Positions 1-64,000 of a stretch of DNA of 64,000 nucleotides are shown here, in pieces. The stretch covers positions 1,896-65,895 of the forward strand of contig JAHJAM010000023.1 of assembly GCA_018814025.1 (NCBI GenBank), read 5' to 3'. The translations under genes and the position numbers were made by a program. Numbering within the stretch: the stretch's first letter is position 1; every line of letters begins with the position of its first letter. A model generated the notes under the pieces. That model did no database searches. It worked only from the letters and a program-made list of their open reading frames with translations, and was not told the origin of the DNA. The DNA comes from Patescibacteria group bacterium. GTDB taxonomy: Bacteria; Patescibacteriota; Patescibacteriia; UBA9934; GWF2-40-263.

Positions 1-47
1 AAACTTTCCTAAACTTATCGGCCGGACTGCGCTATAATGTTGACACT

Positions 48-329
48 ATGCCGGTTCCGAATCTCACCCTTCCCTTGACCGCGTTCTTAATCCTTTACGG
101 GATTTTTATTTGTATTTACGCGCTCTACACTTTTTTCAACGCTTACCATCTGATCAAATTCGGTTTAATCGGCCGCACCACTCGCTCCATTATTGTGGTC
201 CAGGCCGGGCTTTCATTAATCCTGCTGATCGTCTCGCTTTTTCTCGTCACTTATCAAGATTGGACCGTCACTTGGAATTTGACGGAAATATTTCAGCGTG
301 ACGCCGAACAAATCTTCCCCGCTTTATGA
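48..329 (+). CDS. Small membrane protein, 2 TM
   Basis: 93-aa ORF with two hydrophobic stretches; TATAAT 9 nt before ATG; stop overlaps next start (ATGA). Confidence 0.75.
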   Translation: MPVPNLTLPLTAFLILYGIFICIYALYTFFNAYHLIKFGLIGRTTRSIIVVQAGLSLILLIVSLFLVTYQDWTVTWNLTEIFQRDAEQIFPAL

Positions 330-865
330 TGGATTTAAAAAAACTTCCCAACCGGCAAAAGCATGAAAAGGTGGTTTTATTTCTGCGCCGTCATTGGTTT
401 GCGCCCCTGACCATCGCCTTGACTTTCATTCTGCTGATCGTGGTGCCCGCTGGCTTAGTCGGATATTTTGCGGACAAACAGCATTGGTTTTCTCACCCCA
501 CGCTCGGACCGCTCTTGGTTTTAGCCGGCAGCATGTACTTCATGGCCGTTTGGCTGATCGCCAGCATTGAATTTACCGACTATTACTTGGATACCTGGAT
601 TGTCACCAACGAACGCATCATCAACATTGAACAAATCGGCTTATTTCATCGTCACGCTTCTGAAATGCATCTGGCCAGCATCCAAGACATCACCTCGGAT
701 GCCGAAGGTTTTCTGCACACCATGTTCAATTACGGCCAAGTCAACATTCAAACCGCAGCTGAAGAAAAAAGATTTAATTTCAAAGACGTGCCTTTCCCGG
801 ATCAAGTGAAAGATACAATTCTCAAACTGGTGGAAGAGGACAAAAAACGCCACGGTCAAAAATAA
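326..865 (+). CDS. Membrane-anchored bacterial PH-domain (bPH_2-like) protein
   Basis: Two TM segments then WIVTNERIINIEQ..IQDI..FNYGQVNIQTA, typical of bPH_2 proteins. Confidence 0.8.
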   Translation: MMDLKKLPNRQKHEKVVLFLRRHWFAPLTIALTFILLIVVPAGLVGYFADKQHWFSHPTLGPLLVLAGSMYFMAVWLIASIEFTDYYLDTWIVTNERIINIEQIGLFHRHASEMHLASIQDITSDAEGFLHTMFNYGQVNIQTAAEEKRFNFKDVPFPDQVKDTILKLVEEDKKRHGQK

Positions 866-870
866 ACAAT

Positions 871-902
871 AAAAAATCCCCCGGTTCAGCCGAGGGATTT
901 TT
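871..902. terminator. Bidirectional intrinsic terminator
   Basis: GC stem with A-tract before and T-tract after, between convergent genes. Confidence 0.75.
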
Positions 903-909
903 GATTCGA

Positions 910-1458
910 TTAATCCGTATATGTTTGAATGTGTTTGGCCTCCATCATCAGCCGTTGCAAATCATCCATAAAGGGCCCGTAAACCGCGGTCGTTCTTTCC
1001 GCTGTTTCGATCAAATAAAAAGGCTGTTCGCCTTCTATCCCCGACCAATTCGGGCGGGCATAAACTTCGATGGTTGACCTGCCAGCCTTGCCGTCGCCTT
1101 CCGGTGGGCAATCGTTGTTCATTTCGATGCTCTGAATCAATTGAAAACCCGCAGGTGCCCCGTTGAATTTTGTGGTGGATTCATGATCCCGTCGTCGCGC
1201 CAAATAGTTCACAAACGTTTCCTTCTCCACGTAGTGCACTTCAGTCAGCACCTCTTTGCTTGGTTCGGAAAAAATTTTATCTTTAATGCCGATGGTTAAT
1301 CGATTTTGCTCGGCCACGACCTTCTCTAGAGTATTCACCTGCATCACTAAAAATATCAAAAAGAAAATCACCCCGATACTCCCCATTACCCCCATCAAAT
1401 CCCAAACTTGAGTGTGAGTTTTCTTCGGCGCTTGCGTCACTTGTGGAAACTCCTCCAT
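910..1458 (-). CDS. Hypothetical single-pass membrane protein
   Basis: 182-aa ORF, one N-terminal TM, 10 nt downstream of the SpoIID-domain gene. Confidence 0.7.
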   Translation of the reverse strand: MEEFPQVTQAPKKTHTQVWDLMGVMGSIGVIFFLIFLVMQVNTLEKVVAEQNRLTIGIKDKIFSEPSKEVLTEVHYVEKETFVNYLARRRDHESTTKFNGAPAGFQLIQSIEMNNDCPPEGDGKAGRSTIEVYARPNWSGIEGEQPFYLIETAERTTAVYGPFMDDLQRLMMEAKHIQTYTD

Positions 1459-1468
1459 AAATTTTTGC

Positions 1469-3355
1469 TTACTTCCAATATCTTTCTAACTCGATGCCTT
1501 GATAAAAATATTTGAGAATGTCTTCGTACAAATCCCCGTTATTGGCCATGCACAAAGCCTCGGTCGCGGACATGCCCACGCCATGGCCCCAGAGCGCGTA
1601 CCCCTTGCTCTTGTCGCACGGGCAAGCTACTGATTTTAACCAATCAACCTGGCCGTTCCAGACTTCGCTCCAGTCCCGGGTTCGTCCATCGGTTCTTGAA
1701 AAATAAGGCGTCAAAGCCAACTCGCCGTTATAAGTGACAATTTGACCCCGCGATTCATCTACGGACTGCACAATGCGCGGACTGCGCGCTTCTTGGCCAT
1801 AGCCGCGATACACCTGGTCGTCCGCGTAGGCGGTCACGTGGAAAAACTCTTTGGCTCGCTTGGTATTTCTCTGCCAATGGTAAGTGGCGTAAGTCCGAGC
1901 CGCCGTCACCAAGGCTTTTTGATACTCCAGGTGCGAAATATTCGAGGTCTCGCCCAAGCCCTTCAAATAATAATCCATGGGCAACTCGTTAATGAGCCAA
2001 GTTCGATCTTTGTAATCATTGTAATGCAGTTCCAAAACATTGCGGAAAGTATTATCCGCGTGCGTGTAGTCCCGCGTGACTCGGCGGTCGAAATTCTCCA
2101 CCGTGCAAACTGCGTTTGGCACTTTAGGCACAAACCGCAACGCATAAGTTGATTGTTCCAAGCCTTGGCCGCGATCAAAATGGTATCGGCCATTCTTGTA
2201 AAAAGCCGAGACCGATTTTCCCGCCGGCAATTCGCCGAGCAGCGCGTTGTTGATGTCCCGCAATTCCCAATCCGTGGCGCAGCTGATGTCCACTTCCCAG
2301 TCCGTTTCCTCATCCACAATCAGCACTCCGACGCGCAGCATCAAAGGCGCGTCATATTTATAACTGGCTTGGACATTCGGTTCCGCGCCCGGCCGAGTCG
2401 GCGCCTTGATCACTTCAGGTGCGTTTGAAGTTACTTCCACCGGAATATCAATATAAAAATCCGGCACCTTCACGTCATCCACGGCTAATTGATAGCGGAC
2501 CACGTGCGCGCCTTGTGTCCGCGGCGCGGAAAAAGTGAAATCGATAAAATCCAAAGCGCCGGGTGCCACTGTGCCATTGTCATTGACCGCCAACTGCGTG
2601 GCTGACGACCAAGAAGTGTGATAAGTGTCCGCTTCAGACGAAGCTAAAGAAATATCCGGCAAGCGAATTTGTCTTTTTCCCCAAGTTTTGGTTCCGGTAT
2701 TTTTAATTCCGACTCGAAATGACACTGCTTCCCCGCCTCGCGCGGTCACGGTCTTGGCGCTGCGCAGCAAAAGCATGGCGGATAAACCCTCCGTGGCCGG
2801 ATCAGCGATTGCTTCCGGCGCCGGTTCAACTGTGGCCGTCGGGGTTGGCGTTTCTGCTTCAGCCACTACTTCAATCACCACCGCAAACTGGCCGCCCGGA
2901 ATCCAAGCCGTGTTTTCCGCTGCCAGCCAAAACACTTCCCGATAAACGCCGGTTTTCTCTGGAGCATCGAAAGTAAAATAAATGTGGCCCTTGCCGCCCG
3001 GCGCCACTCGCTCTTCTTCCAATCGCGCCGGCTGATCCGAACCATACCAAGATTCATCTTCAAAAATACTGGTTCGATATTTTGGTTCGTAGGTATAAAT
3101 TGACACGAATTCTGATCCGCCTCGCGTCCAGGCTTTGGCTCCGGTATTTTGAAACTCAACCATGAATCGAATATCTTGGCCGGCTTGCACCCGAATCGTT
3201 CCATTGCCGGTCGCGCCCGTCTGCACGCTTTCATAGCCGTGAAGCAGCGCCGCTTGGGCTTGATTGATGCCCAAAAACGAAAAGATAATAAACGCGGCCA
3301 GCATGCCGACCATTGTTTTTGAAATGGATAATTTACGAAAAAATGAGATATTCAT
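1469..3355 (-). CDS. Secreted SpoIID/LytB-domain protein with two N-terminal Ig-like (NBR1-like) domains
   Basis: Signal peptide; repeated F/I-x-NTG-x3-W Ig motifs; INELPMDYYLKGLGE, AARTYA, DQVYRG, GHGVGMS, ILKYFYQG SpoIID motifs. Confidence 0.85.
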   Translation of the reverse strand: MNISFFRKLSISKTMVGMLAAFIIFSFLGINQAQAALLHGYESVQTGATGNGTIRVQAGQDIRFMVEFQNTGAKAWTRGGSEFVSIYTYEPKYRTSIFEDESWYGSDQPARLEEERVAPGGKGHIYFTFDAPEKTGVYREVFWLAAENTAWIPGGQFAVVIEVVAEAETPTPTATVEPAPEAIADPATEGLSAMLLLRSAKTVTARGGEAVSFRVGIKNTGTKTWGKRQIRLPDISLASSEADTYHTSWSSATQLAVNDNGTVAPGALDFIDFTFSAPRTQGAHVVRYQLAVDDVKVPDFYIDIPVEVTSNAPEVIKAPTRPGAEPNVQASYKYDAPLMLRVGVLIVDEETDWEVDISCATDWELRDINNALLGELPAGKSVSAFYKNGRYHFDRGQGLEQSTYALRFVPKVPNAVCTVENFDRRVTRDYTHADNTFRNVLELHYNDYKDRTWLINELPMDYYLKGLGETSNISHLEYQKALVTAARTYATYHWQRNTKRAKEFFHVTAYADDQVYRGYGQEARSPRIVQSVDESRGQIVTYNGELALTPYFSRTDGRTRDWSEVWNGQVDWLKSVACPCDKSKGYALWGHGVGMSATEALCMANNGDLYEDILKYFYQGIELERYWK

Positions 3356-3484
3356 GTTGATCTTGAATGTTCACTGCCTAAGCGTGATTTATTTTTGTTT
3401 GTTCCCCTATTTTACCTTTCTTGCTACTTAGGGTCAATCCAATTACTATCATCTTGAAAGTCCGTCGTGATACACTATTTCCAT

Positions 3485-4906
3485 ATGACTTCCGCGGCCA
3501 AATTTTCCCAAAACATGACCATCCAAATCGCGGGTAAAATCGCGGCCGTTTTTGTCGGCTTGGGCATCATGGCCATCCTCACCCGCTCGCTTGGCCCCGA
3601 AGGTTTTGGCGAATACACCACGGCCGTCACCTTTCTGCAGTTATTTGGCGTAATCGTTGATTTCGGCTTAACTCTCACCTTGTTGGTCATGATTTCCGAA
3701 GTCGGCGCTGATCAAAATAAAATTACTAGTAACATTTTAACCCTGCGTCTTTTCTCCGGCTTGATTCTCTTCGCCTTGGCTCCTTTGGCCGTCCTGCCGT
3801 TTGCTTGGTCCGCCAACGTTAAGCTCGGCGTGGCCGTGGGCGCGGCCGCTTTCCTCTTTATGTCCGGCGCCACCATGCTGGTCGGCGTGTTCCAGCGCCA
3901 TGCTTGCCTGTGGCGGTCAGCCTTGGCGGAAATGTTGAACCGTTTTATCCTGATCGCTTTAGTGGCCTTGCTGGCTTACCTTAATTTGGGCGTGGTCTGG
4001 ATGATCGGCGCCATGATTGTCGCCAACCTTGCCTGGCTGGTTTCCATGATCTATTTCGCCCGGCCTTTCATCGCCATCCGGCCCCGATTTGATTGGCCGC
4101 TTTGGAAAAAAGTTATCTCCCGCTCCTGGCCCATCGCCGTTTCGATCATCTTCAACCTGCTTTACCTCAAGGGCGATATTCTTTTCCTGGCTTATTTCCG
4201 CGACGCCGCCGAAGTCGGTCTCTACGGCGCCGCCTACAAAATCATCGATGTCTTGACCGCCTTGCCGGTCATGTTCATGGGGCTTTTGCTCCCCATCTTG
4301 GTCAGCAGTTGGAGCGCCAATGATCGACCGGAATTCAAAAAACGTTTGGCCAGAACTTTTGACATCTTTATGATCAGCGCCATTCCGATTGTCATCGGCA
4401 CTCAAGCCGTGGCCGAGCCTCTGGCCCTCTTGTTTGCCGGCCCCGGCTTTGCCGCCACCGGCTCGGTTTTGCGCTGGCTGATTATTTCCATCATCGGGGT
4501 GTTCTTGGGCGCGCTTTACGGCCATACCGTTGTCGCTTTAAACAAACAAAAGCAAATGATCTGGGGCTATGTGGCCGTGGCCGTGCTTTCGATCATCGGC
4601 TATCTCTGGCTCATACCTTTATATGGGATGTACGGCGCCGCCTATGTCACGATTTTTTCCGAACTGCTCATCGCCTTGATTACTTTCTTGATGGTCTGGC
4701 GCGTTTCCCAAGCCCTACCCAGCTTATTAGTCACTCTGAAAGCCCTGGTTTCCGCGGCCATCATGTTTGGGGTGATCCAATCTCTGCCCAGCCTGCCGGT
4801 TCTGCTGACTGTCCTGATTGGCGCTTTGGTTTATCTGGGTTTGATGATCTTCTTGCGCGGCCTCAACCCCAAAGAACTCAAACTTCTGATCGCTGACCAA
4901 TCATAA
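3485..4906 (+). CDS. Polysaccharide flippase (Wzx/MOP family)
   Basis: Many TM helices; ILTRSLGPEGFGEY, DFGL, VGLYGAAYK, LIPLYGMYGAA motifs; ATG at 3485 follows a -10-like TACACT. Confidence 0.9.
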   Translation: MTSAAKFSQNMTIQIAGKIAAVFVGLGIMAILTRSLGPEGFGEYTTAVTFLQLFGVIVDFGLTLTLLVMISEVGADQNKITSNILTLRLFSGLILFALAPLAVLPFAWSANVKLGVAVGAAAFLFMSGATMLVGVFQRHACLWRSALAEMLNRFILIALVALLAYLNLGVVWMIGAMIVANLAWLVSMIYFARPFIAIRPRFDWPLWKKVISRSWPIAVSIIFNLLYLKGDILFLAYFRDAAEVGLYGAAYKIIDVLTALPVMFMGLLLPILVSSWSANDRPEFKKRLARTFDIFMISAIPIVIGTQAVAEPLALLFAGPGFAATGSVLRWLIISIIGVFLGALYGHTVVALNKQKQMIWGYVAVAVLSIIGYLWLIPLYGMYGAAYVTIFSELLIALITFLMVWRVSQALPSLLVTLKALVSAAIMFGVIQSLPSLPVLLTVLIGALVYLGLMIFLRGLNPKELKLLIADQS

Positions 4907-4907
4907 T

Positions 4908-6212
4908 ATGTTCCCGATCTTAATTGTCGCCGCTCTCCTGCTCTTTACCGGCTTGGCCTGGCGTGATTTGCGCCTGGGTCTTTTTCTCATCGCCGCCGCC
5001 CTGCCCAGCTACCTCATCCGTTTTTCCCTTCAAGGCTTCCCCACCACTCTTTTGGAAGTGCTTATCATTATCCTTATTATTATCTGGCTCATCAAAAGAC
5101 CGTTTTCAATCCGATCGGACCAAATTCGGTCATGGTTGATACCCATCGCTCTGCTCATCATCGCCGCCACTCTTGGCATCTTTGTTTCCCCGGATAAAAT
5201 GGCCGCCTTAGGCGTCTGGAAAGCCTACTTCATCGAACCGCTCATTATTTTTTTCATCGCGCTTGATCTGCTCAAAGAAAAGTCAGACCAAGCCAAACTC
5301 ATGAATTACCTAGGTATTGGGGCTTTGTTCATCGCGTTCTTTGCCATTTGGCAAAAATTCACACTCTGGGGCATTCCCGCTCCCTGGAATATTGAAGGCC
5401 GGGTCGTGAGCATCTTCCCCTATCCCAACGCCGTGGGTTTATATCTTGGTCCGATTATTGCCTTGGGCTTCTTCTCTCTCATTTCCAACATGCAAAATAT
5501 CACCAGGCAAAGCCTGGTCCGGCTCCGCCGGATTTCCCGCCCGCGTCAATTTATTTCCAACCCATTTAACATTTTCTGGCTTGCGACCATTACCCTTTCC
5601 TCTCTCGCCATCGTCTTCGCCCAAACCGAAGCCGCCTATTTTGCCCTGCCCGCGGCCGTGGTGCTGATCCTGATCTTCTTCACCAAGTATCAAAAACCCG
5701 CGATTGTCATCGCGCTGATTATCATCGCCCTGCTCGCGATTATTCCCCCGGCCCGCCACGCCGTTTGGCAAAAAATTTCCCTGCAAGATTATTCCGGCAC
5801 GGTTCGTTTAGCCCAATGGCAGGAAACTTGGCATCTGCTTAAAGATCAACCTTTGTTTGGCGCCGGCTTGGCCGGCTATCCCACCGCGCTCGCGCCCTAT
5901 CACGCCCGGACCGATCTGGAAATTTTCCAATACCCGCACAATCTCATCCTTAATACCTGGACCGAACTCGGCCTGCTGGGTTTACTGGCCAGTCTGATCT
6001 TCATCTGGCTCTTGGGTCACCGTCTTTTTATTCCAACCTCGGCTCAGCGCTCCTGGCTTACCCTGGCCGCCGCCGCCGCTTTATTGGAAATGATCATTCA
6101 CGGCCTGGTTGATGTCCCGTATTTCAAAAATGATCTGGCGGTTTTAACCTGGCTGATTATCGCCCTCGTGCTATTATCAACCAAACCCCGATCCCCCAAG
6201 CTCAACCTCTAA
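4908..6212 (+). CDS. O-antigen ligase/Wzy_C family membrane protein
   Basis: Polytopic; R-x3-W, PLFGAG and YPHNLIL..WTELGLLGL motifs. Confidence 0.85.
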   Translation: MFPILIVAALLLFTGLAWRDLRLGLFLIAAALPSYLIRFSLQGFPTTLLEVLIIILIIIWLIKRPFSIRSDQIRSWLIPIALLIIAATLGIFVSPDKMAALGVWKAYFIEPLIIFFIALDLLKEKSDQAKLMNYLGIGALFIAFFAIWQKFTLWGIPAPWNIEGRVVSIFPYPNAVGLYLGPIIALGFFSLISNMQNITRQSLVRLRRISRPRQFISNPFNIFWLATITLSSLAIVFAQTEAAYFALPAAVVLILIFFTKYQKPAIVIALIIIALLAIIPPARHAVWQKISLQDYSGTVRLAQWQETWHLLKDQPLFGAGLAGYPTALAPYHARTDLEIFQYPHNLILNTWTELGLLGLLASLIFIWLLGHRLFIPTSAQRSWLTLAAAAALLEMIIHGLVDVPYFKNDLAVLTWLIIALVLLSTKPRSPKLNL

Positions 6213-6218
6213 TCCCTT

Positions 6219-6905
6219 ATGCTCGACCGCCTAATTTTTCGCCACCAAAACAAACGCGAACGGCAAGCCTCCTGCTTGCTGGTGGTTATTGGTCTGATTA
6301 TTATCTCGGTTTTCTTGATTCAAATTACTGATTTTAAAATCAAACCGCCCACGGCCCCGCTTTTGCCTCCTTCTTCATCCCTGGTTCAAGCCTCCGATTT
6401 GGCTCAAGCCCAAAATCAAACCGACACCCGAATCTTCATCCCCGAAGAACTTTTTGGCTCAACCCTTCACACCATCGGCATTTATCATCAGGCCGTCGGC
6501 AACCTGCCCGCTGAATCAGTGGTTGTGGTTTTGAAAAAAGATGATTGGCGATTCGCGGAAATCACCCAAAGACCCGGACGCAGCCTGGCCCAAGAATTAA
6601 CCGAACAGACCAGATTTTCCCAAACCCCGATTCAACTCGGCCCCCTGGCCGGCGTGCTAATTGAGACTGATCCGGATTTTGAGCACTGCCTTGACCCGCA
6701 AGCTGACGGCACACCCGGTTTTTGCCTGCTCACCCACAAAATTATTTTTGAAATGGCGGGACAGCTCTTCACCGTGGCCGGTTCTGAACCTTCCATCACC
6801 CCCGGCGAACTGATTAGCCTGTCCCGTTCGATTGTTGCACAAGGATCCCCGCCAATTGACGCCGATGATTCTCCGCCGACCATTGACGAAACGATTTTGG
6901 AATGA
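6219..6905 (+). CDS. Hypothetical membrane-anchored protein
   Basis: 228 aa, N-terminal TM, operonic spacing. Confidence 0.7.
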   Translation: MLDRLIFRHQNKRERQASCLLVVIGLIIISVFLIQITDFKIKPPTAPLLPPSSSLVQASDLAQAQNQTDTRIFIPEELFGSTLHTIGIYHQAVGNLPAESVVVVLKKDDWRFAEITQRPGRSLAQELTEQTRFSQTPIQLGPLAGVLIETDPDFEHCLDPQADGTPGFCLLTHKIIFEMAGQLFTVAGSEPSITPGELISLSRSIVAQGSPPIDADDSPPTIDETILE

Positions 6906-6945
6906 TAGCCTGACTCCTCACTGCTTAATCTTTTTACCCAATTAC

Positions 6946-7035
<90 letters not shown>

Positions 7036-7156
7036 ACCAAAAAGTCCCGGCCAACGGTCGGGGCTTTTTGGTTTCCTCATTCTCTTCATTGCCGGGAACA
7101 TCCACTTGGCCTACAGTATATCTTAAGCTCTTCCATCTTATTTATCTTTATTATAT

Positions 7157-7978
7157 ATGAAGAAAAAACTTTTCACTTTAGCCGCCATTATCGTGGCGAT
7201 ATTTGCCCTTTACCTCATCCTTCCGGTTTCCCCGTTGCACGCGCCCGCGCCTGAAACTCCTGAGGATAATCTGGTTCGCCTTAATGATTTCCAGCCCGGT
7301 CAACTAATTGAGAGCCCCTTCGCCTTAACTGGCCAAGCCCGCGGTACTTGGTTTTTTGAAGACAGTTTTCCAGTCGAACTTCTGGATGACCAAGGCCGCG
7401 TCCTGGTCCAAACTCCGGCCCAAGCCCAAGCCGATTGGATGACCGAAGACTTTGTGCCTTTTTCCGTCACCCTAGATTTTATCCCCGCCTCCGCCACCGG
7501 CACCCTGGTCCTGAAAAAAGACAATCCTTCCGGCTTGCCGGAAAATGATGACGAGCGCCGCTTCCCAGTCAAGTTTAAAACGGCTGAAACCCAAACCGTG
7601 CAAGTCTATTTTGGCAATGACCAAACCGACCCCGGCATCATGCATTGTGAACGAACCTATCCCGCGGTCCGCGCCATCGCTCAAACCCCGGCCGTGGCCC
7701 GCGCCGCTCTTGAGGAACTGCTCAAGGGGCCGACCGCAAGCGAACAAGCCCAAGGCTTTCTGACTTCCTTGCCCGCGGGCGTAGCGATTCAGAGTCTCAC
7801 CATTGAAAATCGCGTGGCTCGGGTTGATTTTAATGAAGCCCTGGAATTCCAAGTCGGCGGCTCCTGCCGCGTGGCCGCCATCGTGTCGCAAATCACCAAT
7901 ACCTTGTTGCAGTTTTCCACCGTGGACTCGGTCGTCATCTCCATCAACGGCCGCACCCAAGACATTCTTCAACCCTGA
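7157..7978 (+). CDS. Gmad2 Ig-like + GerMN domain exported protein
   Basis: TGQARGTWFFE.SFPV and LKKDNPSGLPE (Gmad2); ALEELLKGPT, GGSCRV, TLLQFSTV (GerMN). Confidence 0.85.
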   Translation: MKKKLFTLAAIIVAIFALYLILPVSPLHAPAPETPEDNLVRLNDFQPGQLIESPFALTGQARGTWFFEDSFPVELLDDQGRVLVQTPAQAQADWMTEDFVPFSVTLDFIPASATGTLVLKKDNPSGLPENDDERRFPVKFKTAETQTVQVYFGNDQTDPGIMHCERTYPAVRAIAQTPAVARAALEELLKGPTASEQAQGFLTSLPAGVAIQSLTIENRVARVDFNEALEFQVGGSCRVAAIVSQITNTLLQFSTVDSVVISINGRTQDILQP

Positions 7979-8072
7979 TTTCCATCCCCACCGCCCGGCA
8001 AACCCGGGCGGTTTTTCATTTCCAAAAATCAATTTTTTCCGCTATAATATCCTCAATAAAAACCTTCAGCTT

Positions 8073-8939
8073 ATGAGCCAAATTCGCAAAGCCATTATCC
8101 CGGTCGGCGGCATGGGCACTCGCTTCCTGCCCGCTTCCAAAGCCCAGCCCAAAGAAATGCTGCCTGTAGTTGATAAACCGGTTATTCAATATATCGTTGA
8201 AGAGGCGGTCAAAAGCGGCATTGAAGAAATCGTTTTCGTCACGGCCATTGGCAAGCGCGCCATTGAAGATCACTTCGACCGCAACTTCGAACTTGAATAC
8301 CGCCTTGAGCAAAAAAAGAAAGTCAAAGAGCTCAAGGAAGTTTCCGCCATTGGCCGGCTGGCCAAATTCGCTTTCGTTCGCCAGCACAAGCCCATGGGCG
8401 ATGGTCATGCGGTTTTATCTGCTCTGCCGTTTGTTGATGCCCACGAACCCGTGGCCATTCTCTTTGGCGATGATATCATCGATGCCAAAATCCCGGCCCT
8501 CAAACAGCTCATGCAGGTTTACGACAAATATCAGGATCCGGTCATTGCTTTGCAGGCCGTGCCCAAAAACGAAGTTTCCAAATACGGCGTCATCGGCGGT
8601 CATCAGGTTACGGACAAAATTTGGGAAATCAATCAATTTATCGAAAAACCCTCCCCGGCCAAAGCCCCGTCCAACTTGGCCGTGGTCGGCCGCTACATCA
8701 TCACCCCGGAAATTTTTAATATTCTGCAAAAACAAAAACCCGGCCCGGATGGCGAAATTCGTTTAGCCGATGCTTTTGCCGCTTACCTCAAACAAAAGCG
8801 CGCCCTTTACGGCCGAATTTTTGATGGCACGCGCTATGACTGCGGCAACAAGCTCGGTTTTCTGCGCGCCCAAATCGAACTAGGCAAAAAGCACCCGGAA
8901 ATCGGCAAAGAATTTAAAAAATATCTCAAAACGATTTAA
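8073..8939 (+). CDS. galU: UTP--glucose-1-phosphate uridylyltransferase
   Basis: KAIIPVGGMGTRFLPASKAQPKEMLPVVDKP, GEIRLADA, RYDCGNK. Confidence 0.95.
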   Translation: MSQIRKAIIPVGGMGTRFLPASKAQPKEMLPVVDKPVIQYIVEEAVKSGIEEIVFVTAIGKRAIEDHFDRNFELEYRLEQKKKVKELKEVSAIGRLAKFAFVRQHKPMGDGHAVLSALPFVDAHEPVAILFGDDIIDAKIPALKQLMQVYDKYQDPVIALQAVPKNEVSKYGVIGGHQVTDKIWEINQFIEKPSPAKAPSNLAVVGRYIITPEIFNILQKQKPGPDGEIRLADAFAAYLKQKRALYGRIFDGTRYDCGNKLGFLRAQIELGKKHPEIGKEFKKYLKTI

Positions 8940-8976
8940 CCCTTTGACCCTACCTACTTTTACCCTACCTACCCTT

Positions 8977-10356
8977 ATGTTTCGAAAAACCCTCCCCATC
9001 TTCCTCCTGCTCACTTTCCTCTTCACCACCGGCCAAGGCTGCGGCGGTCCTTCGGTGGCCGAGCAAGCGGCCGCTCAGCCCGTCACTTTAACTATCTGGC
9101 GAGTTTTTGATGAAGACGACACCATGAAGGACATCATGAATGCCTACCGAACCCTTCACCCCAATGTTTCTTTTGAATATCGCCAAATGCGGGTTGATGA
9201 ATACAAAAACGAACTTTTGCGCGCTTTTGCCGAAGGCACGGGCCCGGATATCTTTTCCATCCATAACACCTGGATGAATGAATTCAAAAGTTTGATCGGT
9301 CCCTTGCCCGCCTCGCTGACCATTCCCTACATCGAAATCAAAGGCACTATTAAACAAGAAAAAATTATCACTTTGCGCGAAGAGCCTTCGATTACTCCGG
9401 CTCAAGTTCGCCGCGATTTCGTGGATGTGGTGGCTCAAGACGCGGTCATGCGCTATCAGCCCAATCCCAAAGACGTGCCGCAAGAACGAATTTTTGGCCT
9501 GCCCATGTCCGTGGACACCTTGGCCATGTTCTATAACAAAGATTTATTAAACGCGGCCGGGATTGCGCAGCCCCCGACCAACTGGGCCGAATTTCAAGCG
9601 GCCGTCGTCGCTCTCACCAGTATTGGCACGGATGATTTAATTATTCAATCCGGCGCCGCCTTGGGCGGCAGTGCGAACGTGGAACGAGCTTTTGATATCG
9701 TTTCTTTGCTCATGATGCAAAACGGCACGCCCATGATTGATGATCGCGGCAATTGCACCATTGGCTGGAATGATCGAGATAAACAAACCGTGCCCGGCGC
9801 GGACGCAGTCCGCTTTTACACTGATTTCGCCAACCCGCTCAAAGAGGTCTATGCCTGGAATGCCAGCCAGCCCAACTCCTTTGATGCTTTCACTTCCGGC
9901 AAAACCGCTTTCTTCTTCGGTTATTCTTACCACCTGCCTCAAGTCCGCTCGCGCGCCCCGAAACTCAATTTTGCCGTGGCCCCCACCCCGCAAATCAGCG
10001 GCGGCCACACCGTCAATTACGCCAACTATTGGGTGGAAACCGTTTCCAAAGCCACCAAAGCCAACAATTGGGCCTGGGATTTTGTCCAATTCGCCACCAA
10101 GGCCAACCAAGTTCAAAGCTATCTGAAAATCGCCAACCGGCCCACGGCTCGCCGCGATTTAATCAACAGCCAAATCGATGATGAAGATTTAAATCCCTTC
10201 GTCAGCCAATTGCTCACGGCTCAAAGCTGGTACCGCGGCCAAGACATTGAAGTGGCCGAACAAGCTTTCCTGGATTTAATCGATGCGGCTTTAGCTGGAA
10301 AAATTATCGAAGATGAAATTGATCTGACCCAAAGCAAAATCAACCAAACTCTATGA
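8977..10356 (+). CDS. Extracellular solute-binding (family 1, sugar-type) lipoprotein
   Basis: Lipobox-like TGQGC; GPDIF, GLPMSVDTLAMFYNKDLL..AGI..PP.NW.E motifs. Confidence 0.85.
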   Translation: MFRKTLPIFLLLTFLFTTGQGCGGPSVAEQAAAQPVTLTIWRVFDEDDTMKDIMNAYRTLHPNVSFEYRQMRVDEYKNELLRAFAEGTGPDIFSIHNTWMNEFKSLIGPLPASLTIPYIEIKGTIKQEKIITLREEPSITPAQVRRDFVDVVAQDAVMRYQPNPKDVPQERIFGLPMSVDTLAMFYNKDLLNAAGIAQPPTNWAEFQAAVVALTSIGTDDLIIQSGAALGGSANVERAFDIVSLLMMQNGTPMIDDRGNCTIGWNDRDKQTVPGADAVRFYTDFANPLKEVYAWNASQPNSFDAFTSGKTAFFFGYSYHLPQVRSRAPKLNFAVAPTPQISGGHTVNYANYWVETVSKATKANNWAWDFVQFATKANQVQSYLKIANRPTARRDLINSQIDDEDLNPFVSQLLTAQSWYRGQDIEVAEQAFLDLIDAALAGKIIEDEIDLTQSKINQTL

Positions 10357-10781
10357 GGAAAATCATCCTAACAATTTTTGTCGGCTGTCTTTTTCTCCTA
10401 TCCGCTGCCCCGGCCTTGGCCGATGTGTGCAAAAGTGATAGCTGTTCTAAAACCGAAGTCGGCGCTTTCATGCAAGATATTGCCGCCAAATGCTACAACA
10501 CCGGCGATTGTTCCTTGGCCGACATCATGATCGTGATTAACAACGTGGGAATTTATGTCCTGGGCATCATCGGCTCTCTGGTTCTGCTCATGTATGTCAT
10601 CGGCGGCATCATGATGCTGACCTCAGAGGGAGGAGATCGGAAAGTCCAAGGAAAAAAGATGATCGTCGGTGCCACTGTTGGCATGATCATTGTCTTTGCC
10701 GCTTACGCCGCCATCATCACCCTGGACAGTGTTTTGCGCAATCGCGGCCTGGCCGAAACCATTAGCGAACAACAAAAGTAA
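10353..10781 (+). CDS. VirB2/TrbC-like pilin 1 (Cys-rich N-terminus)
   Basis: Signal peptide ending ALA; two TM helices joined by GGIMMLTSEGG..K..GKK loop. Confidence 0.8.
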   Translation: MRKIILTIFVGCLFLLSAAPALADVCKSDSCSKTEVGAFMQDIAAKCYNTGDCSLADIMIVINNVGIYVLGIIGSLVLLMYVIGGIMMLTSEGGDRKVQGKKMIVGATVGMIIVFAAYAAIITLDSVLRNRGLAETISEQQK

Positions 10782-10808
10782 CCAAATCCAACCAATAATC
10801 TTTATCTT

Positions 10809-11159
10809 ATGAGAAAACAATACTGGCTTGGCACTTTCCTGGGGATAACTCTGGCCTGTCTGCCCCTGATCGCCTTTGGCGCCAAATTAACTAATCCCCT
10901 GGGCGAAGGTCCTGATGCCGCGGATTTCCGTGTTATAATAGGCCGAGTTATTCAGTTTCTTTTGGGCTTATCCGGCTCCTTGGCTTTGCTCATGTTTGTT
11001 TGGGGCGGCGTTCAGTGGATGATTTCCGGCGGCGTTCCGGACAAAATCAAAAAAGGCAAAGACACTTTGATTTGGGCAACTATCGGACTTGTGGTAATAT
11101 TTACTGCATACACGCTGGTCAGCACCCTGATCAAGGCTCTGGCCAACAGTCCGGCTTAA
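10809..11159 (+). CDS. VirB2/TrbC-like pilin 2
   Basis: LTNPLG; GGVQWMISGG..KIKKGK..LIWA.IGLVVIF.AY. Confidence 0.85.
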   Translation: MRKQYWLGTFLGITLACLPLIAFGAKLTNPLGEGPDAADFRVIIGRVIQFLLGLSGSLALLMFVWGGVQWMISGGVPDKIKKGKDTLIWATIGLVVIFTAYTLVSTLIKALANSPA

Positions 11160-11221
11160 CTCGTATCTTTATCAAATAACTTAATTAACCTCACTATAAA
11201 CTTAAGAGGTAAAACATCCAT

Positions 11222-11614
11222 ATGAAAGAACTTTATTACAAAATCGGCACCAAGTTAGCCATTTTGCCCGTGCTCTTAGCCCCTAAAGCCACCTTCGCCC
11301 AAGCTTTGGGACAAGAAGATCTTTTCGGCGGCATAGGTTCAGAAGAGTTTGCTGGCTCTGCCGGTTTGGGAAGCGCTAATTTGACCGATACCATTGCTTC
11401 CATCATCCGCACCATCCTCGGATTTTTAGGCATCATCGCCGTGGTCATTATCCTCTTCGGCGGTTTCAAGTGGATGACTTCCGGCGGCGCTGAAGAAAAA
11501 GTTAAAGATGCCAAAAAACTCATCATCTCCGGCATTATCGGTTTGGTAATTGTACTCTCGGCCTTTGCCATTGCCTCATTTGTCATCACCAACATCGCTC
11601 AGGTTGCTGCTTAA
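11222..11614 (+). CDS. VirB2/TrbC-like pilin 3
   Basis: GGFKWMTSGG.EEKV..AKKLI..GIIGLVIV.SAFAI. Confidence 0.85.
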   Translation: MKELYYKIGTKLAILPVLLAPKATFAQALGQEDLFGGIGSEEFAGSAGLGSANLTDTIASIIRTILGFLGIIAVVIILFGGFKWMTSGGAEEKVKDAKKLIISGIIGLVIVLSAFAIASFVITNIAQVAA

Positions 11615-11687
11615 TCGAAACGATTTTCTTGGGCCAACCATTGGTTGGCCCATAACGCAAGCGGATAATTTTTTATCCCTTCGCGTT

Positions 11688-12149
11688 ATGAAAAAGATCC
11701 TCAACGCCTTTTTCTTGATCATTATCGGTCTGTTCTCGTTCAGTGCCGTCCCGGCCTTGGCCCAAGGCGGCGTGGCTTTGGAAGGCCTGGATAAAACCGC
11801 GGGCGTGGCCGAATACACCACTGGCGAATCCGCCAATCTGACTAATGTCGTGGGTGGGTTGATTGGTTCGCTTCTGGGCGTACTCGGCATCGTTTTCGTC
11901 ATCCTGCTTATCTATGGCGGCATCAGATATATGACCGCCAGCGGTGATGAAACGCACGTCAAAGAAGCCAAAAGCCTTTTAATCGCAGCCACTGTCGGAT
12001 TAATTATCACGATTTCTGCTTACGCCATTGCCTCATTTACCCTGTCGAGATTATCCATTGGCTTAGGTATTGATAATCAGGGAAAACTAATCTGCGATCC
12101 GGAAACCGGCGTCTGTGTTCAAGGCGGACCAGCCGTTCCCTCTGACTAA
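11688..12149 (+). CDS. VirB2/TrbC-like pilin 4
   Basis: Signal peptide ALA; YGGIRYMTASG.E..VK.AK..L..A.VGLII..SAYAI; C-terminal C-x6-C tail. Confidence 0.85.
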   Translation: MKKILNAFFLIIIGLFSFSAVPALAQGGVALEGLDKTAGVAEYTTGESANLTNVVGGLIGSLLGVLGIVFVILLIYGGIRYMTASGDETHVKEAKSLLIAATVGLIITISAYAIASFTLSRLSIGLGIDNQGKLICDPETGVCVQGGPAVPSD

Positions 12150-12194
12150 TTGCAACATAAATTTTATTTATAATAATCAATTATCTAAATCGCT

Positions 12195-12578
12195 ATGAAA
12201 AACATGTTCTACAAAATCGGAGCCTGGATCTCCGTTCTCCCGGTCCTTCTGCTCCCCACCGCCACTTATGCCGGACTTACCGATGCTGGCACTAACCTGT
12301 CTCAAGTTGGCGATGCCGCTAGTTTATCGCAAAACGAAAGAAGCTTACCGAAATTGATTGGTGGTTTGATTAACGTCATTATTAGTGTCTTGGGAATTGT
12401 CTTCGTGATTCTAATTGTCTACGCGGGTATCCTTTATATGACCGCCGGCGGCGAAAAAGACAAAGTCGAAAAAGCCAAAAATCTGATGATCCAAGCGGTG
12501 ATTGGTTTAGTCATCATTGTGGCCGCTTACGCCATTTCAAGCTTTGTTATCACCCAACTCACCACCATCACTTCATAA
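12195..12578 (+). CDS. VirB2/TrbC-like pilin 5
   Basis: YAGILYMTAGG.KDKVEKAK..M.QAVIGLVII.AAYAI. Confidence 0.85.
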   Translation: MKNMFYKIGAWISVLPVLLLPTATYAGLTDAGTNLSQVGDAASLSQNERSLPKLIGGLINVIISVLGIVFVILIVYAGILYMTAGGEKDKVEKAKNLMIQAVIGLVIIVAAYAISSFVITQLTTITS

Positions 12579-12587
12579 TCTAAATCC

Positions 12588-12651
12588 AAAAACACCCCGC
12601 TTGGGCGGGGTGTTTTTTAATTAAAAAAGCCCTCGACCGAAGTCGAGGGCT
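12588..12651. terminator. Two back-to-back intrinsic terminators (pilin operon; minus-strand lipoprotein pair)
   Basis: CACCCCGC/GCGGGGTG plus T-tract; A-tract plus GCCCTCGAC/GTCGAGGGC. Confidence 0.8.
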
Positions 12652-12677
12652 GTGTCAGAGAAAGAACGGAAAGGAGA

Positions 12678-13220
12678 TCAGTAGTACTGATCCACGCTGT
12701 CGACCGGTCCGTTGCCTCGACGCGCGCGCTTTTCCCAGACCTTGCGGCATCGGCCCTGATAGTCGCAGGACAAACCCACAACCACGATCTGAGCTCCGGG
12801 CTGGTCAATCGGCACCCACAAGGCCTGCCCGATCGGCGCCGCCTTGTAAGACACGCTGTCATAGCGCCCGTCGCCGTCCAAGTCCGCAAAGACCTGAGCC
12901 AGCGGCATACCGAAGCAGTTGGTCGATAGCAGATACACGCCCATCGATTCGAAGTTTACCACCATGTGGCTGGCCGTCGGCGCCTTCTTCTCCATGTGCT
13001 GGATCTCGAAGCCGCGGAAACCCACGGGCTTGCACGCCTTGGCCGACAGATGAGAGGCCGCCTTGTTGTACTCCTGCACCTCCACGGACTGGCCTGCCCA
13101 ATTGGGCTGCATGATTCGGGCCGAAGCCAGCTGACCGCGCGAACCCGGGTTATAGGTGAAAGGCACCATCCCGCAACCCACGCTTGCCGCTGCCAGAATG
13201 AGGATTATGAAACATTTCAT
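12678..13220 (-). CDS. Hypothetical lipoprotein
   Basis: Lipobox SVGC; GGGAG RBS; DLDGDGRYD Ca-binding-like motif. Confidence 0.7.
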   Translation of the reverse strand: MKCFIILILAAASVGCGMVPFTYNPGSRGQLASARIMQPNWAGQSVEVQEYNKAASHLSAKACKPVGFRGFEIQHMEKKAPTASHMVVNFESMGVYLLSTNCFGMPLAQVFADLDGDGRYDSVSYKAAPIGQALWVPIDQPGAQIVVVGLSCDYQGRCRKVWEKRARRGNGPVDSVDQYY

Positions 13221-13249
13221 GATTCTTCTCCCTTCTGTTGTAGTGGTTG

Positions 13250-13909
13250 CTACTTCTGATCGAACTCGCCACCCAGCAGGATCTCGTTATCCTTCTTGAT
13301 GACGGTCATCTCGTCCTTCATGACCTTGTTCTCCGTTTCGGCCGCCACCACTCGCTCTTCAAGCTTCTTAAGAGCTTCGGCACCGGCCGCTGACAGGCTG
13401 GCTGTTCCTGACTGGCCGGTTGGCGTATTGGCGAAACCTTGCTGAACCGGCATCGAAGTGCCGCCCAAAGCCGAAACCGGAACTGCCGTCGGCGCCTGCA
13501 CCCCATTCATCCTCATCATCTGATCCCGAAGGGCCATCTGAGAATCCATGAGGTAGATCTGATCGATCCCGCCGCCGAACATGTTACCCATGCCCGGCAT
13601 ACCCATCATACCCATACCATTGCCACCAGAGGCTGCCTGGACCACACTCGCGTCGCCTGTGGCGGCGCGCTTGCAGTTCCCGAAATTGTCGCAGTCCTCG
13701 ATCTGGGCGTTCTTGCCTTCTTCCATGGCCTTAGCCGTTGCCTTAGCCACCACCGTATCCGCGGTCTCGAACCCGTGGGTCTTCTTCTCTACCCTGACCT
13801 TGGCATGGGTCTCGGGATCTGTCTCGTACCGGACCTTGGACTCGGAAGTGTAAGCACATCCCGAGAGCATCGAAATCGCCAACGCGATCATCATCACTCG
13901 CTTCATCAT
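13250..13909 (-). CDS. Hypothetical lipoprotein, Gly/Met-rich centre, C-terminal coiled coil
   Basis: AGGAGG RBS before ATG at 13909; lipobox LSGC. Confidence 0.75.
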   Translation of the reverse strand: MMKRVMMIALAISMLSGCAYTSESKVRYETDPETHAKVRVEKKTHGFETADTVVAKATAKAMEEGKNAQIEDCDNFGNCKRAATGDASVVQAASGGNGMGMMGMPGMGNMFGGGIDQIYLMDSQMALRDQMMRMNGVQAPTAVPVSALGGTSMPVQQGFANTPTGQSGTASLSAAGAEALKKLEERVVAAETENKVMKDEMTVIKKDNEILLGGEFDQK

Positions 13910-14111
13910 CGCCTCCTGCTGGTTAAAACCAGACGTTCTGACTGTTAATATTTCAAGGTCCAAAAAAGGCACCAACTCGAGGGGATGTTATACGCCCGGT
14001 AGTCCAACCAATGGTTGCACTTCCGGGTCAAGCCGGAACGTCGTTTCGTTTGGCTTCATAACATAAGTTAGCACCTTTTTTGACCCCTCAAATGTCATTT
14101 TGCAACAGCTA

Positions 14112-14140
14112 AATATATCACAATTTTACGATTTTGTCAA
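14112..14140 (-). promoter_or_regulatory. Sigma70-type promoter for the lipoprotein pair
   Basis: TTGACA-17 nt-TATATT on the minus strand. Confidence 0.7.
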
Positions 14141-14243
14141 CCCGATAGGACAGCAAACGGTTGTACTACCGGGTCAAGGGTTTGAGGCTAATTTTAGTAA
14201 AAAAAGAGCCCAAGCGCGTGTAACAACGCGCTTGGGCTAGAAG

Positions 14244-16643
14244 TTAAAAGGACTTGCAATTCTTATCGAACTTAGCCTTGGCCGCCTGATTGTTGGCCAT
14301 CAGCTCCTTCCAATTGGCACACAGAGCCTGCTGTCTGGGCGTGAGCTTCGGCTTTCCTCCCTGCTTCTTGCCGCCAGTCCCAATGGACCGAACAACCGGG
14401 CTTGCTCTGGGCAGATCGTTCTTGGAAACCTCGCCCCTGAACAGGAGCCAGCCCAGGAAGATGGCAACCAACATGGCCGATATTGTAGCGATCAAACCGG
14501 CCAAGTCAGGGCTGAAAGCGCTCAGCCCATCTTTGTACGAGCGTTGCATGCTTGCCCTGACAACCCCGCCGATCACCAAACAAATGATGATAGACAGAAT
14601 CACGAACAGTGCCTTACCACTGAGATCAGGCAGCTGATCAACGCCCATGATCGACAGAGAACTGTCGTTGATCATGTATTTCTGCTGGCCGGAAGGCGTC
14701 TCCACGGTCTTGACCAGAACTCCGGGCAAATTGACCATCGTGCCCTTGGGCAGGACCACGATCCCGGCCGCTCCGTCGCACGTGAAGTGCTCGACCAAAG
14801 CCTTTTTCTGCGCTTTAGCCTCAGTCTGCTTGCTGACGTTGTTCTTATTCTCCTCAGTCAACAAGCACTTGTCAGTCAAAGCCGCACTCAGCTTCTCACC
14901 GAAGACCTTGAGGGCCGGCTCGTAGCGCTGGCCCGGCAAAGGCACAACCAGGGTGTTAACCTGCTCGCCCTTGTCCGAAAACTCAGCCTGCCAAGCCACG
15001 GTCACGGGAAAAGCTGCACTCTCGCGCAAATCGTTGATCACGGCCGCTCGGCCGCACACCAACAACATCACGATCGCCAGCAAGATCGGCCAAGTGCCGA
15101 TCCGCTCTTCGCTTTTGGCCGAAAACAGCCAGGCCGAGAGCAGCAGCGCCGCCAACGTTCCCACCACTCGGCCGAACATCGCAAAGTCAGCCAAGTTAAT
15201 GAACACGCACAGGACCATGTTGAGCACGATCGCCCAAGCCAGACCCCGAGCGTAATTCACGCCCCAATGGAAATCTCGGCCGGCCGCGATTTCCGTGACT
15301 CGATCCAGCACTGCCTCCACAGCCTTCACCGGAAGCAGTAGCAAGGCAAGCGGCAGTCCCAGCCCCATGGCCAGCCCAATCGCCAAGACCGGGTAACCGA
15401 TCAGTGTGGCCAACCATGGCAAAGCCAGGAGCAACACCGCGATCAGCAAGCCCACAATGGACCGCTTGACCCAGGTCCAGATGAACTGTTTTCGGCGCGT
15501 GGCGACTTGGTCGCCTCCCTCATCGTCCGTAAACAAAGAGAGAATCGTCGATTTCCACTCCTGGAAGGGCGCCAATTCCGCGCCGCTCACATCAAGAGCG
15601 GTGATGTATTCGATCATGAACTCTTCCGGCATTGTGCCGTCAGGCTCAATTTTTCCCTCGAGCTGATGAGCCAGCTCTTCCAGGACCTGCACATTGCGAA
15701 TCGTCGCCGGATTATTGACCGCTTCCAAGAACTTCTCAAAGTTCTTGTACTTGACTGAGGTGAAGCTCAGCGAAGTCGTCCCGCGCATCCGACGTGCCAC
15801 CGACCTGATCACGGCCACGTGGACCTTGATCAACAGCGGACTGGCCTGGTCGAAATTCTTGACCGAAGGCTGGGTAGCGGTTGAAGCTTTCTTTTGAAGA
15901 TCAACCTCACCCACATTCCCCATGCACACCGGACAGAAGAATTTCTTCTGAGCCAAAGCGATGCCGATGGGATGAACTTCGACTTTCCAGAGCTTGCCTC
16001 CGACCAGCACATCCTTTTTTAACTTGTTGTCCCACCGTGTGGTCTGGGCATTCAGCTCCTCAAACATAGCCTCCGCACTCGCATACAGCTCGCACGGAAC
16101 CACCGGATTGCCATTCTCCTTCTTCATGACCGTCCCGTCGGCATTGAGCGCCACGCGATGCGCACCAGCCACCCGGGGGGCGACCGCTGCCATCTCGTAC
16201 TCGCCCACCGACGCGGCCGTCGTACCCGCGGCCGGCGTACCCAATTTCTCATCAACCGTCCGGTCAATGAGATCTTCGAGATCCGCATCCGCCAGCCCGT
16301 CCACAGCACCGAAGCACAGATGAGGAATCAGGGCCTTGATCACGGCTTTGGTCTTGGGCTTCAAGTAAGCGCTTGGAATAAAATCCACGAGCCACTCAGC
16401 CGCCCCGCCGACCGCTCGTCCGAACATCTCGAACCCCGGCAGTTTGCGCGCGCCATTGATCAACAGGAAGAAGGACTTGGCGAACTCGTTCTCATTCTGG
16501 CGCTTGGCCAGCTCCACCAGCAATGAACCGGCCACGTTCCGAGCCCCTTTCTCAAAGGTCTCGGTTCCGACCGCCTTGCCGGCAGTACCAAAAAAGTCTC
16601 CAAACCTGCTCAAATCCAAGTCTCCAAAAGTCACCTTGGCCAT
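14244..16643 (-). CDS. Large hypothetical polytopic membrane protein (799 aa)
   Basis: GGAGG RBS; soluble N-half with CPVC; several TM segments in the C-half; own terminator at ~14201-14239. Confidence 0.8.
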   Translation of the reverse strand: MAKVTFGDLDLSRFGDFFGTAGKAVGTETFEKGARNVAGSLLVELAKRQNENEFAKSFFLLINGARKLPGFEMFGRAVGGAAEWLVDFIPSAYLKPKTKAVIKALIPHLCFGAVDGLADADLEDLIDRTVDEKLGTPAAGTTAASVGEYEMAAVAPRVAGAHRVALNADGTVMKKENGNPVVPCELYASAEAMFEELNAQTTRWDNKLKKDVLVGGKLWKVEVHPIGIALAQKKFFCPVCMGNVGEVDLQKKASTATQPSVKNFDQASPLLIKVHVAVIRSVARRMRGTTSLSFTSVKYKNFEKFLEAVNNPATIRNVQVLEELAHQLEGKIEPDGTMPEEFMIEYITALDVSGAELAPFQEWKSTILSLFTDDEGGDQVATRRKQFIWTWVKRSIVGLLIAVLLLALPWLATLIGYPVLAIGLAMGLGLPLALLLLPVKAVEAVLDRVTEIAAGRDFHWGVNYARGLAWAIVLNMVLCVFINLADFAMFGRVVGTLAALLLSAWLFSAKSEERIGTWPILLAIVMLLVCGRAAVINDLRESAAFPVTVAWQAEFSDKGEQVNTLVVPLPGQRYEPALKVFGEKLSAALTDKCLLTEENKNNVSKQTEAKAQKKALVEHFTCDGAAGIVVLPKGTMVNLPGVLVKTVETPSGQQKYMINDSSLSIMGVDQLPDLSGKALFVILSIIICLVIGGVVRASMQRSYKDGLSAFSPDLAGLIATISAMLVAIFLGWLLFRGEVSKNDLPRASPVVRSIGTGGKKQGGKPKLTPRQQALCANWKELMANNQAAKAKFDKNCKSF

Positions 16644-16879
16644 CTCTTTCCTCCGTATACGGCTAAGCCGATTTGTTTTTAGGTTGTTAACGATCTATTT
16701 AAACTCGGCTAAGCCGAGAGATCTCCCCATATGGGATTGCCGATTAATCGGCCTACCCGCATACGAAAGACACGTAAATATACCATATTTTAGCCAAAAT
16801 GTCAACCCTGTCTGACAGGGCCCTTGAAACAAAAAATTCCATCACCGGGTGATGGAATTTTTACAATATTTAAGCTGAA

Positions 16880-18085
16880 TTAAGCCAAAATCTCCTGATC
16901 AATACCCTGCCAATTCATCACTTTCGCCAAATCCCCGGTTCTTTGGTCAATCACCTTTGTCAGCGGTACTCGATCGCTGTTGCGCCCCATCACCACCGCC
17001 CCCACTAATTTGTTATCCCTCATCAACATTAATGTTGGACCATGCTCGTCTCCTTTTCTCACCAAAACCTTGTCCGCAGCTGCTAGTTCTACATCACCCA
17101 CAAAAGTAATATCCAATCCCAAAATCTCCATTGCATAACTTGGCACTTGTTGATATTCACTCCGCTCACCTGCCATAGACTTCGCCACCACTCGTCCTTG
17201 GCTCATGGCTTTTTGCCAATTGCCAAACATAATGTGCCGATTGGCGACTACGTCAAAATATTCCGCCACATCCCCAACCGCCCAGACGTCTTCAACATTG
17301 GTTTCTAAAAACTCATTCACTTTCACTCCGCGATCAACTTCAATCTCTGCATCCTTAATCCAACCCAAATCACTCTGGACCCCAATTCCAATTCCCAAAA
17401 TATCACACTCAACTTTTTGATTTTCCAGTTTCATTCCCTCTAATTCCTTTTCACCTTCGACTCCTAAAAATTTTTGTTCAGTCAAAATTTTCACACCTTG
17501 CTGGCGCAAATGTTCATTTAAAAATTCACCGGCTTCTTCATTCAAATTCTTGCTCCAAAAGTGTTGGCCGCGCAAAGCGATGGTGGTCGGCAATTCATGA
17601 GCAACAAATAGGTTCAAGTATTCGCAAGCGATTAAACCGCCGCCCCAAACCGCGGCCGGGTCGCCTTTTTTTCGCTCATTTAACAACTGTTTTAAGTGAT
17701 CCGCATCATCCAAACTCCGCAAATAAGAGACTCCACGCACATCTCCATCCACCACTCTTGGTTCATTTCCCGAAGCAATTAACAATTTATCATAAGGCAA
17801 CTCACGCCCATCAGAGAGTTCCACAAACTTATTTTTGGTATCACATTTCACTACTTCCACCCCACGCAACCATTCAATATTTTTCTCTTCATACCAACTT
17901 TCCTTTTTCAAAAACACCCGTTCGCGTTCTACTAAACCTTTTAAGTAATGCGGCAACAACACCCGCGAATATAACGGATGTTGTTCTTGGCTGATTAAAA
18001 TAATCTCACCGTCTGAATCAAGTTTTCGCAGTTCTTCGGCCGCTGTTGTACCAGCCACGCCTCCGCCCACGATTACGTACTTCAT
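16880..18085 (-). CDS. FAD-dependent NAD(P)H oxidoreductase (ferredoxin/rubredoxin reductase-like)
   Basis: VIVGGGVAG, YDKLLIASG, GGGLIACE, VWAVGDVAE. Confidence 0.9.
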   Translation of the reverse strand: MKYVIVGGGVAGTTAAEELRKLDSDGEIILISQEQHPLYSRVLLPHYLKGLVERERVFLKKESWYEEKNIEWLRGVEVVKCDTKNKFVELSDGRELPYDKLLIASGNEPRVVDGDVRGVSYLRSLDDADHLKQLLNERKKGDPAAVWGGGLIACEYLNLFVAHELPTTIALRGQHFWSKNLNEEAGEFLNEHLRQQGVKILTEQKFLGVEGEKELEGMKLENQKVECDILGIGIGVQSDLGWIKDAEIEVDRGVKVNEFLETNVEDVWAVGDVAEYFDVVANRHIMFGNWQKAMSQGRVVAKSMAGERSEYQQVPSYAMEILGLDITFVGDVELAAADKVLVRKGDEHGPTLMLMRDNKLVGAVVMGRNSDRVPLTKVIDQRTGDLAKVMNWQGIDQEILA

Positions 18086-18086
18086 A

Positions 18087-18353
18087 TTATAATTCTGGAA
18101 AAATTTGCTTGCCCTCTTCATTGTAAATAAATACTGCCAAAGTCGGACAAGACTGTGCGCCTAAAAGTATATTTTCCTTTTCTTCTTCACTCACTTCAAT
18201 CACTCGTTCATATTTGTTTCCCTCCGGACTTTGGCCGTGATCCAAAACCCAAGCTTTGTTCTCTTCATTAAGTTGAAAAGTCTCCGGCGCAATGGTCACG
18301 CATGAGGCCGCTCCAATACACAGTTCCGGATCGACTTTGATGGTTATCTTCAT
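18087..18353 (-). CDS. Single-cluster ferredoxin, probably [3Fe-4S]
   Basis: CIGAASC...SCPTLA. Confidence 0.9.
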   Translation of the reverse strand: MKITIKVDPELCIGAASCVTIAPETFQLNEENKAWVLDHGQSPEGNKYERVIEVSEEEKENILLGAQSCPTLAVFIYNEEGKQIFPEL

Positions 18354-18357
18354 AAAA

Positions 18358-18876
18358 TTATTTGTTACATTGATCTTTAAATGGACAAAAGAATTGCTCC
18401 TTTGGAGTTATTTTATCATTTTTACCCTGGCGTTCGTAATAATCATTCACCGCCGCCCGCAAAGCTTGATCCCCCAAAACGCTGCAATGAATCTTGCGCG
18501 CCGGCAAGCCCGAAAGCCGTTCAATGATATCCTGTGGCTTGAGTTTTTGGGCTTTATCTAGCGACATTCCGCCCTTCTCCATCACCATTTCCGAAAGCAT
18601 GGAAGTCGCGGCAATGGCGCTGGCGCAGCCAAAAGTTCGCCACTTGAATTCGGTAATCTTTTCCCCTTTTGGATCAACCTTGATCCAAACATGCATTTTG
18701 TCTCCGCAAGCCGGCGACCCGACCTGGCCCTCTCCATCGTATTCCCCTTCTTTGGGATCGGCTTTTAAAAAATTTCTGGGATTGAAAAAGTGATCTTTCA
18801 CCGTTTCCGAATAAAACCAAGATTGAGCCTGATCCGGACTTTCCACGTCTGTCAGTTTTTGTTCTTCATCAGCCAT
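18358..18876 (-). CDS. iscU: Fe-S scaffold protein IscU/NifU-N
   Basis: YSETVKDHFFNPRN, GSPACGD, TFGCASAIA, KIHCSVL. Confidence 0.92.
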   Translation of the reverse strand: MADEEQKLTDVESPDQAQSWFYSETVKDHFFNPRNFLKADPKEGEYDGEGQVGSPACGDKMHVWIKVDPKGEKITEFKWRTFGCASAIAATSMLSEMVMEKGGMSLDKAQKLKPQDIIERLSGLPARKIHCSVLGDQALRAAVNDYYERQGKNDKITPKEQFFCPFKDQCNK

Positions 18877-18877
18877 A

Positions 18878-20059
18878 TTATTTTGATAAATTCACTGGCG
18901 ATATCTCGCGGAGTTTTTCCACTAAAGGCGGCAATTTCTCCAGCACATAATTAATGTCTGCTTCGGTGGTCGAACGCCCCAAGGAAAATCGCAATGATCC
19001 GTGAGCTTCTTCAAATGGCCGGCCCGTGGCCACGATGACGTGCGAAGGATCAAGCGACGCGCTCGTGCAAGCCGAACCGGTCGAAGCGTAAATCCCTTGC
19101 GCATCCAAATATAAAACCAAAGCTTCGCCTTCGATATCCAAAAATGAAAGATTAACATTGTTGGGCAAGCGCTTGATTGCGTGTCCATTTATATAAGTCT
19201 TCGGCACTCGCTTTTGAATGCCCGCCATCAACTGGTCGCGCAGTTTAACCAGTCTGGCCGATTCCTTCTGTTTATTTTTTTGAGCGATTTCCAAGGCTTT
19301 GGCCATGCCCACGAATCCGGCCACGTTTTCCGTACCCGGCCGCAAGCCTTTTTGCTGATGCCCGCCGTGCATAATCGGTTTGATTTTCGTGCCTTTTCGA
19401 ATGTACAAAACCCCGACTCCTTTCGGCCCGTAAATCTTGCCCCCGTTTAAAGTCATCAAATCCACATGCAATTTTTCCACGGACAAATCCAAATATTCCG
19501 GCGCCTGGCAAGCATCCGTGTGAAAAACCGGCCGCGCCTTTTCGCCCCGCAGTTTCACGATTGCCTTGCCGATTTCAGCGATCGGCAAAATCGTGCCAAT
19601 CTCGTTGTTGGCGTACATGATCGAAACTAAAATCGTGTTCGGACGCATCGCGGCCATGACCTGTTCGGCAGTGATTAAACCGTCCGCATCCGGGGTCAGA
19701 TAAGTTACCTCAAATCCTTGCTCTCTTTCCAAATATTGAATGGTTTCCAAAACCGCGTGATGTTCAAACTTGGTGGTGATGATGTGCTTGCCCTGATCTT
19801 GATTGGCCCAAGCCGCGCCCAGGATGGCCAGATTGTCCGACTCGGTCCCGCCGGAAGTAAAAATAATTTCCGAAGCCCTGGCCTCCAAAATCTTCGCCAC
19901 GGTTTCACGCGCTTGATCCATGGCGTCTTTGCCTTTTTTCCCCGGCGTATGAAAACTCGAAGGATTGCCAAAATCCTCAGTCAAATAGGGTTTCATGGCC
20001 TCAAACACCTGTAAATCTAAAGGTGAAGTGGCCGCGTGATCAAGATAAACTTCTTTCAT
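18878..20059 (-). CDS. iscS: Cysteine desulfurase IscS/NifS
   Basis: YLDHAATS, GNPSS, FTSGGTE, HTDACQ, KIYGPKG, STGSACTS. Confidence 0.95.
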   Translation of the reverse strand: MKEVYLDHAATSPLDLQVFEAMKPYLTEDFGNPSSFHTPGKKGKDAMDQARETVAKILEARASEIIFTSGGTESDNLAILGAAWANQDQGKHIITTKFEHHAVLETIQYLEREQGFEVTYLTPDADGLITAEQVMAAMRPNTILVSIMYANNEIGTILPIAEIGKAIVKLRGEKARPVFHTDACQAPEYLDLSVEKLHVDLMTLNGGKIYGPKGVGVLYIRKGTKIKPIMHGGHQQKGLRPGTENVAGFVGMAKALEIAQKNKQKESARLVKLRDQLMAGIQKRVPKTYINGHAIKRLPNNVNLSFLDIEGEALVLYLDAQGIYASTGSACTSASLDPSHVIVATGRPFEEAHGSLRFSLGRSTTEADINYVLEKLPPLVEKLREISPVNLSK

Positions 20060-20127
20060 AGTTCACGAATCTTAACAAAAAAACCCTTGCTCGGCAAGGG
20101 ATCGGCCAACTTTAATCATTCGCGTCA

Positions 20128-20682
20128 TTACGGCAAATCGACTCCAAAATAATAGCTGACTAAGCGCCCGACGCCATAACCCAGCATGGCCGCCCCCAAA
20201 GAAATCCCGGCCATTTCCAATCCGCTTTTCACTCGCGAACGTTTTGTGTATTTCGCGCTCCAAACCCCAAGCAGATACAGCACCGCCACCGTGGCCAGAA
20301 TCGATGGCAAATAAGAATCTTTAATCGGCAATAAAAAATACGGCAGTAAAGGCACGAAACCGCCCGCAAAATAACACACCCCCATTACCAATCCGGCTCG
20401 AATCGGCTGAACCAAAACATGTTCGCAATCTTTGTGTTTGTTATTCAAGGCCGAGGTTTGAGCCGCCGCGTAAGATTTTGACGACAAATAACTACCCGCG
20501 GCCATTGAAGACGCTTCCACCGCGATTAAAGTTAATCCAGCCAAAATCACCATGTAAGTATTCTGCGCCCCGGCCGCGATCCCGGTTACCGCTCCCAAAG
20601 TCGAAACTAAACTGTCTTCCAAACCGAAAACAATCTCGCGAATATTGCTGACAATTGCCTTTGGTCTGATCTTTAAAAACAT
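20128..20682 (-). CDS. VIT1/CCC1 family Fe/Mn transporter
   Basis: REIVFGLEDSLVSTLG, SMAAGSYLSSKS, GFVPLLPY. Confidence 0.9.
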   Translation of the reverse strand: MFLKIRPKAIVSNIREIVFGLEDSLVSTLGAVTGIAAGAQNTYMVILAGLTLIAVEASSMAAGSYLSSKSYAAAQTSALNNKHKDCEHVLVQPIRAGLVMGVCYFAGGFVPLLPYFLLPIKDSYLPSILATVAVLYLLGVWSAKYTKRSRVKSGLEMAGISLGAAMLGYGVGRLVSYYFGVDLP

Positions 20683-20759
20683 ATTAAAACAATTATACCA
20701 TTCTTTCACTCATGCTATACTGTAAAGGCATTAACATTCTATCCCCACTTTAATCCCCT

Positions 20760-21209
20760 ATGCACATTCCGCAGGAATACGGACAATTTGCCGAACCGAC
20801 CATGATCGTGGCCACTGACAGCCAGCAAGCGCGGCTCTTTCTGGCTCGGCAAAACCTCGTGGAGGAAGTCGGGGTGGTTGAAAGCCATTATCCGCCTAAG
20901 GATGATATGGAACGCACTTCCGGACAATCCCCCAGTGGCGATCACTTCGCTGAACAAAACGAATCCACCAAGACCATCTCGCGCGAAAAGCTTTATCAAG
21001 CGTTATCTGAAGAATTAATGAACCGCTTTCATCGCCAAGAGTTCTCCAGTCTAATTTTGGCCGCGCCTGAGGAACATTTAAACGAATTGCGCGATTCGCT
21101 TCATCTGGATTTGATCAAACGAACTCAGGCGTTCATCCCCAAACTTCTGACTTCCGAAGATTTGCTCGACATTATCATCCACGCCCAAGATGCATTAGCT
21201 GAAAACTAA
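20760..21209 (+). CDS. Host-attachment protein family (baeRF-related)
   Basis: IVATDSQQARLF N-terminus and LILAAP..L.ELR..L motif. Confidence 0.65.
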   Translation: MHIPQEYGQFAEPTMIVATDSQQARLFLARQNLVEEVGVVESHYPPKDDMERTSGQSPSGDHFAEQNESTKTISREKLYQALSEELMNRFHRQEFSSLILAAPEEHLNELRDSLHLDLIKRTQAFIPKLLTSEDLLDIIIHAQDALAEN

Positions 21210-21259
21210 ACTCAAATCAAAAACACCCCGGTTGAGCCGAGGTGTTTTTATTTCTGCCG

Positions 21260-24241
21260 CTATTGGACGGCCGGCGCCTCAGCGAAAGGATTCAAGACCG
21301 GCAAATCAATTTCTCCTTCTTCGCCCGTACCCGCTTCGCTCGCCGCTACCGCTGCTTTAGCCACCACATGAACTACAATGCCGGCTGTTTCCAATTGTCC
21401 GCCGTTTTTTTCTTCCGCCACTGCCCGCAAAGCCCAGTCGCCCGAAGACGGCAAACCCCAAGTGAAAGTCAAAAATGGTGACTCGGGATTAATTTTCGCG
21501 GCCACGCTTTGCTGATCCCCAAGACCGATTGGTTGGGCCAACACTGTTACCAAACGATACTTGGTCGGCTGATCGATTGAGACCACCACGTCAAACTCAT
21601 TCTGTCCCTCCGACCACTCAATGGTTTGGCCATTCTTGGGATCAATAATTTCGAACCCGCTGGCCGCGGCCTCGCTCATAATCCGCAGACCCTCGGTATC
21701 GGACCCGCTATTGCCCACATCATCATAAGCCACCACTTTCAAAGTGTGGTAGCCCCGCTCCACCGTATTGGGTATAATCGCCTGCAAGTTGTAGGGAAAA
21801 TATTGATCATATCCCAGGAAAAAACCGTCCAGATAAAATTCCACTCGAGCCACGCCGCGCGCCGCTTCCGCTTCCACTTCAATCATCACCCCTCGATCGT
21901 TAATGTCTGTGTTATCGCGCGGACTGTTAATCTGCACGGATGGAAAATTCTCCGGCACATGCACGTCATCAAACTCAGTCGGCGCTTCGGCTCGCATGAT
22001 TTCCACCCCGGTCTCTTCTTGTTTCTTTTGAATCCAGATTTCAATGGCTGCTTCCCAGTTTTTATAATATGGATCCTGATCCGGCTTGCCGGGTGCGGCC
22101 CCCAAAACATCGCTCCGATCCACGTAATGCAATAAGGAGTGATATTGCGCGAATAGTTTTTCTTCCTTGTATTGCGGTGGCGTGTATTCGGTGGCTAATT
22201 TTCCCGTAATCTTATCAACCGTTACTTGTTTTTGCTCCAACTGTCCGTCTAAAACCGCTTTTCCCGTGATTGGAATATTTGGAGCGGTAAATGATTCCAC
22301 GGCCTCGCCTTCCAAAGCTTTGCGCATGAATGAATTCCAAATCGGTCCGGCCACGGTTGAGCCGCCCGCGCCTCGGTGCATTTCTGCATTGTCATTATTG
22401 CCGCCCCAGACCCCGGCCGCCAAAGACGGCGTATAGCCCACGGTCCAAGCGTCATGATAATCATTGGTCGTGCCGGTTTTGGCCGCCACTGGCCGCCCGC
22501 CCAAAGTCAGCGGGCTATTGCTGCCAAAAAACGGAGTTCTGGCCGCATTATCCGACAAAACATTAGTCATCATGCGAGCCACGTTCTCGTCCATGACTTT
22601 ATATCCGCTCGTTTCTTTCCACTCTCGCAGCACTTGTCCCTCGGCATCTTCCACTTTCAAAATGACCACCGGGTCATAATGAACTCCCTCATTGGCAAAC
22701 GCGGCAAAAGCGTTGACGTGTTCCAAAAGTTTCACTTCTCCGCCACCCAAAACAATTGCCAAACCGAATCGGGACCGATCGGCAAAAGACGTGTAACCCA
22801 GGTCTTCCGCAAAGCCCAAGGCATTTTCCACCCCGACCATATACAGCATTTTTACCGCCGGGATATTCAAAGAGCCTTGGATGGCATCGCGCACCCGAAT
22901 TGGGCCTCTTTCTTTCAAATCATAATTGTTCGGCGAATAGTTGCCCGTAGCCGTGGGGAAATCCGTCTTCACATCCCAAAGCACCGTATTGGGCGTATAA
23001 CCCATATCAAAAGCCTTGGCGTAAACGATCGGTTTGATGCTTGAACCCGGCTGGCGCAAGCGGGTGGAAACATTAACCATGCCGTCAATCTCATCATCAA
23101 AATAATCCTTACTGCCCACCATAGCTAAAATCTGGCCGTTTTTCGGATCAATTGCCACCAAGGAAGCATTGTTGAAACCCAAAGCTTCGCCATTGGCTTC
23201 CACTCCTTCCCAAACCGCCTCTTCCGCGGCTTCTTGTTTTTCAAAATCTATGGTCGTAATCACTTTTAATCCGCCATCCTCAACCATGCGCTGCCCATAT
23301 TCTTCCTCCAGCATTTCTTTAACGTAAAAAACGAAATGCGGCGCTTTAATATTTGTCACGCTGACTTCAACCGGCGTGATCTCGGCTTTGGCTTTATCTG
23401 CCTCCTCCCGGCTGATAAATTCCAAATCAACCATCCCATCCAAAATCCAGTTTCGACGCGTCTCCAGGCTTTCCTGGTCATTCAGATAAGCCGTTGGCGC
23501 CTGTGGCAAAGCCGCTAAGGTCGCGGCTTCAGCCAAAGTTAGCTGATCCACTGTTTTTCCAAAATAATTTTGCGCCGCGGCCTGAACGCCATAATAAGTT
23601 GATCCGTAAGGAATCTCATTGAAATAAATTTGCAGAATTTCGTCCTTGGAATAGCGCCGTTCCAACTCCAAGGAGATAAGTAATTCCTTGATCTTTCTGA
23701 TCACGGTTCGCTCCGGTGACAAAATCGCATTCTTCACCAACTGCTGAGTCAGAGTCGATCCACCACCCTTTTTGCCCCGATAGACCACCGCCCGCAGCAA
23801 ACCCGTAAAACTAAAACCGTGATGAGAACAAAATTTTCGATCCTCGGCCGCAATTGTAGCTTGGAGCACGAAAAGCGGGATGCCGTTTAAATCCTTCTCC
23901 ATTTGATCGTCATCGTTGCAAAACCCTTCTTGAATTTTTACTAAAGTCCGATTTTCATCTCCGAAAATTTCATAAAGCAAATGCTCGCCGGTTCGGTCAT
24001 AAATTTTCGTACTCTGGCTGATCGACCGTTCGGTCAAAGAATTGGGATCCGGCAAATCTCGACTGATGAAAGCAAACAACCCGAGCAAAAACAATGAGCC
24101 TGCCACCCCCAAAACCACGGCCAGCAAGATTAAGTTCTTCATAATCTCTCTGGGCTGCCAGCCGCCGCTGTGATGATATGTTGTATTTGATCGGACCGTG
24201 CTCTTTTTCCAACCGTGTCCTTGAGAATATTTTTTACCCAT
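21260..24241 (-). CDS. Class A penicillin-binding protein (PBP1A family) with C-terminal Ig-like domains
   Basis: AAEDRKF, GGSTLTQQLVKN, QPGSSIKP, SLN, KTGT. Confidence 0.93.
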   Translation of the reverse strand: MGKKYSQGHGWKKSTVRSNTTYHHSGGWQPREIMKNLILLAVVLGVAGSLFLLGLFAFISRDLPDPNSLTERSISQSTKIYDRTGEHLLYEIFGDENRTLVKIQEGFCNDDDQMEKDLNGIPLFVLQATIAAEDRKFCSHHGFSFTGLLRAVVYRGKKGGGSTLTQQLVKNAILSPERTVIRKIKELLISLELERRYSKDEILQIYFNEIPYGSTYYGVQAAAQNYFGKTVDQLTLAEAATLAALPQAPTAYLNDQESLETRRNWILDGMVDLEFISREEADKAKAEITPVEVSVTNIKAPHFVFYVKEMLEEEYGQRMVEDGGLKVITTIDFEKQEAAEEAVWEGVEANGEALGFNNASLVAIDPKNGQILAMVGSKDYFDDEIDGMVNVSTRLRQPGSSIKPIVYAKAFDMGYTPNTVLWDVKTDFPTATGNYSPNNYDLKERGPIRVRDAIQGSLNIPAVKMLYMVGVENALGFAEDLGYTSFADRSRFGLAIVLGGGEVKLLEHVNAFAAFANEGVHYDPVVILKVEDAEGQVLREWKETSGYKVMDENVARMMTNVLSDNAARTPFFGSNSPLTLGGRPVAAKTGTTNDYHDAWTVGYTPSLAAGVWGGNNDNAEMHRGAGGSTVAGPIWNSFMRKALEGEAVESFTAPNIPITGKAVLDGQLEQKQVTVDKITGKLATEYTPPQYKEEKLFAQYHSLLHYVDRSDVLGAAPGKPDQDPYYKNWEAAIEIWIQKKQEETGVEIMRAEAPTEFDDVHVPENFPSVQINSPRDNTDINDRGVMIEVEAEAARGVARVEFYLDGFFLGYDQYFPYNLQAIIPNTVERGYHTLKVVAYDDVGNSGSDTEGLRIMSEAAASGFEIIDPKNGQTIEWSEGQNEFDVVVSIDQPTKYRLVTVLAQPIGLGDQQSVAAKINPESPFLTFTWGLPSSGDWALRAVAEEKNGGQLETAGIVVHVVAKAAVAASEAGTGEEGEIDLPVLNPFAEAPAVQ

Positions 24242-24480
24242 ATTGTCTTTAGAATAGCCTAAATCTACCATTTTTCCAAGCCTTAATTTCCTTTGAATAC
24301 CATTTCGACTCATGGAACAGTAAAAGTATGAAATTCGTTATTACTTTGCTGTTCAAACTCTGAATCGTCAAATTGCCAGCGTGGATATCTGGGATTGACG
24401 ATTCTCCATTTTTCTGATAACATGCTTCCAGCTCCCAAAGGGGGGCTTTTCTTATTTCCGGGAGGCTTAATTGTATCCCT

Positions 24481-25020
24481 ATGGCCGCAAGCAAAAAACA
24501 ATTCACCCCACAAACCATCCTCTCGGCTTGCCGCCGTCATTTTGTGGACTTTAGTTTTGTCATCTTGGCCGGCATCTTAGCCTTCAATGTGATTTTTGCG
24601 ACAGCCGTCAGTGCTGACAGCAATCAAGCCGCCCAATTCCCCAAAAAAGAAACCGTGGCCATGATGGTTGAAGCCATGCAAAATCAAACCACCGGTTACG
24701 GTTCTTTGCCTGAAGCCGGGGTGGGCCAACCGCGCTGGAGCATCACTGTTCCGGTTACCGCCTACTCTTCCGAACCCTGGCAAACCGATGACACCCCCTT
24801 CATCACCGCTTCCGGCACCCATGTCCGCGACGGCATTGTGGCCGCCAACTTTCTTCCGATCGGCACCCAAGTTCGCATCCCCGAAGTCTATGGTGATAAA
24901 GTCTTTGTGGTTGAAGATCGCATGAACCCCCGTTACTACTACCACCTGGATATTTGGATGTCCCAAACGCCTGAAGCCAAAAACTTTGGACGCAAACACT
25001 TAAAAATTGAGGTATTTTAA
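24481..25020 (+). CDS. 3D-domain (lytic transglycosylase-like) exported protein
   Basis: VTAYSS..QTDDTPFITASG, VAANFLPIGT, VEDRM, DIWM. Confidence 0.88.
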   Translation: MAASKKQFTPQTILSACRRHFVDFSFVILAGILAFNVIFATAVSADSNQAAQFPKKETVAMMVEAMQNQTTGYGSLPEAGVGQPRWSITVPVTAYSSEPWQTDDTPFITASGTHVRDGIVAANFLPIGTQVRIPEVYGDKVFVVEDRMNPRYYYHLDIWMSQTPEAKNFGRKHLKIEVF

Positions 25021-25073
25021 GCTAAAGAATTGATCAATCAGTTAATTTCTGTTACATTTTGACCAAGAATTCA

Positions 25074-25148
25074 GGCCACGTGGCGAAGTGGTAACGCAGC
25101 GGTCTGCAAAACCGCGATGCGCCGGTTCAAATCCGGCCGTGGCCTCCA
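25074..25148 (+). tRNA. tRNA-Cys(GCA)
   Basis: GGCCACG/CGTGGCC, GCA anticodon, U73, CCA. Confidence 0.95.
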
Positions 25149-25202
25149 AAATCATCTAATCATCAAAAACCCCCGCTTTTGCGGGGGTTTTAGTTTGAAA
25201 TT

Positions 25203-26336
25203 TTATTGTTTGATCGGCATCACGATGTAAAGATATTCCTTTTTTTCTTCTTTTGGGGTGATCAAACACGGATTTGACGGATCGATCATTTCAAATAATA
25301 TCTTCTCAGTTGAAATTGCATTCAGTCCATCCAGCAAATATCGATAATTAACCGTCACATTATTAACTTCTCCGGTAATTTCCGCCGTGCAAGTCGCCAC
25401 ATTCTCACCCCGGTTATTGTCCACGGCTCTGATTGAAAATTCGCCTTTACTTGGCGCAATTTCCAAGGTCACATCAAAAAGTCCGGTCTTTGAAAACAAA
25501 CTTGCCGCTTTCACCGCTTTAATAAAATCTTCACGGTCAATCATCACGGAAGTTCGATATTGTTTAGGGATAATTTGCCGATAATCAGGGTAATTTCCTT
25601 CAATTATACGTGAAATTAACTCCACCGAACCATAATTGAATACCACCTGATTTTCGGACAAATTCATCACTATCTCGCCTGGTGCATCAACCGAATCCTT
25701 GAAAACCGAAAGAATGCGGCCAACCTCAGATAAAGCTTTGGTTGGTACGATCACTTCCATATCCTCAAGCGGCGCCTTGGCTAATGGCAAGGTTCGCTCG
25801 GCCAGTCGATAAGAATCAGTCGCCGCCAAAACAACCTGTCCCCCGCCGTCTTTTGTAAACCGCATAAAAACCCCGGTTAACTCCGGTCGAGATTCATTCA
25901 AAGCCGAAGCGAATAAAACTTGCGTCAAAGCCCGGCGAAAATCATCTGCTTTAATTTGATATGACTTACTCGCTTCGACGGTTGGGATCAAAGGAAACTC
26001 TGAGGCTGATACGCCATTAATCCGCGTCTTATGATTTCCACACACCACCCTCATACCGTCATCCTTAATTTCCATCTCCACAGTTTCATTCGGCAGCAAA
26101 GAAACATAGTCTAAAAATAATTTTGTCGGAGTCGTATATTCGCCCGGCGCATCAACCTTTCCCCTTACGCTGCAGCTGATCGCCGTTTCCAAATTGGTCG
26201 TAGTAAAACGAATATTTCCGCCTTCTGCCTTGATCAAAACATTCTGCAACACCGGTAAATTAACTCCTTTGTTAATTAAATGTCCGGTAACCGACAAACC
26301 TTGATATAAGTTTTCCCTTGTACAAGAAATTTTCAT
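25203..26336 (-). CDS. dnaN: DNA polymerase III beta clamp
   Basis: RPELTGV, AATDSYRLAE, IEGNYPDY, YIVMPI; follows dnaA. Confidence 0.97.
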   Translation of the reverse strand: MKISCTRENLYQGLSVTGHLINKGVNLPVLQNVLIKAEGGNIRFTTTNLETAISCSVRGKVDAPGEYTTPTKLFLDYVSLLPNETVEMEIKDDGMRVVCGNHKTRINGVSASEFPLIPTVEASKSYQIKADDFRRALTQVLFASALNESRPELTGVFMRFTKDGGGQVVLAATDSYRLAERTLPLAKAPLEDMEVIVPTKALSEVGRILSVFKDSVDAPGEIVMNLSENQVVFNYGSVELISRIIEGNYPDYRQIIPKQYRTSVMIDREDFIKAVKAASLFSKTGLFDVTLEIAPSKGEFSIRAVDNNRGENVATCTAEITGEVNNVTVNYRYLLDGLNAISTEKILFEMIDPSNPCLITPKEEKKEYLYIVMPIKQ

Positions 26337-26612
26337 ATTCTTTCCTCCCGCTTTTTATTATAATTTTTTCTTTATATATAACAGTAGTAACAATAAGGTA
26401 TGTGGATGGTTTGGATAACTCATTTTAACCCTGATTTTACAGGCTGTTCTTATTACGCAGATGTGCGCTTCTTTGTGTGGTGAACCTGCTTAGAATGAGG
26501 ATACTTTACTCTTTGATTCTGAACACAATATTTATCTACAGTTACCAAGTGTTTGTTCCACAGCTTTATTCACAATCGAGAGTTCACTTTTCCACAGTCT
26601 GATCACAGAAAT
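26337..26612. other. oriC-like region
   Basis: Several DnaA-box variants (TTATTCACA, TTTTCCACA, TTATCTACA); minus strand TTATCCAAAC-CATCCACA then trinucleotide repeats TTA-TTG-TTA-CTA-CTG-TTA and an AT tract, resembling the B. subtilis box/DnaA-trio/AT layout. Confidence 0.7.
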
Positions 26613-28013
26613 TTAAAGTGCGTACAGTCTTTGCTTAATCAATTCAATATCATGTCTTAATTTTTCATCTTCCTCCAAGCAGCCATTAATTTTTTCATAA
26701 GCGTGCATGGCTGTGGTGTGGTCGCGACCGCCTAATTCTGTGCCAATCGTCGGATAACTCATCTTCATTTCTTCCCGCATAATGAACATGGTAATTTGAC
26801 GGGGAAAGGCCAAACGTTTTTCTCGACTCTTGCCTAAAAGGTCTTCGATTTCCAGGTCAAAATATCCGGCCATGGTTTGGATTAGCTGTCGCGGGGTTAC
26901 ATTCTTTCGTGTTCCGGTCGGCTTAAAGCTGGCCATGATCGGTTGCACGGTATCAACGGTCGGTGAAATATTTTTAAATTGATGGAAAGCGATAATTTTA
27001 TTCAATGCCCCTTCCAATTCTCGCACATTGCTTTGGACGGCCATGGCCATGCAATGGAGTACTTCATTAGCCAGTGGATAACCTTTTTCTTGGCACTTCG
27101 TTTCCAGGATGGCCACGCGCGTTTCAAAGTCCGGACTGCCGACATCGGCCATCATCCCGCACTCAAATCGGGAAATTAACCTGCTTTCCAGGGTTGGGAT
27201 GGCTTTTGGTGGTCGGTCAGAAGTGATCACAATCTGTCTGTTTGACTGATATAATTGGTTAAAAGTGTGAAAAAACTCCTCTTGAGTGCCTTCTTTTCCG
27301 GTAATAAATTGGATATCGTCAACCAGTAGCAAATCGACATTTCTATAGCGATTTTTGAATTCTCGAGCCTGTCCGCCCCGAACCGCATTAATAAAGTCAT
27401 TGGTAAAACGCTCGCAAGTCACGTATAAAACTTTAACATTTGGGTTTTTATTGATCATTTCGTTCCCGATCGACTGCAACAGGTGAGTTTTTCCCAGACC
27501 CACCCCACCATAGATAAATAATGGGTTATAAACTCCTCCTGGCTGGGCCGCCACCGCCTGAGCTGCCGCATGAGCCAGCTCATTTTGTTTACCCACCACG
27601 AAATTTACAAAATTATATTTGCTGTTTACGGTTAAATCTCCTGAAACTTGTGATTGGCTGCCGGCTGATGGCATTGGTTGATGAGTCTGTAAGTTTTCTT
27701 GGTCGGGGATGGACTCTGGCCTATTCCCCATCACCTCTGCAGGGATCATTTGTGGTGATGCTGGGCGATTTTCAACTCGGTAGACGATCGTCTTAGTCCG
27801 GTTTCCGGTCAGATTCTGCAACGAAGTCATGATCTCTTTGTGATACTTCTTCTCAAGCCAGGCTTTGGTAAAAAGATTAGGTACGCCAATTATGACCTCC
27901 TCCTCCCGGCAAGATGCGATAAAAGTATTTTTAAACCAAGTGGTGAAATTAGCTTTGCTTAAAGAGAGTTCAAGCTCTCCCAAGACCGCCTGCCACAACT
28001 CATTTGAATCCAT
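26613..28013 (-). CDS. dnaA: Chromosomal replication initiator DnaA
   Basis: YNPLFIYGGVGLGKTHL, LLVDDIQF, NVRELEGAL, GGRDHTT. Confidence 0.98.
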   Translation of the reverse strand: MDSNELWQAVLGELELSLSKANFTTWFKNTFIASCREEEVIIGVPNLFTKAWLEKKYHKEIMTSLQNLTGNRTKTIVYRVENRPASPQMIPAEVMGNRPESIPDQENLQTHQPMPSAGSQSQVSGDLTVNSKYNFVNFVVGKQNELAHAAAQAVAAQPGGVYNPLFIYGGVGLGKTHLLQSIGNEMINKNPNVKVLYVTCERFTNDFINAVRGGQAREFKNRYRNVDLLLVDDIQFITGKEGTQEEFFHTFNQLYQSNRQIVITSDRPPKAIPTLESRLISRFECGMMADVGSPDFETRVAILETKCQEKGYPLANEVLHCMAMAVQSNVRELEGALNKIIAFHQFKNISPTVDTVQPIMASFKPTGTRKNVTPRQLIQTMAGYFDLEIEDLLGKSREKRLAFPRQITMFIMREEMKMSYPTIGTELGGRDHTTAMHAYEKINGCLEEDEKLRHDIELIKQRLYAL

Positions 28014-28292
28014 ACTCACCCCAGAGATTGAAGAAATAAATCAAAGACTAGCTTCGACAGTGTAAACCATATATCCACAAGCAGGCAAGTCCTGTGAGTA
28101 AACTTGACAAATTCATAAAAGTCCATAAAATCAAGCTCTCAAGAGGGTCTTCTAATAAACAACAACAAAAGACCATCATCCCTGTTGCGGTTGTTCACCG
28201 ACCGCTCATTCATCAAAAATAACAGTTGATAAACTGTGGATGATTTGTTAATATGGGGAACAGTTAATGCTGAATTTGTAATCAATAATTTT

Positions 28293-28448
28293 ATGGCCAC
28301 CAAAAGAACCTATCAGCCCAAAAAAAAGCGCCGAGCCAAAGTCCACGGCTTCCGGAGCAAAATGAAAACCGCCAGCGGCCGCAAAGTGCTGAGCGCTCGT
28401 CGTGCCAAAGGCCGCAAAAAAGTTTCCGTTCAAGCTAAGAAGAAATAA
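28293..28448 (+). CDS. rpmH: 50S ribosomal protein L34
   Basis: [28 protein letters not shown]. Confidence 0.97.
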
Positions 28449-28449
28449 C

Positions 28450-28788
28450 ATGCTGCCCAAGGAAAATCGTCTTCGCCTTGATAAAGATATCAAAACGCTC
28501 TTTGCCAAAGGAAAGGGCGTTTTTGGTGTTATTTGTGGAATCAAATATCGTTCAAATCATTTGTCGGTTTCTCGCTTCGCGGTTGTGGTTGGCATCAAAG
28601 TTTCCAAAAAGGCTGTGGTTCGTAATCGTTTGCGCCGGCAGATTCGGGCCATGCTTCGCCAGGAGCTTGAACATTTTCGTCCCGGTTATGATCTGATGAT
28701 TTTGGTTCGCCCGGCCGCCGTTAATCAAACCCGCGATGAGATTCAGACAGATTTGTTGAAAAACCTGAAGAAAACCCCGGTTTTATAG
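28450..28788 (+). CDS. rnpA: RNase P protein component
   Basis: MLPKENRL, KKAVVRNRLRR (RNR motif). Confidence 0.95.
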   Translation: MLPKENRLRLDKDIKTLFAKGKGVFGVICGIKYRSNHLSVSRFAVVVGIKVSKKAVVRNRLRRQIRAMLRQELEHFRPGYDLMILVRPAAVNQTRDEIQTDLLKNLKKTPVL

Positions 28789-28792
28789 TTTT

Positions 28793-29068
28793 ATGATCGA
28801 ATGGATTTTGCGCTTGCCTCGACGTCTGGCCATGCTGATCATTCGCCTTTATCAAAAGACCTTGTCTTTTGATCATGGTTTGCCCAGATTTCTTTTCCCG
28901 CACGGTTATTGTCGGTTTCATCCTACCTGTTCCCAATATGGATATGAGTGCTTTCGAGCCCACGGCCTGATCAAAGGAAGTTTATATGCCGTCTGGCGCA
29001 TTCTCAGATGCAATCCTTGGTCCCGGGGCGGCCATGATCCGATTCCCAAAAATAAATCCGGCTTTTAA
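28793..29068 (+). CDS. yidD: Membrane protein insertion efficiency factor YidD
   Basis: CRFHPTCSQY, RILRCNPW..GG.DP. Confidence 0.95.
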   Translation: MIEWILRLPRRLAMLIIRLYQKTLSFDHGLPRFLFPHGYCRFHPTCSQYGYECFRAHGLIKGSLYAVWRILRCNPWSRGGHDPIPKNKSGF

Positions 29069-29310
29069 GCCGGATTTTTGAATGCTTGATCAGGGATTTC
29101 GAATTGTTTCATTCTCGTCGTTGCCCCTCGGATCAGTTCAATTTGTGAAGGCGCAATCTTCAGCTCTTGCGAGAGCAGTTTAATAACCGCCTCATTCGCC
29201 CTCCCCTTTTCCGGTGCGGCCACCACCGCCACTTTCACTGTTTCCCGATCCAGCCAAGCGATTACCTTGTTGCTTTTTGCTCTGGGTTTAACGTGTACAG
29301 TCAGGATCAT
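29065..29310 (-). CDS. DUF167/YggU family protein
   Basis: VHVKPRAK, APEKGRANEAVI..L, G.T.R.K. Confidence 0.88.
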   Translation of the reverse strand: MILTVHVKPRAKSNKVIAWLDRETVKVAVVAAPEKGRANEAVIKLLSQELKIAPSQIELIRGATTRMKQFEIPDQAFKNPA

Positions 29311-30115
29311 AGGTGCATTCGGCCGCTTCAATCGTTTCCGTGGCCTTGATAATTTCTTCATGGATATGTCCGTTAGAAGCCACCAAATCTCGGCAGCAAA
29401 CATTCCAAGGATGTCCGCAATAATCAGTAATTCCCCCGCCGGCTTCTTTTACCAGCAAGGCTCCGGCCGCCGTGTCCCAGGATTTCGCGCCAGTTAAGAT
29501 GACCCCCTCGGTCCGTCCGCAAGCCACGGTTGTCAGCATGATGGCCGCTGAACCCAGGCGGCGGAAATACGAAGTGGTTTTTTCCAAAGCATACAAGATT
29601 TGTCCGTGCCGAATCACGCTTTCGTTATCATGCGCTCGTCCGGCCATCAGCATTCTTCGGCCGTGCATGTCTCGATCGGAAACCATAATTTTTTCTCCAT
29701 TTAAAGTTGTGCCCTTGCCAGCTTCGGCCAAGAATAATTCATCCTGTATTGGATCATAGATTAATCCCAAAACCGGTTCCTTGTCTTTGATCAACGCAAT
29801 CGTAATCGCAAACAAGGGGATGCCGCGCGTAAAATTTGAAGTGCCGTCCAAAGGGTCGATCACCCAGGTTAATTGGTCTGACATTTCAAAGTTATCGGAG
29901 TTTTCCATTTCCTCACTCAAGATTGAATAGTTTGGAAACGCGGATTTGAGTCTTTCGATAATTATTTTATTTGAGGCCAAATCCACTTCCGAAACCGGTT
30001 CATTATGCTTTTTGTAAGTGATGTTATTTGCATGTTTGGATTTAAAAGCCGACCGAAGAATTTCTCCGGCCTCGTTGGCTACACTGATGGCAATATCCGC
30101 TTCTTTTTCGTACAT
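29288..30115 (-). CDS. Inositol monophosphatase family (SuhB-like)
   Basis: ILSEE, WVIDPLDGTSNF, RRLGSAA, WDTAAG. Confidence 0.93.
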   Translation of the reverse strand: MYEKEADIAISVANEAGEILRSAFKSKHANNITYKKHNEPVSEVDLASNKIIIERLKSAFPNYSILSEEMENSDNFEMSDQLTWVIDPLDGTSNFTRGIPLFAITIALIKDKEPVLGLIYDPIQDELFLAEAGKGTTLNGEKIMVSDRDMHGRRMLMAGRAHDNESVIRHGQILYALEKTTSYFRRLGSAAIMLTTVACGRTEGVILTGAKSWDTAAGALLVKEAGGGITDYCGHPWNVCCRDLVASNGHIHEEIIKATETIEAAECTYDPDCTR

Positions 30116-30237
30116 ATTCACTAAAAAACACAACATTCACCTTACCGCGTCTGGAGATTATTGCAAGCCTCAAGGTTTCATCAATAAAAAAACCCCGCGT
30201 CTAGATCGACGCGGGGCCGGGTTACAGAACTAAACTG

Positions 30238-31416
30238 TTATTTCTTGGCCGACATCTTTTTGTTAGCCTTCTTCTTCTTTTTTGCCGAAGCGGCCGTTAG
30301 CCCTTCAAGCTGAGCACCAGGGTAAGTTCCGTCGACCAAATATTGGCTGAACAGAGACTTGGTCATCTCTCGGAGATCCTCGGTAAAAACTTCCGGGGTC
30401 GTCTGTTTTTCTCGAGTTCCCACAAAAGAACCAATTCTCATTTCTACTCGGCAGGGAGTCATCGAAATCACCTTTCCCTCGATGGGGTCTTCGGCCTGCA
30501 TTCCGGAAACAGTTACCGAAACCGTAGTGATGCCTTCTTGGTTGGCAGCTGCCACCACCACCTGTCCGCCCATGGCCTTGATCATGGAATGCAGATCAGC
30601 TCGTACGGCATTGGCGGCCGCGTTCATCGGGAACACGCCCGTATCAGTCTCCTCAATCGTTCGGGTCACCAGCACCCCAAATTTCTGATCCTTGAAGTTT
30701 GGGATCTGAGCGATCTGTTGGGCCTGGTTCTTGGCTCCCAAAGCCGCCAGACACTTCTCCTGCATGCCGCGCGCTTCGTCGCTGATCCGCGCCATGTTCT
30801 GAACGCAGAACTTCTCGAACACGCTTTCTTCCTGGCTGTCGTGTTCGCATCCATACTTGTCCGAGTTTGAGAATTCAGCTAAAGCTCGACACTGCTGGCG
30901 CAGGCCATCAAGCTTCAGAGCCAAATCGCCCGCATCCTCCCAAAGACCCATGGCCACAATCCGCTCGTAACGCAGTTTTGTGTTGCCCAGGGCTTCACGA
31001 TTGTCCAGGATTTTCTGCCTGGCCTTGGCTCGGTTCTCGCGCTTGAGTTCAAGCACAGTGTCCGCTTGCTTCCTGATCCCCAAAAACTCGGCGCACTTCA
31101 GACCCTCATCGGGCCAGTGCTCGAGCAAAGGCTGGAAAGCTGCCTGGCAAAATTTTCGGTATTTCACTTCCGTGGGCGAACTCTGCTCAATGGACACGCC
31201 GTCCTGGAGTGCATAGTAGTCATTGTCCAAGGCGTCTTGCCAAGCCGAGAAAGCCACCAGCAGCGCCTGGGGCTGTCCCGAGCTCTGCCAATTTGCAGTT
31301 GCTGCCTTGGCCGCCCGGACATATGCCTCGTTGCTCTCCTGCGCCAAAGCTGGCGGAACCGTAATCCATGCGATCATCAAACAAGAGACAGAAAGAAACT
31401 GTTTGTGAAGGTGCAT
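30238..31416 (-). CDS. Hypothetical secreted protein with Lys-rich C-terminal tail
   Basis: GTG start, AGGAGGAG RBS, signal peptide ending ALA; TTGACA-17-TATAGT promoter; own terminator ~30186-30222. Confidence 0.75.
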   Translation of the reverse strand: MHLHKQFLSVSCLMIAWITVPPALAQESNEAYVRAAKAATANWQSSGQPQALLVAFSAWQDALDNDYYALQDGVSIEQSSPTEVKYRKFCQAAFQPLLEHWPDEGLKCAEFLGIRKQADTVLELKRENRAKARQKILDNREALGNTKLRYERIVAMGLWEDAGDLALKLDGLRQQCRALAEFSNSDKYGCEHDSQEESVFEKFCVQNMARISDEARGMQEKCLAALGAKNQAQQIAQIPNFKDQKFGVLVTRTIEETDTGVFPMNAAANAVRADLHSMIKAMGGQVVVAAANQEGITTVSVTVSGMQAEDPIEGKVISMTPCRVEMRIGSFVGTREKQTTPEVFTEDLREMTKSLFSQYLVDGTYPGAQLEGLTAASAKKKKKANKKMSAKK

Positions 31417-31586
31417 ATCTCTCCTCCTAACCTCAATCAGGTTGTTTTGTCTAAGGTTAGATTGTCATCATTTGACCGCTAACTATAGCAAAAAAATCAC
31501 CTTTTGTCAACCCCGTACCACCATGCACTGTGGTACGGGGTCAACCCTTGTAAGCAAAAAACCGCCCATTTTTGGGCGGTTTTCAG

Positions 31587-32879
31587 TTATTTCACCATGG
31601 CATTTCTGAGCAAATCAATCACTTTTCGGTTGCGTTGCATGCTTTCCATGTATTCCCGATAGACCGGGGAATATATTTGTTTTTTCGCCTCTTCATTATC
31701 TTGATATCGTTCAGCCAAAGCGTCTAATTCCTGATCCATTTCTTTTTGATCAACTTCTACTTTCTCTCGTCTGGCAATTTCGCTCAAGAGCAAAGCTACT
31801 TTGATTCGCATTAAGGCTTGCGGGGTAAAATCCAGTTTCAAATCCGCCAAGGTTCTCTTAATGCTTTCTAAATATTTATCAAATTCCATGCCCTGATCTT
31901 CCACTCGGTGCTGCAGCTCGTGGGCCATTTTATTAATTTCTTCATTCAAGAGCAGATCCGGGATATCTTCAAAACGCGATTTATCCGCAATCAATTCTAA
32001 CATCTCTTTTTCTTGTCGAAACTTTTCTTCACTGTCTTTTTCCTTTTGCAGATTCTCTCGGATCAAGCCTTTCATGGTTTCCAAATCTTTTTGCCCCAGG
32101 CTCTTGGCAAACTCATCGTTGATTTCTGGCAAATCCAAGTGAAAGATTTCTTTAATCGCCACTTCGAATTCCACTTCGGCGCCGGCAATCATTTTTTGCA
32201 CGTGGTCCTCGGGAAAAGTTAAAACAAATTTCTTTTCTTCCCCCTCTTTCAAACCCAGCAATTGTTCTTTAAACCCCGGGATATAATATTCCTCGCTTAA
32301 AAAAATCGCATGATTTGGTGATTGTCCGCCATCCACGGGCACGCCGTCTTTTTTCATGTTCACGGATAGGACGACCTTGTCTTGATCATCAACTATCGAA
32401 CCTTCTTTGCCCCGTGTTTCTTTGGTTTGCATGCGCTGCAAATCCTTCAAGGCCAAATCAATATCCTTATCCTCAATCTCCGGTTTCTTCGCCTTGACCG
32501 ACAAGGTTTTAAAATCAGCCAGCTTGGTCACCTTTGGCATGCGAGTTACTTCAGCCGTATACACCAAATCATTGCTTGGCACCATTTTTTCCATCTCAAT
32601 TTTTGGCTGGCCCACTGTGTCGATTTCCTGCTCCAAAACCGCTTGCACAAAAGTTTTGCGCACAATATTTTCTAAAGCCTCTTCCAAGATTTTCATTTCT
32701 CCAAACTTTTGCCTAATCACTTCATAATCGGCTTTGCCCGGGCGAAAGCCGTCAATCTTGGTGTTTTGCGCCAGGCGCTTCGCCGCCTCTTCCATGTGAG
32801 GTCGGGTTTCTTCTTTGGGTACGGTAATGGTTAATTTGACGCGATTTTTTTCTAAATCTTCTCTTGTATGTGTAGCCAT
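31587..32879 (-). CDS. tig: Trigger factor
   Basis: IDGFRPGKA, YIPGFKEQL.G, TFPEDH. Confidence 0.95.
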   Translation of the reverse strand: MATHTREDLEKNRVKLTITVPKEETRPHMEEAAKRLAQNTKIDGFRPGKADYEVIRQKFGEMKILEEALENIVRKTFVQAVLEQEIDTVGQPKIEMEKMVPSNDLVYTAEVTRMPKVTKLADFKTLSVKAKKPEIEDKDIDLALKDLQRMQTKETRGKEGSIVDDQDKVVLSVNMKKDGVPVDGGQSPNHAIFLSEEYYIPGFKEQLLGLKEGEEKKFVLTFPEDHVQKMIAGAEVEFEVAIKEIFHLDLPEINDEFAKSLGQKDLETMKGLIRENLQKEKDSEEKFRQEKEMLELIADKSRFEDIPDLLLNEEINKMAHELQHRVEDQGMEFDKYLESIKRTLADLKLDFTPQALMRIKVALLLSEIARREKVEVDQKEMDQELDALAERYQDNEEAKKQIYSPVYREYMESMQRNRKVIDLLRNAMVK

Positions 32880-32992
32880 AAGATATTTTTGCTTTTTAGT
32901 CCCCGGACTATAACCAAAAACCTCATTATTGTCAATAATATCAGAGATAAATCAAAACACCCCGGACTAGCCGGGGTGTTTACTAATCTTTC

Positions 32993-34990
32993 TTATCCCA
33001 AGATAAAGGCCACAATCAGAATTGCCACAATGTTCAAGATCTTGATCATCGGGTTGATGGCCGGTCCGGCCGTATCTTTATATGGGTCGCCCACGGTATC
33101 GCCAGTCACAGCTGCCGCGTGAGCCGGGCTGCCTTTGCCGCCGAAGTGTCCGGACTCAATGTATTTCTTGGCATTGTCCCAAGCTCCCCCGCCAGCCGTC
33201 ATGGAGATGGCCACGAAAATACCGGTAATGATTGAGCCAATCAATAATCCGCCCAAAGCTTCCGGTCCCAGGCCAAAGCCAACTACTACTGGGGCCAACA
33301 CCGCCAAGAGCGATGGCGCAATCATGTAATGAATCGCGTCCTTAGTGACCAAATCCACGGCCTTCCCATAATCCGGCTTGGCCGTGCGATCCATAATGCC
33401 CGGAATTTCTTTGAACTGTCGGCGCACTTCCATTACCACGCCTTTCGCCGCTTTGCCCACTGCCTCCATAGCCAGGGCCGCAAATAAATAAGTGACCAGT
33501 CCGCCCAAGAACAAACCCGCGATCACTGATGGGTTTTCCAAACTGAATACCACGAATTTTCCTTCAGCCTCAATCGTGTGAATGTAATCGCTGAACAAAA
33601 TCACGGTTGCCAAACCGGCTGAGCCAATTGCGTAAGCCTTGGTTACGGCCTTGGTCGTGTTGCCGACCGCATCCAATGGATCAGTCACGTCGCGCACCTC
33701 CTCAGGCAGCTCAGCCATCTCCGCAATCCCGCCCGCGTTATCCGTAATCGGTCCGAAAGCATCAATCGCCACAATAATTCCGGTTAAAGACAGCATGGAC
33801 ATGGCCGCAATCGCGATTCCGTAGAGTCCGGCTAATTGATAGGCCAAAAGAATTCCAATCACGATCGTTAAGACCGGCAGGGCGGTCGATTTCATGGACA
33901 AAGCAATACCGCTGATAATATTGGTGCCATGTCCGCCCTCAGACGATTCCGCCAATTTTTTCACCGGTGAATATTGAGTGCCGGTGTAGTACTCGGTAAT
34001 CATGATGAGGAGTGCGGTAATCACCAATCCCAGCAAAGCCGAATAGAAAATATTATTCGTGTTAATCCCTTCAATTCCCGTGAGCATTTTTTGGGTGATC
34101 GGCCAGAAGCCTAAAGCCGCTAATACGCCAGCCACTCCCAATCCTTTATATAAAGCACCCATGATATTCTTGTTCTTTCCCAGCTTGATGAAGAAGGTGC
34201 CTAAGATCGAAGCCACAATCGCGATCGCGCCCAAAGCTAAAGGATATAAAATCACATTGGTGACATTTGGAAATAACAGTGACCCCAACAGCATAGTGGC
34301 CACGCAAGTCACGGCGTAAGTTTCAAACAAGTCCGCGGCCATACCCGCACAGTCGCCCACATTGTCGCCCACGTTATCAGCAATCACGGCCGGGTTGCGC
34401 GGATCATCTTCCGGAATTCCCGCTTCAGTTTTTCCCACCAGGTCAGCGCCCACGTCAGCGGCCTTGGTAAAGATTCCGCCGCCCAAGCGAGCAAACACGC
34501 TAATCAAAGATCCGCCAAAACCCAATCCGATCAAAGCGTGGACATTACCGGTGACCGCATAAAATCCCGTCACCCCCAACAAAGCTAAACCCACCACAAA
34601 AAGTCCGGTCACGGATCCGCCGCGCACGGCCACATCCATGGCCTTGGATAAACCATCTTTGGCCGCCTCCGTGGTTCGCACATTGGCTCGCACTGAAACC
34701 GACATGCCAATCACGCCAGCTAAACCGGACAAAACAGCACCGATGGCAAAAGCCACGGCCATGGTCCAGCCCAAAGTGAAGCCGAGCACAAAAAAGATCA
34801 CAATTCCAATCATGGCGATCATCTTATATTGGCGAGCCATGTAAGCGTTGGCTCCTTCTTGAATGGCATGCGCGATGCCTTTCATTTTTCCGTCCCCGGC
34901 CGGCAGCTTTAATATCCAATTAGTTAGCACTGCTCCGTAAACGAGTGCCAAGATCCCGGCACCCAAAGCGTAATAAATGATGTTATCCAT
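32993..34990 (-). CDS. hppA: Membrane-integral ion-pumping pyrophosphatase, probably K+-independent H+-PPase
   Basis: [54 protein letters not shown]. Confidence 0.95.
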
Positions 34991-35079
34991 ATTGTGCGTT
35001 AATTTTGACTCAAATAAAGTTAGTGAGATTTAGTAAGAATACGGTGGTATACTAGGGAAAATTAGCTATTTAGTCAATC

Positions 35080-35676
35080 ATGCAAACCCCCACCTATCTA
35101 ATTGAGCGCGAACTCATTGATCAAGGATTTCAAGCCATTGTTGGGGTTGATGAAGCCGGCTGTGGCGCCTTAGCCGGACCGTTGGTGGCCGCGGCCGTGG
35201 TTCTGCCCATTAATTCCCGCCTCAAATTACTTCGCGATTCTAAACTCCTTAGTTCGCGTCAGCGCGATCAGCTTTATGATCTGATTATCGACAAAGCCGC
35301 GGCCTGGGCCGCCGGTTCTGTTTCTGTGGAGGAGATTTACCAACTTGGCCTGCGTCCGGCCAATTACCTCGCCATGCGTCGAGCCATTGATCAAATCCCA
35401 AGCGTTGATTTTGTCTTGGTCGATGCTTGGACCCTGCCCGGACTCCCCTATCCGCAGCGAGGCATCATTCGGGGCGACCGTCTGGTCAAATCAATTGCCG
35501 CCGCCTCCATCATTGCCAAGGTGACTCGCGATCGTCTCATGAAAAACTTGGCCGTTGAATATCCGGAGTATCATTTCGGAGTTCATAAAGGCTACGGCAC
35601 TCTGCTTCATCGCCAAGCCATTAAAGAACATGGCCCATGCCCCATCCATCGTCTCAACTATAAAACTTTTCGCTAA
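35080..35676 (+). CDS. rnhB: Ribonuclease HII
   Basis: GVDEAG.GALAGP, DSKLL, SIAAASIIAKVTRD, HKGYGT. Confidence 0.96.
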   Translation: MQTPTYLIERELIDQGFQAIVGVDEAGCGALAGPLVAAAVVLPINSRLKLLRDSKLLSSRQRDQLYDLIIDKAAAWAAGSVSVEEIYQLGLRPANYLAMRRAIDQIPSVDFVLVDAWTLPGLPYPQRGIIRGDRLVKSIAAASIIAKVTRDRLMKNLAVEYPEYHFGVHKGYGTLLHRQAIKEHGPCPIHRLNYKTFR

Positions 35677-35755
35677 TCTATCAGCAATTTCCATCCCAGA
35701 CCATTGACGAAAAGCCTTTTTCTCGATAATCTGTGGGTTACCATTAACTTGAGTC

Positions 35756-37084
35756 ATGAAAATATTCTTCCAACAATATTTTGTCCGCTTTCTATTATTT
35801 CTGCTTCGCAGTTTAATTTTGGTTAAACGTTACGGCGGTCCTCTGCTTAAAAAAATCTTCGCTCCCCCAACCGCGGTTGGGCGTTTTTTATTGCGCACCA
35901 TCGGCGTTCCTGTTTATCGTCTGATTTTCAAAATCAAAAATCATTTTTCCCGGATCATTCTGCCGGCCAAAAGCCGTGTCCTCTATCTGGTGTCCAATCG
36001 GTTCGTGATTCACGGCGCCATCATCGCCATCACCTTGTTAACCATTGGCTTAAGCTTCGGCCAAGGCGAAGTCCGGGCTGAAACTTTTGGCACCCGTTCC
36101 TTGCTTTACTCCATGGTTGCTCAGGATGATTTTGCTATTATTGAAGTTGTCTCCGCCGCCGAACTCCCCGAAGCCAACCCGGTTTCTTATTTGGGCAACA
36201 ATGCCATTGATCCGCTCGATCATTTGGATATCGATATCAATTATGTTAATTCTGAATCCGGTCTTGATAACGGTTCGGCTTTAGCCTCGCATGCCGACCC
36301 GGTCAATGTGCCCAAGCGCGAAGCAATTATTGATTACACCATCGAGTCCGGCGACACTTTGGGTGGTATTTCTGAAAAATTCGGTTTAAGTCTGAGTACG
36401 GTTTTGTGGGCCAATGATTTAACCTACCGCAGCACCATCCAACCTGGCGATACTTTGAAAATCCTACCCGTCGATGGTTTGTTGCACACCGTCAAAGACG
36501 GCGATACGCTAAATAAGATAGCCAATTCTTATAATGCCGATGTTGATGAAACTCAGCGCGTCAATAAATTAGCAAGCCGTGATGATATCAATATCGGCGA
36601 AGTGTTGCTGGTGCCCGGCGGCGAAAAGCCTGCGCCCGTGGCCGCCAGCATTACTGCCCCGGTCAGCAGCATCTTTACCGCCCCCAGCACATCTTCTACC
36701 GCTGCTCGCGGTTCATCCACTGGCAGCGGTGATTGGGTTTGGCCTTCAGATTGGCGGGTCATTACCCAATACTATTCTTGGCGCCATACCGGTTTAGATA
36801 TCGACGGCGATTACAATACCAATAACTACGCGGCCGCGGCCGGCGTGGTTACTTACAGCGGTTGGTACAATGGTTACGGGTACACTGTTGATATCGATCA
36901 CGGCGACGGTATCATGACCCGCTACGCCCACCACTCCAAACTTTTTGTCGATGTCGGCGATACAGTTTATGCTGGTCAAGCTCTAGGAAAAACCGGTACC
37001 ACCGGCCGTTCCACCGGTACCCACCTTCACTTTGAAGTGCGAGTTAACGGGGTCACCCAGAACCCGCTTGATTGGATCAGATAA
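35756..37084 (+). CDS. LysM x2 + M23 peptidase
   Basis: YTIESGDTL, HTVKDGDTL; HTGLD, YAH, STGTHLHFEV. Confidence 0.92.
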   Translation: MKIFFQQYFVRFLLFLLRSLILVKRYGGPLLKKIFAPPTAVGRFLLRTIGVPVYRLIFKIKNHFSRIILPAKSRVLYLVSNRFVIHGAIIAITLLTIGLSFGQGEVRAETFGTRSLLYSMVAQDDFAIIEVVSAAELPEANPVSYLGNNAIDPLDHLDIDINYVNSESGLDNGSALASHADPVNVPKREAIIDYTIESGDTLGGISEKFGLSLSTVLWANDLTYRSTIQPGDTLKILPVDGLLHTVKDGDTLNKIANSYNADVDETQRVNKLASRDDINIGEVLLVPGGEKPAPVAASITAPVSSIFTAPSTSSTAARGSSTGSGDWVWPSDWRVITQYYSWRHTGLDIDGDYNTNNYAAAAGVVTYSGWYNGYGYTVDIDHGDGIMTRYAHHSKLFVDVGDTVYAGQALGKTGTTGRSTGTHLHFEVRVNGVTQNPLDWIR

Positions 37085-37125
37085 AACGAGCCTCCGGGCT
37101 CGTTTTTTGATATAATTGTTTTCGT

Positions 37126-37509
37126 ATGAAGAATCAGTGCGCCAATTGCCAAGCTCAAGTCAAAGCTCTTAACGAGAAATGCCAAGGTTGTGGCTTCAAA
37201 ATCGTTATGGAACCCGAGGAACAAATCCGCGCTCGCTATTTGCGTGCTCCGTCTCTCGGGGCCCTATTTTTCACCCAAGGCTGGACCTTCGGCGCCAAGC
37301 TTTATCTCTGGTTTGTCTTATCCTTCATCCCCATCGTCGGCTTTGTGGCTTTATTCGCTTGCTTCTTTTTTGGCCGCCGCTGGTCTTGGGAACAAGGCGG
37401 CTGGGGTAGTTGGGAAGAATTCCAAAAGCGCATGCGCTTGCTGGATATTATTGCCACCGTTTGGATTCTCGGCTTGGTTATGGTTTGGTACCTCGCTTCC
37501 CGTCCTTAG
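37126..37509 (+). CDS. Zinc-ribbon membrane protein
   Basis: CxxC-x10-CxxC then hydrophobic segments. Confidence 0.7.
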   Translation: MKNQCANCQAQVKALNEKCQGCGFKIVMEPEEQIRARYLRAPSLGALFFTQGWTFGAKLYLWFVLSFIPIVGFVALFACFFFGRRWSWEQGGWGSWEEFQKRMRLLDIIATVWILGLVMVWYLASRP

Positions 37510-37560
37510 TCTTGAAAACATGACTCATCCGTGCTAAGTTCCGGATGATTTTTATTACCT

Positions 37561-38244
37561 ATGAAACATCTCGCCATTATTTTAGACGGCAATCGCCGCT
37601 GGGCCAAAGCTCAAGGCTTGCCAACTTTCGAAGGCCATCGCCGCGGTTATGATCGCGTCAAAGAAATCGGCCTAGCCGCCCTGGAACGAGGCATCGAACA
37701 CCTCACGGTTTTTGCTTTCTCCACTGAAAATTGGAAACGTTCCGAAGAAGAAGTTGGTTACTTAATGGATCTCCTGCTTAAAGCCCTAACCAAAGACCTG
37801 GATTTCTACATGAAGCATCAGGTGCGTCTGAAAGTCATTGGCCGCCGAACCGGTCTTTCTGACAAAATTCAAGCCGCTATTGCCGAAGCTGAAGACAAAA
37901 CCAAAGGCAACACCGCCGGCCAAATCAATCTTTGCATCAACTACGGCGGCCGCGCCGAACTCGTCGATGCGGTCAAAGACATCGTCGCTTCCGGCGTAAA
38001 TCCGGAACAAGTCACCGAAGAACTTATTTCCTCCAAAATCTGGATGAAAGATATTCCGGATCCCGATCTTATTATCAGAACTTCCGGTGAACAGCGCACT
38101 TCCGGTTTCCTCACTTGGTCCGGCACTTACAGCGAAATTCTTTTTGTGGAAAAACCCTGGCCCGACTTCACAGTTGAAGATCTGGACGCCGCCATTGATA
38201 ATTTTTCAAACCGCGACCGCCGCTTTGGGGGAAACAGCAAATAA
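37561..38244 (+). CDS. uppS: Undecaprenyl diphosphate synthase
   Basis: HLAIILDGNRRWA, AFSTENWKRS, NYGGR, DLIIRTSGEQR.SGFL. Confidence 0.97.
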   Translation: MKHLAIILDGNRRWAKAQGLPTFEGHRRGYDRVKEIGLAALERGIEHLTVFAFSTENWKRSEEEVGYLMDLLLKALTKDLDFYMKHQVRLKVIGRRTGLSDKIQAAIAEAEDKTKGNTAGQINLCINYGGRAELVDAVKDIVASGVNPEQVTEELISSKIWMKDIPDPDLIIRTSGEQRTSGFLTWSGTYSEILFVEKPWPDFTVEDLDAAIDNFSNRDRRFGGNSK

Positions 38245-38269
38245 AAAAACGAGCCGGCTGGCTCGTTTT

Positions 38270-39787
38270 TTAGTCAAACAACTCCGCTGGCCGATAGCGC
38301 AGCGCCTCGGCAATATGAGTGGCCGTAATCATCTCCTCGCCTGCCAAGTCCGCGATCGTGCGCGCGACTTTTTTGACCCGTGTAAACCCGCGCGCGGACA
38401 GTCGTTGGGCATCCAGCGCCTGTTTTAAAAGAGCTGTCCCCTCTTTTTCTATCTCACAATGTTGTTTTAAACTCGAAGTCGGAATCTCCGCATTGGTTAG
38501 ATAATTTGTTTTCTTATACCTCTTTTCTTGGAGCCGGCGTGCCACCCCAACTCGCTGGCGAATTGTTTTTGAATCCTCCGCATCTTTTTCTCCCATCAAT
38601 TTATCAACTTCCACGTTCGGCACCTCGATTATCAAATCGAATCTGTCGAGCAACGGTCCGGAAATTCTTTTTCGATACTGACTAATATTTCGCGCCGAGC
38701 AAATACACGCTCGATGCGGATCACTCGCGTACCCGCACGGACAAGGATTCGTGGCCGCCATCAAAAGAAATCTTGAAGGGAATCGTACGCTCGCGGCCGC
38801 TCGCGACACATGAACGAAGCCATCTTCCAATGGCTGACGCAAATGTTCCAACACATGTCGAGAAAATTCCGCCAGCTCATCCAAGAATAAAACACCGCGA
38901 TGAGCTAACGTCACCTCGCCTGGCCGCGGCCAGGTTCCTCCACCTACTAAAGAGATAGCCGAACATGAATGATGTGGTGTGCGAAACGGTCGTTCCCTGA
39001 TCAAACCGCCCTGTATTGGCAAGGTTCCAGCCACGGACGCAATCGAAGTCACCTCCAAAGATTCTTCATGCGTGAGCGGTGGCAGGATTGAAGGTAAGGA
39101 TCGAGCCAGTAGCGTCTTGCCCGTCCCCGGCGGTCCCTTGAGCAAAACATTGTGTCCGCCCGCCGCCGCAATCTCCAGTCCCCTTTTTGCCTGTTCTTGG
39201 CCTTTTATGTGTTTAAAATCGATATATGAATCCAAACACACTTTATTCATTTTCACCGGAATCGCCTCCGGAATTGCGTTTATGTTTTTTAAGTGTTCAA
39301 CCACTGATAGCAGACTCGTCGCCGGCAATACTCGCAATTTCCCCACCGCCAAAGCCTCCTGAATATTTTGTTCGGGTACGAATATCGTCATGTATCCTAA
39401 ATTTTTCGCCATCAAAGCCGAAGTTAAAACACCGGTTACGGGACGAACTTGCCCGTCCAAAGCCAGCTCACCTAAAAATAAAGTTTTATCCAAATCCGTC
39501 CGATCAAATTCGCCTTGTGCCAATAAAATTGCCAAAGCGATTGGCAGGTCGAAGCTCGAACCTTGTTTCTTGATGTCTGCCGGCGCCAAGTTCACGGTCA
39601 CTCGCGTACGCGGAAAACTAAAGCGCGAATTTTTTATGGCCGCGCGAATCCGATCGCGCGCTTCTTTAACCGATACGTCCGGCAAACCCACAATATTAAA
39701 ATTCGGCATGCCAGGCGATACATCTGCTTCCACGGTAATTGGCCGAGCCTCTATCCCAATTACCGCGCTGGAAAGAATATTAAACAT
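38270..39787 (-). CDS. comM: YifB/ComM Mg-chelatase-like AAA+ ATPase
   Basis: IVGLPD, VTVNLAPAD, GPPGTGKT, PFRTPHH, LFLDE, NPCPCG, LSARG. Confidence 0.92.
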   Translation of the reverse strand: MFNILSSAVIGIEARPITVEADVSPGMPNFNIVGLPDVSVKEARDRIRAAIKNSRFSFPRTRVTVNLAPADIKKQGSSFDLPIALAILLAQGEFDRTDLDKTLFLGELALDGQVRPVTGVLTSALMAKNLGYMTIFVPEQNIQEALAVGKLRVLPATSLLSVVEHLKNINAIPEAIPVKMNKVCLDSYIDFKHIKGQEQAKRGLEIAAAGGHNVLLKGPPGTGKTLLARSLPSILPPLTHEESLEVTSIASVAGTLPIQGGLIRERPFRTPHHSCSAISLVGGGTWPRPGEVTLAHRGVLFLDELAEFSRHVLEHLRQPLEDGFVHVSRAAASVRFPSRFLLMAATNPCPCGYASDPHRACICSARNISQYRKRISGPLLDRFDLIIEVPNVEVDKLMGEKDAEDSKTIRQRVGVARRLQEKRYKKTNYLTNAEIPTSSLKQHCEIEKEGTALLKQALDAQRLSARGFTRVKKVARTIADLAGEEMITATHIAEALRYRPAELFD

Positions 39788-39853
39788 AAAACTTCCACCG
39801 CTATTGGTGGAAGTCAATTTCTATTCATAACTTATCAGAAAAAAATTGCTTTG

Positions 39854-40351
39854 TCAAATATCATCCTCACCCGACTTCAGTTGTTTTCGTTGAGTCAAGA
39901 TCAATAACCCAGCCACACCGACCAAAATCACCACATCAGAAAAATTTATGGCCAAACGACTGAAAAACATAATGTAATCAACCGTGAACCCGTAAACCAG
40001 ACGATCATACATGTTTCCGGCGGCTCCGATAATGATAATCATCGCCATCAATGAGACTTTTGGTCGGTTTCCCCAATTCCGAATGATGATTTGGATCAAG
40101 AAAAAGCCGATAACCAATGAAATCAAGACAATCACCCACATTTTAAAAGGAATATCAAAGGCAATTCCGAAATTTTTGTGAATTGCCAAGGAAAAAAAAG
40201 CCGGATCAACAAGACTCCCCTCGTCGGGGAGTATTTTTAAGGCAGTGAATTTTACAATTTCATCGGCAATAACAATTAATACAAATATTATCGCATATCC
40301 GATGATGTTGATTTTCTTGATTAAACCTCTTGTGTCAAGGTTTTCTTGCAT
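39854..40351 (-). CDS. lspA: Lipoprotein signal peptidase (start uncertain, overlaps upstream gene)
   Basis: NFGIAF, GAAGNMYDR..YG..VDY, INFSD. Confidence 0.88.
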   Translation of the reverse strand: MQENLDTRGLIKKINIIGYAIIFVLIVIADEIVKFTALKILPDEGSLVDPAFFSLAIHKNFGIAFDIPFKMWVIVLISLVIGFFLIQIIIRNWGNRPKVSLMAMIIIIGAAGNMYDRLVYGFTVDYIMFFSRLAINFSDVVILVGVAGLLILTQRKQLKSGEDDI

Positions 40352-40695
40352 TTGATGCATGAACTTGAAGTCGGACGAGCTAACAGGCGCTTTTCGTCAA
40401 TTTCTTGTTTACAGTACTTACAAATACCGTAAACCCCCTTCTCGAGCTGTCTAAGGGCTGATTCTACGTCTCTTAAGGCCTTTTCTAGCTCACTCTCCAA
40501 TGAAAGATTATTGCTAAATTGAGCTACTTCCGAGGCATTCTCATCTTCCTTATCACCCAGATTAGGAAAATCTGCATTAAAATCAGTTTCTGCTGCTTGG
40601 GGGTTTCGATGTGCGAATTTAGATAATTCTTGTTCTAAACGTGTTTTTTCCTCTGACAACCGCTCTTTCATTTGTTCTACAATTTGCTTATCCAT
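40321..40695 (-). CDS. DksA/TraR C4-type zinc-finger protein
   Basis: Coiled coil then YGICKYC..I..KRL.ARP...CIKC. Confidence 0.9.
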   Translation of the reverse strand: MDKQIVEQMKERLSEEKTRLEQELSKFAHRNPQAAETDFNADFPNLGDKEDENASEVAQFSNNLSLESELEKALRDVESALRQLEKGVYGICKYCKQEIDEKRLLARPTSSSCIKCKKTLTQEV

Positions 40696-40778
40696 AAAAT
40701 AAGAAATTACTTATTGTTTCCTTATCTTAGCATCGAATTACTTACAAGGCAATAGTTCGACAGGACAATTTAACAAAT

Positions 40779-41156
40779 AAAAAAGGGTCTCATAGCCCCT
40801 AAATGAAGATTTTGTGGGTGAGACCCTAAGCTGTAGATCGTGGCTTGAGACATGCCGGGTTCTGGGCTCGAGGGAACCTCACAACTCGACATGCCTTTTG
40901 GCACATGCGATCTTGGCGTCAACTCAGCCCCTCTACCATTCAATGGTCGTCTTCGCGGATGCTCATCTGGCGAGCAACTTTTGTGCGAGCTGACCGAGGA
41001 TGGTGATTCTGTTTTATTTCTATTTTATGGTGAACAGTAAAGAGGTGGGGTATTTTCCGAAAGTCATGATGAACAGGTGTGGGGGACCTATTGCCGGACT
41101 AACCGGACACCTTCGGAAAACTTCCCAGAGTTGGGAACATGGAAAGAACGTTTACT
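40779..41156 (-). ncRNA. Candidate structured non-coding RNA of unknown family
   Basis: TTGACA-17-TATTAT promoter upstream, hairpin plus U-tract downstream, many stems, no long or SD-led ORF. Confidence 0.5.
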
Positions 41157-41161
41157 CATCT

Positions 41162-41190
41162 ATAATATCATGTTGAACACTAAATGTCAA
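41162..41190 (-). promoter_or_regulatory. Near-consensus sigma70 promoter
   Basis: TTGACA TTTAGTGTTCAACATGA TATTAT. Confidence 0.75.
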
Positions 41191-41272
41191 CGCTGAAATA
41201 CTAATCTAATATTAGGTAAAAACATCACTGAAAATAAAAAAAGTGTTCAAGAACACAATCCAATCTAAAAAG

Positions 41273-41312
41273 TTATCCACAATTATGTCGAATTATATAC
41301 AAGTTATCCACA
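41273..41312 (+). promoter_or_regulatory. DnaA-box cluster
   Basis: TTATCCACA (41273), TTATATACA (41293), TTATCCACA (41304), same orientation. Confidence 0.7.
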
Positions 41313-41313
41313 A

Positions 41314-42591
41314 TCAATTACATAGCAAAATCTTTGTATCAAATAGGCTATTTCGAATACCCACAGAGGAATAGGCCTCGGTGATCGGAAAAGCAATTTG
41401 CCAGTTTCGTGTATGCAAATTATTAGCCGACAGACCAACCCAGGAATCAACATTCATAAACCCACTCGTTCCACCACAAGGTGCCTCACGAAGAGAATTA
41501 TCCTCGCCGGTTAGCCAGAATCGAACTAACGCTTCTCGATTGCTGATTACCAACCGGCCACGATCATATCCAGAAAATAGATAATGTGTTGGATCAACCA
41601 AAACTCGCGACCATGGCACACCAGCTATCACCAATTCCTCAACCGATATTGCAGCCGGGTCAACCGAAATCTCTTGAGCTGTTGAATTATCAGACAAGAC
41701 GAAATCAGATATTCGCGGAGAATGTAAAGCTGCTGATAATTTGATTAGTTTCTTATGCATTTCCGGGTCATTTTCATCCTGATAACTGCTTATCAAGAAT
41801 CCAACCCCGTCTTCATCGTTTGAAAGCATTACAAGCTCAATGTTTTGTTCGAAAATACGTGTAAAACTAGCTAAATTTTGATCAAATTCTTCTATTAGTG
41901 GATAAACAGGCAAATTTGAATGAACTGAGAAGTTTGTCAAGAATGGCGTTGACATAATTCCAAACACGTCTTCAGGTATTGTTTTCCAAGGCAGTGCTGT
42001 CAAATCCGATTTTGGCAAAGAAATTTCCAAGTTATTTCCATCCCCATATATGTCACCTCTAATTAGAGGGTCATTCAATATCAATATCTGACCCAACAGC
42101 TTTGTTTCAAACATAAATGGAATATTCGGCAGGTTCCACCCCCTTTTGAGTTGAGTTGTGGAAAAAGGCATGATCTGATTGGCAAGAAAAAGATGATTTG
42201 GTCCGATTTCCCGCACGACAATCCCCTGAGCATCCAGTTCATCCCGGGGTAAGGTGTTTAATGACCCTCGAATTCCGACTGACATATTTCCGTCATTTTG
42301 GATATATATTGCCACTTCGCCCTGAGCAAATCCCACCAAGTCCGATATGGTTAAAGATTTTCCGGTTATTAGGGGAATATTGAGCAGGTTCTTCTCAATA
42401 ATAGGCCAAGTATTTCGATCCGGTGCCAGACGAATAATGGCTATGGTTCCATCCGGGACAATCTCGGAGATTGTTTGTCGAGAAAACCACCAAAAAGAGG
42501 CACAGTACGCCAACACTGTTAGCAATAGTGCCAAAAGCAATATCCAAACAACCCGCCGTGAACGGCGGGTTGTTTTATACGAATTACGCAT
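41314..42591 (-). CDS. Hypothetical membrane-anchored exported protein
   Basis: Basic N-region plus TM anchor; AT-richer than neighbours; start uncertain. Confidence 0.7.
   Translation of the reverse strand: MRNSYKTTRRSRRVVWILLLALLLTVLAYCASFWWFSRQTISEIVPDGTIAIIRLAPDRNTWPIIEKNLLNIPLITGKSLTISDLVGFAQGEVAIYIQNDGNMSVGIRGSLNTLPRDELDAQGIVVREIGPNHLFLANQIMPFSTTQLKRGWNLPNIPFMFETKLLGQILILNDPLIRGDIYGDGNNLEISLPKSDLTALPWKTIPEDVFGIMSTPFLTNFSVHSNLPVYPLIEEFDQNLASFTRIFEQNIELVMLSNDEDGVGFLISSYQDENDPEMHKKLIKLSAALHSPRISDFVLSDNSTAQEISVDPAAISVEELVIAGVPWSRVLVDPTHYLFSGYDRGRLVISNREALVRFWLTGEDNSLREAPCGGTSGFMNVDSWVGLSANNLHTRNWQIAFPITEAYSSVGIRNSLFDTKILLCN
42546..42576 (-). terminator. pnp terminator
   Basis: AACAACCCGCCG-TTCA-CGGCGGGTTGTT on the minus strand, then T-rich. 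Confidence 0.7.
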
Positions 42592-42613
42592 TGGAATATT
42601 CAGCTTTTGCACA

Positions 42614-44857
42614 TTATTTTCGGAATGGTTTCTTGAAGCGACTAAATCCTCCCTTTTTGTCATCGCGGTTATAAGGTTTCCGATCTCCACTCGGGGCTGC
42701 ATTAGCCGGCTTTTCCGGATAGACATTGCCCTCGGCTTGTTTCATGGAAAGGTTTACCCGTCCCTTGTCATCGATTTCGATCACCTTAACATTAACCTCA
42801 TCGCCAATTTTTACGATATCAGACACCTTTTCAACTCGCCAAGGAGCCAATTCACTGACGTGAACCATTCCATCCTTTTTTGGCAGGATTTCTACAAACG
42901 CACCAAAGTCCATTAACCGAACGACTTTGCCTTTATAGATTTCACCGACTTCGATATCTTTGACGATTCTTTCCACCCAAGCCTTGGCTTTATCAGCAGC
43001 TTCTCCACCGATTGAAGTAATCATAACCAATCCGCTATCTTCAATATCAATTGATTGTACGCCTGTGGTATCAATAATTTCATTAATCATTTTTCCGCCC
43101 GGACCGATTACTTCACCGATTTTTGCCGGATCAATCTGCACAGTAATAATGCGTGGAGCGTATGGTGACATCTCTGCGCGTGGTTCAGGAATCGTCTTCT
43201 GGATTACATCCAAAATTTCCATTCGCGCCTCGCGTGCTTGTTTGAAAGTTTGTTCCACGATTTCGCGGCTCAAGCCCTCGGTTTTGGTATCCATTTGAAT
43301 TGCAGTGATTCCCTCTCGGCTGCCCGCGATTTTGAAGTCCATGCCGCCTTTGCCGTCTTCCAGATCTTGAATGTCAGTCAGAACTTTCCAATCACCCTTA
43401 TCATTGGTGGCCACGCCCATGGCAATTCCGGCCACCGGCGTCTTAATCGGCACGCCTGCGTCCATCAAAGCCAAGGTCGATCCGCAAGTTGAAGCCATGG
43501 AACTGGATCCATTGGAGCCCATTGTTTCCGAGACCAAGCGGATGGTGTACGGGAAATCTTCTTTGCTTGGAATCATTGGCGCCAAAGCCTTTTCCGCCAA
43601 AGCGCCATGGCCGATATCGCGTCGGCTTGGGCCGCGCATGGGTTTAACTTCTCCTACTGAGTAAGGAGGAAAGTTATAGTGATGGAAAAAGCGCTTGGTG
43701 CCCATGAATTCCATTCCATCCATTGTTTGTTCATCGCCCGGCGCCCCTAAAGTCGTGACAGTTAACACCTGGGTCTCACCGCGCGAGAAAAGTCCGCTGC
43801 CATGCACTCTCGGCAACAATTGAACCTCACCAACCAGTTTTCGGATTTCTGTAATCTTTCGGCCGTCAACTCGTTTATCATTTTCAATAATCTCGCGAGT
43901 TACCTCGTCTTCCAGCACTTCAATCACCGTATCCAGGCCATAGCGCACCTCTTCGGGATCAACCCCTTGTTCTAATAAGAAAGCCTCTGTTCGCTTCTTC
44001 AATTCTGTCTTTTGTTGATAGCGTTCAGTTTTCGTTGCTTGTGGTTGTCCAAAAAACAATTCTTTCACTTGTGCCACAATAAACGGTCGAGCTTTCGCGG
44101 CAATCTCTTCTTTCTTAATAACCAAAGCTTTCTCTTCATCAGTCTTCGGGGCATTTAAGTCAACTTTTTCTTTACCCACTTCTTGACGGATTTTTTCAAT
44201 CAAAGCCACCGGTTCTTTAAGGTTTTCCATGCCGTACCAAAAAGCTTCCAGTACAGTATCTTCCGGAGCTTCATTGGCCCCGGCTTCAACCATGATGATG
44301 TTTTCTGAAGTTCCGGCAAAGGCTAGATCCAAAAGTGATTTTGCACGTTCTTCATAAGTTGGATTGATTATCCAGGCGCCATCAACTTGTCCGATTCGAA
44401 TGTCGGCGATTGGACCGTTCCAAGGGATTTGGCTTATGTGCAAAGCACAGCTCGCTCCAATCAAACCCAGGATGTCTGCATCATTTTCCCCATCAAACGC
44501 CAAGCAAGTCACAATTACTTGCACTTCATTTCGCATGCTTTGGTCGAACAAAGGGCGAATCGCTCGATCGATAAAGCGTGATGTCAAAATCGCCTCATCG
44601 ACGGCTCGGCCTTCGCGTTTCATAAACCGTGAGCCTTTAATGCGGCCGGCCGCGTACATTTTTTCTTCGTAGTCGACCATGAGCGGAAAGAAATCAACTC
44701 CTTCCCGAGCGCTTTCGCTCATTACCACTGTGGCCAAGACCACGGTTTCGCCATACTGCACCAAGCAGGCTCCATGAGCTTGCTCAGCGTACTTGCCTGT
44801 GGAAATGGTCAAAGTTTTGCCACCCCACTGGGTCTCAAATTTCTTGAGTTCTGTCAT
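42614..44857 (-). CDS. pnp: Polynucleotide phosphorylase
   Basis: DFFPLMVDYEEK, RVHGSGLFSRGETQ, SNGSSSMAS, GMDFKIAG, KH and S1 domains. Confidence 0.98.
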   Translation of the reverse strand: MTELKKFETQWGGKTLTISTGKYAEQAHGACLVQYGETVVLATVVMSESAREGVDFFPLMVDYEEKMYAAGRIKGSRFMKREGRAVDEAILTSRFIDRAIRPLFDQSMRNEVQVIVTCLAFDGENDADILGLIGASCALHISQIPWNGPIADIRIGQVDGAWIINPTYEERAKSLLDLAFAGTSENIIMVEAGANEAPEDTVLEAFWYGMENLKEPVALIEKIRQEVGKEKVDLNAPKTDEEKALVIKKEEIAAKARPFIVAQVKELFFGQPQATKTERYQQKTELKKRTEAFLLEQGVDPEEVRYGLDTVIEVLEDEVTREIIENDKRVDGRKITEIRKLVGEVQLLPRVHGSGLFSRGETQVLTVTTLGAPGDEQTMDGMEFMGTKRFFHHYNFPPYSVGEVKPMRGPSRRDIGHGALAEKALAPMIPSKEDFPYTIRLVSETMGSNGSSSMASTCGSTLALMDAGVPIKTPVAGIAMGVATNDKGDWKVLTDIQDLEDGKGGMDFKIAGSREGITAIQMDTKTEGLSREIVEQTFKQAREARMEILDVIQKTIPEPRAEMSPYAPRIITVQIDPAKIGEVIGPGGKMINEIIDTTGVQSIDIEDSGLVMITSIGGEAADKAKAWVERIVKDIEVGEIYKGKVVRLMDFGAFVEILPKKDGMVHVSELAPWRVEKVSDIVKIGDEVNVKVIEIDDKGRVNLSMKQAEGNVYPEKPANAAPSGDRKPYNRDDKKGGFSRFKKPFRK

Positions 44858-44992
44858 ATTTTTGGTCCTGTTGAAGCTCAAGAAGTCGAGATCTCTCTCG
44901 AAATCTTTCTGTCTCAACAGGACAGTTATTAATTAAGTGGCACATAAGTGCCAGATTTAGGTCAGGGATTAATCCCTGACCGGATCTGTTAC

Positions 44993-45553
44993 CTAAAATG
45001 TCATCCGTCTTTCTCTTGCCCCTTTGTTTTTATCACCGCCACCATCAGTTCGGGCGTTGGCTAAAATGTATTTTTTCGGTGCATCAGACAAGTTTGTATA
45101 ATGATCCACGACTTCGACTAATCTTGAAGAAGTGGTTTCGCGAAAGGCCATGACTTCCACGATCCGCCCGCGGTTTCTCACATATTCGACCAGCGGAATG
45201 TAATCCCCGTCCCCGGAAACCAGGACGATCACGTCCAGCATATCCAGCATGCGGATGATATCCACGGTCAGACCCACATCCCAATCCGCTTTTTTCTGGC
45301 CGGATAAATATTCCATCAATTCTTTCTCCTTGGTTTCAATGCCGGCTTTTTGCAAAGCTTCGAAAAAGGGCGATTCTTCATGGGTTTTGGTTCGCACCAC
45401 GTAAGCAATGGCTCGAATTAATCTTCGCTTGCCCACGGCATCAGCTAAGATTCCCTTAAAATTTACCTTGCGCTGAAAAAGGTGTCGCGCACTGTAATAC
45501 ATGTTTTGCGTGTCGATAAATACGCCCACGCGCTGCTCCGGATTCTGTATCAT
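44993..45553 (-). CDS. NYN domain (LabA/DUF88) protein
   Basis: VFIDTQNMY, KADWDV, LVSGDGDY. Confidence 0.9.
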   Translation of the reverse strand: MIQNPEQRVGVFIDTQNMYYSARHLFQRKVNFKGILADAVGKRRLIRAIAYVVRTKTHEESPFFEALQKAGIETKEKELMEYLSGQKKADWDVGLTVDIIRMLDMLDVIVLVSGDGDYIPLVEYVRNRGRIVEVMAFRETTSSRLVEVVDHYTNLSDAPKKYILANARTDGGGDKNKGARERRMTF

Positions 45554-45639
45554 ATTGTTAAAATTAGCGGGAACCGGTCAATCCAGCCCCATGGTTATAA
45601 AAAGTGAAAAGCCCGGCCAATGATAAGCCGAGCTTTCGT

Positions 45640-45903
45640 TTATTTCAATTTAAGCGCTTCTTTAATTTTGTTTGCCGCTTTGGCATCCTCGCGCTCTAAG
45701 TATTTCAGCAATCGGCGTCGCTCATTTACTTTTTTGATTAAGCCGCGCCGAGAAGAATAATCTTTTTTATGCTCCTTCAAGTGCTTGGTCAGCATTTGAA
45801 TTTCGCTGGTCAAAATCGCGATCTGCACTTGGGGCGAACCAGTGTCTGATTCGTGAGTGCGATATTTTTCAATTATCTTCTGCTTCTGTTTGACGTCTAA
45901 CAT
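45640..45903 (-). CDS. rpsO: 30S ribosomal protein S15
   Basis: [32 protein letters not shown]. Confidence 0.97.
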
Positions 45904-46087
45904 AGTTTCATATTTCGTGCGCTGATCCGAGTGCCGGGAGACGAGCCCCAAACCCAGAAAAACGACCTTAATTATGTGCCGAGCTTAACAATCGAACCCC
46001 AATTTGTCAAGTTTTCACCCTCTTTTGACTTCAGTTGGTCCACCTTCTATACTTAAGAACATAATCATCACCATAACTAAAAATATT

Positions 46088-46501
46088 ATGTTTAGTGAAG
46101 GCGGTTCATATCCCGAAGAAGCAAAAATAAAATGGGAACAAAGAAGGGCTGAAGAACAACACCAAAAAGAACTTCAGCAAATAAAAGATAAGTTCGCAGC
46201 CGAAGATGTTCGTGGACAGTTTAAGCAATATGCTGACGAAGCAATGGCCAAGCTTTTTGAAATTCCTGCTATTGCTCAGCGCTTTGATCAAGACCCGGCT
46301 TTCCGTCAAGAAATTGAAGATCTTAAGGCGGCTCTTGTGAGTGCCAAGGATTTTGACCAGGCTAACAAAATCGTCGAATCTTTTTCACCAGAAGCGGGTG
46401 CCGCCATGAAAGATTTCTTGCCGGTTGTTGAGGGCACGGTTATTCATGAACCCATCGATTTGGAATATTCAAAAGATGCTTCGCCTTCACTTGAAAGTTA
46501 A
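46088..46501 (+). CDS. Hypothetical acidic helical protein
   Basis: Open frame followed by a terminator at ~46515-46552. Confidence 0.65.
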   Translation: MFSEGGSYPEEAKIKWEQRRAEEQHQKELQQIKDKFAAEDVRGQFKQYADEAMAKLFEIPAIAQRFDQDPAFRQEIEDLKAALVSAKDFDQANKIVESFSPEAGAAMKDFLPVVEGTVIHEPIDLEYSKDASPSLES

Positions 46502-46560
46502 AAGCAACTTAATAAAAATCCCCCGCTTAGCCGTTTGCTGAGCGGGGGATTTGTGTTTTG

Positions 46561-46944
46561 CTACGAAAGTAGTCTTCTGGTTCGGAGTACCAAACCGACC
46601 TTCCATCGTACTTGATCTCGGCGTTCTTTCGGCCCCTCCAAAGAGGTCTGGCACAAGCCCAAGGCCAAAAGTTCGCGATTATCGAGAAACCCATATTCAT
46701 CAATCGGATCTTTCGGATCCGAGAAAATGCTTTTGAGCACAGCTTCTGGCAAGTAGTCCGGCAGCTCGATTGATTCCAAGGTATGAAAGAAGCTCACTTG
46801 CTGTCCTTCGTCCAGCTCTGACAGGTTGAGCATTTGTATAAAAATCGGATTGCGCATCTCCCAAGTCTCTTTGCATTCATGCAAAAAGCTTTGCGGATTG
46901 CGACGATACCAAGCCGCATCGTGCTGGGACAGGTTAAGGTGCAT
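46561..46944 (-). CDS. Hypothetical orphan protein
   Basis: GGAGGAAAACATG RBS/start; TTGACA-17-TAGATT promoter. Confidence 0.6.
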   Translation of the reverse strand: MHLNLSQHDAAWYRRNPQSFLHECKETWEMRNPIFIQMLNLSELDEGQQVSFFHTLESIELPDYLPEAVLKSIFSDPKDPIDEYGFLDNRELLALGLCQTSLEGPKERRDQVRWKVGLVLRTRRLLS

Positions 46945-47071
46945 GTTTTCCTCCATTGAAGAACAGCGAAATCTATCATTTAATTGCGGTTTTGTCAAGC
47001 CTCTGACCGTCTGGGGCTTGACAAAACCGCCAAAATCAACTACTATCATCAGTTCAATCGTGGAGGAAGAA

Positions 47072-47500
47072 ATGGAAATGGACACCAACCAACCCATTAA
47101 CCTGTTTTCTCACCCCAGGTTCGATCAGAAATTCTTTGGCAAGCTGCACAGCATCTTACAGATCCACAATCCGCTTGAAGGTTGTTGGGCCCAGGCTCCA
47201 GTCGCGGCCGCTCGGATTACGCTCGAGCTGATCGCGGATGCCGAGTTGCCGCCTGAGTGGCTCAAGAATCATCTCACTATCTGGCTTATCGGCCACGGTT
47301 GTGACGTGATTCTGACCATTCAAAACATTGTGGATAAGCGCTGGGGCGAAGATAGGTATTTCCATCTTCAGGTCACAACCTGGCCGACGCACCCCATCTC
47401 TCTGGATCAGTTCCAGGACATCCACCTAGTATCATCCAGCGGCCAATGCTGGTCATCCCCCCTTGCAACTTTACGGATTCAGAAAGTCAGCCACGGCTAA
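47072..47500 (+). CDS. Hypothetical orphan protein
   Basis: GGAGG RBS; TTGACA-17-TACTAT promoter; terminator ~47510-47537. Confidence 0.6.
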   Translation: MEMDTNQPINLFSHPRFDQKFFGKLHSILQIHNPLEGCWAQAPVAAARITLELIADAELPPEWLKNHLTIWLIGHGCDVILTIQNIVDKRWGEDRYFHLQVTTWPTHPISLDQFQDIHLVSSSGQCWSSPLATLRIQKVSHG

Positions 47501-47593
47501 CCGCCTTCCAACCACAGTCTCCGGACTGTGGTTTTTTCTATTATCCTGCCCCAAAATGTGATACATTGTAAGCAATTCTTAATCGAAAATTTT

Positions 47594-48670
47594 ATGTCAA
47601 CCAGTCCAGAAATGCGCGGCTACGTGCCCGAAGCAGCCAAACCTAAAGCCGAGTTTGATGTTCTCAAAGAAGCTCAAGTTGAAAAAGCCGAGAAGCTCAA
47701 GCAATTGGACCAATTCGCGGAGAGATTTGCCAAGCTTCAAGAGCAAGCGGCTCAGATGAGTACCACTTCAGCGAAAGACCGTTTTAACCAACTTCATAAT
47801 CTTGTTGAAAGTTTAGCTGAACAACAAAATGAATTTTTAACCTACGTTCAAAATAAGATCTATCAAGCGGACGAAGGTGGTTTTTACCACGGCGAAGTTC
47901 CAAAAGATCTGCTTTCCCGAATCAATGAGGTCGCTACCGTGAGTCATATTCTCGAAGTCCGGGCCAATGTTGAATATAATGATATGCTGCCCAAAATGCA
48001 GACACTAAGTGAAGCCAGGGAACAGCATCGAGATGAATTAGAAAACATGAATACTGTTGTTGATAAAACATCCGGAGTCAAAGTGGCCGGTGTTCAGCAA
48101 TTTGAAGTCGATCCCAATACTGATTTGGGCAAAACCGCGATAGATGATTTGCGAGCCGATCTTAATACCAGCCAAGGAGAGGTATTTTCTTCTCGATCAA
48201 AAGACCAAGTCATCTCTGAAACCGTCAAACAAGAACCAGAAAATTTTATCCCTACTCAAATCGATACTAAAGTTGATCGTGATGAGCACATTTTTACCAC
48301 CCCAGACATTAATGCCGATACCATCCGCGAAGAACTAATCAAAACCAAGATTGAAGCTCCGAAAACGATCGTTAAAGATGTAAGAACCACCAAAGTCGGA
48401 GGTCCAGGAACCGTGGTTGAAGATCTGCCTTTTGCCAAGCCCGAAGATGTCATTGCTCTGGACCCAGATGTAACCGAAAAGACTATTGTCGAACCGGCCG
48501 CTCAAGATCAAACCGTGGTCGATGATAAAATCGGCGCCAAAGTTTTTGCCAATGAGGTCGAGCGGATTTCCGGCCGGGCTCAAAAGACCCAAGTCGATAC
48601 CCATCCCCTGTCCGAACTGATAGGTGACGAAGAAGTCACCCAAGTCGCCCGTCCGCCCAAGGCCGCATAA
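47594..48670 (+). CDS. Hypothetical acidic protein, coiled-coil N-half
   Basis: Long ORF; recurring T-x-V-D-like units in the C-half. Confidence 0.7.
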   Translation: MSTSPEMRGYVPEAAKPKAEFDVLKEAQVEKAEKLKQLDQFAERFAKLQEQAAQMSTTSAKDRFNQLHNLVESLAEQQNEFLTYVQNKIYQADEGGFYHGEVPKDLLSRINEVATVSHILEVRANVEYNDMLPKMQTLSEAREQHRDELENMNTVVDKTSGVKVAGVQQFEVDPNTDLGKTAIDDLRADLNTSQGEVFSSRSKDQVISETVKQEPENFIPTQIDTKVDRDEHIFTTPDINADTIREELIKTKIEAPKTIVKDVRTTKVGGPGTVVEDLPFAKPEDVIALDPDVTEKTIVEPAAQDQTVVDDKIGAKVFANEVERISGRAQKTQVDTHPLSELIGDEEVTQVARPPKAA

Positions 48671-48673
48671 ACT

Positions 48674-49879
48674 ATGCCTTTTCATCCCTTCACCTCCCAT
48701 CCGTTTTGCCTGCCTCGCCAGGGTCTGTCCCCGGCCAGTCTATTCCCGACCTTGGTGATGAACCGATTGATCGGCTTTTTATCCGGTTCGCTCCTCAACC
48801 TGTTTTTCCCGATTTTTCTCTATCAAATTCTTCACTTCTCCATTCAGTATGTTCTGCTTTGGTATGGCTTGAACTATCTGATCCGAATCCCCTTTTTCGT
48901 GCCCGGCTCAAAATTATTTACTCGTTTCGGTTTGGTGCCGGCCATGGTGGTCGGGACCATCGGCGCTTTTGTCTTTCATTTGTGCGTTTATCTTTTAAGC
49001 GCCGGCGCCACTGAAATCTGGTTTTGGCTTTCCCTGGCCGCCATCGGTTTGGCCTTTAACAATATTTTTTATTGGTCGCCTTTTCACGTTGATTTTGCTC
49101 AGATGACGGTTAAAGATCATCGCGGCCGCCAGATCAGCCGATTTTATGCCATTCACCAGCTGATCAGTTTTATCTCGCCCATCATCAGCGGTTACGTGAT
49201 TGCGGTCTACGGTTTTTCTTTTGTCTTCCTGTTTGCCACGATTTTGCAGATTCTCAGTTTAGCTCCTCTGGCCTATCTGCCCAACTCTTTTGTGAAATAT
49301 GAATTCGGTTACTGGGAAACCCTGCGCAAGCTGGTGAGCAAAAAGTACCGCAACATGTGCTTGGCCATGGCCGCCAATGGCGCGGAAAACTTGGTGGGCG
49401 TGATTATCTGGCCGATTTTTCTTTTCATGATTTTCGACGGCCAATATTTGGATTTAGGAGTTTTTGCTTCCGTTATCATTATGATCAGCCTCATGTTGGA
49501 ATTATTCATTGGCAAAAAAACCGACTCGAAATCCAAAAGAAAGCTTTTGCGGCTCGGGACCGGGATCTATTCTCTGGGTTGGGTGGCCAAGGCCGCGGTT
49601 TCAACCGTGGTTGGGGTTTTTGCCGCCGCCACTTTTCACAGTTTCGGTTCGATTCTTCTGCGCACGCCCTTGGCCGCTGTGATTTATGAACAAGCTGCGG
49701 ACTCCGGCCATTATATTGATGAATACACAGTCCTGCGTGAAATTGGACTGAACATCGGCCGGGTGCTGATGGTTGTTGTGTTGATGTTGCTGATGCACTG
49801 GTTCTCGATTGCTTGGTCGTTTGTCATCGCGGCCGTGGTTTCGCTGGGTATGACCAAAATCGGTCAGCGAGTCAGTTAA
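48674..49879 (+). CDS. MFS-type transporter
   Basis: About 12 TM; HRGRQIS, IGKKTD loop motifs. Confidence 0.8.
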   Translation: MPFHPFTSHPFCLPRQGLSPASLFPTLVMNRLIGFLSGSLLNLFFPIFLYQILHFSIQYVLLWYGLNYLIRIPFFVPGSKLFTRFGLVPAMVVGTIGAFVFHLCVYLLSAGATEIWFWLSLAAIGLAFNNIFYWSPFHVDFAQMTVKDHRGRQISRFYAIHQLISFISPIISGYVIAVYGFSFVFLFATILQILSLAPLAYLPNSFVKYEFGYWETLRKLVSKKYRNMCLAMAANGAENLVGVIIWPIFLFMIFDGQYLDLGVFASVIIMISLMLELFIGKKTDSKSKRKLLRLGTGIYSLGWVAKAAVSTVVGVFAAATFHSFGSILLRTPLAAVIYEQAADSGHYIDEYTVLREIGLNIGRVLMVVVLMLLMHWFSIAWSFVIAAVVSLGMTKIGQRVS

Positions 49880-49928
49880 CAGCAAAACAAAAACACCCCG
49901 ACCAGCGTCGGGGTGTTTTATTTTTTGA

Positions 49929-50708
49929 TTACGCGCCCAGCAAGCTGTCAATAATCTGTTTGACTGATTCGTATGGCAGCGCGCCGCGGATCGGTACTGC
50001 TCCGCCGTCCGCGCCAATCACGAATGATCCCGGAGTGCCTTCCACCCCGGCCGCGGCTCCGCCCTGGGCTTGGGTTCTGATTTTCGCGATATATTTTTCG
50101 CTTTCCAAGCAATCATTAAACTGGGTCATTTTCAGGCCAAGTTTGGTTGCGGTCTGTTTAAAGAAGTCCATGCCCAATGATTCTTGATCCCCGAACATAA
50201 TGCTGATGAATTCGTAAAATTTTCCCTGTTCACCCGCGCATTCGGCCGCGTTGGCCGCTGGTTCGGCCTGGGGGTGAAAAGATAATGGAAAGTGGCGGAA
50301 CACCCAGCGCACTTGGCCCGGATATTCATTAACTGTCTGCTGAGCATTCGGGTGGAATCTCTCACAGAAAGGGCATTCAATATCTGAGTATTCAATCACG
50401 GTAATCGGCGCATTGGGGTCGCCTAAAATATAATCATCCTCGGTCACGATCGGGATGCCGGCCGGTTGAGTATCCACCGTGTCAGCGGGGTCATTAACCA
50501 CAATCGGGTTATTATCCGCGGCCTGGCCTGGCAGCGCACAGCCACCCTTGAGCAGACAGCTGCCCAAAATAATAAATCCAATGGTTCCCAACACTAGAAT
50601 CGCGGCTATGAATCCACCGATAAACGCGGTTTTCGGAGGCATGGTTTCCAAAAACGATGGTTTTGGTTTGGTTGGAACCGGATGGGGAGTGTATGAAGGC
50701 ATGTCCAT
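49929..50708 (-). CDS. DsbA-family thioredoxin-fold protein
   Basis: EYSDIECPFC, FRHFPL.FH, AAECAGEQGKF, GVEGTP. Confidence 0.92.
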   Translation of the reverse strand: MDMPSYTPHPVPTKPKPSFLETMPPKTAFIGGFIAAILVLGTIGFIILGSCLLKGGCALPGQAADNNPIVVNDPADTVDTQPAGIPIVTEDDYILGDPNAPITVIEYSDIECPFCERFHPNAQQTVNEYPGQVRWVFRHFPLSFHPQAEPAANAAECAGEQGKFYEFISIMFGDQESLGMDFFKQTATKLGLKMTQFNDCLESEKYIAKIRTQAQGGAAAGVEGTPGSFVIGADGGAVPIRGALPYESVKQIIDSLLGA

Positions 50709-50814
50709 AAAAATTATTTTCAAAAGTTAGTATAAGTGGATTTATCCTACCGTTGATTCCGGATTTTGACAACCGGATGCAAATCTTTGTGTTGTGTCGT
50801 ATAATATAGATGAT

Positions 50815-51738
50815 ATGGCCGTCCCCCTCTCAAAATTAATTACTGATTTTTTGGAGTATCTTGAAGTTGAGCGCGGGCGTTCGCAAAGAACTATTCGCAA
50901 TTATGATTTCTATTTGCGCCGTTTCAGCGAATGGGCCAAGAATCCCGCTCCAGCCAAAATTGATCGGGACATGATTCGCCAGTATCGCCTTTGGCTAAAC
51001 CGTTCTTTGCCTGGCCGGGCTGAAGAGAATTTAAAAAAGAGCACGCAAAACTATCATCTCATTGCCTTGCGTTCATTTTTGAAATATTTATCCAAGCGCG
51101 ATATCTCTTCCCTGCCCCCGGAACAGATCGAGCTATCCAAACAAAGCCAGCGTACGGTCGAATTTTTGGAAGCTGATGAATTAGCTCGACTTTTAGCCAT
51201 TCCGGCCAAGCATGATGATTTAATTTCCCTGCGCGACCATGCAATTCTCGAGCTCCTCTTCTCTACTGGTCTGCGCGTTTCCGAATTAGCCAATCTCAAA
51301 ATCGATCAAGTTAATCTCGAGCGTGATGAATTCACGGTCCGCGGCAAGGGTGATAAACCTCGGATCGTGTTTTTGTCTGACGATGCCAAAGCTTCGGTCA
51401 AGACATATCTTAAAAAACGCCAAGATCCTGCGCCGTTCATGTTTGTTTCCCACGATCGCGCCAAAATTGGCCGTCAAGAACAAAAACCCATCACCGCCCG
51501 ATCCATTGAACGCTTAGTCGAGCGCTACGCCAAGCAAGCCGGCATTACCAAAAAAATCACTCCTCACACCCTGCGCCACACTTTTGCCACCGATCTTCTT
51601 CTAGCCGGCGCTGACATTCGATCCGTCCAATCCCTGCTGGGGCACGAATCCATCACCACCACGCAAATCTACACCCACATCACCAACCAGCAATTAAAGG
51701 ATGTCCACAAAAAATTCCACGGGAAAAACCGCAAATAA
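50815..51738 (+). CDS. XerC/XerD-family tyrosine recombinase
   Basis: LFSTGLRVSEL, VRGKG.K.R, TPHTLRHTFAT, LLGH..I.TTQIY. Confidence 0.93.
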   Translation: MAVPLSKLITDFLEYLEVERGRSQRTIRNYDFYLRRFSEWAKNPAPAKIDRDMIRQYRLWLNRSLPGRAEENLKKSTQNYHLIALRSFLKYLSKRDISSLPPEQIELSKQSQRTVEFLEADELARLLAIPAKHDDLISLRDHAILELLFSTGLRVSELANLKIDQVNLERDEFTVRGKGDKPRIVFLSDDAKASVKTYLKKRQDPAPFMFVSHDRAKIGRQEQKPITARSIERLVERYAKQAGITKKITPHTLRHTFATDLLLAGADIRSVQSLLGHESITTTQIYTHITNQQLKDVHKKFHGKNRK

Positions 51739-51766
51739 AAAACACCCCGGCTGAGCCAGGGTGTTT

Positions 51767-52597
51767 TTAAATCGACAAGAAATACCCGATAATCATGCCC
51801 GCGGCCAGCATGGGCATGGCCGGGATGCCGGTTTTGATCACGGTCGCCAGTATCGTGTTTATCAGTCCGCCAATAATGGCGCCGGCCAAGACCGCCAAAG
51901 CTACCGGAATCGTGTGGGAAAAACTCACGGCCGCAATGAAGATTCCTGGCAGGAATAAATCACCGGCGCCCAGCATGGCACTGCTGTCTTTTAAATTCGG
52001 TTTGGCCTTCCAGGCAATATGAGCGCGCGGCGCCAATAGTAATAAAGGGACGTTTTGTTCCACGGCCGTCGCTGCCAAGCGCGGAATAAAGCGCGTAGCA
52101 AAAACACCCAAGACATCGTAAACGCTAATGATTATCAAGACCATGATTATGAGCTCCACCGAATATCCCAGCCCGATTGGCAGTGATCCAAACAACACGG
52201 CCGCCAGGATGAAAACATTATTCGAGATGAAGCTGCGATACATGCGCTCGTAAATCAGCAAACCCATCGCCAAGAAGAAAGCCAGCTCCACACTAAAATA
52301 AATCGCGGCGCCGCCAAAAATTAGAAAGGATAAAATCATGGCCACGAGTGTTCCAAAGATATGCCGTCGTCGCACCAGATATAAAATGAACAGCGCAATC
52401 AACAAGGATAATAAGAAATCCAGCAAAGTAATTTGACCGGATTGTGATGAAACATATTGCAGGGAAGCAATAATTTTTGGCGAGGTCAGGCTGGCGAATA
52501 GAATAATCAAAAGCCAAACCAGCATTCCGCTGGCGATCAGCATCAGAATGCTATTGGCCCGTTCGCGTTTTTTCAATTGTTTCACTCCTCCTGGCAT
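51767..52597 (-). CDS. Presenilin/SPP-like (A22) intramembrane aspartyl protease
   Basis: Polytopic; SVYD, LGAGD, IPAMP in the correct order. Confidence 0.8.
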   Translation of the reverse strand: MPGGVKQLKKRERANSILMLIASGMLVWLLIILFASLTSPKIIASLQYVSSQSGQITLLDFLLSLLIALFILYLVRRRHIFGTLVAMILSFLIFGGAAIYFSVELAFFLAMGLLIYERMYRSFISNNVFILAAVLFGSLPIGLGYSVELIIMVLIIISVYDVLGVFATRFIPRLAATAVEQNVPLLLLAPRAHIAWKAKPNLKDSSAMLGAGDLFLPGIFIAAVSFSHTIPVALAVLAGAIIGGLINTILATVIKTGIPAMPMLAAGMIIGYFLSI

Positions 52598-52666
52598 ATC
52601 GTGCTAATATTGTAGCATACGATTGACAAAGCTGGTGAAATCAAGTAACATTCCCTGCTACAATAT

Positions 52667-52743
52667 GCACCCGTAGCTCAACCGGATAGAGCAGGAGGGT
52701 TCTAACCTCAAGGTTGCAGGTTCGAGTCCTGCCGGGTGTACCA
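52667..52743 (+). tRNA. tRNA-Arg(TCT)
   Basis: Cloverleaf, TCT anticodon, A20, CCA. Confidence 0.92.
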
Positions 52744-52777
52744 TCGAGCTTGGCTCGAACAGATAGTAATTTCTCAT

Positions 52778-52853
52778 GGCGACTATGGTGTAACGGTTAG
52801 CACATCAGTTTGTGGTACTGATAGCGAGGGTTCGACTCCCTCTAGTCGCCCCA
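52778..52853 (+). tRNA. tRNA-His(GTG)
   Basis: G-1, GCGACTA/TAGTCGC, GTG anticodon, C73, CCA. Confidence 0.93.
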
Positions 52854-52944
52854 TCGAGCTTAGCTCGATTGTTTCGCGGTTAGCCAAAGCTAAGCTTTGG
52901 CCGTACTCGAGATAAGCTCGATGATCAGGCCAGCTGAGCTGGCC
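52853..52944. repeat. Cluster of short palindromes centred on GC-TNA-GC
   Basis: ATCGAGC-TTA-GCTCGAT, GCCAAAGC-TAA-GCTTTGGC, TCGAG-ATAAG-CTCGA, GGCCAGC-TGA-GCTGGCC. Confidence 0.75.
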
Positions 52945-53035
52945 CACCAAAACAAATAATCTCCCTTTTGGGGAGGTTTTTTGTATTAATCCTTTACTAA
53001 TCCGCCTCAAATCAGTAAGCTATGGGCGCTATTCT

Positions 53036-54061
53036 ATGAAACGATTCCTCCCCACAATTTTAGCGGTCATTCTGGTTATTGGCGCCAGTTGTTTCGTTTA
53101 TCCCCGGTCAGAAACTCCGGCCGTGCCAAATCTCACCGCCCCCGCTCCCTCAACCATTGTTGAGGATCTATTTGGCGTCATCGATCAAATCAATGCTGCC
53201 GATCGCATTATGAGGATTCTTTTGCCCGATGGCGGTCTGGAAGAAGTTATTTTCACCGATCAACACTCCATCGTCGCTTCTGATCTCGGTCTATTGGCTC
53301 ATGTCTCAGGAGAACGCGAACTTTCAACCCGCCAAATCAAAGCTGACGCCATCCAACTGATCGGTTCACCCAACCTGTTTATTACTTCTCCCGAACCCGG
53401 TGCGGTTGTCACCTCCCCCATTATCGTGTTTGGCTTTGGCCGCGTTTTTGAACAAACCTTTCTTTGGCGCCTTAAAGATTCCAGCGGAGCCGTAGTTGGT
53501 CATGGTTACGCCATGACTAGCGCGCGCGACCTGGGTCAATTCGGTCCGTTTCGCTTGGAAATATTTCCGCCAGTTTTGCCTGACAAGTCTTTCACTTTAG
53601 AAATTTTTGCAGCTTCGCCGCGCGATGGCAGCGAACAAGATTTAGTGTCTGTCCCTCTTCATCTATTGTCCGCCGAGGCCACCACTTTCAATATTTTTCT
53701 TAGCAACCCTAATCAAGGCTCAGCTCATGATTGTTCTTTGGTCTATCCCGTGACCCGCACCATCGCCAAAACCAGTGCCGTGGGTCGCGCCGCTTTGCTT
53801 GAACTTTTGGTCGGTCCCACCCCGGAAGAAAAGTCCCAAGGCTACCAAACCCAGATCCCCGTTGGCACCCGGTTAAATTCTCTCAGCATCACCAGCGATA
53901 CCGCTATCGCGGATTTCTTTTTTCCTCCATATAATATTGCTGGCTCATGTCGAGTCATGGCCATTAATGAAGCAATCAACCAAACACTTTTGCAGTTCTC
54001 CACCGTAAATAATGTGGATATCTTAGAAAATGGCGGCTATCCGGTCAGTCTTGAGCCTTAA
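53036..54061 (+). CDS. Gmad2 Ig-like + GerMN domain exported protein (second paralog)
   Basis: GFGRVFE, SPRDGSE, ALLELLVGPT, AGSCRV, TLLQFSTV. Confidence 0.85.
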   Translation: MKRFLPTILAVILVIGASCFVYPRSETPAVPNLTAPAPSTIVEDLFGVIDQINAADRIMRILLPDGGLEEVIFTDQHSIVASDLGLLAHVSGERELSTRQIKADAIQLIGSPNLFITSPEPGAVVTSPIIVFGFGRVFEQTFLWRLKDSSGAVVGHGYAMTSARDLGQFGPFRLEIFPPVLPDKSFTLEIFAASPRDGSEQDLVSVPLHLLSAEATTFNIFLSNPNQGSAHDCSLVYPVTRTIAKTSAVGRAALLELLVGPTPEEKSQGYQTQIPVGTRLNSLSITSDTAIADFFFPPYNIAGSCRVMAINEAINQTLLQFSTVNNVDILENGGYPVSLEP

Positions 54062-54343
54062 ACATATTGAACAAAATTTAGTAAATCCGCTCCATTGAGC
54101 GGTTTTTTGTTTTCATAACTAAATCCCTTGACAGTCTCTTAACCCTGAGATATTATACCCGCCATCGCCGCAAAATTTGCGGTTTTGCTCTTTTCAAGTG
54201 AAGTGTTCAAAGCAGTTAAAAACGATCTCCTCCAGTTTCACTGGTGGCCTCGGATTCCGAAAGGACCGAGTCTGGCATACGAAATATCTCGGTGCCAGCG
54301 ATCGTTCTTAAAGATGCCCCAAAAAGGGCAGCGGGAGTGCCAG

Positions 54344-55429
54344 ATGACTCAGAACCAGAACCGGAACCGGAACACCACCACGGGCAACAACCGCCGCTAC
54401 CGCCGGCACGAAAACGAGCCAACCAAGCTCACCAAGTTTTCGTACGCCACCGATGGCGGCAGCCTCGACGTGGTCACCGGTCCCATGCACTCGGTGCACG
54501 GGTACCTTCAGCGGACCAAGGACAAGATCGCCATCTCGGCCATCTCGCTGAGCACTCTGCTCAAGCAGGCCATTGTCTCGGTGATCGTGTTCAAGAGCGA
54601 CAAACCCGGCATGTTCTCAACCAAGACCTTGATCCCCAAGGCCATCCTCGATGAGGTCTACCGAACCGCCAGCTACTACAGCGGCGTGCCCATCCAGATG
54701 GCCTGGCTGCGCCTCTTCGGGGATCTGGACCACAAGGTCCGCGTCGCCAGCTTCGACAGCGAGATCTTCAACGACAACTTCGGCTTCCTGGTCAACCGGT
54801 TCATGAAGGAGTTCAGCTTCATCTTTAAGGGCGGTCTGCTCAACGGCCATGCCGACACCAACACGCTGGTTCTCACCGCCCCGTACAACCCCAAGGCCAC
54901 GCGCCAGACCTACGCAAGCAACGGCACCAACTTCGGGCCGCTGCCCACGGTCACCGACAAGTCGGTCTGCCAGAGTGTCTTCGGCAAGAACCTGCTGGTG
55001 CAGGCCGAGCGCGGCGGTAACATCATGTTCGGGCTCACCAGCCAGAACCTGAGCGACTACCTCAACCACAAGATCGCCAAGCCCGACTGGGTCAAGGCCG
55101 GCAAGTTCGATGGCAACATCATCGAGCTCTCCAGCATCCCGGTCAACGCCGGCGTCATGGTCGTCACCACCGAGCGCAAGGGTGACCGTCGCTTCGACCT
55201 GGTTCGCGTGAACTGGGACAAGGATCTGCCCGTGATCCGGCCGGATCGCCAGATCCAGGTCATGGGGATCGCTCCGGTGATCCGCACCGACCAGAATGGC
55301 ATCATCACCTACGGCAGCGACCTGGACAACAGCTTCATCGGCATCATCCCGACTGACCAGCTGGGCTCCGAGTTCGCGGGCCTGATCGCCACCCCGCCGG
55401 TCGCCTCCACCCTGCCGAACATCATGTAG
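54344..55429 (+). CDS. Hypothetical protein with strongly G/C-ending codons
   Basis: GGGAG RBS; TTGACA-17-TATTAT promoter at ~54128-54156; terminator 55488-55522. Confidence 0.75.
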   Translation: MTQNQNRNRNTTTGNNRRYRRHENEPTKLTKFSYATDGGSLDVVTGPMHSVHGYLQRTKDKIAISAISLSTLLKQAIVSVIVFKSDKPGMFSTKTLIPKAILDEVYRTASYYSGVPIQMAWLRLFGDLDHKVRVASFDSEIFNDNFGFLVNRFMKEFSFIFKGGLLNGHADTNTLVLTAPYNPKATRQTYASNGTNFGPLPTVTDKSVCQSVFGKNLLVQAERGGNIMFGLTSQNLSDYLNHKIAKPDWVKAGKFDGNIIELSSIPVNAGVMVVTTERKGDRRFDLVRVNWDKDLPVIRPDRQIQVMGIAPVIRTDQNGIITYGSDLDNSFIGIIPTDQLGSEFAGLIATPPVASTLPNIM

Positions 55430-55584
55430 TTCGGCCCAGAACACTTCCCCCTTTCCCCAGTACTCTCTCCGGGTCGCTGGGAAACCTCGCCGGTGCGCAC
55501 CTCGTGTGTGCACCGGCTTTTTTGTTGACTTAACTTTTCTCTCTGGATAACCTAACCCCAGGTCTTTTACTGAAAGGGACAAAC

Positions 55585-56052
55585 ATGAACCATAAGCCGC
55601 CGATTTTTATCGGAGCTGATCACGCTGGTTGGGAATTGAAGCAAGCCATCAAAAAATATTTTTTCGACTCAGGGTATGATGTCACGGATTTTGGCAATCT
55701 TGATCTTGATCCCAATGATGATTATCCGGACTTTGCTCTGGCCGTGGCTCAAAACGTCGCCGCGGTTGAAAACGCTCGCGGTTTTCTCTTCTGCGGCAGC
55801 GCTCAGGGCATGGTCATGTGCGCCAACAAGGTCAAAGGTATTCGTGCCGCCTTGGGTTGGAGCATCAATGCCGCCCGAAGTTCCCGCCGGCACAACGATG
55901 CCAACATCCTTTGTCTGCCGGCCCGCGATCTGGCCTTGAGCCTGGCCAGGCAGATCGTGGACCTGTGGCTGTTCACTCCCAAGAGTTCGGAAGAACGCCA
56001 TGCTCGCCGGGTGCAAAAAATCGCCGAGTACGAAGCTCAACAGACCAATTAG
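55585..56052 (+). CDS. rpiB: Ribose-5-phosphate isomerase B family
   Basis: GADHAG..LK, DYPD, CGS..G, ANKVKGIRAA, HNDANIL, RH.RRV. Confidence 0.92.
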   Translation: MNHKPPIFIGADHAGWELKQAIKKYFFDSGYDVTDFGNLDLDPNDDYPDFALAVAQNVAAVENARGFLFCGSAQGMVMCANKVKGIRAALGWSINAARSSRRHNDANILCLPARDLALSLARQIVDLWLFTPKSSEERHARRVQKIAEYEAQQTN

Positions 56053-56127
56053 GTCGCTCAAACCGACGCCTCTGCGCGTCGGTTTTTTAGTGGACTAAGG
56101 CCCCAAAAGCCCGTAAGATACCACTAT

Positions 56128-58773
56128 ATGGCTAATCGCAAAGAAACCTTTTTAATCCTCGATGGCAACGCGCTTCTGCACCGCGCCTGGCACGCTCTTC
56201 CCCCGTTAACCACCAAAGATGGCACCGTGGTTCATGCCGCCTACGGTTTTGCCATGGTGCTTGAGAAAATGCTCGAGCAGTATCAACCCACTTACATGGC
56301 GGTTGCTTGGGACACCAAAGAACCCACTTTTCGTCATGAGAAATTTAAGGCCTACAAAGCCCAGCGCGAGGAAAAAGCCCAGGAGCTTTATGATCAAATT
56401 CCCATCATCCAAAATATTCTGAGCGTCTTTAATATCCCGTCTCTGGCCGCGCCCGGTTTTGAAGCTGATGATATTATTGCCACTTTGGCTGATCAAGCTT
56501 CTCAAAAAGAAATTCATACTTTCATCGTCACCGGCGATTTGGACGCGCTTCAGCTGGTTGATCCCACCAACACCGTGGTCTTTTTTCAAAAAGGCATTTC
56601 CGAAACCAAACATTATGATGAACAGGCCGTGTTTGATCGTTACGGTTTTACTCCCAAACAGTTGGTTGATTATAAAGCCTTGCGCGGCGACCCGTCCGAC
56701 AACATTCCGGGCGTGCCTGGCATTGGGGAAAAAACCGCTGTCCTTCTAGTTCAAGAGCATCATGACATTGCTGGGATCATTCAGGCCCTGAAAGACGGTC
56801 TGATTCCGGAAAAATTCGCCAAAAAACTCAAAGGCCAGGAACAGGTTATGCAAGATTCTCTTGATCTGGTCAAAATGGTCCATGATGTGCCCATCTCTTT
56901 TAAATTTTCCCATTCCAAAGTCAGACAACCGGATCTGAACAAACTTCTCAGCCTTTATCGCGATTTGGAATTTCGTTCTCTATTGCGCAAGCACGCTCAA
57001 GAGATCCCGCCGCCGCCCGCGCCCAAGAAACCGATTTTCAAAAAATCTCCGTTAACCGTGGTCCGCCACCTCAATCAGTTTCAAACCGATCTTCATCAGC
57101 TTGCCAATGATGCTTTAGGTATTATGTTGCTCGAACAGGCTCAAGATCTCTTTGGTGCCACTCTATCCGGCTTAATTATTTCTGATGGCTCTCGGACCAT
57201 CATCTTTCCCAACCCAAATCAAGCCGCCCTTGATTTAACCGAGCAAAAATTGACTCAAGCCTCTTCGGTCATCGTCCACGATCTCAAAAAACTTGCACAT
57301 CTGACTGGCTGGCCCGCGGCTGATCGGTATTTTGATCTCATGCTCGCTTCCTATCTTTTACATTCCGGTTCTCGTTCCCACGATCTCGCCTCCATCGTCA
57401 ACGAACACCTGCAATTGAAGATTGCCGAAATTCCCGAGCATTGCGCTTCAGACAAAGAACATGCAAGCCTGGCCGCTCTGGTCAGTGCTTATCCCAAATT
57501 AGCGAAAATCATGTCAGACGAATTGGCCTCAACCAACATGACTAAGGTATTTAAAGAGATTGAAATGCCCCTGATCCCAGTTTTATTTGAACTTGAACAA
57601 AATGGTATCAAACTTGATGTCAAAGCCTTGGCGGTATTTTCCAAAGAATTGAAAAAAGAACTTGATCGCTTGACCAAAGCCATTCATGAACAGGCCGGTG
57701 AAGAATTAAATATCAATTCTCCTTCTCAACTCGCGACCATTCTATTTGAGAAACTAAATCTGCCCACCAAAGGCATTAAAAAAACGCAAAAAGGCTTTTC
57801 CACGGCCGCGCCCGAGCTGGAAAAGCTCACGGCCGCGCACCCGATCGTGCCGCTTATCTCTGAATACCGCGAACTTGCCAAACTCCAATCAACTTATGTC
57901 GAAGCCCTGCCCGAGTTGGTCGGTCAGGACGGCCGCTTGCACACCACCTTCAACCAAACCGTGACCGCCACCGGTCGTTTATCATCCTCCAATCCCAATT
58001 TGCAGAACATCCCGATTAAAACCGAACTGGGCAACAAAATCCGCCAAGCTTTCATCGCGGACAAGGGTCAGAAATTAATCGCGGCCGATTATTCGCAAAT
58101 CGAATTGCGCCTGGTTGCGCATTTAGCCAAAGATAAGTCTTTCATCAACGCTTTTAATGAAGGTGCCGACATTCACATCCGGACCGCGGCCGAGATTGCC
58201 GGCATCGCTGAGGACCAAGTCACCAAAGAAATGCGCCGCGCCGCCAAAGCCATCAACTTTGGGGTGATCTACGGCATGGGCGCGCATGCTTTGGCTCGAT
58301 CCACCGGCCAATCATTCCGCGAGGCCCAAGACTTCATTGATCGCTACTTTATTCTGCACAAATCGGTTCGAGAGTATCTAGACGGCACCAAAGCTTTTGC
58401 CCACGCCGAAGGTTACGTGGAAACTCTTTTCGGCCGCCGCCGTTATCTGCCCGAACTTGAGAGCGGCCTGCCCATGCTGGTTGCCTCAGGCGAGCGTATG
58501 GCCATCAACATGCCGGTTCAGGGCACGGCCGCGGATTTAATGAAAATGGCCATGATTGAAGTGCATGGCTGGTTGAAGCAAAGCGGCTGGCCCGCCAAAA
58601 TGTTATTGCAGGTACATGACGAAATCGTGATCGAAGTCGCTAGCGATGCCGTGGACAAAGTCGCCAAAGGTATTAAGGAAATCATGGAAAACATCGCCCA
58701 ATTATCCGTCCCGCTGGTTGTCGATGTGGAAGTCGGAACCAACTGGGGAGAGATGGAAGCCTGGAAAAAATAA
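56128..58773 (+). CDS. polA: DNA polymerase I
   Basis: EADD, GDPSDNIPGV, TATGRLSS.NPNLQNIP, ADYSQIELR, KAINFG..YG, QVHDE. Confidence 0.98.
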   Translation: MANRKETFLILDGNALLHRAWHALPPLTTKDGTVVHAAYGFAMVLEKMLEQYQPTYMAVAWDTKEPTFRHEKFKAYKAQREEKAQELYDQIPIIQNILSVFNIPSLAAPGFEADDIIATLADQASQKEIHTFIVTGDLDALQLVDPTNTVVFFQKGISETKHYDEQAVFDRYGFTPKQLVDYKALRGDPSDNIPGVPGIGEKTAVLLVQEHHDIAGIIQALKDGLIPEKFAKKLKGQEQVMQDSLDLVKMVHDVPISFKFSHSKVRQPDLNKLLSLYRDLEFRSLLRKHAQEIPPPPAPKKPIFKKSPLTVVRHLNQFQTDLHQLANDALGIMLLEQAQDLFGATLSGLIISDGSRTIIFPNPNQAALDLTEQKLTQASSVIVHDLKKLAHLTGWPAADRYFDLMLASYLLHSGSRSHDLASIVNEHLQLKIAEIPEHCASDKEHASLAALVSAYPKLAKIMSDELASTNMTKVFKEIEMPLIPVLFELEQNGIKLDVKALAVFSKELKKELDRLTKAIHEQAGEELNINSPSQLATILFEKLNLPTKGIKKTQKGFSTAAPELEKLTAAHPIVPLISEYRELAKLQSTYVEALPELVGQDGRLHTTFNQTVTATGRLSSSNPNLQNIPIKTELGNKIRQAFIADKGQKLIAADYSQIELRLVAHLAKDKSFINAFNEGADIHIRTAAEIAGIAEDQVTKEMRRAAKAINFGVIYGMGAHALARSTGQSFREAQDFIDRYFILHKSVREYLDGTKAFAHAEGYVETLFGRRRYLPELESGLPMLVASGERMAINMPVQGTAADLMKMAMIEVHGWLKQSGWPAKMLLQVHDEIVIEVASDAVDKVAKGIKEIMENIAQLSVPLVVDVEVGTNWGEMEAWKK

Positions 58774-58817
58774 TTGAGAATTAAAAACCCCGAGCGCGTC
58801 TCGCTCGGGGTTTTGAG

Positions 58818-59390
58818 TTACGGTTTCATCAAGATCAGTTCTCGGATGAGGTGGGTATGAGGCAAAGGTTCTATGTCGAACCGTTGGAAATCATCGGTCT
58901 GGACGACCCGAAACAAACGAGTCCAATCTGCGATCGTTGCTTCCGGCAGTTCGTAGTCGATCTGACCAGCGTGGTCAGTGATTCGCCGATTGAAATGAAC
59001 CAAGAAATGCCCGCCCGGCTTCAGGACGCGAAATATCTCCGCGATCGCCACCGCTGCTTTTAAGTAATGAATCACGTTGACCATATAGGCCGCGGCCACG
59101 GTTTCGGAAGGAAATCGCAGCTCATGGGCGTCCATCAAACGGATTGTCACATCGGGATTGTGCAAGCTGGCCAGCGCAATTTCATCGAGATCGTTATCCA
59201 AGCCCACAATTCGCAAGCCGTTTTTCTTGAACACTGCCACGTCCCGACCGCTGCCGCAGCCGACATCAAGCACTGTTCCTACCAGGCCGAATTTCTTAAG
59301 GAAACCGGCAAAGCGAACCGCGTACTTGTCCGGGTGGTTATCCCAGTGTCGACCCTCAACATACTTTTCAAAGAGCGCTTGGTTTTCCAT
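58818..59390 (-). CDS. Class I SAM-dependent methyltransferase
   Basis: VLDVGCGSG, EIFRVLKPGG; GGAGG RBS; TTGACA-17-TATATT promoter. Confidence 0.85.
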   Translation of the reverse strand: MENQALFEKYVEGRHWDNHPDKYAVRFAGFLKKFGLVGTVLDVGCGSGRDVAVFKKNGLRIVGLDNDLDEIALASLHNPDVTIRLMDAHELRFPSETVAAAYMVNVIHYLKAAVAIAEIFRVLKPGGHFLVHFNRRITDHAGQIDYELPEATIADWTRLFRVVQTDDFQRFDIEPLPHTHLIRELILMKP

Positions 59391-59474
59391 GTTTTCCTCC
59401 TGGGAAGAAGCTGAAAATATATAAGTTGCCGGCAATTTTGTCAATCATCAGAAATCAGGTAAGATGCCACCACT

Positions 59475-60449
59475 ATGCTTATCTTTATTTTCGGCGAAGA
59501 TTCTTTCCAAGTACAAGAAAAGGTCAAGGAAATGAAGGACGCTTTTGCCAAAAAGTTTGACCCCACTGGTTTGAATACTCAAATTTTCCCGCCCGAAGGC
59601 TCGGACAAGCTTGAGACCGGTGAAATCCTGCAGGCCGCCTGTTCCTACCCTTTTATGAGTGAGCGGCGCTTAGTCGTGATTCGTGATTTGATCGCTCGCG
59701 TTAAGAAAGATGAGGAAGCTGTCTGGATCCAAGGCCTTTCTCGCATCCCGGATTCTTCAATTGTCATTTTTTGGGAAACCATGGATCCCAAAGCCCTTGA
59801 AAAAAAGTCCTTGTTTAAAGAATTAAAAAAATTTTCTCAAGTTTATTTTTATCCATTCCCGGAATTACAAGGTTCTGAACTGCAAAAGTGGGCCGCGGCC
59901 CGAATTTCGTCTCGGGCCGGTCGGATCGATTCCCCTGCTTTGCGTACGCTAGTTGAACGCGTCGGATCAGATCTGTGGCAGCTGGCGAGCGAGATCGAGA
60001 AACTCGTCGCTCTGGCCGACGGCCAGCTCATCAATCAGCAAATGATTGAGGATAATGTCAGCGCGTCCTTCGAGGGCGAGATCTTCGCGCTCATCGACGC
60101 GGTCGCTAACAAAAAAGGCGTTGATGCGCTTCGTCGTTTGCAGCGCGAACGTTGGGCTGGTACCAATGATTTTTATTTGATTAGTATGCTCGCCCGCCAA
60201 GTCCGCATTCTCCTGGCCGCGCGCTCGATGCTGGATGAGAATCCTCGCGCTCTTAAACAAGATCTGGCCGATGCCATGGCTCTTCATCCGTTTGTGGCCC
60301 AAAAAGCCCTGCAACAGGCGCGCGCCTTCTCCTTTACCGATCTCAAACACACTCACGACCTGCTTTTCGAATTTGATTGGAAAATGAAATCCGGCCTTAT
60401 CAGTGCAGATTTGGCCGTGGATTTAATAACAACTGATTTACTGAAATAA
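59475..60449 (+). CDS. holA: DNA polymerase III delta subunit
   Basis: IFIFGED.F, PFMSERRLVVI, EIEKL, IFALIDA, HPFV..K. Confidence 0.93.
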   Translation: MLIFIFGEDSFQVQEKVKEMKDAFAKKFDPTGLNTQIFPPEGSDKLETGEILQAACSYPFMSERRLVVIRDLIARVKKDEEAVWIQGLSRIPDSSIVIFWETMDPKALEKKSLFKELKKFSQVYFYPFPELQGSELQKWAAARISSRAGRIDSPALRTLVERVGSDLWQLASEIEKLVALADGQLINQQMIEDNVSASFEGEIFALIDAVANKKGVDALRRLQRERWAGTNDFYLISMLARQVRILLAARSMLDENPRALKQDLADAMALHPFVAQKALQQARAFSFTDLKHTHDLLFEFDWKMKSGLISADLAVDLITTDLLK

Positions 60450-60488
60450 AAAAGCCCCGACCATTTCTGGTCGGGGCAGTGCGTTTTC

Positions 60489-60779
60489 TCAACCCATTAT
60501 CTCAAACCGGATCACTTCCACTTGATCTTGTCCGCCTTCGGATTTAACTTTCTCTATCTCAACATCAGAAACCCCAAGATTCACCAATTGATCCAAATCC
60601 ACCATCTGTACATCCTTGATCAGAACATTCACATCCCAATCTTCCCCATCATAAGACTCGGCTCGATAAGTTTCACCAACCCGATACTTCCCCATCTCCT
60701 CGCCCACCCGAATCGTCATGTTTTTAAATCGGTCTAACAATGCTTGTTTATAATCTGCTGGAAATAAAATATTTTTCAT
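60489..60779 (-). CDS. Small ASCH/PUA-like protein
   Basis: F..DY..A.....K.MTIR.G pattern, C-terminal VEVIRFE. Confidence 0.55.
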   Translation of the reverse strand: MKNILFPADYKQALLDRFKNMTIRVGEEMGKYRVGETYRAESYDGEDWDVNVLIKDVQMVDLDQLVNLGVSDVEIEKVKSEGGQDQVEVIRFEIMG

Positions 60780-60821
60780 ACAATTTCATTATATCAAAAA
60801 CGGCCCCGCAGGGCCGTTTTC

Positions 60822-61088
60822 TTATTTTCCTAAAGCATTGAGCTTTTTCATCATGCGAGACTTGTAGCGAGCCGCCGTGTTCTTTTTGAGAACGCCTTTG
60901 GCCAAAGCCTTATCAAATTTCTTTCCCAGCAACTTGGCCACTTCCGCAGCCTCGCTTTTCTTATTGGTGTCGATCAGTTTTCGAAATTTGACCCGCAATG
61001 ATTTTAGCTCTGCTTTGACTAGCATGTTGCGCCGGGCACGCTTGACGTCCTGTCGCAAAGACTTTTTTGCACTGGCTAGATTTGGCAT
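60822..61088 (-). CDS. rpsT: 30S ribosomal protein S20
   Basis: MPNLASAKK..RQ, DKA..KGV..KNTAARYKSR. Confidence 0.96.
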   Translation of the reverse strand: MPNLASAKKSLRQDVKRARRNMLVKAELKSLRVKFRKLIDTNKKSEAAEVAKLLGKKFDKALAKGVLKKNTAARYKSRMMKKLNALGK

Positions 61089-61152
61089 ATTTCTTATCTT
61101 TGAGCGTGATAATTAATAGCGTGGGCTCAGTATAGCTTATCTATCCGACTTG

Positions 61153-62268
61153 TCAATCGTTGCTACCGGGCGCCTCGATTTCCAACGGGTCCAATTCTTT
61201 TAATGTTGTGCCCTCGGTAATTCGATATATATCCTTATCGATTTTTTTCAATTCTTTTGATGAATCAGAATATGCTCGAAAAGTTGTTTCAATATGTTTA
61301 CCTAATTTATTATGGTGCTCCTCATAAGCCTTCATGTGGCGCATGAGCTGTTCGGCGTGCTTTTGAATATCTTTGACCGATTCTTCGATTTGTAGGGCTT
61401 TCAAGCCCAAAATAACCGTTTGCAGATAAGCAAAGAAAGAAGTCGGAGATACGATCATCACTCTCTTTTCAAAAGCGTATTCAATCAAGTTACGAGTATT
61501 AACCGGAACTGCTCCGACCGAAGAAGTTATTAAATTATGATAAACACCTTCGGCCGGTACAAACATAAATGCAAAATTCGTCGTTCCCTTTTCCGGTCGG
61601 ATATATTTGCTCGTCTCATCTATTCGTTTCTTCACGTCTGATTTGAATCCTTTCTCCAGTTCCGCCCGAAGGTTCGGTTCCTGTTCTTGCGAAATCTTAT
61701 TATAGTTCTCTAAGGAAAATTTTGCGTCAATCGGTATCAACATTTCTTTGACGAAGATTACTGCATCAGGAATTAGCTTCTGTCCCGTGTTCTCATCAAT
61801 CCCAAGATCATATTGCATTCGATATTGCGTAGGTTGTAAAACCTGGCCCAAAAGAGTTTCCAGCCAGAATTCTCCCAATATCCCCCGCTGCTTTGGATTC
61901 TTCAGAATGTTTTCTAAACTTTGTAGTTGCTCGGAAAATCCAAGAACCTGCTTATTGGTTTCATCTAGTTTGGTTAATTTTTCGGTCACGTCTTTCACGA
62001 TGGTCGAGGTGTGCTCAAATTGCTTCTGCATGGTTTTTGATGACTCTCCCATGTTGCGCATCAATTGATTGTTCATGTTATCGATGCGTTCTTGTATCTC
62101 GCTTCGATCCCGGTTGGTGGCTTGCATCAATTCCTTGCGAAAGTCATTCATTAAAGACACAACACCGCTCGATTCGGTCATCCCGGAAGATCGGCGCGAT
62201 ATTAAAAGGAACACGATAATGATACTTATGAGGATTAGAATACCTAACAGGATTGTTGTAAGTTCCAT
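61153..62268 (-). CDS. rmuC: DNA recombination protein RmuC
   Basis: NPKQRGILGE, PDAVI, IDAKF, FAFMFVPAEG, VSPT. Confidence 0.92.
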   Translation of the reverse strand: MELTTILLGILILISIIIVFLLISRRSSGMTESSGVVSLMNDFRKELMQATNRDRSEIQERIDNMNNQLMRNMGESSKTMQKQFEHTSTIVKDVTEKLTKLDETNKQVLGFSEQLQSLENILKNPKQRGILGEFWLETLLGQVLQPTQYRMQYDLGIDENTGQKLIPDAVIFVKEMLIPIDAKFSLENYNKISQEQEPNLRAELEKGFKSDVKKRIDETSKYIRPEKGTTNFAFMFVPAEGVYHNLITSSVGAVPVNTRNLIEYAFEKRVMIVSPTSFFAYLQTVILGLKALQIEESVKDIQKHAEQLMRHMKAYEEHHNKLGKHIETTFRAYSDSSKELKKIDKDIYRITEGTTLKELDPLEIEAPGSND

Positions 62269-62369
62269 AATCTAATGTTTACTGGTGAATTGCATTAGAG
62301 TATCATATCGCTCATAGTCAGTATAGGAAATTAGAGTCCATTAACATTTTACGACACATAAGATTAAGA

Positions 62370-62444
62370 GCCCCTGTAGCTCAACGGATAGAGCGGATCC
62401 GTCCTAAGGATAGGATGGGGGTTCAATTCCCTCCGGGGGCACCA
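62370..62444 (+). tRNA. tRNA-Arg(CCT)
   Basis: Cloverleaf, CCT anticodon, A20, CCA. Confidence 0.92.
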
Positions 62445-62696
62445 CCGAGCTGAGCTCGTTTGATGTTCACTTCCGATGGAGTCTTTTTTATTCATATCAG
62501 AACTAATTCAAGATTTGGATTGATGTACATTTAGTTTATTACTCCAAAGCATTAATTAGATATACTGTGATGTCTGACATATCCAAAGTCTGATTAAGAA
62601 TTGTATACAAAACCAAAGATTCTATCGTATCAATATTCAAAAATCCTTAATCAATATCTCGGGGGGATCGAATACAAGTGAGGTATACCAAAATCG

Positions 62697-62712
62697 AGTT
62701 CCATGTGAAACA
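62697..62712. promoter_or_regulatory. parS-like site
   Basis: AGTTCCATGTGAAACA versus parS consensus TGTTNCACGTGAAACA. Confidence 0.65.
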
Positions 62713-62760
62713 AATCAAAATTTTCTTAAGTCGTATACGTTATCAAAATACCAAAGTTAT

Positions 62761-62836
62761 GGGCCTGTAGCTCAGTTGGTAGAGCGCTGCATTCGCATTG
62801 CAGAGGTCAGGAGTTCGACTCTCCTCAGGTCCACCA
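62761..62836 (+). tRNA. tRNA-Ala(CGC)
   Basis: G3:U70, CGC anticodon, CCA. Confidence 0.95.
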
Positions 62837-63318
62837 GTAAAAACACCAGCTTAGCTGGTGTTTTTACTTATCAGCAAAATCTGAACCGTTGATGGGAAAA
62901 GAAAATATCTAAACCGTAACAATATGTATATATTGAGAAACAATAACGAATGAGTGAATACATCCGCAAACAAAATATAGTTTTGTATTCGCAACCAAAT
63001 CATCGATTACTCAACTCAGCAACTTATCAGTAACCGACATATTGGTCGCAATTCAATCAGCCGATCCTCATAAATGATTTGAAAAAAGGGAATCGAGGTG
63101 CAAATTGAATATATAATAGAACAATATAGATTGTCTAAACTAGTCTAGACAAACAAATTTTTTGGGGATAAGTCAGAGTTTTTTTCAATTTTATAGCATT
63201 TTATGTCAAATTTGAGACTTATCCACACCAGTATATCTACATTTTTTAGCTAATCTTAGCATAAAAACAACTTGACGACAATTCTTATTCATGGTATTTT
63301 GCGTGCAGGTCGAATTCT

Positions 63319-64000
63319 ATGCGTTTTTCAATTTTCACGATCATCTTTGTGGGGATCTTGACCAGTGCCTTCGTCGCACACGGTCAGATGTCTTCTACAA
63401 ATTTTGAAATCCAATGGGATTCTGTGGGAATTGGCGGAGCCGATACGAGTAGCTCTACCAACTATGAACTTCGCGATACTGGCGGCAATTCATCAATAGG
63501 AAATTCCTCAAGCACTTCCTATCAAGTTGCCTCCGGATATCGAGCCGGCATTTTCGATCAGATCATTACATTTGATGTATTCGCTCAAAACAATGCTTCA
63601 GAGCGAGCAGCTACTGGTCTGTCCGGCACCACAGTCACCACTTCAACTGCCGGATTATCGATCGGCGACCTGGTAGTTGTTGTCCAAGACAAAGGCGCAA
63701 CCCAAGTTTCAGGAATTGGCCGCATCGCTTCAATCGGTGCTGGAACCATCATCCTGGATGAGCTTAAAGACAGCGGCACAACTCCAGTGTTCGACGGTTC
63801 CAATGATTATGTCTACCGGTTGTCCGGCACCTCTGCCAATCTGGGTGACATTGTCACCTCAGCCATTAGCACTTCTGTCATCGGTTTTGATGTATCCGCG
63901 GATTTGGATGGGGGATACGTGATTCAGGTTTATGAAGATGGCAATCTGCGCGATGGAGCCAATGATATAAATGATGTAGCTGACACGGCCGTCTCTACCG
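63319..64000 (+). CDS. Secreted Ser/Thr/Gly-rich surface protein, partial (runs off the window; not in the ORF track)
   Basis: My translation MRFSIFTIIFVGILTSAFVAHGQMSSTNFEIQWDSVGIGG... is open to the window end; signal peptide; TTGACG-17-TATTTT promoter. Confidence 0.8.
   Translation, partial: MRFSIFTIIFVGILTSAFVAHGQMSSTNFEIQWDSVGIGGADTSSSTNYELRDTGGNSSIGNSSSTSYQVASGYRAGIFDQIITFDVFAQNNASERAATGLSGTTVTTSTAGLSIGDLVVVVQDKGATQVSGIGRIASIGAGTIILDELKDSGTTPVFDGSNDYVYRLSGTSANLGDIVTSAISTSVIGFDVSADLDGGYVIQVYEDGNLRDGANDINDVADTAVST

Follow-up and report, generated by a model that had tools for sequence, protein, structure and literature searches.

The described RNAs most comparable to the one reported here are those that bind bacterial RNA polymerase. 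Ms1 of the Actinobacteria, which binds the polymerase core, is ~300 nt long and combines a central bubble with extra 5′ and 3′ hairpins (PMC9130861). CoRP of Corynebacterium is a 516-nt polymerase-binding RNA from a lineage that has neither 6S nor Ms1, and its description proposes one polymerase-binding RNA of such kind per species (PMC11077062). The RNA that we describe lies on the minus strand of a 64,000-nt stretch of DNA (the window) from a Patescibacteria genome (978 kb, 62 contigs, 98.85% complete). It shares with Ms1 a predicted stand-alone transcription, a similar plan by a loose criterion (300–500 nt, a bubble and end hairpins) and a lineage without detectable 6S; unlike Ms1, it belongs to another phylum, has no Rfam match, sits among pnp, a gene for a ~430-aa protein, dksA and lspA, has a lopsided bubble with a fixed A-rich motif and DnaA boxes upstream, and its polymerase binding is only predicted. 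With 6S (RF00013) it has in common a conserved helix-bubble-helix core, a single copy and a strong housekeeping promoter, but it is about twice as long and multi-domain, with a variable terminal stem and no conserved −10-like strand. Like CoRP, it is large, lineage-specific and structured and escapes 6S and Ms1 searches; CoRP, however, is 516 nt long, lies between tRNA genes and is confined to one genus, differences taken from its description.

OLE, GOLLD, ROOL and the raiA motif are further large, covarying, multi-domain bacterial RNAs, and their function is unknown. The present RNA differs from them: its conserved bases are concentrated in a single helix and some loops, neither a conserved pseudoknot nor an Rfam match was found, and its gene lies in a reduced genome, within a chromosomal neighbourhood that is itself conserved. 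We found no description of it in the literature on the RNA or its lineage, in which preprint supplements could hold an unnamed cluster and of which subscription papers lay outside the scope. Term searches of the main text of two 2026 language-model ncRNA-mining preprints gave a different Patescibacteriota repeat-array cluster in one case and nothing in the other, and PMC8172020, in the part covered, discusses diverged CPR RNase P RNAs and does not mention 6S RNA. The RNA family appears new, and its mode of action is probably, though not certainly, a known one.

Homologs, coding capacity and known RNA identities

A DNA search of 61 relatives returned short collinear matches to the RNA, and a profile made from these identified 19 carriers besides the genome under study. 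Eighty loci were gathered through dksA, so the association between RNA and dksA is inflated in our counts. The anatomy counts below cover 105 distinct homologs, with five badly anchored loci left out. Two partial covariance models were used: R1, and R2, a model of the core built on a more diverse set of 45 sequences. R1 gave a plus-strand match in 67 of the 80 dksA-gathered loci, a set that includes about a dozen training genomes; four of the 13 misses are loci with short flanks, and in seven of the other nine inspection by eye reveals a strong promoter together with a U-tailed hairpin. Among 151 genomes of the class, R1 matched 31 (among the matches listed besides the RNA's own genome, two of 29 were false on inspection) and R2 matched 68, training genomes included; nine of the new R2 matches, all above the weakest, were inspected and all were real. 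The RNA is present once in its own genome, and 64 of the 68 R2-positive class genomes have one match each.

Beyond the class, R2 matched 19 of 151 genomes in a phylum-wide sample. Its matches outside the class comprise 17 loci, of which about seven look real by eye, with P2 and the A-rich strand and in several cases dksA downstream, the others being coding sequence or chance matches. In 64 further dksA loci of the phylum sample, inspection by eye of the upstream sequence revealed at least about 15 more divergent copies. Many other lineages have coding sequence directly before dksA and no RNA at that spot; these lineages may have it at another site or lack it. The observed range, a lower bound, is across the class and patchy in other classes of the phylum. 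Seven loci (L113, L116, L117, L121, L126, L127 and L286), several named Magasanikbacteria, have a promoter and a terminal hairpin upstream of dksA with a body too diverged for the models, and are possibly a distinct subtype. One pattern scan of viral contigs gave four matches, none of them with the fold or promoter of the RNA.

The locus had been read as ORF-less, and this holds: the ORF list contains no minus-strand ORF of at least 60 aa there, and the only one of that length is on the plus strand (62 codons, 40852–41040). The longest sense ATG ORF per homolog has a median of 38 aa and reaches 60 aa in 16 of 105. No reading frame is conserved, as the P2 span modulo 3 is distributed 28/24/38 across homologs and the offset of the A-rich element from P2 is likewise spread over all three frames (33/31/23), and no start or stop codon is conserved across homologs. 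A protein-coding gene or pseudogene is thus out, as is an Asn-Lys-Asn-Lys peptide concealed in the A-rich strand, whose frame drifts among homologs. The RNA is stably folded: the 382-nt stretch has a folding energy of −126.1 kcal/mol, where shuffles average −99.7 (z = −4.35; 0 of 100 shuffles equally stable), and z lies below −2 in 33 of 35 homologs folded, a one-third sample with 12 shuffles each. Its length, a noisy measure that rests on an automatic end call in 62 of the 105 homologs, has a median of ~360 nt and a range of 247–538. This is a conserved, structured RNA gene without coding conservation in Patescibacteria. The sequence-only reading had proposed an undescribed multi-domain ncRNA upstream of a DksA-like gene; homologs with compensatory changes, the lack of an Rfam family and the lack of a frame all bear this out, and every motif it named lies where it had been placed on the minus strand.

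Table 1. Positions of the RNA gene, its parts and its surroundings in the window.
Feature	Position	Strand	Remark
RNA gene, ~375 nt	40779..41156	(-)	ends inferred from promoter and terminator; transcript predicted
Perfect DnaA box, distal	41304..41312	(+)	
Perfect DnaA box, proximal	41273..41281	(+)	
Sigma-70 promoter, TTGACA-17-TATTAT, TG before −10	41162..41190	(-)	11/12 consensus matches
BoxA-like leader motif GUUCUUU	41143..41150	(-)	
P0, optional 5′ hairpin	41122..41137	(-)	competes with P1 base for the same G run
P1, 5′ domain, long stem around variable hairpins	41048..41126	(-)	helices 1–2; 91–98% of cells paired
CCCCAC loop in P1 hairpin	41085-41079	(-)	
P2, 5′ strand	41032..41045	(-)	most conserved helix; invariant A-U, C-G and U-G pairs
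Single-stranded A-rich element	41012..41026	(-)	consensus AAAAYAAAAAYAAAA
P3, GGU/ACC-closed hairpin, variable length	40945..40995	(-)	helix 4; 97% of cells paired
P2, 3′ strand	40928..40941	(-)	pairs with 41045-41032
3′ domain	40835..40927	(-)	holds conserved hairpin P5
P5, conserved hairpin	40895-40849	(-)	GAGU/ACCC core in the RNA's own family; two-sided changes in 14/16 pairs
Long terminal hairpin, AU-rich loop, then U run	40779..40827	(-)	intrinsic-terminator-like
Promoter-like site for dksA-like gene, TTGCCT-17-TAAGAT, TG before −10	40724..40752	(-)	read from sequence
DksA/TraR C4 zinc-finger gene, usual downstream neighbour	40321..40695	(-)	PF01258, E = 9e-7 (Pfam only)
~430-aa protein gene, usual upstream neighbour	41314..42612	(-)	synteny

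Searches against known families place the RNA in none of them. At the gathering score Rfam gave only six tRNAs in the window and no match at the locus, be it RNase P, tmRNA, 6S or another family; at E up to 10 the surroundings gave six chance-level matches, all far below gathering, and no Rfam family recurs among 20 homolog loci at E up to 5. The RNA resembles type A RNase P RNA in size, and its AGAACCCGGC stretch recalls conserved region V; however, this stretch forms local pairs, there is no 5′ catalytic motif, and the true gene lies on another contig (C10:16476–16972, minus strand, 123 bits), with no RF00010 match at the locus. RNase P RNA is thus out, and the loose likeness to the P4 strands suggested earlier proved a false lead: the AGUCCGG stretch lies within a variable insert, AGAACCC pairs locally in hairpin P5, and the GAGGAAAGUC region and P4 pseudoknot of RNase P are absent from the RNA alignment. 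The genome's RNase P RNA match spans 497 nt against a 367-position model, so its helices are extended.

That canonical rnpB and ssrA should be found elsewhere was true of the former only, since neither tmRNA nor SmpB gave a match in this 98.85%-complete assembly, through either a missing contig or, possibly, a true loss of trans-translation. This gap raised a diverged or permuted tmRNA as a candidate, which is out: canonical tmRNA is present away from the RNA locus in 51 of the 61 relatives, including 16 of the 19 RNA carriers, and the RNA has no tRNA-like ends, no Rfam or ARAGORN match and no tag frame. One relative has two tmRNA matches (L044, G009:C84:3225–3697, and another on G009:C41), of which the top-scoring is unlike its kin and possibly mobile or a contaminant. 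A 6S match was obtained in none of 41 relatives, as against 5 of 14 control genomes, an absence by Rfam miss that may be divergence instead; the RNA itself is not 6S, being multi-domain and ~360 nt long with a lopsided bubble, not a single rod of 180–200 nt, and having no RF00013 match. SRP RNA is likewise out, with no Rfam match and no SRP54-family partner (PF00448) in the 98.85%-complete genome.

Transcription signals and gene neighbourhood

The promoter that had been read as TTGACA-17-TATTAT is where it was placed (TTGACA at 41190, TATTAT at 41167–41162) and has an extended −10; transcription is inferred to start at ~41155–41156. A promoter score of at least 10 of 13 is reached in 100 of 105 homologs, 84 with TG before the −10. 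The boxA-like claim also stands, with CGTTCTTT at 41150 on the minus strand, and such a motif follows the start in 92 of 105 homologs (by a broad pattern picked after inspection of the data). It is not exclusive to the RNA gene, as it also lies behind 9 of 153 promoter-like sites of the genome, and the 16S promoter has a boxA-like variant downstream; 21 of 90 homologs have a second such motif downstream of P2. The genome encodes NusB; Rho was not found in it. At the other end, the proposed terminator has its arms at 40827 and 40792 with the T run after them, and in homologs the terminal hairpin is 40–60 nt long with an AU-rich loop and a U tail. Promoter and terminator together predict stand-alone transcription of the RNA.

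Among the 100 homologs with full flank, 92 have at least one perfect DnaA box within 200 bp upstream of the promoter, and the whole 978-kb genome contains 26 such boxes. In the window, dnaA sits 13 kb from the RNA locus (dnaA and dnaN were identified from their translations). These boxes and the proximity of dnaA would fit a DNA element of replication control, that is, a DnaA-titrating or origin-like site with the RNA as primer or R-loop. We nevertheless regard this as the least probable of the explanations considered, given just two perfect boxes at the locus, the RNA-level covariation and terminator, which favour a free RNA, and two relaxed boxes elsewhere that mark a more usual origin position. 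The latter (26566 and 26588; 26566–26596) lie between dnaA (26613–28013, minus strand) and dnaN (25203–26336, minus strand), a likely origin position, 13–15 kb from the RNA locus. Elsewhere in the genome (C11:1687–1815), another strong promoter has three relaxed DnaA boxes upstream and a hairpin-rich stretch downstream, and is possibly a second DnaA-controlled leader or small RNA.

Downstream, a sense dksA-like gene lies within 800 nt in 94 of 105 homologs, followed here by lspA (signal peptidase II); the closest named relatives of this DksA are from Ca. Uhrbacteria. Such constancy, together with the alternative pairing of P0 and P1, which could serve as a switch, might suggest a cis-acting leader or attenuator of dksA-lspA in which a ligand or protein controls terminator read-through. 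Against this, 11 of the 105 homologs have no sense dksA within 800 nt (two have it inverted, one has it 2.3 kb away and one has lspA directly after the RNA), dksA has its own promoter-like site past the terminator, and no conserved antiterminator was seen. A promoter-like site between terminator and dksA occurs in 90 of 94 homologs, by a lenient pattern with no background control. A riboswitch or cis leader would always precede the same co-oriented gene with no separate promoter; these exceptions and the promoter-like site are at odds with both, so a cis role for dksA is very unlikely. In one locus, L111, the RNA is intact and about 2 kb of other sequence separates it from dksA. Upstream, the ~430-aa protein gave no Pfam match; it combines a basic motif, conserved at the N-terminus, with a hydrophobic stretch near that end; embedding look-alikes at 0.94–0.97 (DUF3352/DUF2138-like) are a lead only. 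The pnp gene is one gene upstream of the RNA here and immediately adjacent to it in several homologs.

Covarying fold and single-stranded motifs

Covariation was assessed in a 16-sequence alignment, in which 54 pairs were scored for pairing and two-sided changes. The pairs are 93% paired, with two-sided changes in 30 of the 54; no measure was attained by any of 500 shuffles, and shifted partners gave 40–54% pairing, controls that overstate the result because the structure was derived from the same, related sequences. The homolog search and covariation analysis that the sequence-only reading had called for thus yielded compensatory changes. From 5′ to 3′ the RNA consists of an optional P0, P1 with variable inserts, the 5′ strand of P2, an optional small hairpin, the A-rich strand, P3, a linker of 3–4 nt, the P2 3′ strand, a variable 3′ stem domain and the terminal hairpin. 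The core plan is a helix-bubble-helix with single-stranded AAAAYAAAAAYAAAA, flanked by 5′ and 3′ stem domains, and the bubble is lopsided (~20–35 nt against 3–4 nt). The 14 pairs of P2 are paired in 92.7% of cells, with two-sided changes in nine, and three pairs are invariant in 45 of 45 sequences. P3 shows two-sided changes in five of nine pairs and varies from ~9 to more than 20 pairs among homologs. In P5 the arms are 40895–40887 with 40857–40849. At least seven P0 pairs are possible in 25 of 45 family-type homologs, a count made with no shuffle control.

The fold drawn earlier was right in one stem and in the unpaired linker, but about half of its inner helices need correction. Covariation upholds the stem of TTTTCCGAA with TTCGGAAAA. 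The AGGT/ACCT hairpin finds partial support, in that a matching stem covaries around the CCCCAC loop, as judged by eye only. The TCAGCTC/GGGCTGA, ACCATT/AATGGT, TGCC/GGCA and TCGAG/CTCGA helices are not conserved pairings as drawn; instead, 41045–41032 pairs with 40941–40928, GGTC with GACC, and the P5 arms with each other. A conserved pseudoknot between CCCCAC and GUGGG was not found among homologs.

The A-rich linker, seen at 41028 on the minus strand and proposed to be unpaired, is unpaired by covariation as well, with a mean unpaired probability of 0.85 in 24 folded homologs. Within two mismatches, AAAAYAAAAAYAAAA is present in 90 of 105 homologs, and it is missing even at three mismatches in about nine. 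Its A4-Y-A5-Y-A4 register, with a 6-nt period, is strict across homologs, and variation is between C and U with some A/G. By eye, some homologs have second copies of the element and distant ones have recurrent CAAAAUA loops. A CCCCAC-like motif is found in 53 of 105 homologs, on a stem of its own that covaries by eye. In four homologs (L093, L095, L098 and L137) the A-rich strand is replaced by a hairpin with a G-run loop complementary to the CCC(C)AC loop, a possible kissing-loop variant.

KH domains favour A/C-rich single strands. A rigid frame that presents several A/C-rich loops as sites could make the RNA a sponge or scaffold for a KH/S1 single-strand RNA-binding protein or nuclease, the candidates being PNPase, RNase Y or J, NusA, KhpA/B and ribosomal protein S1. 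The strict register, the repeated motif and CAAAAUA loops in some homologs, the CCCCAC loop atop a freely covarying stem in about half of them, and the position of pnp all speak for this, and it accounts better than polymerase binding for A/C-rich loops that are fixed and sometimes repeated. Yet the named proteins are candidates only, A/C-rich sequence is the least structured RNA anyway, the adjacency of pnp may be plain synteny, and most invariant bases lie in helix P2, not in loops; on balance we consider such a sponge rather unlikely.

The 6-nt period of the element would also fit an mRNA mimic that stores or titrates ribosomes or 30S subunits by binding them, its A-rich strand lying in the mRNA channel, and in a crude set of 331 ORFs the genome's start regions are A/U-rich without G enrichment at the Shine-Dalgarno position. 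However, the offset from P2 falls in all three frames, no start or stop codon is conserved, and of 57 occurrences of the motif outside the RNA, just one has a start codon 0–12 nt downstream. Mimicry of a start region is therefore unsupported, and ribosome binding as a whole is quite unlikely. In the same crude ORF set, T stands at −1 in 74% of starts, and the 16S 3′ end retains the anti-SD.

RsaE and RoxS use C-rich loops to pair with G-rich targets. By analogy, the CCCCAC loop could recognise G-rich targets by base pairing and the A-rich strand could do the same for U-rich targets, and the observed variation of the A-rich element would be tolerable with a U/G-rich target; the G-rich loops of the four homologs that lack the A-rich strand would also suit a pairing role. 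But no target was found in the genome, where the best blastn matches are at chance level, and the size and deep structural conservation are atypical of a pairing sRNA. We judge this to be a shade less probable even than the cis leader.

RNA polymerase as the candidate partner

Patescibacteria have lost much of their regulatory machinery. By analogy, and by elimination, other housekeeping RNA roles being filled or void, the RNA would most likely work by binding RNA polymerase, like 6S, Ms1 and CoRP, a reading that we prefer to any other but hold tentatively. In its favour are the stand-alone arrangement of the gene, which has a promoter of its own in 100 of 105 homologs and a U-tailed hairpin, the single copy, the presence elsewhere of RNase P RNA and, in 16 of the 19 carriers, of canonical tmRNA, and the lack of a match to an SRP54-family protein in the genome and to 6S in the 41 relatives. 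Ms1, which the RNA resembles in size and plan, and CoRP are precedents for unrelated RNAs taking this role where 6S is lacking. The DksA/TraR family binds RNA polymerase, and we count the neighbouring gene towards this reading as well. In such a mechanism, the strong sigma-70 promoter would make the RNA abundant, the DnaA boxes upstream would make its output depend on the replication state, and the boxA-like motif would recruit Nus factors as the RNA folds. The helix-bubble-helix core with its A-rich strand would then mimic an opened promoter or nascent RNA, and this mimicry would park polymerase in non-growing, host-dependent cells.

Parts of the structure argue against an exact counterpart of 6S. 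The bubble is very lopsided for a mimic of an open promoter, and the length of P3 is variable, so that the fixed spacing needed for the sigma-70 holoenzyme is not kept; moreover, no −10-like sequence is conserved on the short bubble strand. Given these three features, a sigma-free, core-binding mode would fit better than the 6S mode. The fixed A-rich register, the second copies and the CCCCAC loop bear a closer resemblance to the binding sites of a sequence-specific RNA-binding protein. A different idea, which we think less likely than not, is that the RNA represents a new class of Patescibacteria housekeeping RNP. It would serve as a scaffold under DnaA control, with a dedicated partner that reads the A-rich strand, and would link the replication state with the shutdown of transcription or translation off the host, by a mechanism unlike that of 6S, Ms1 or any catalogued RNA.

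That the RNA, its strong promoter and its DnaA boxes are kept across the class and beyond argues for a core function. If the RNA binds polymerase, it would take the place left vacant by 6S in one of the largest lineages of bacteria and constitute a fourth unrelated type of polymerase-binding RNA, and the question of episymbiont dormancy would become directly testable. If its function is another, it would be a new class of large ncRNA. Either way, the alignment and models provide a new Rfam family and a clear structural target.
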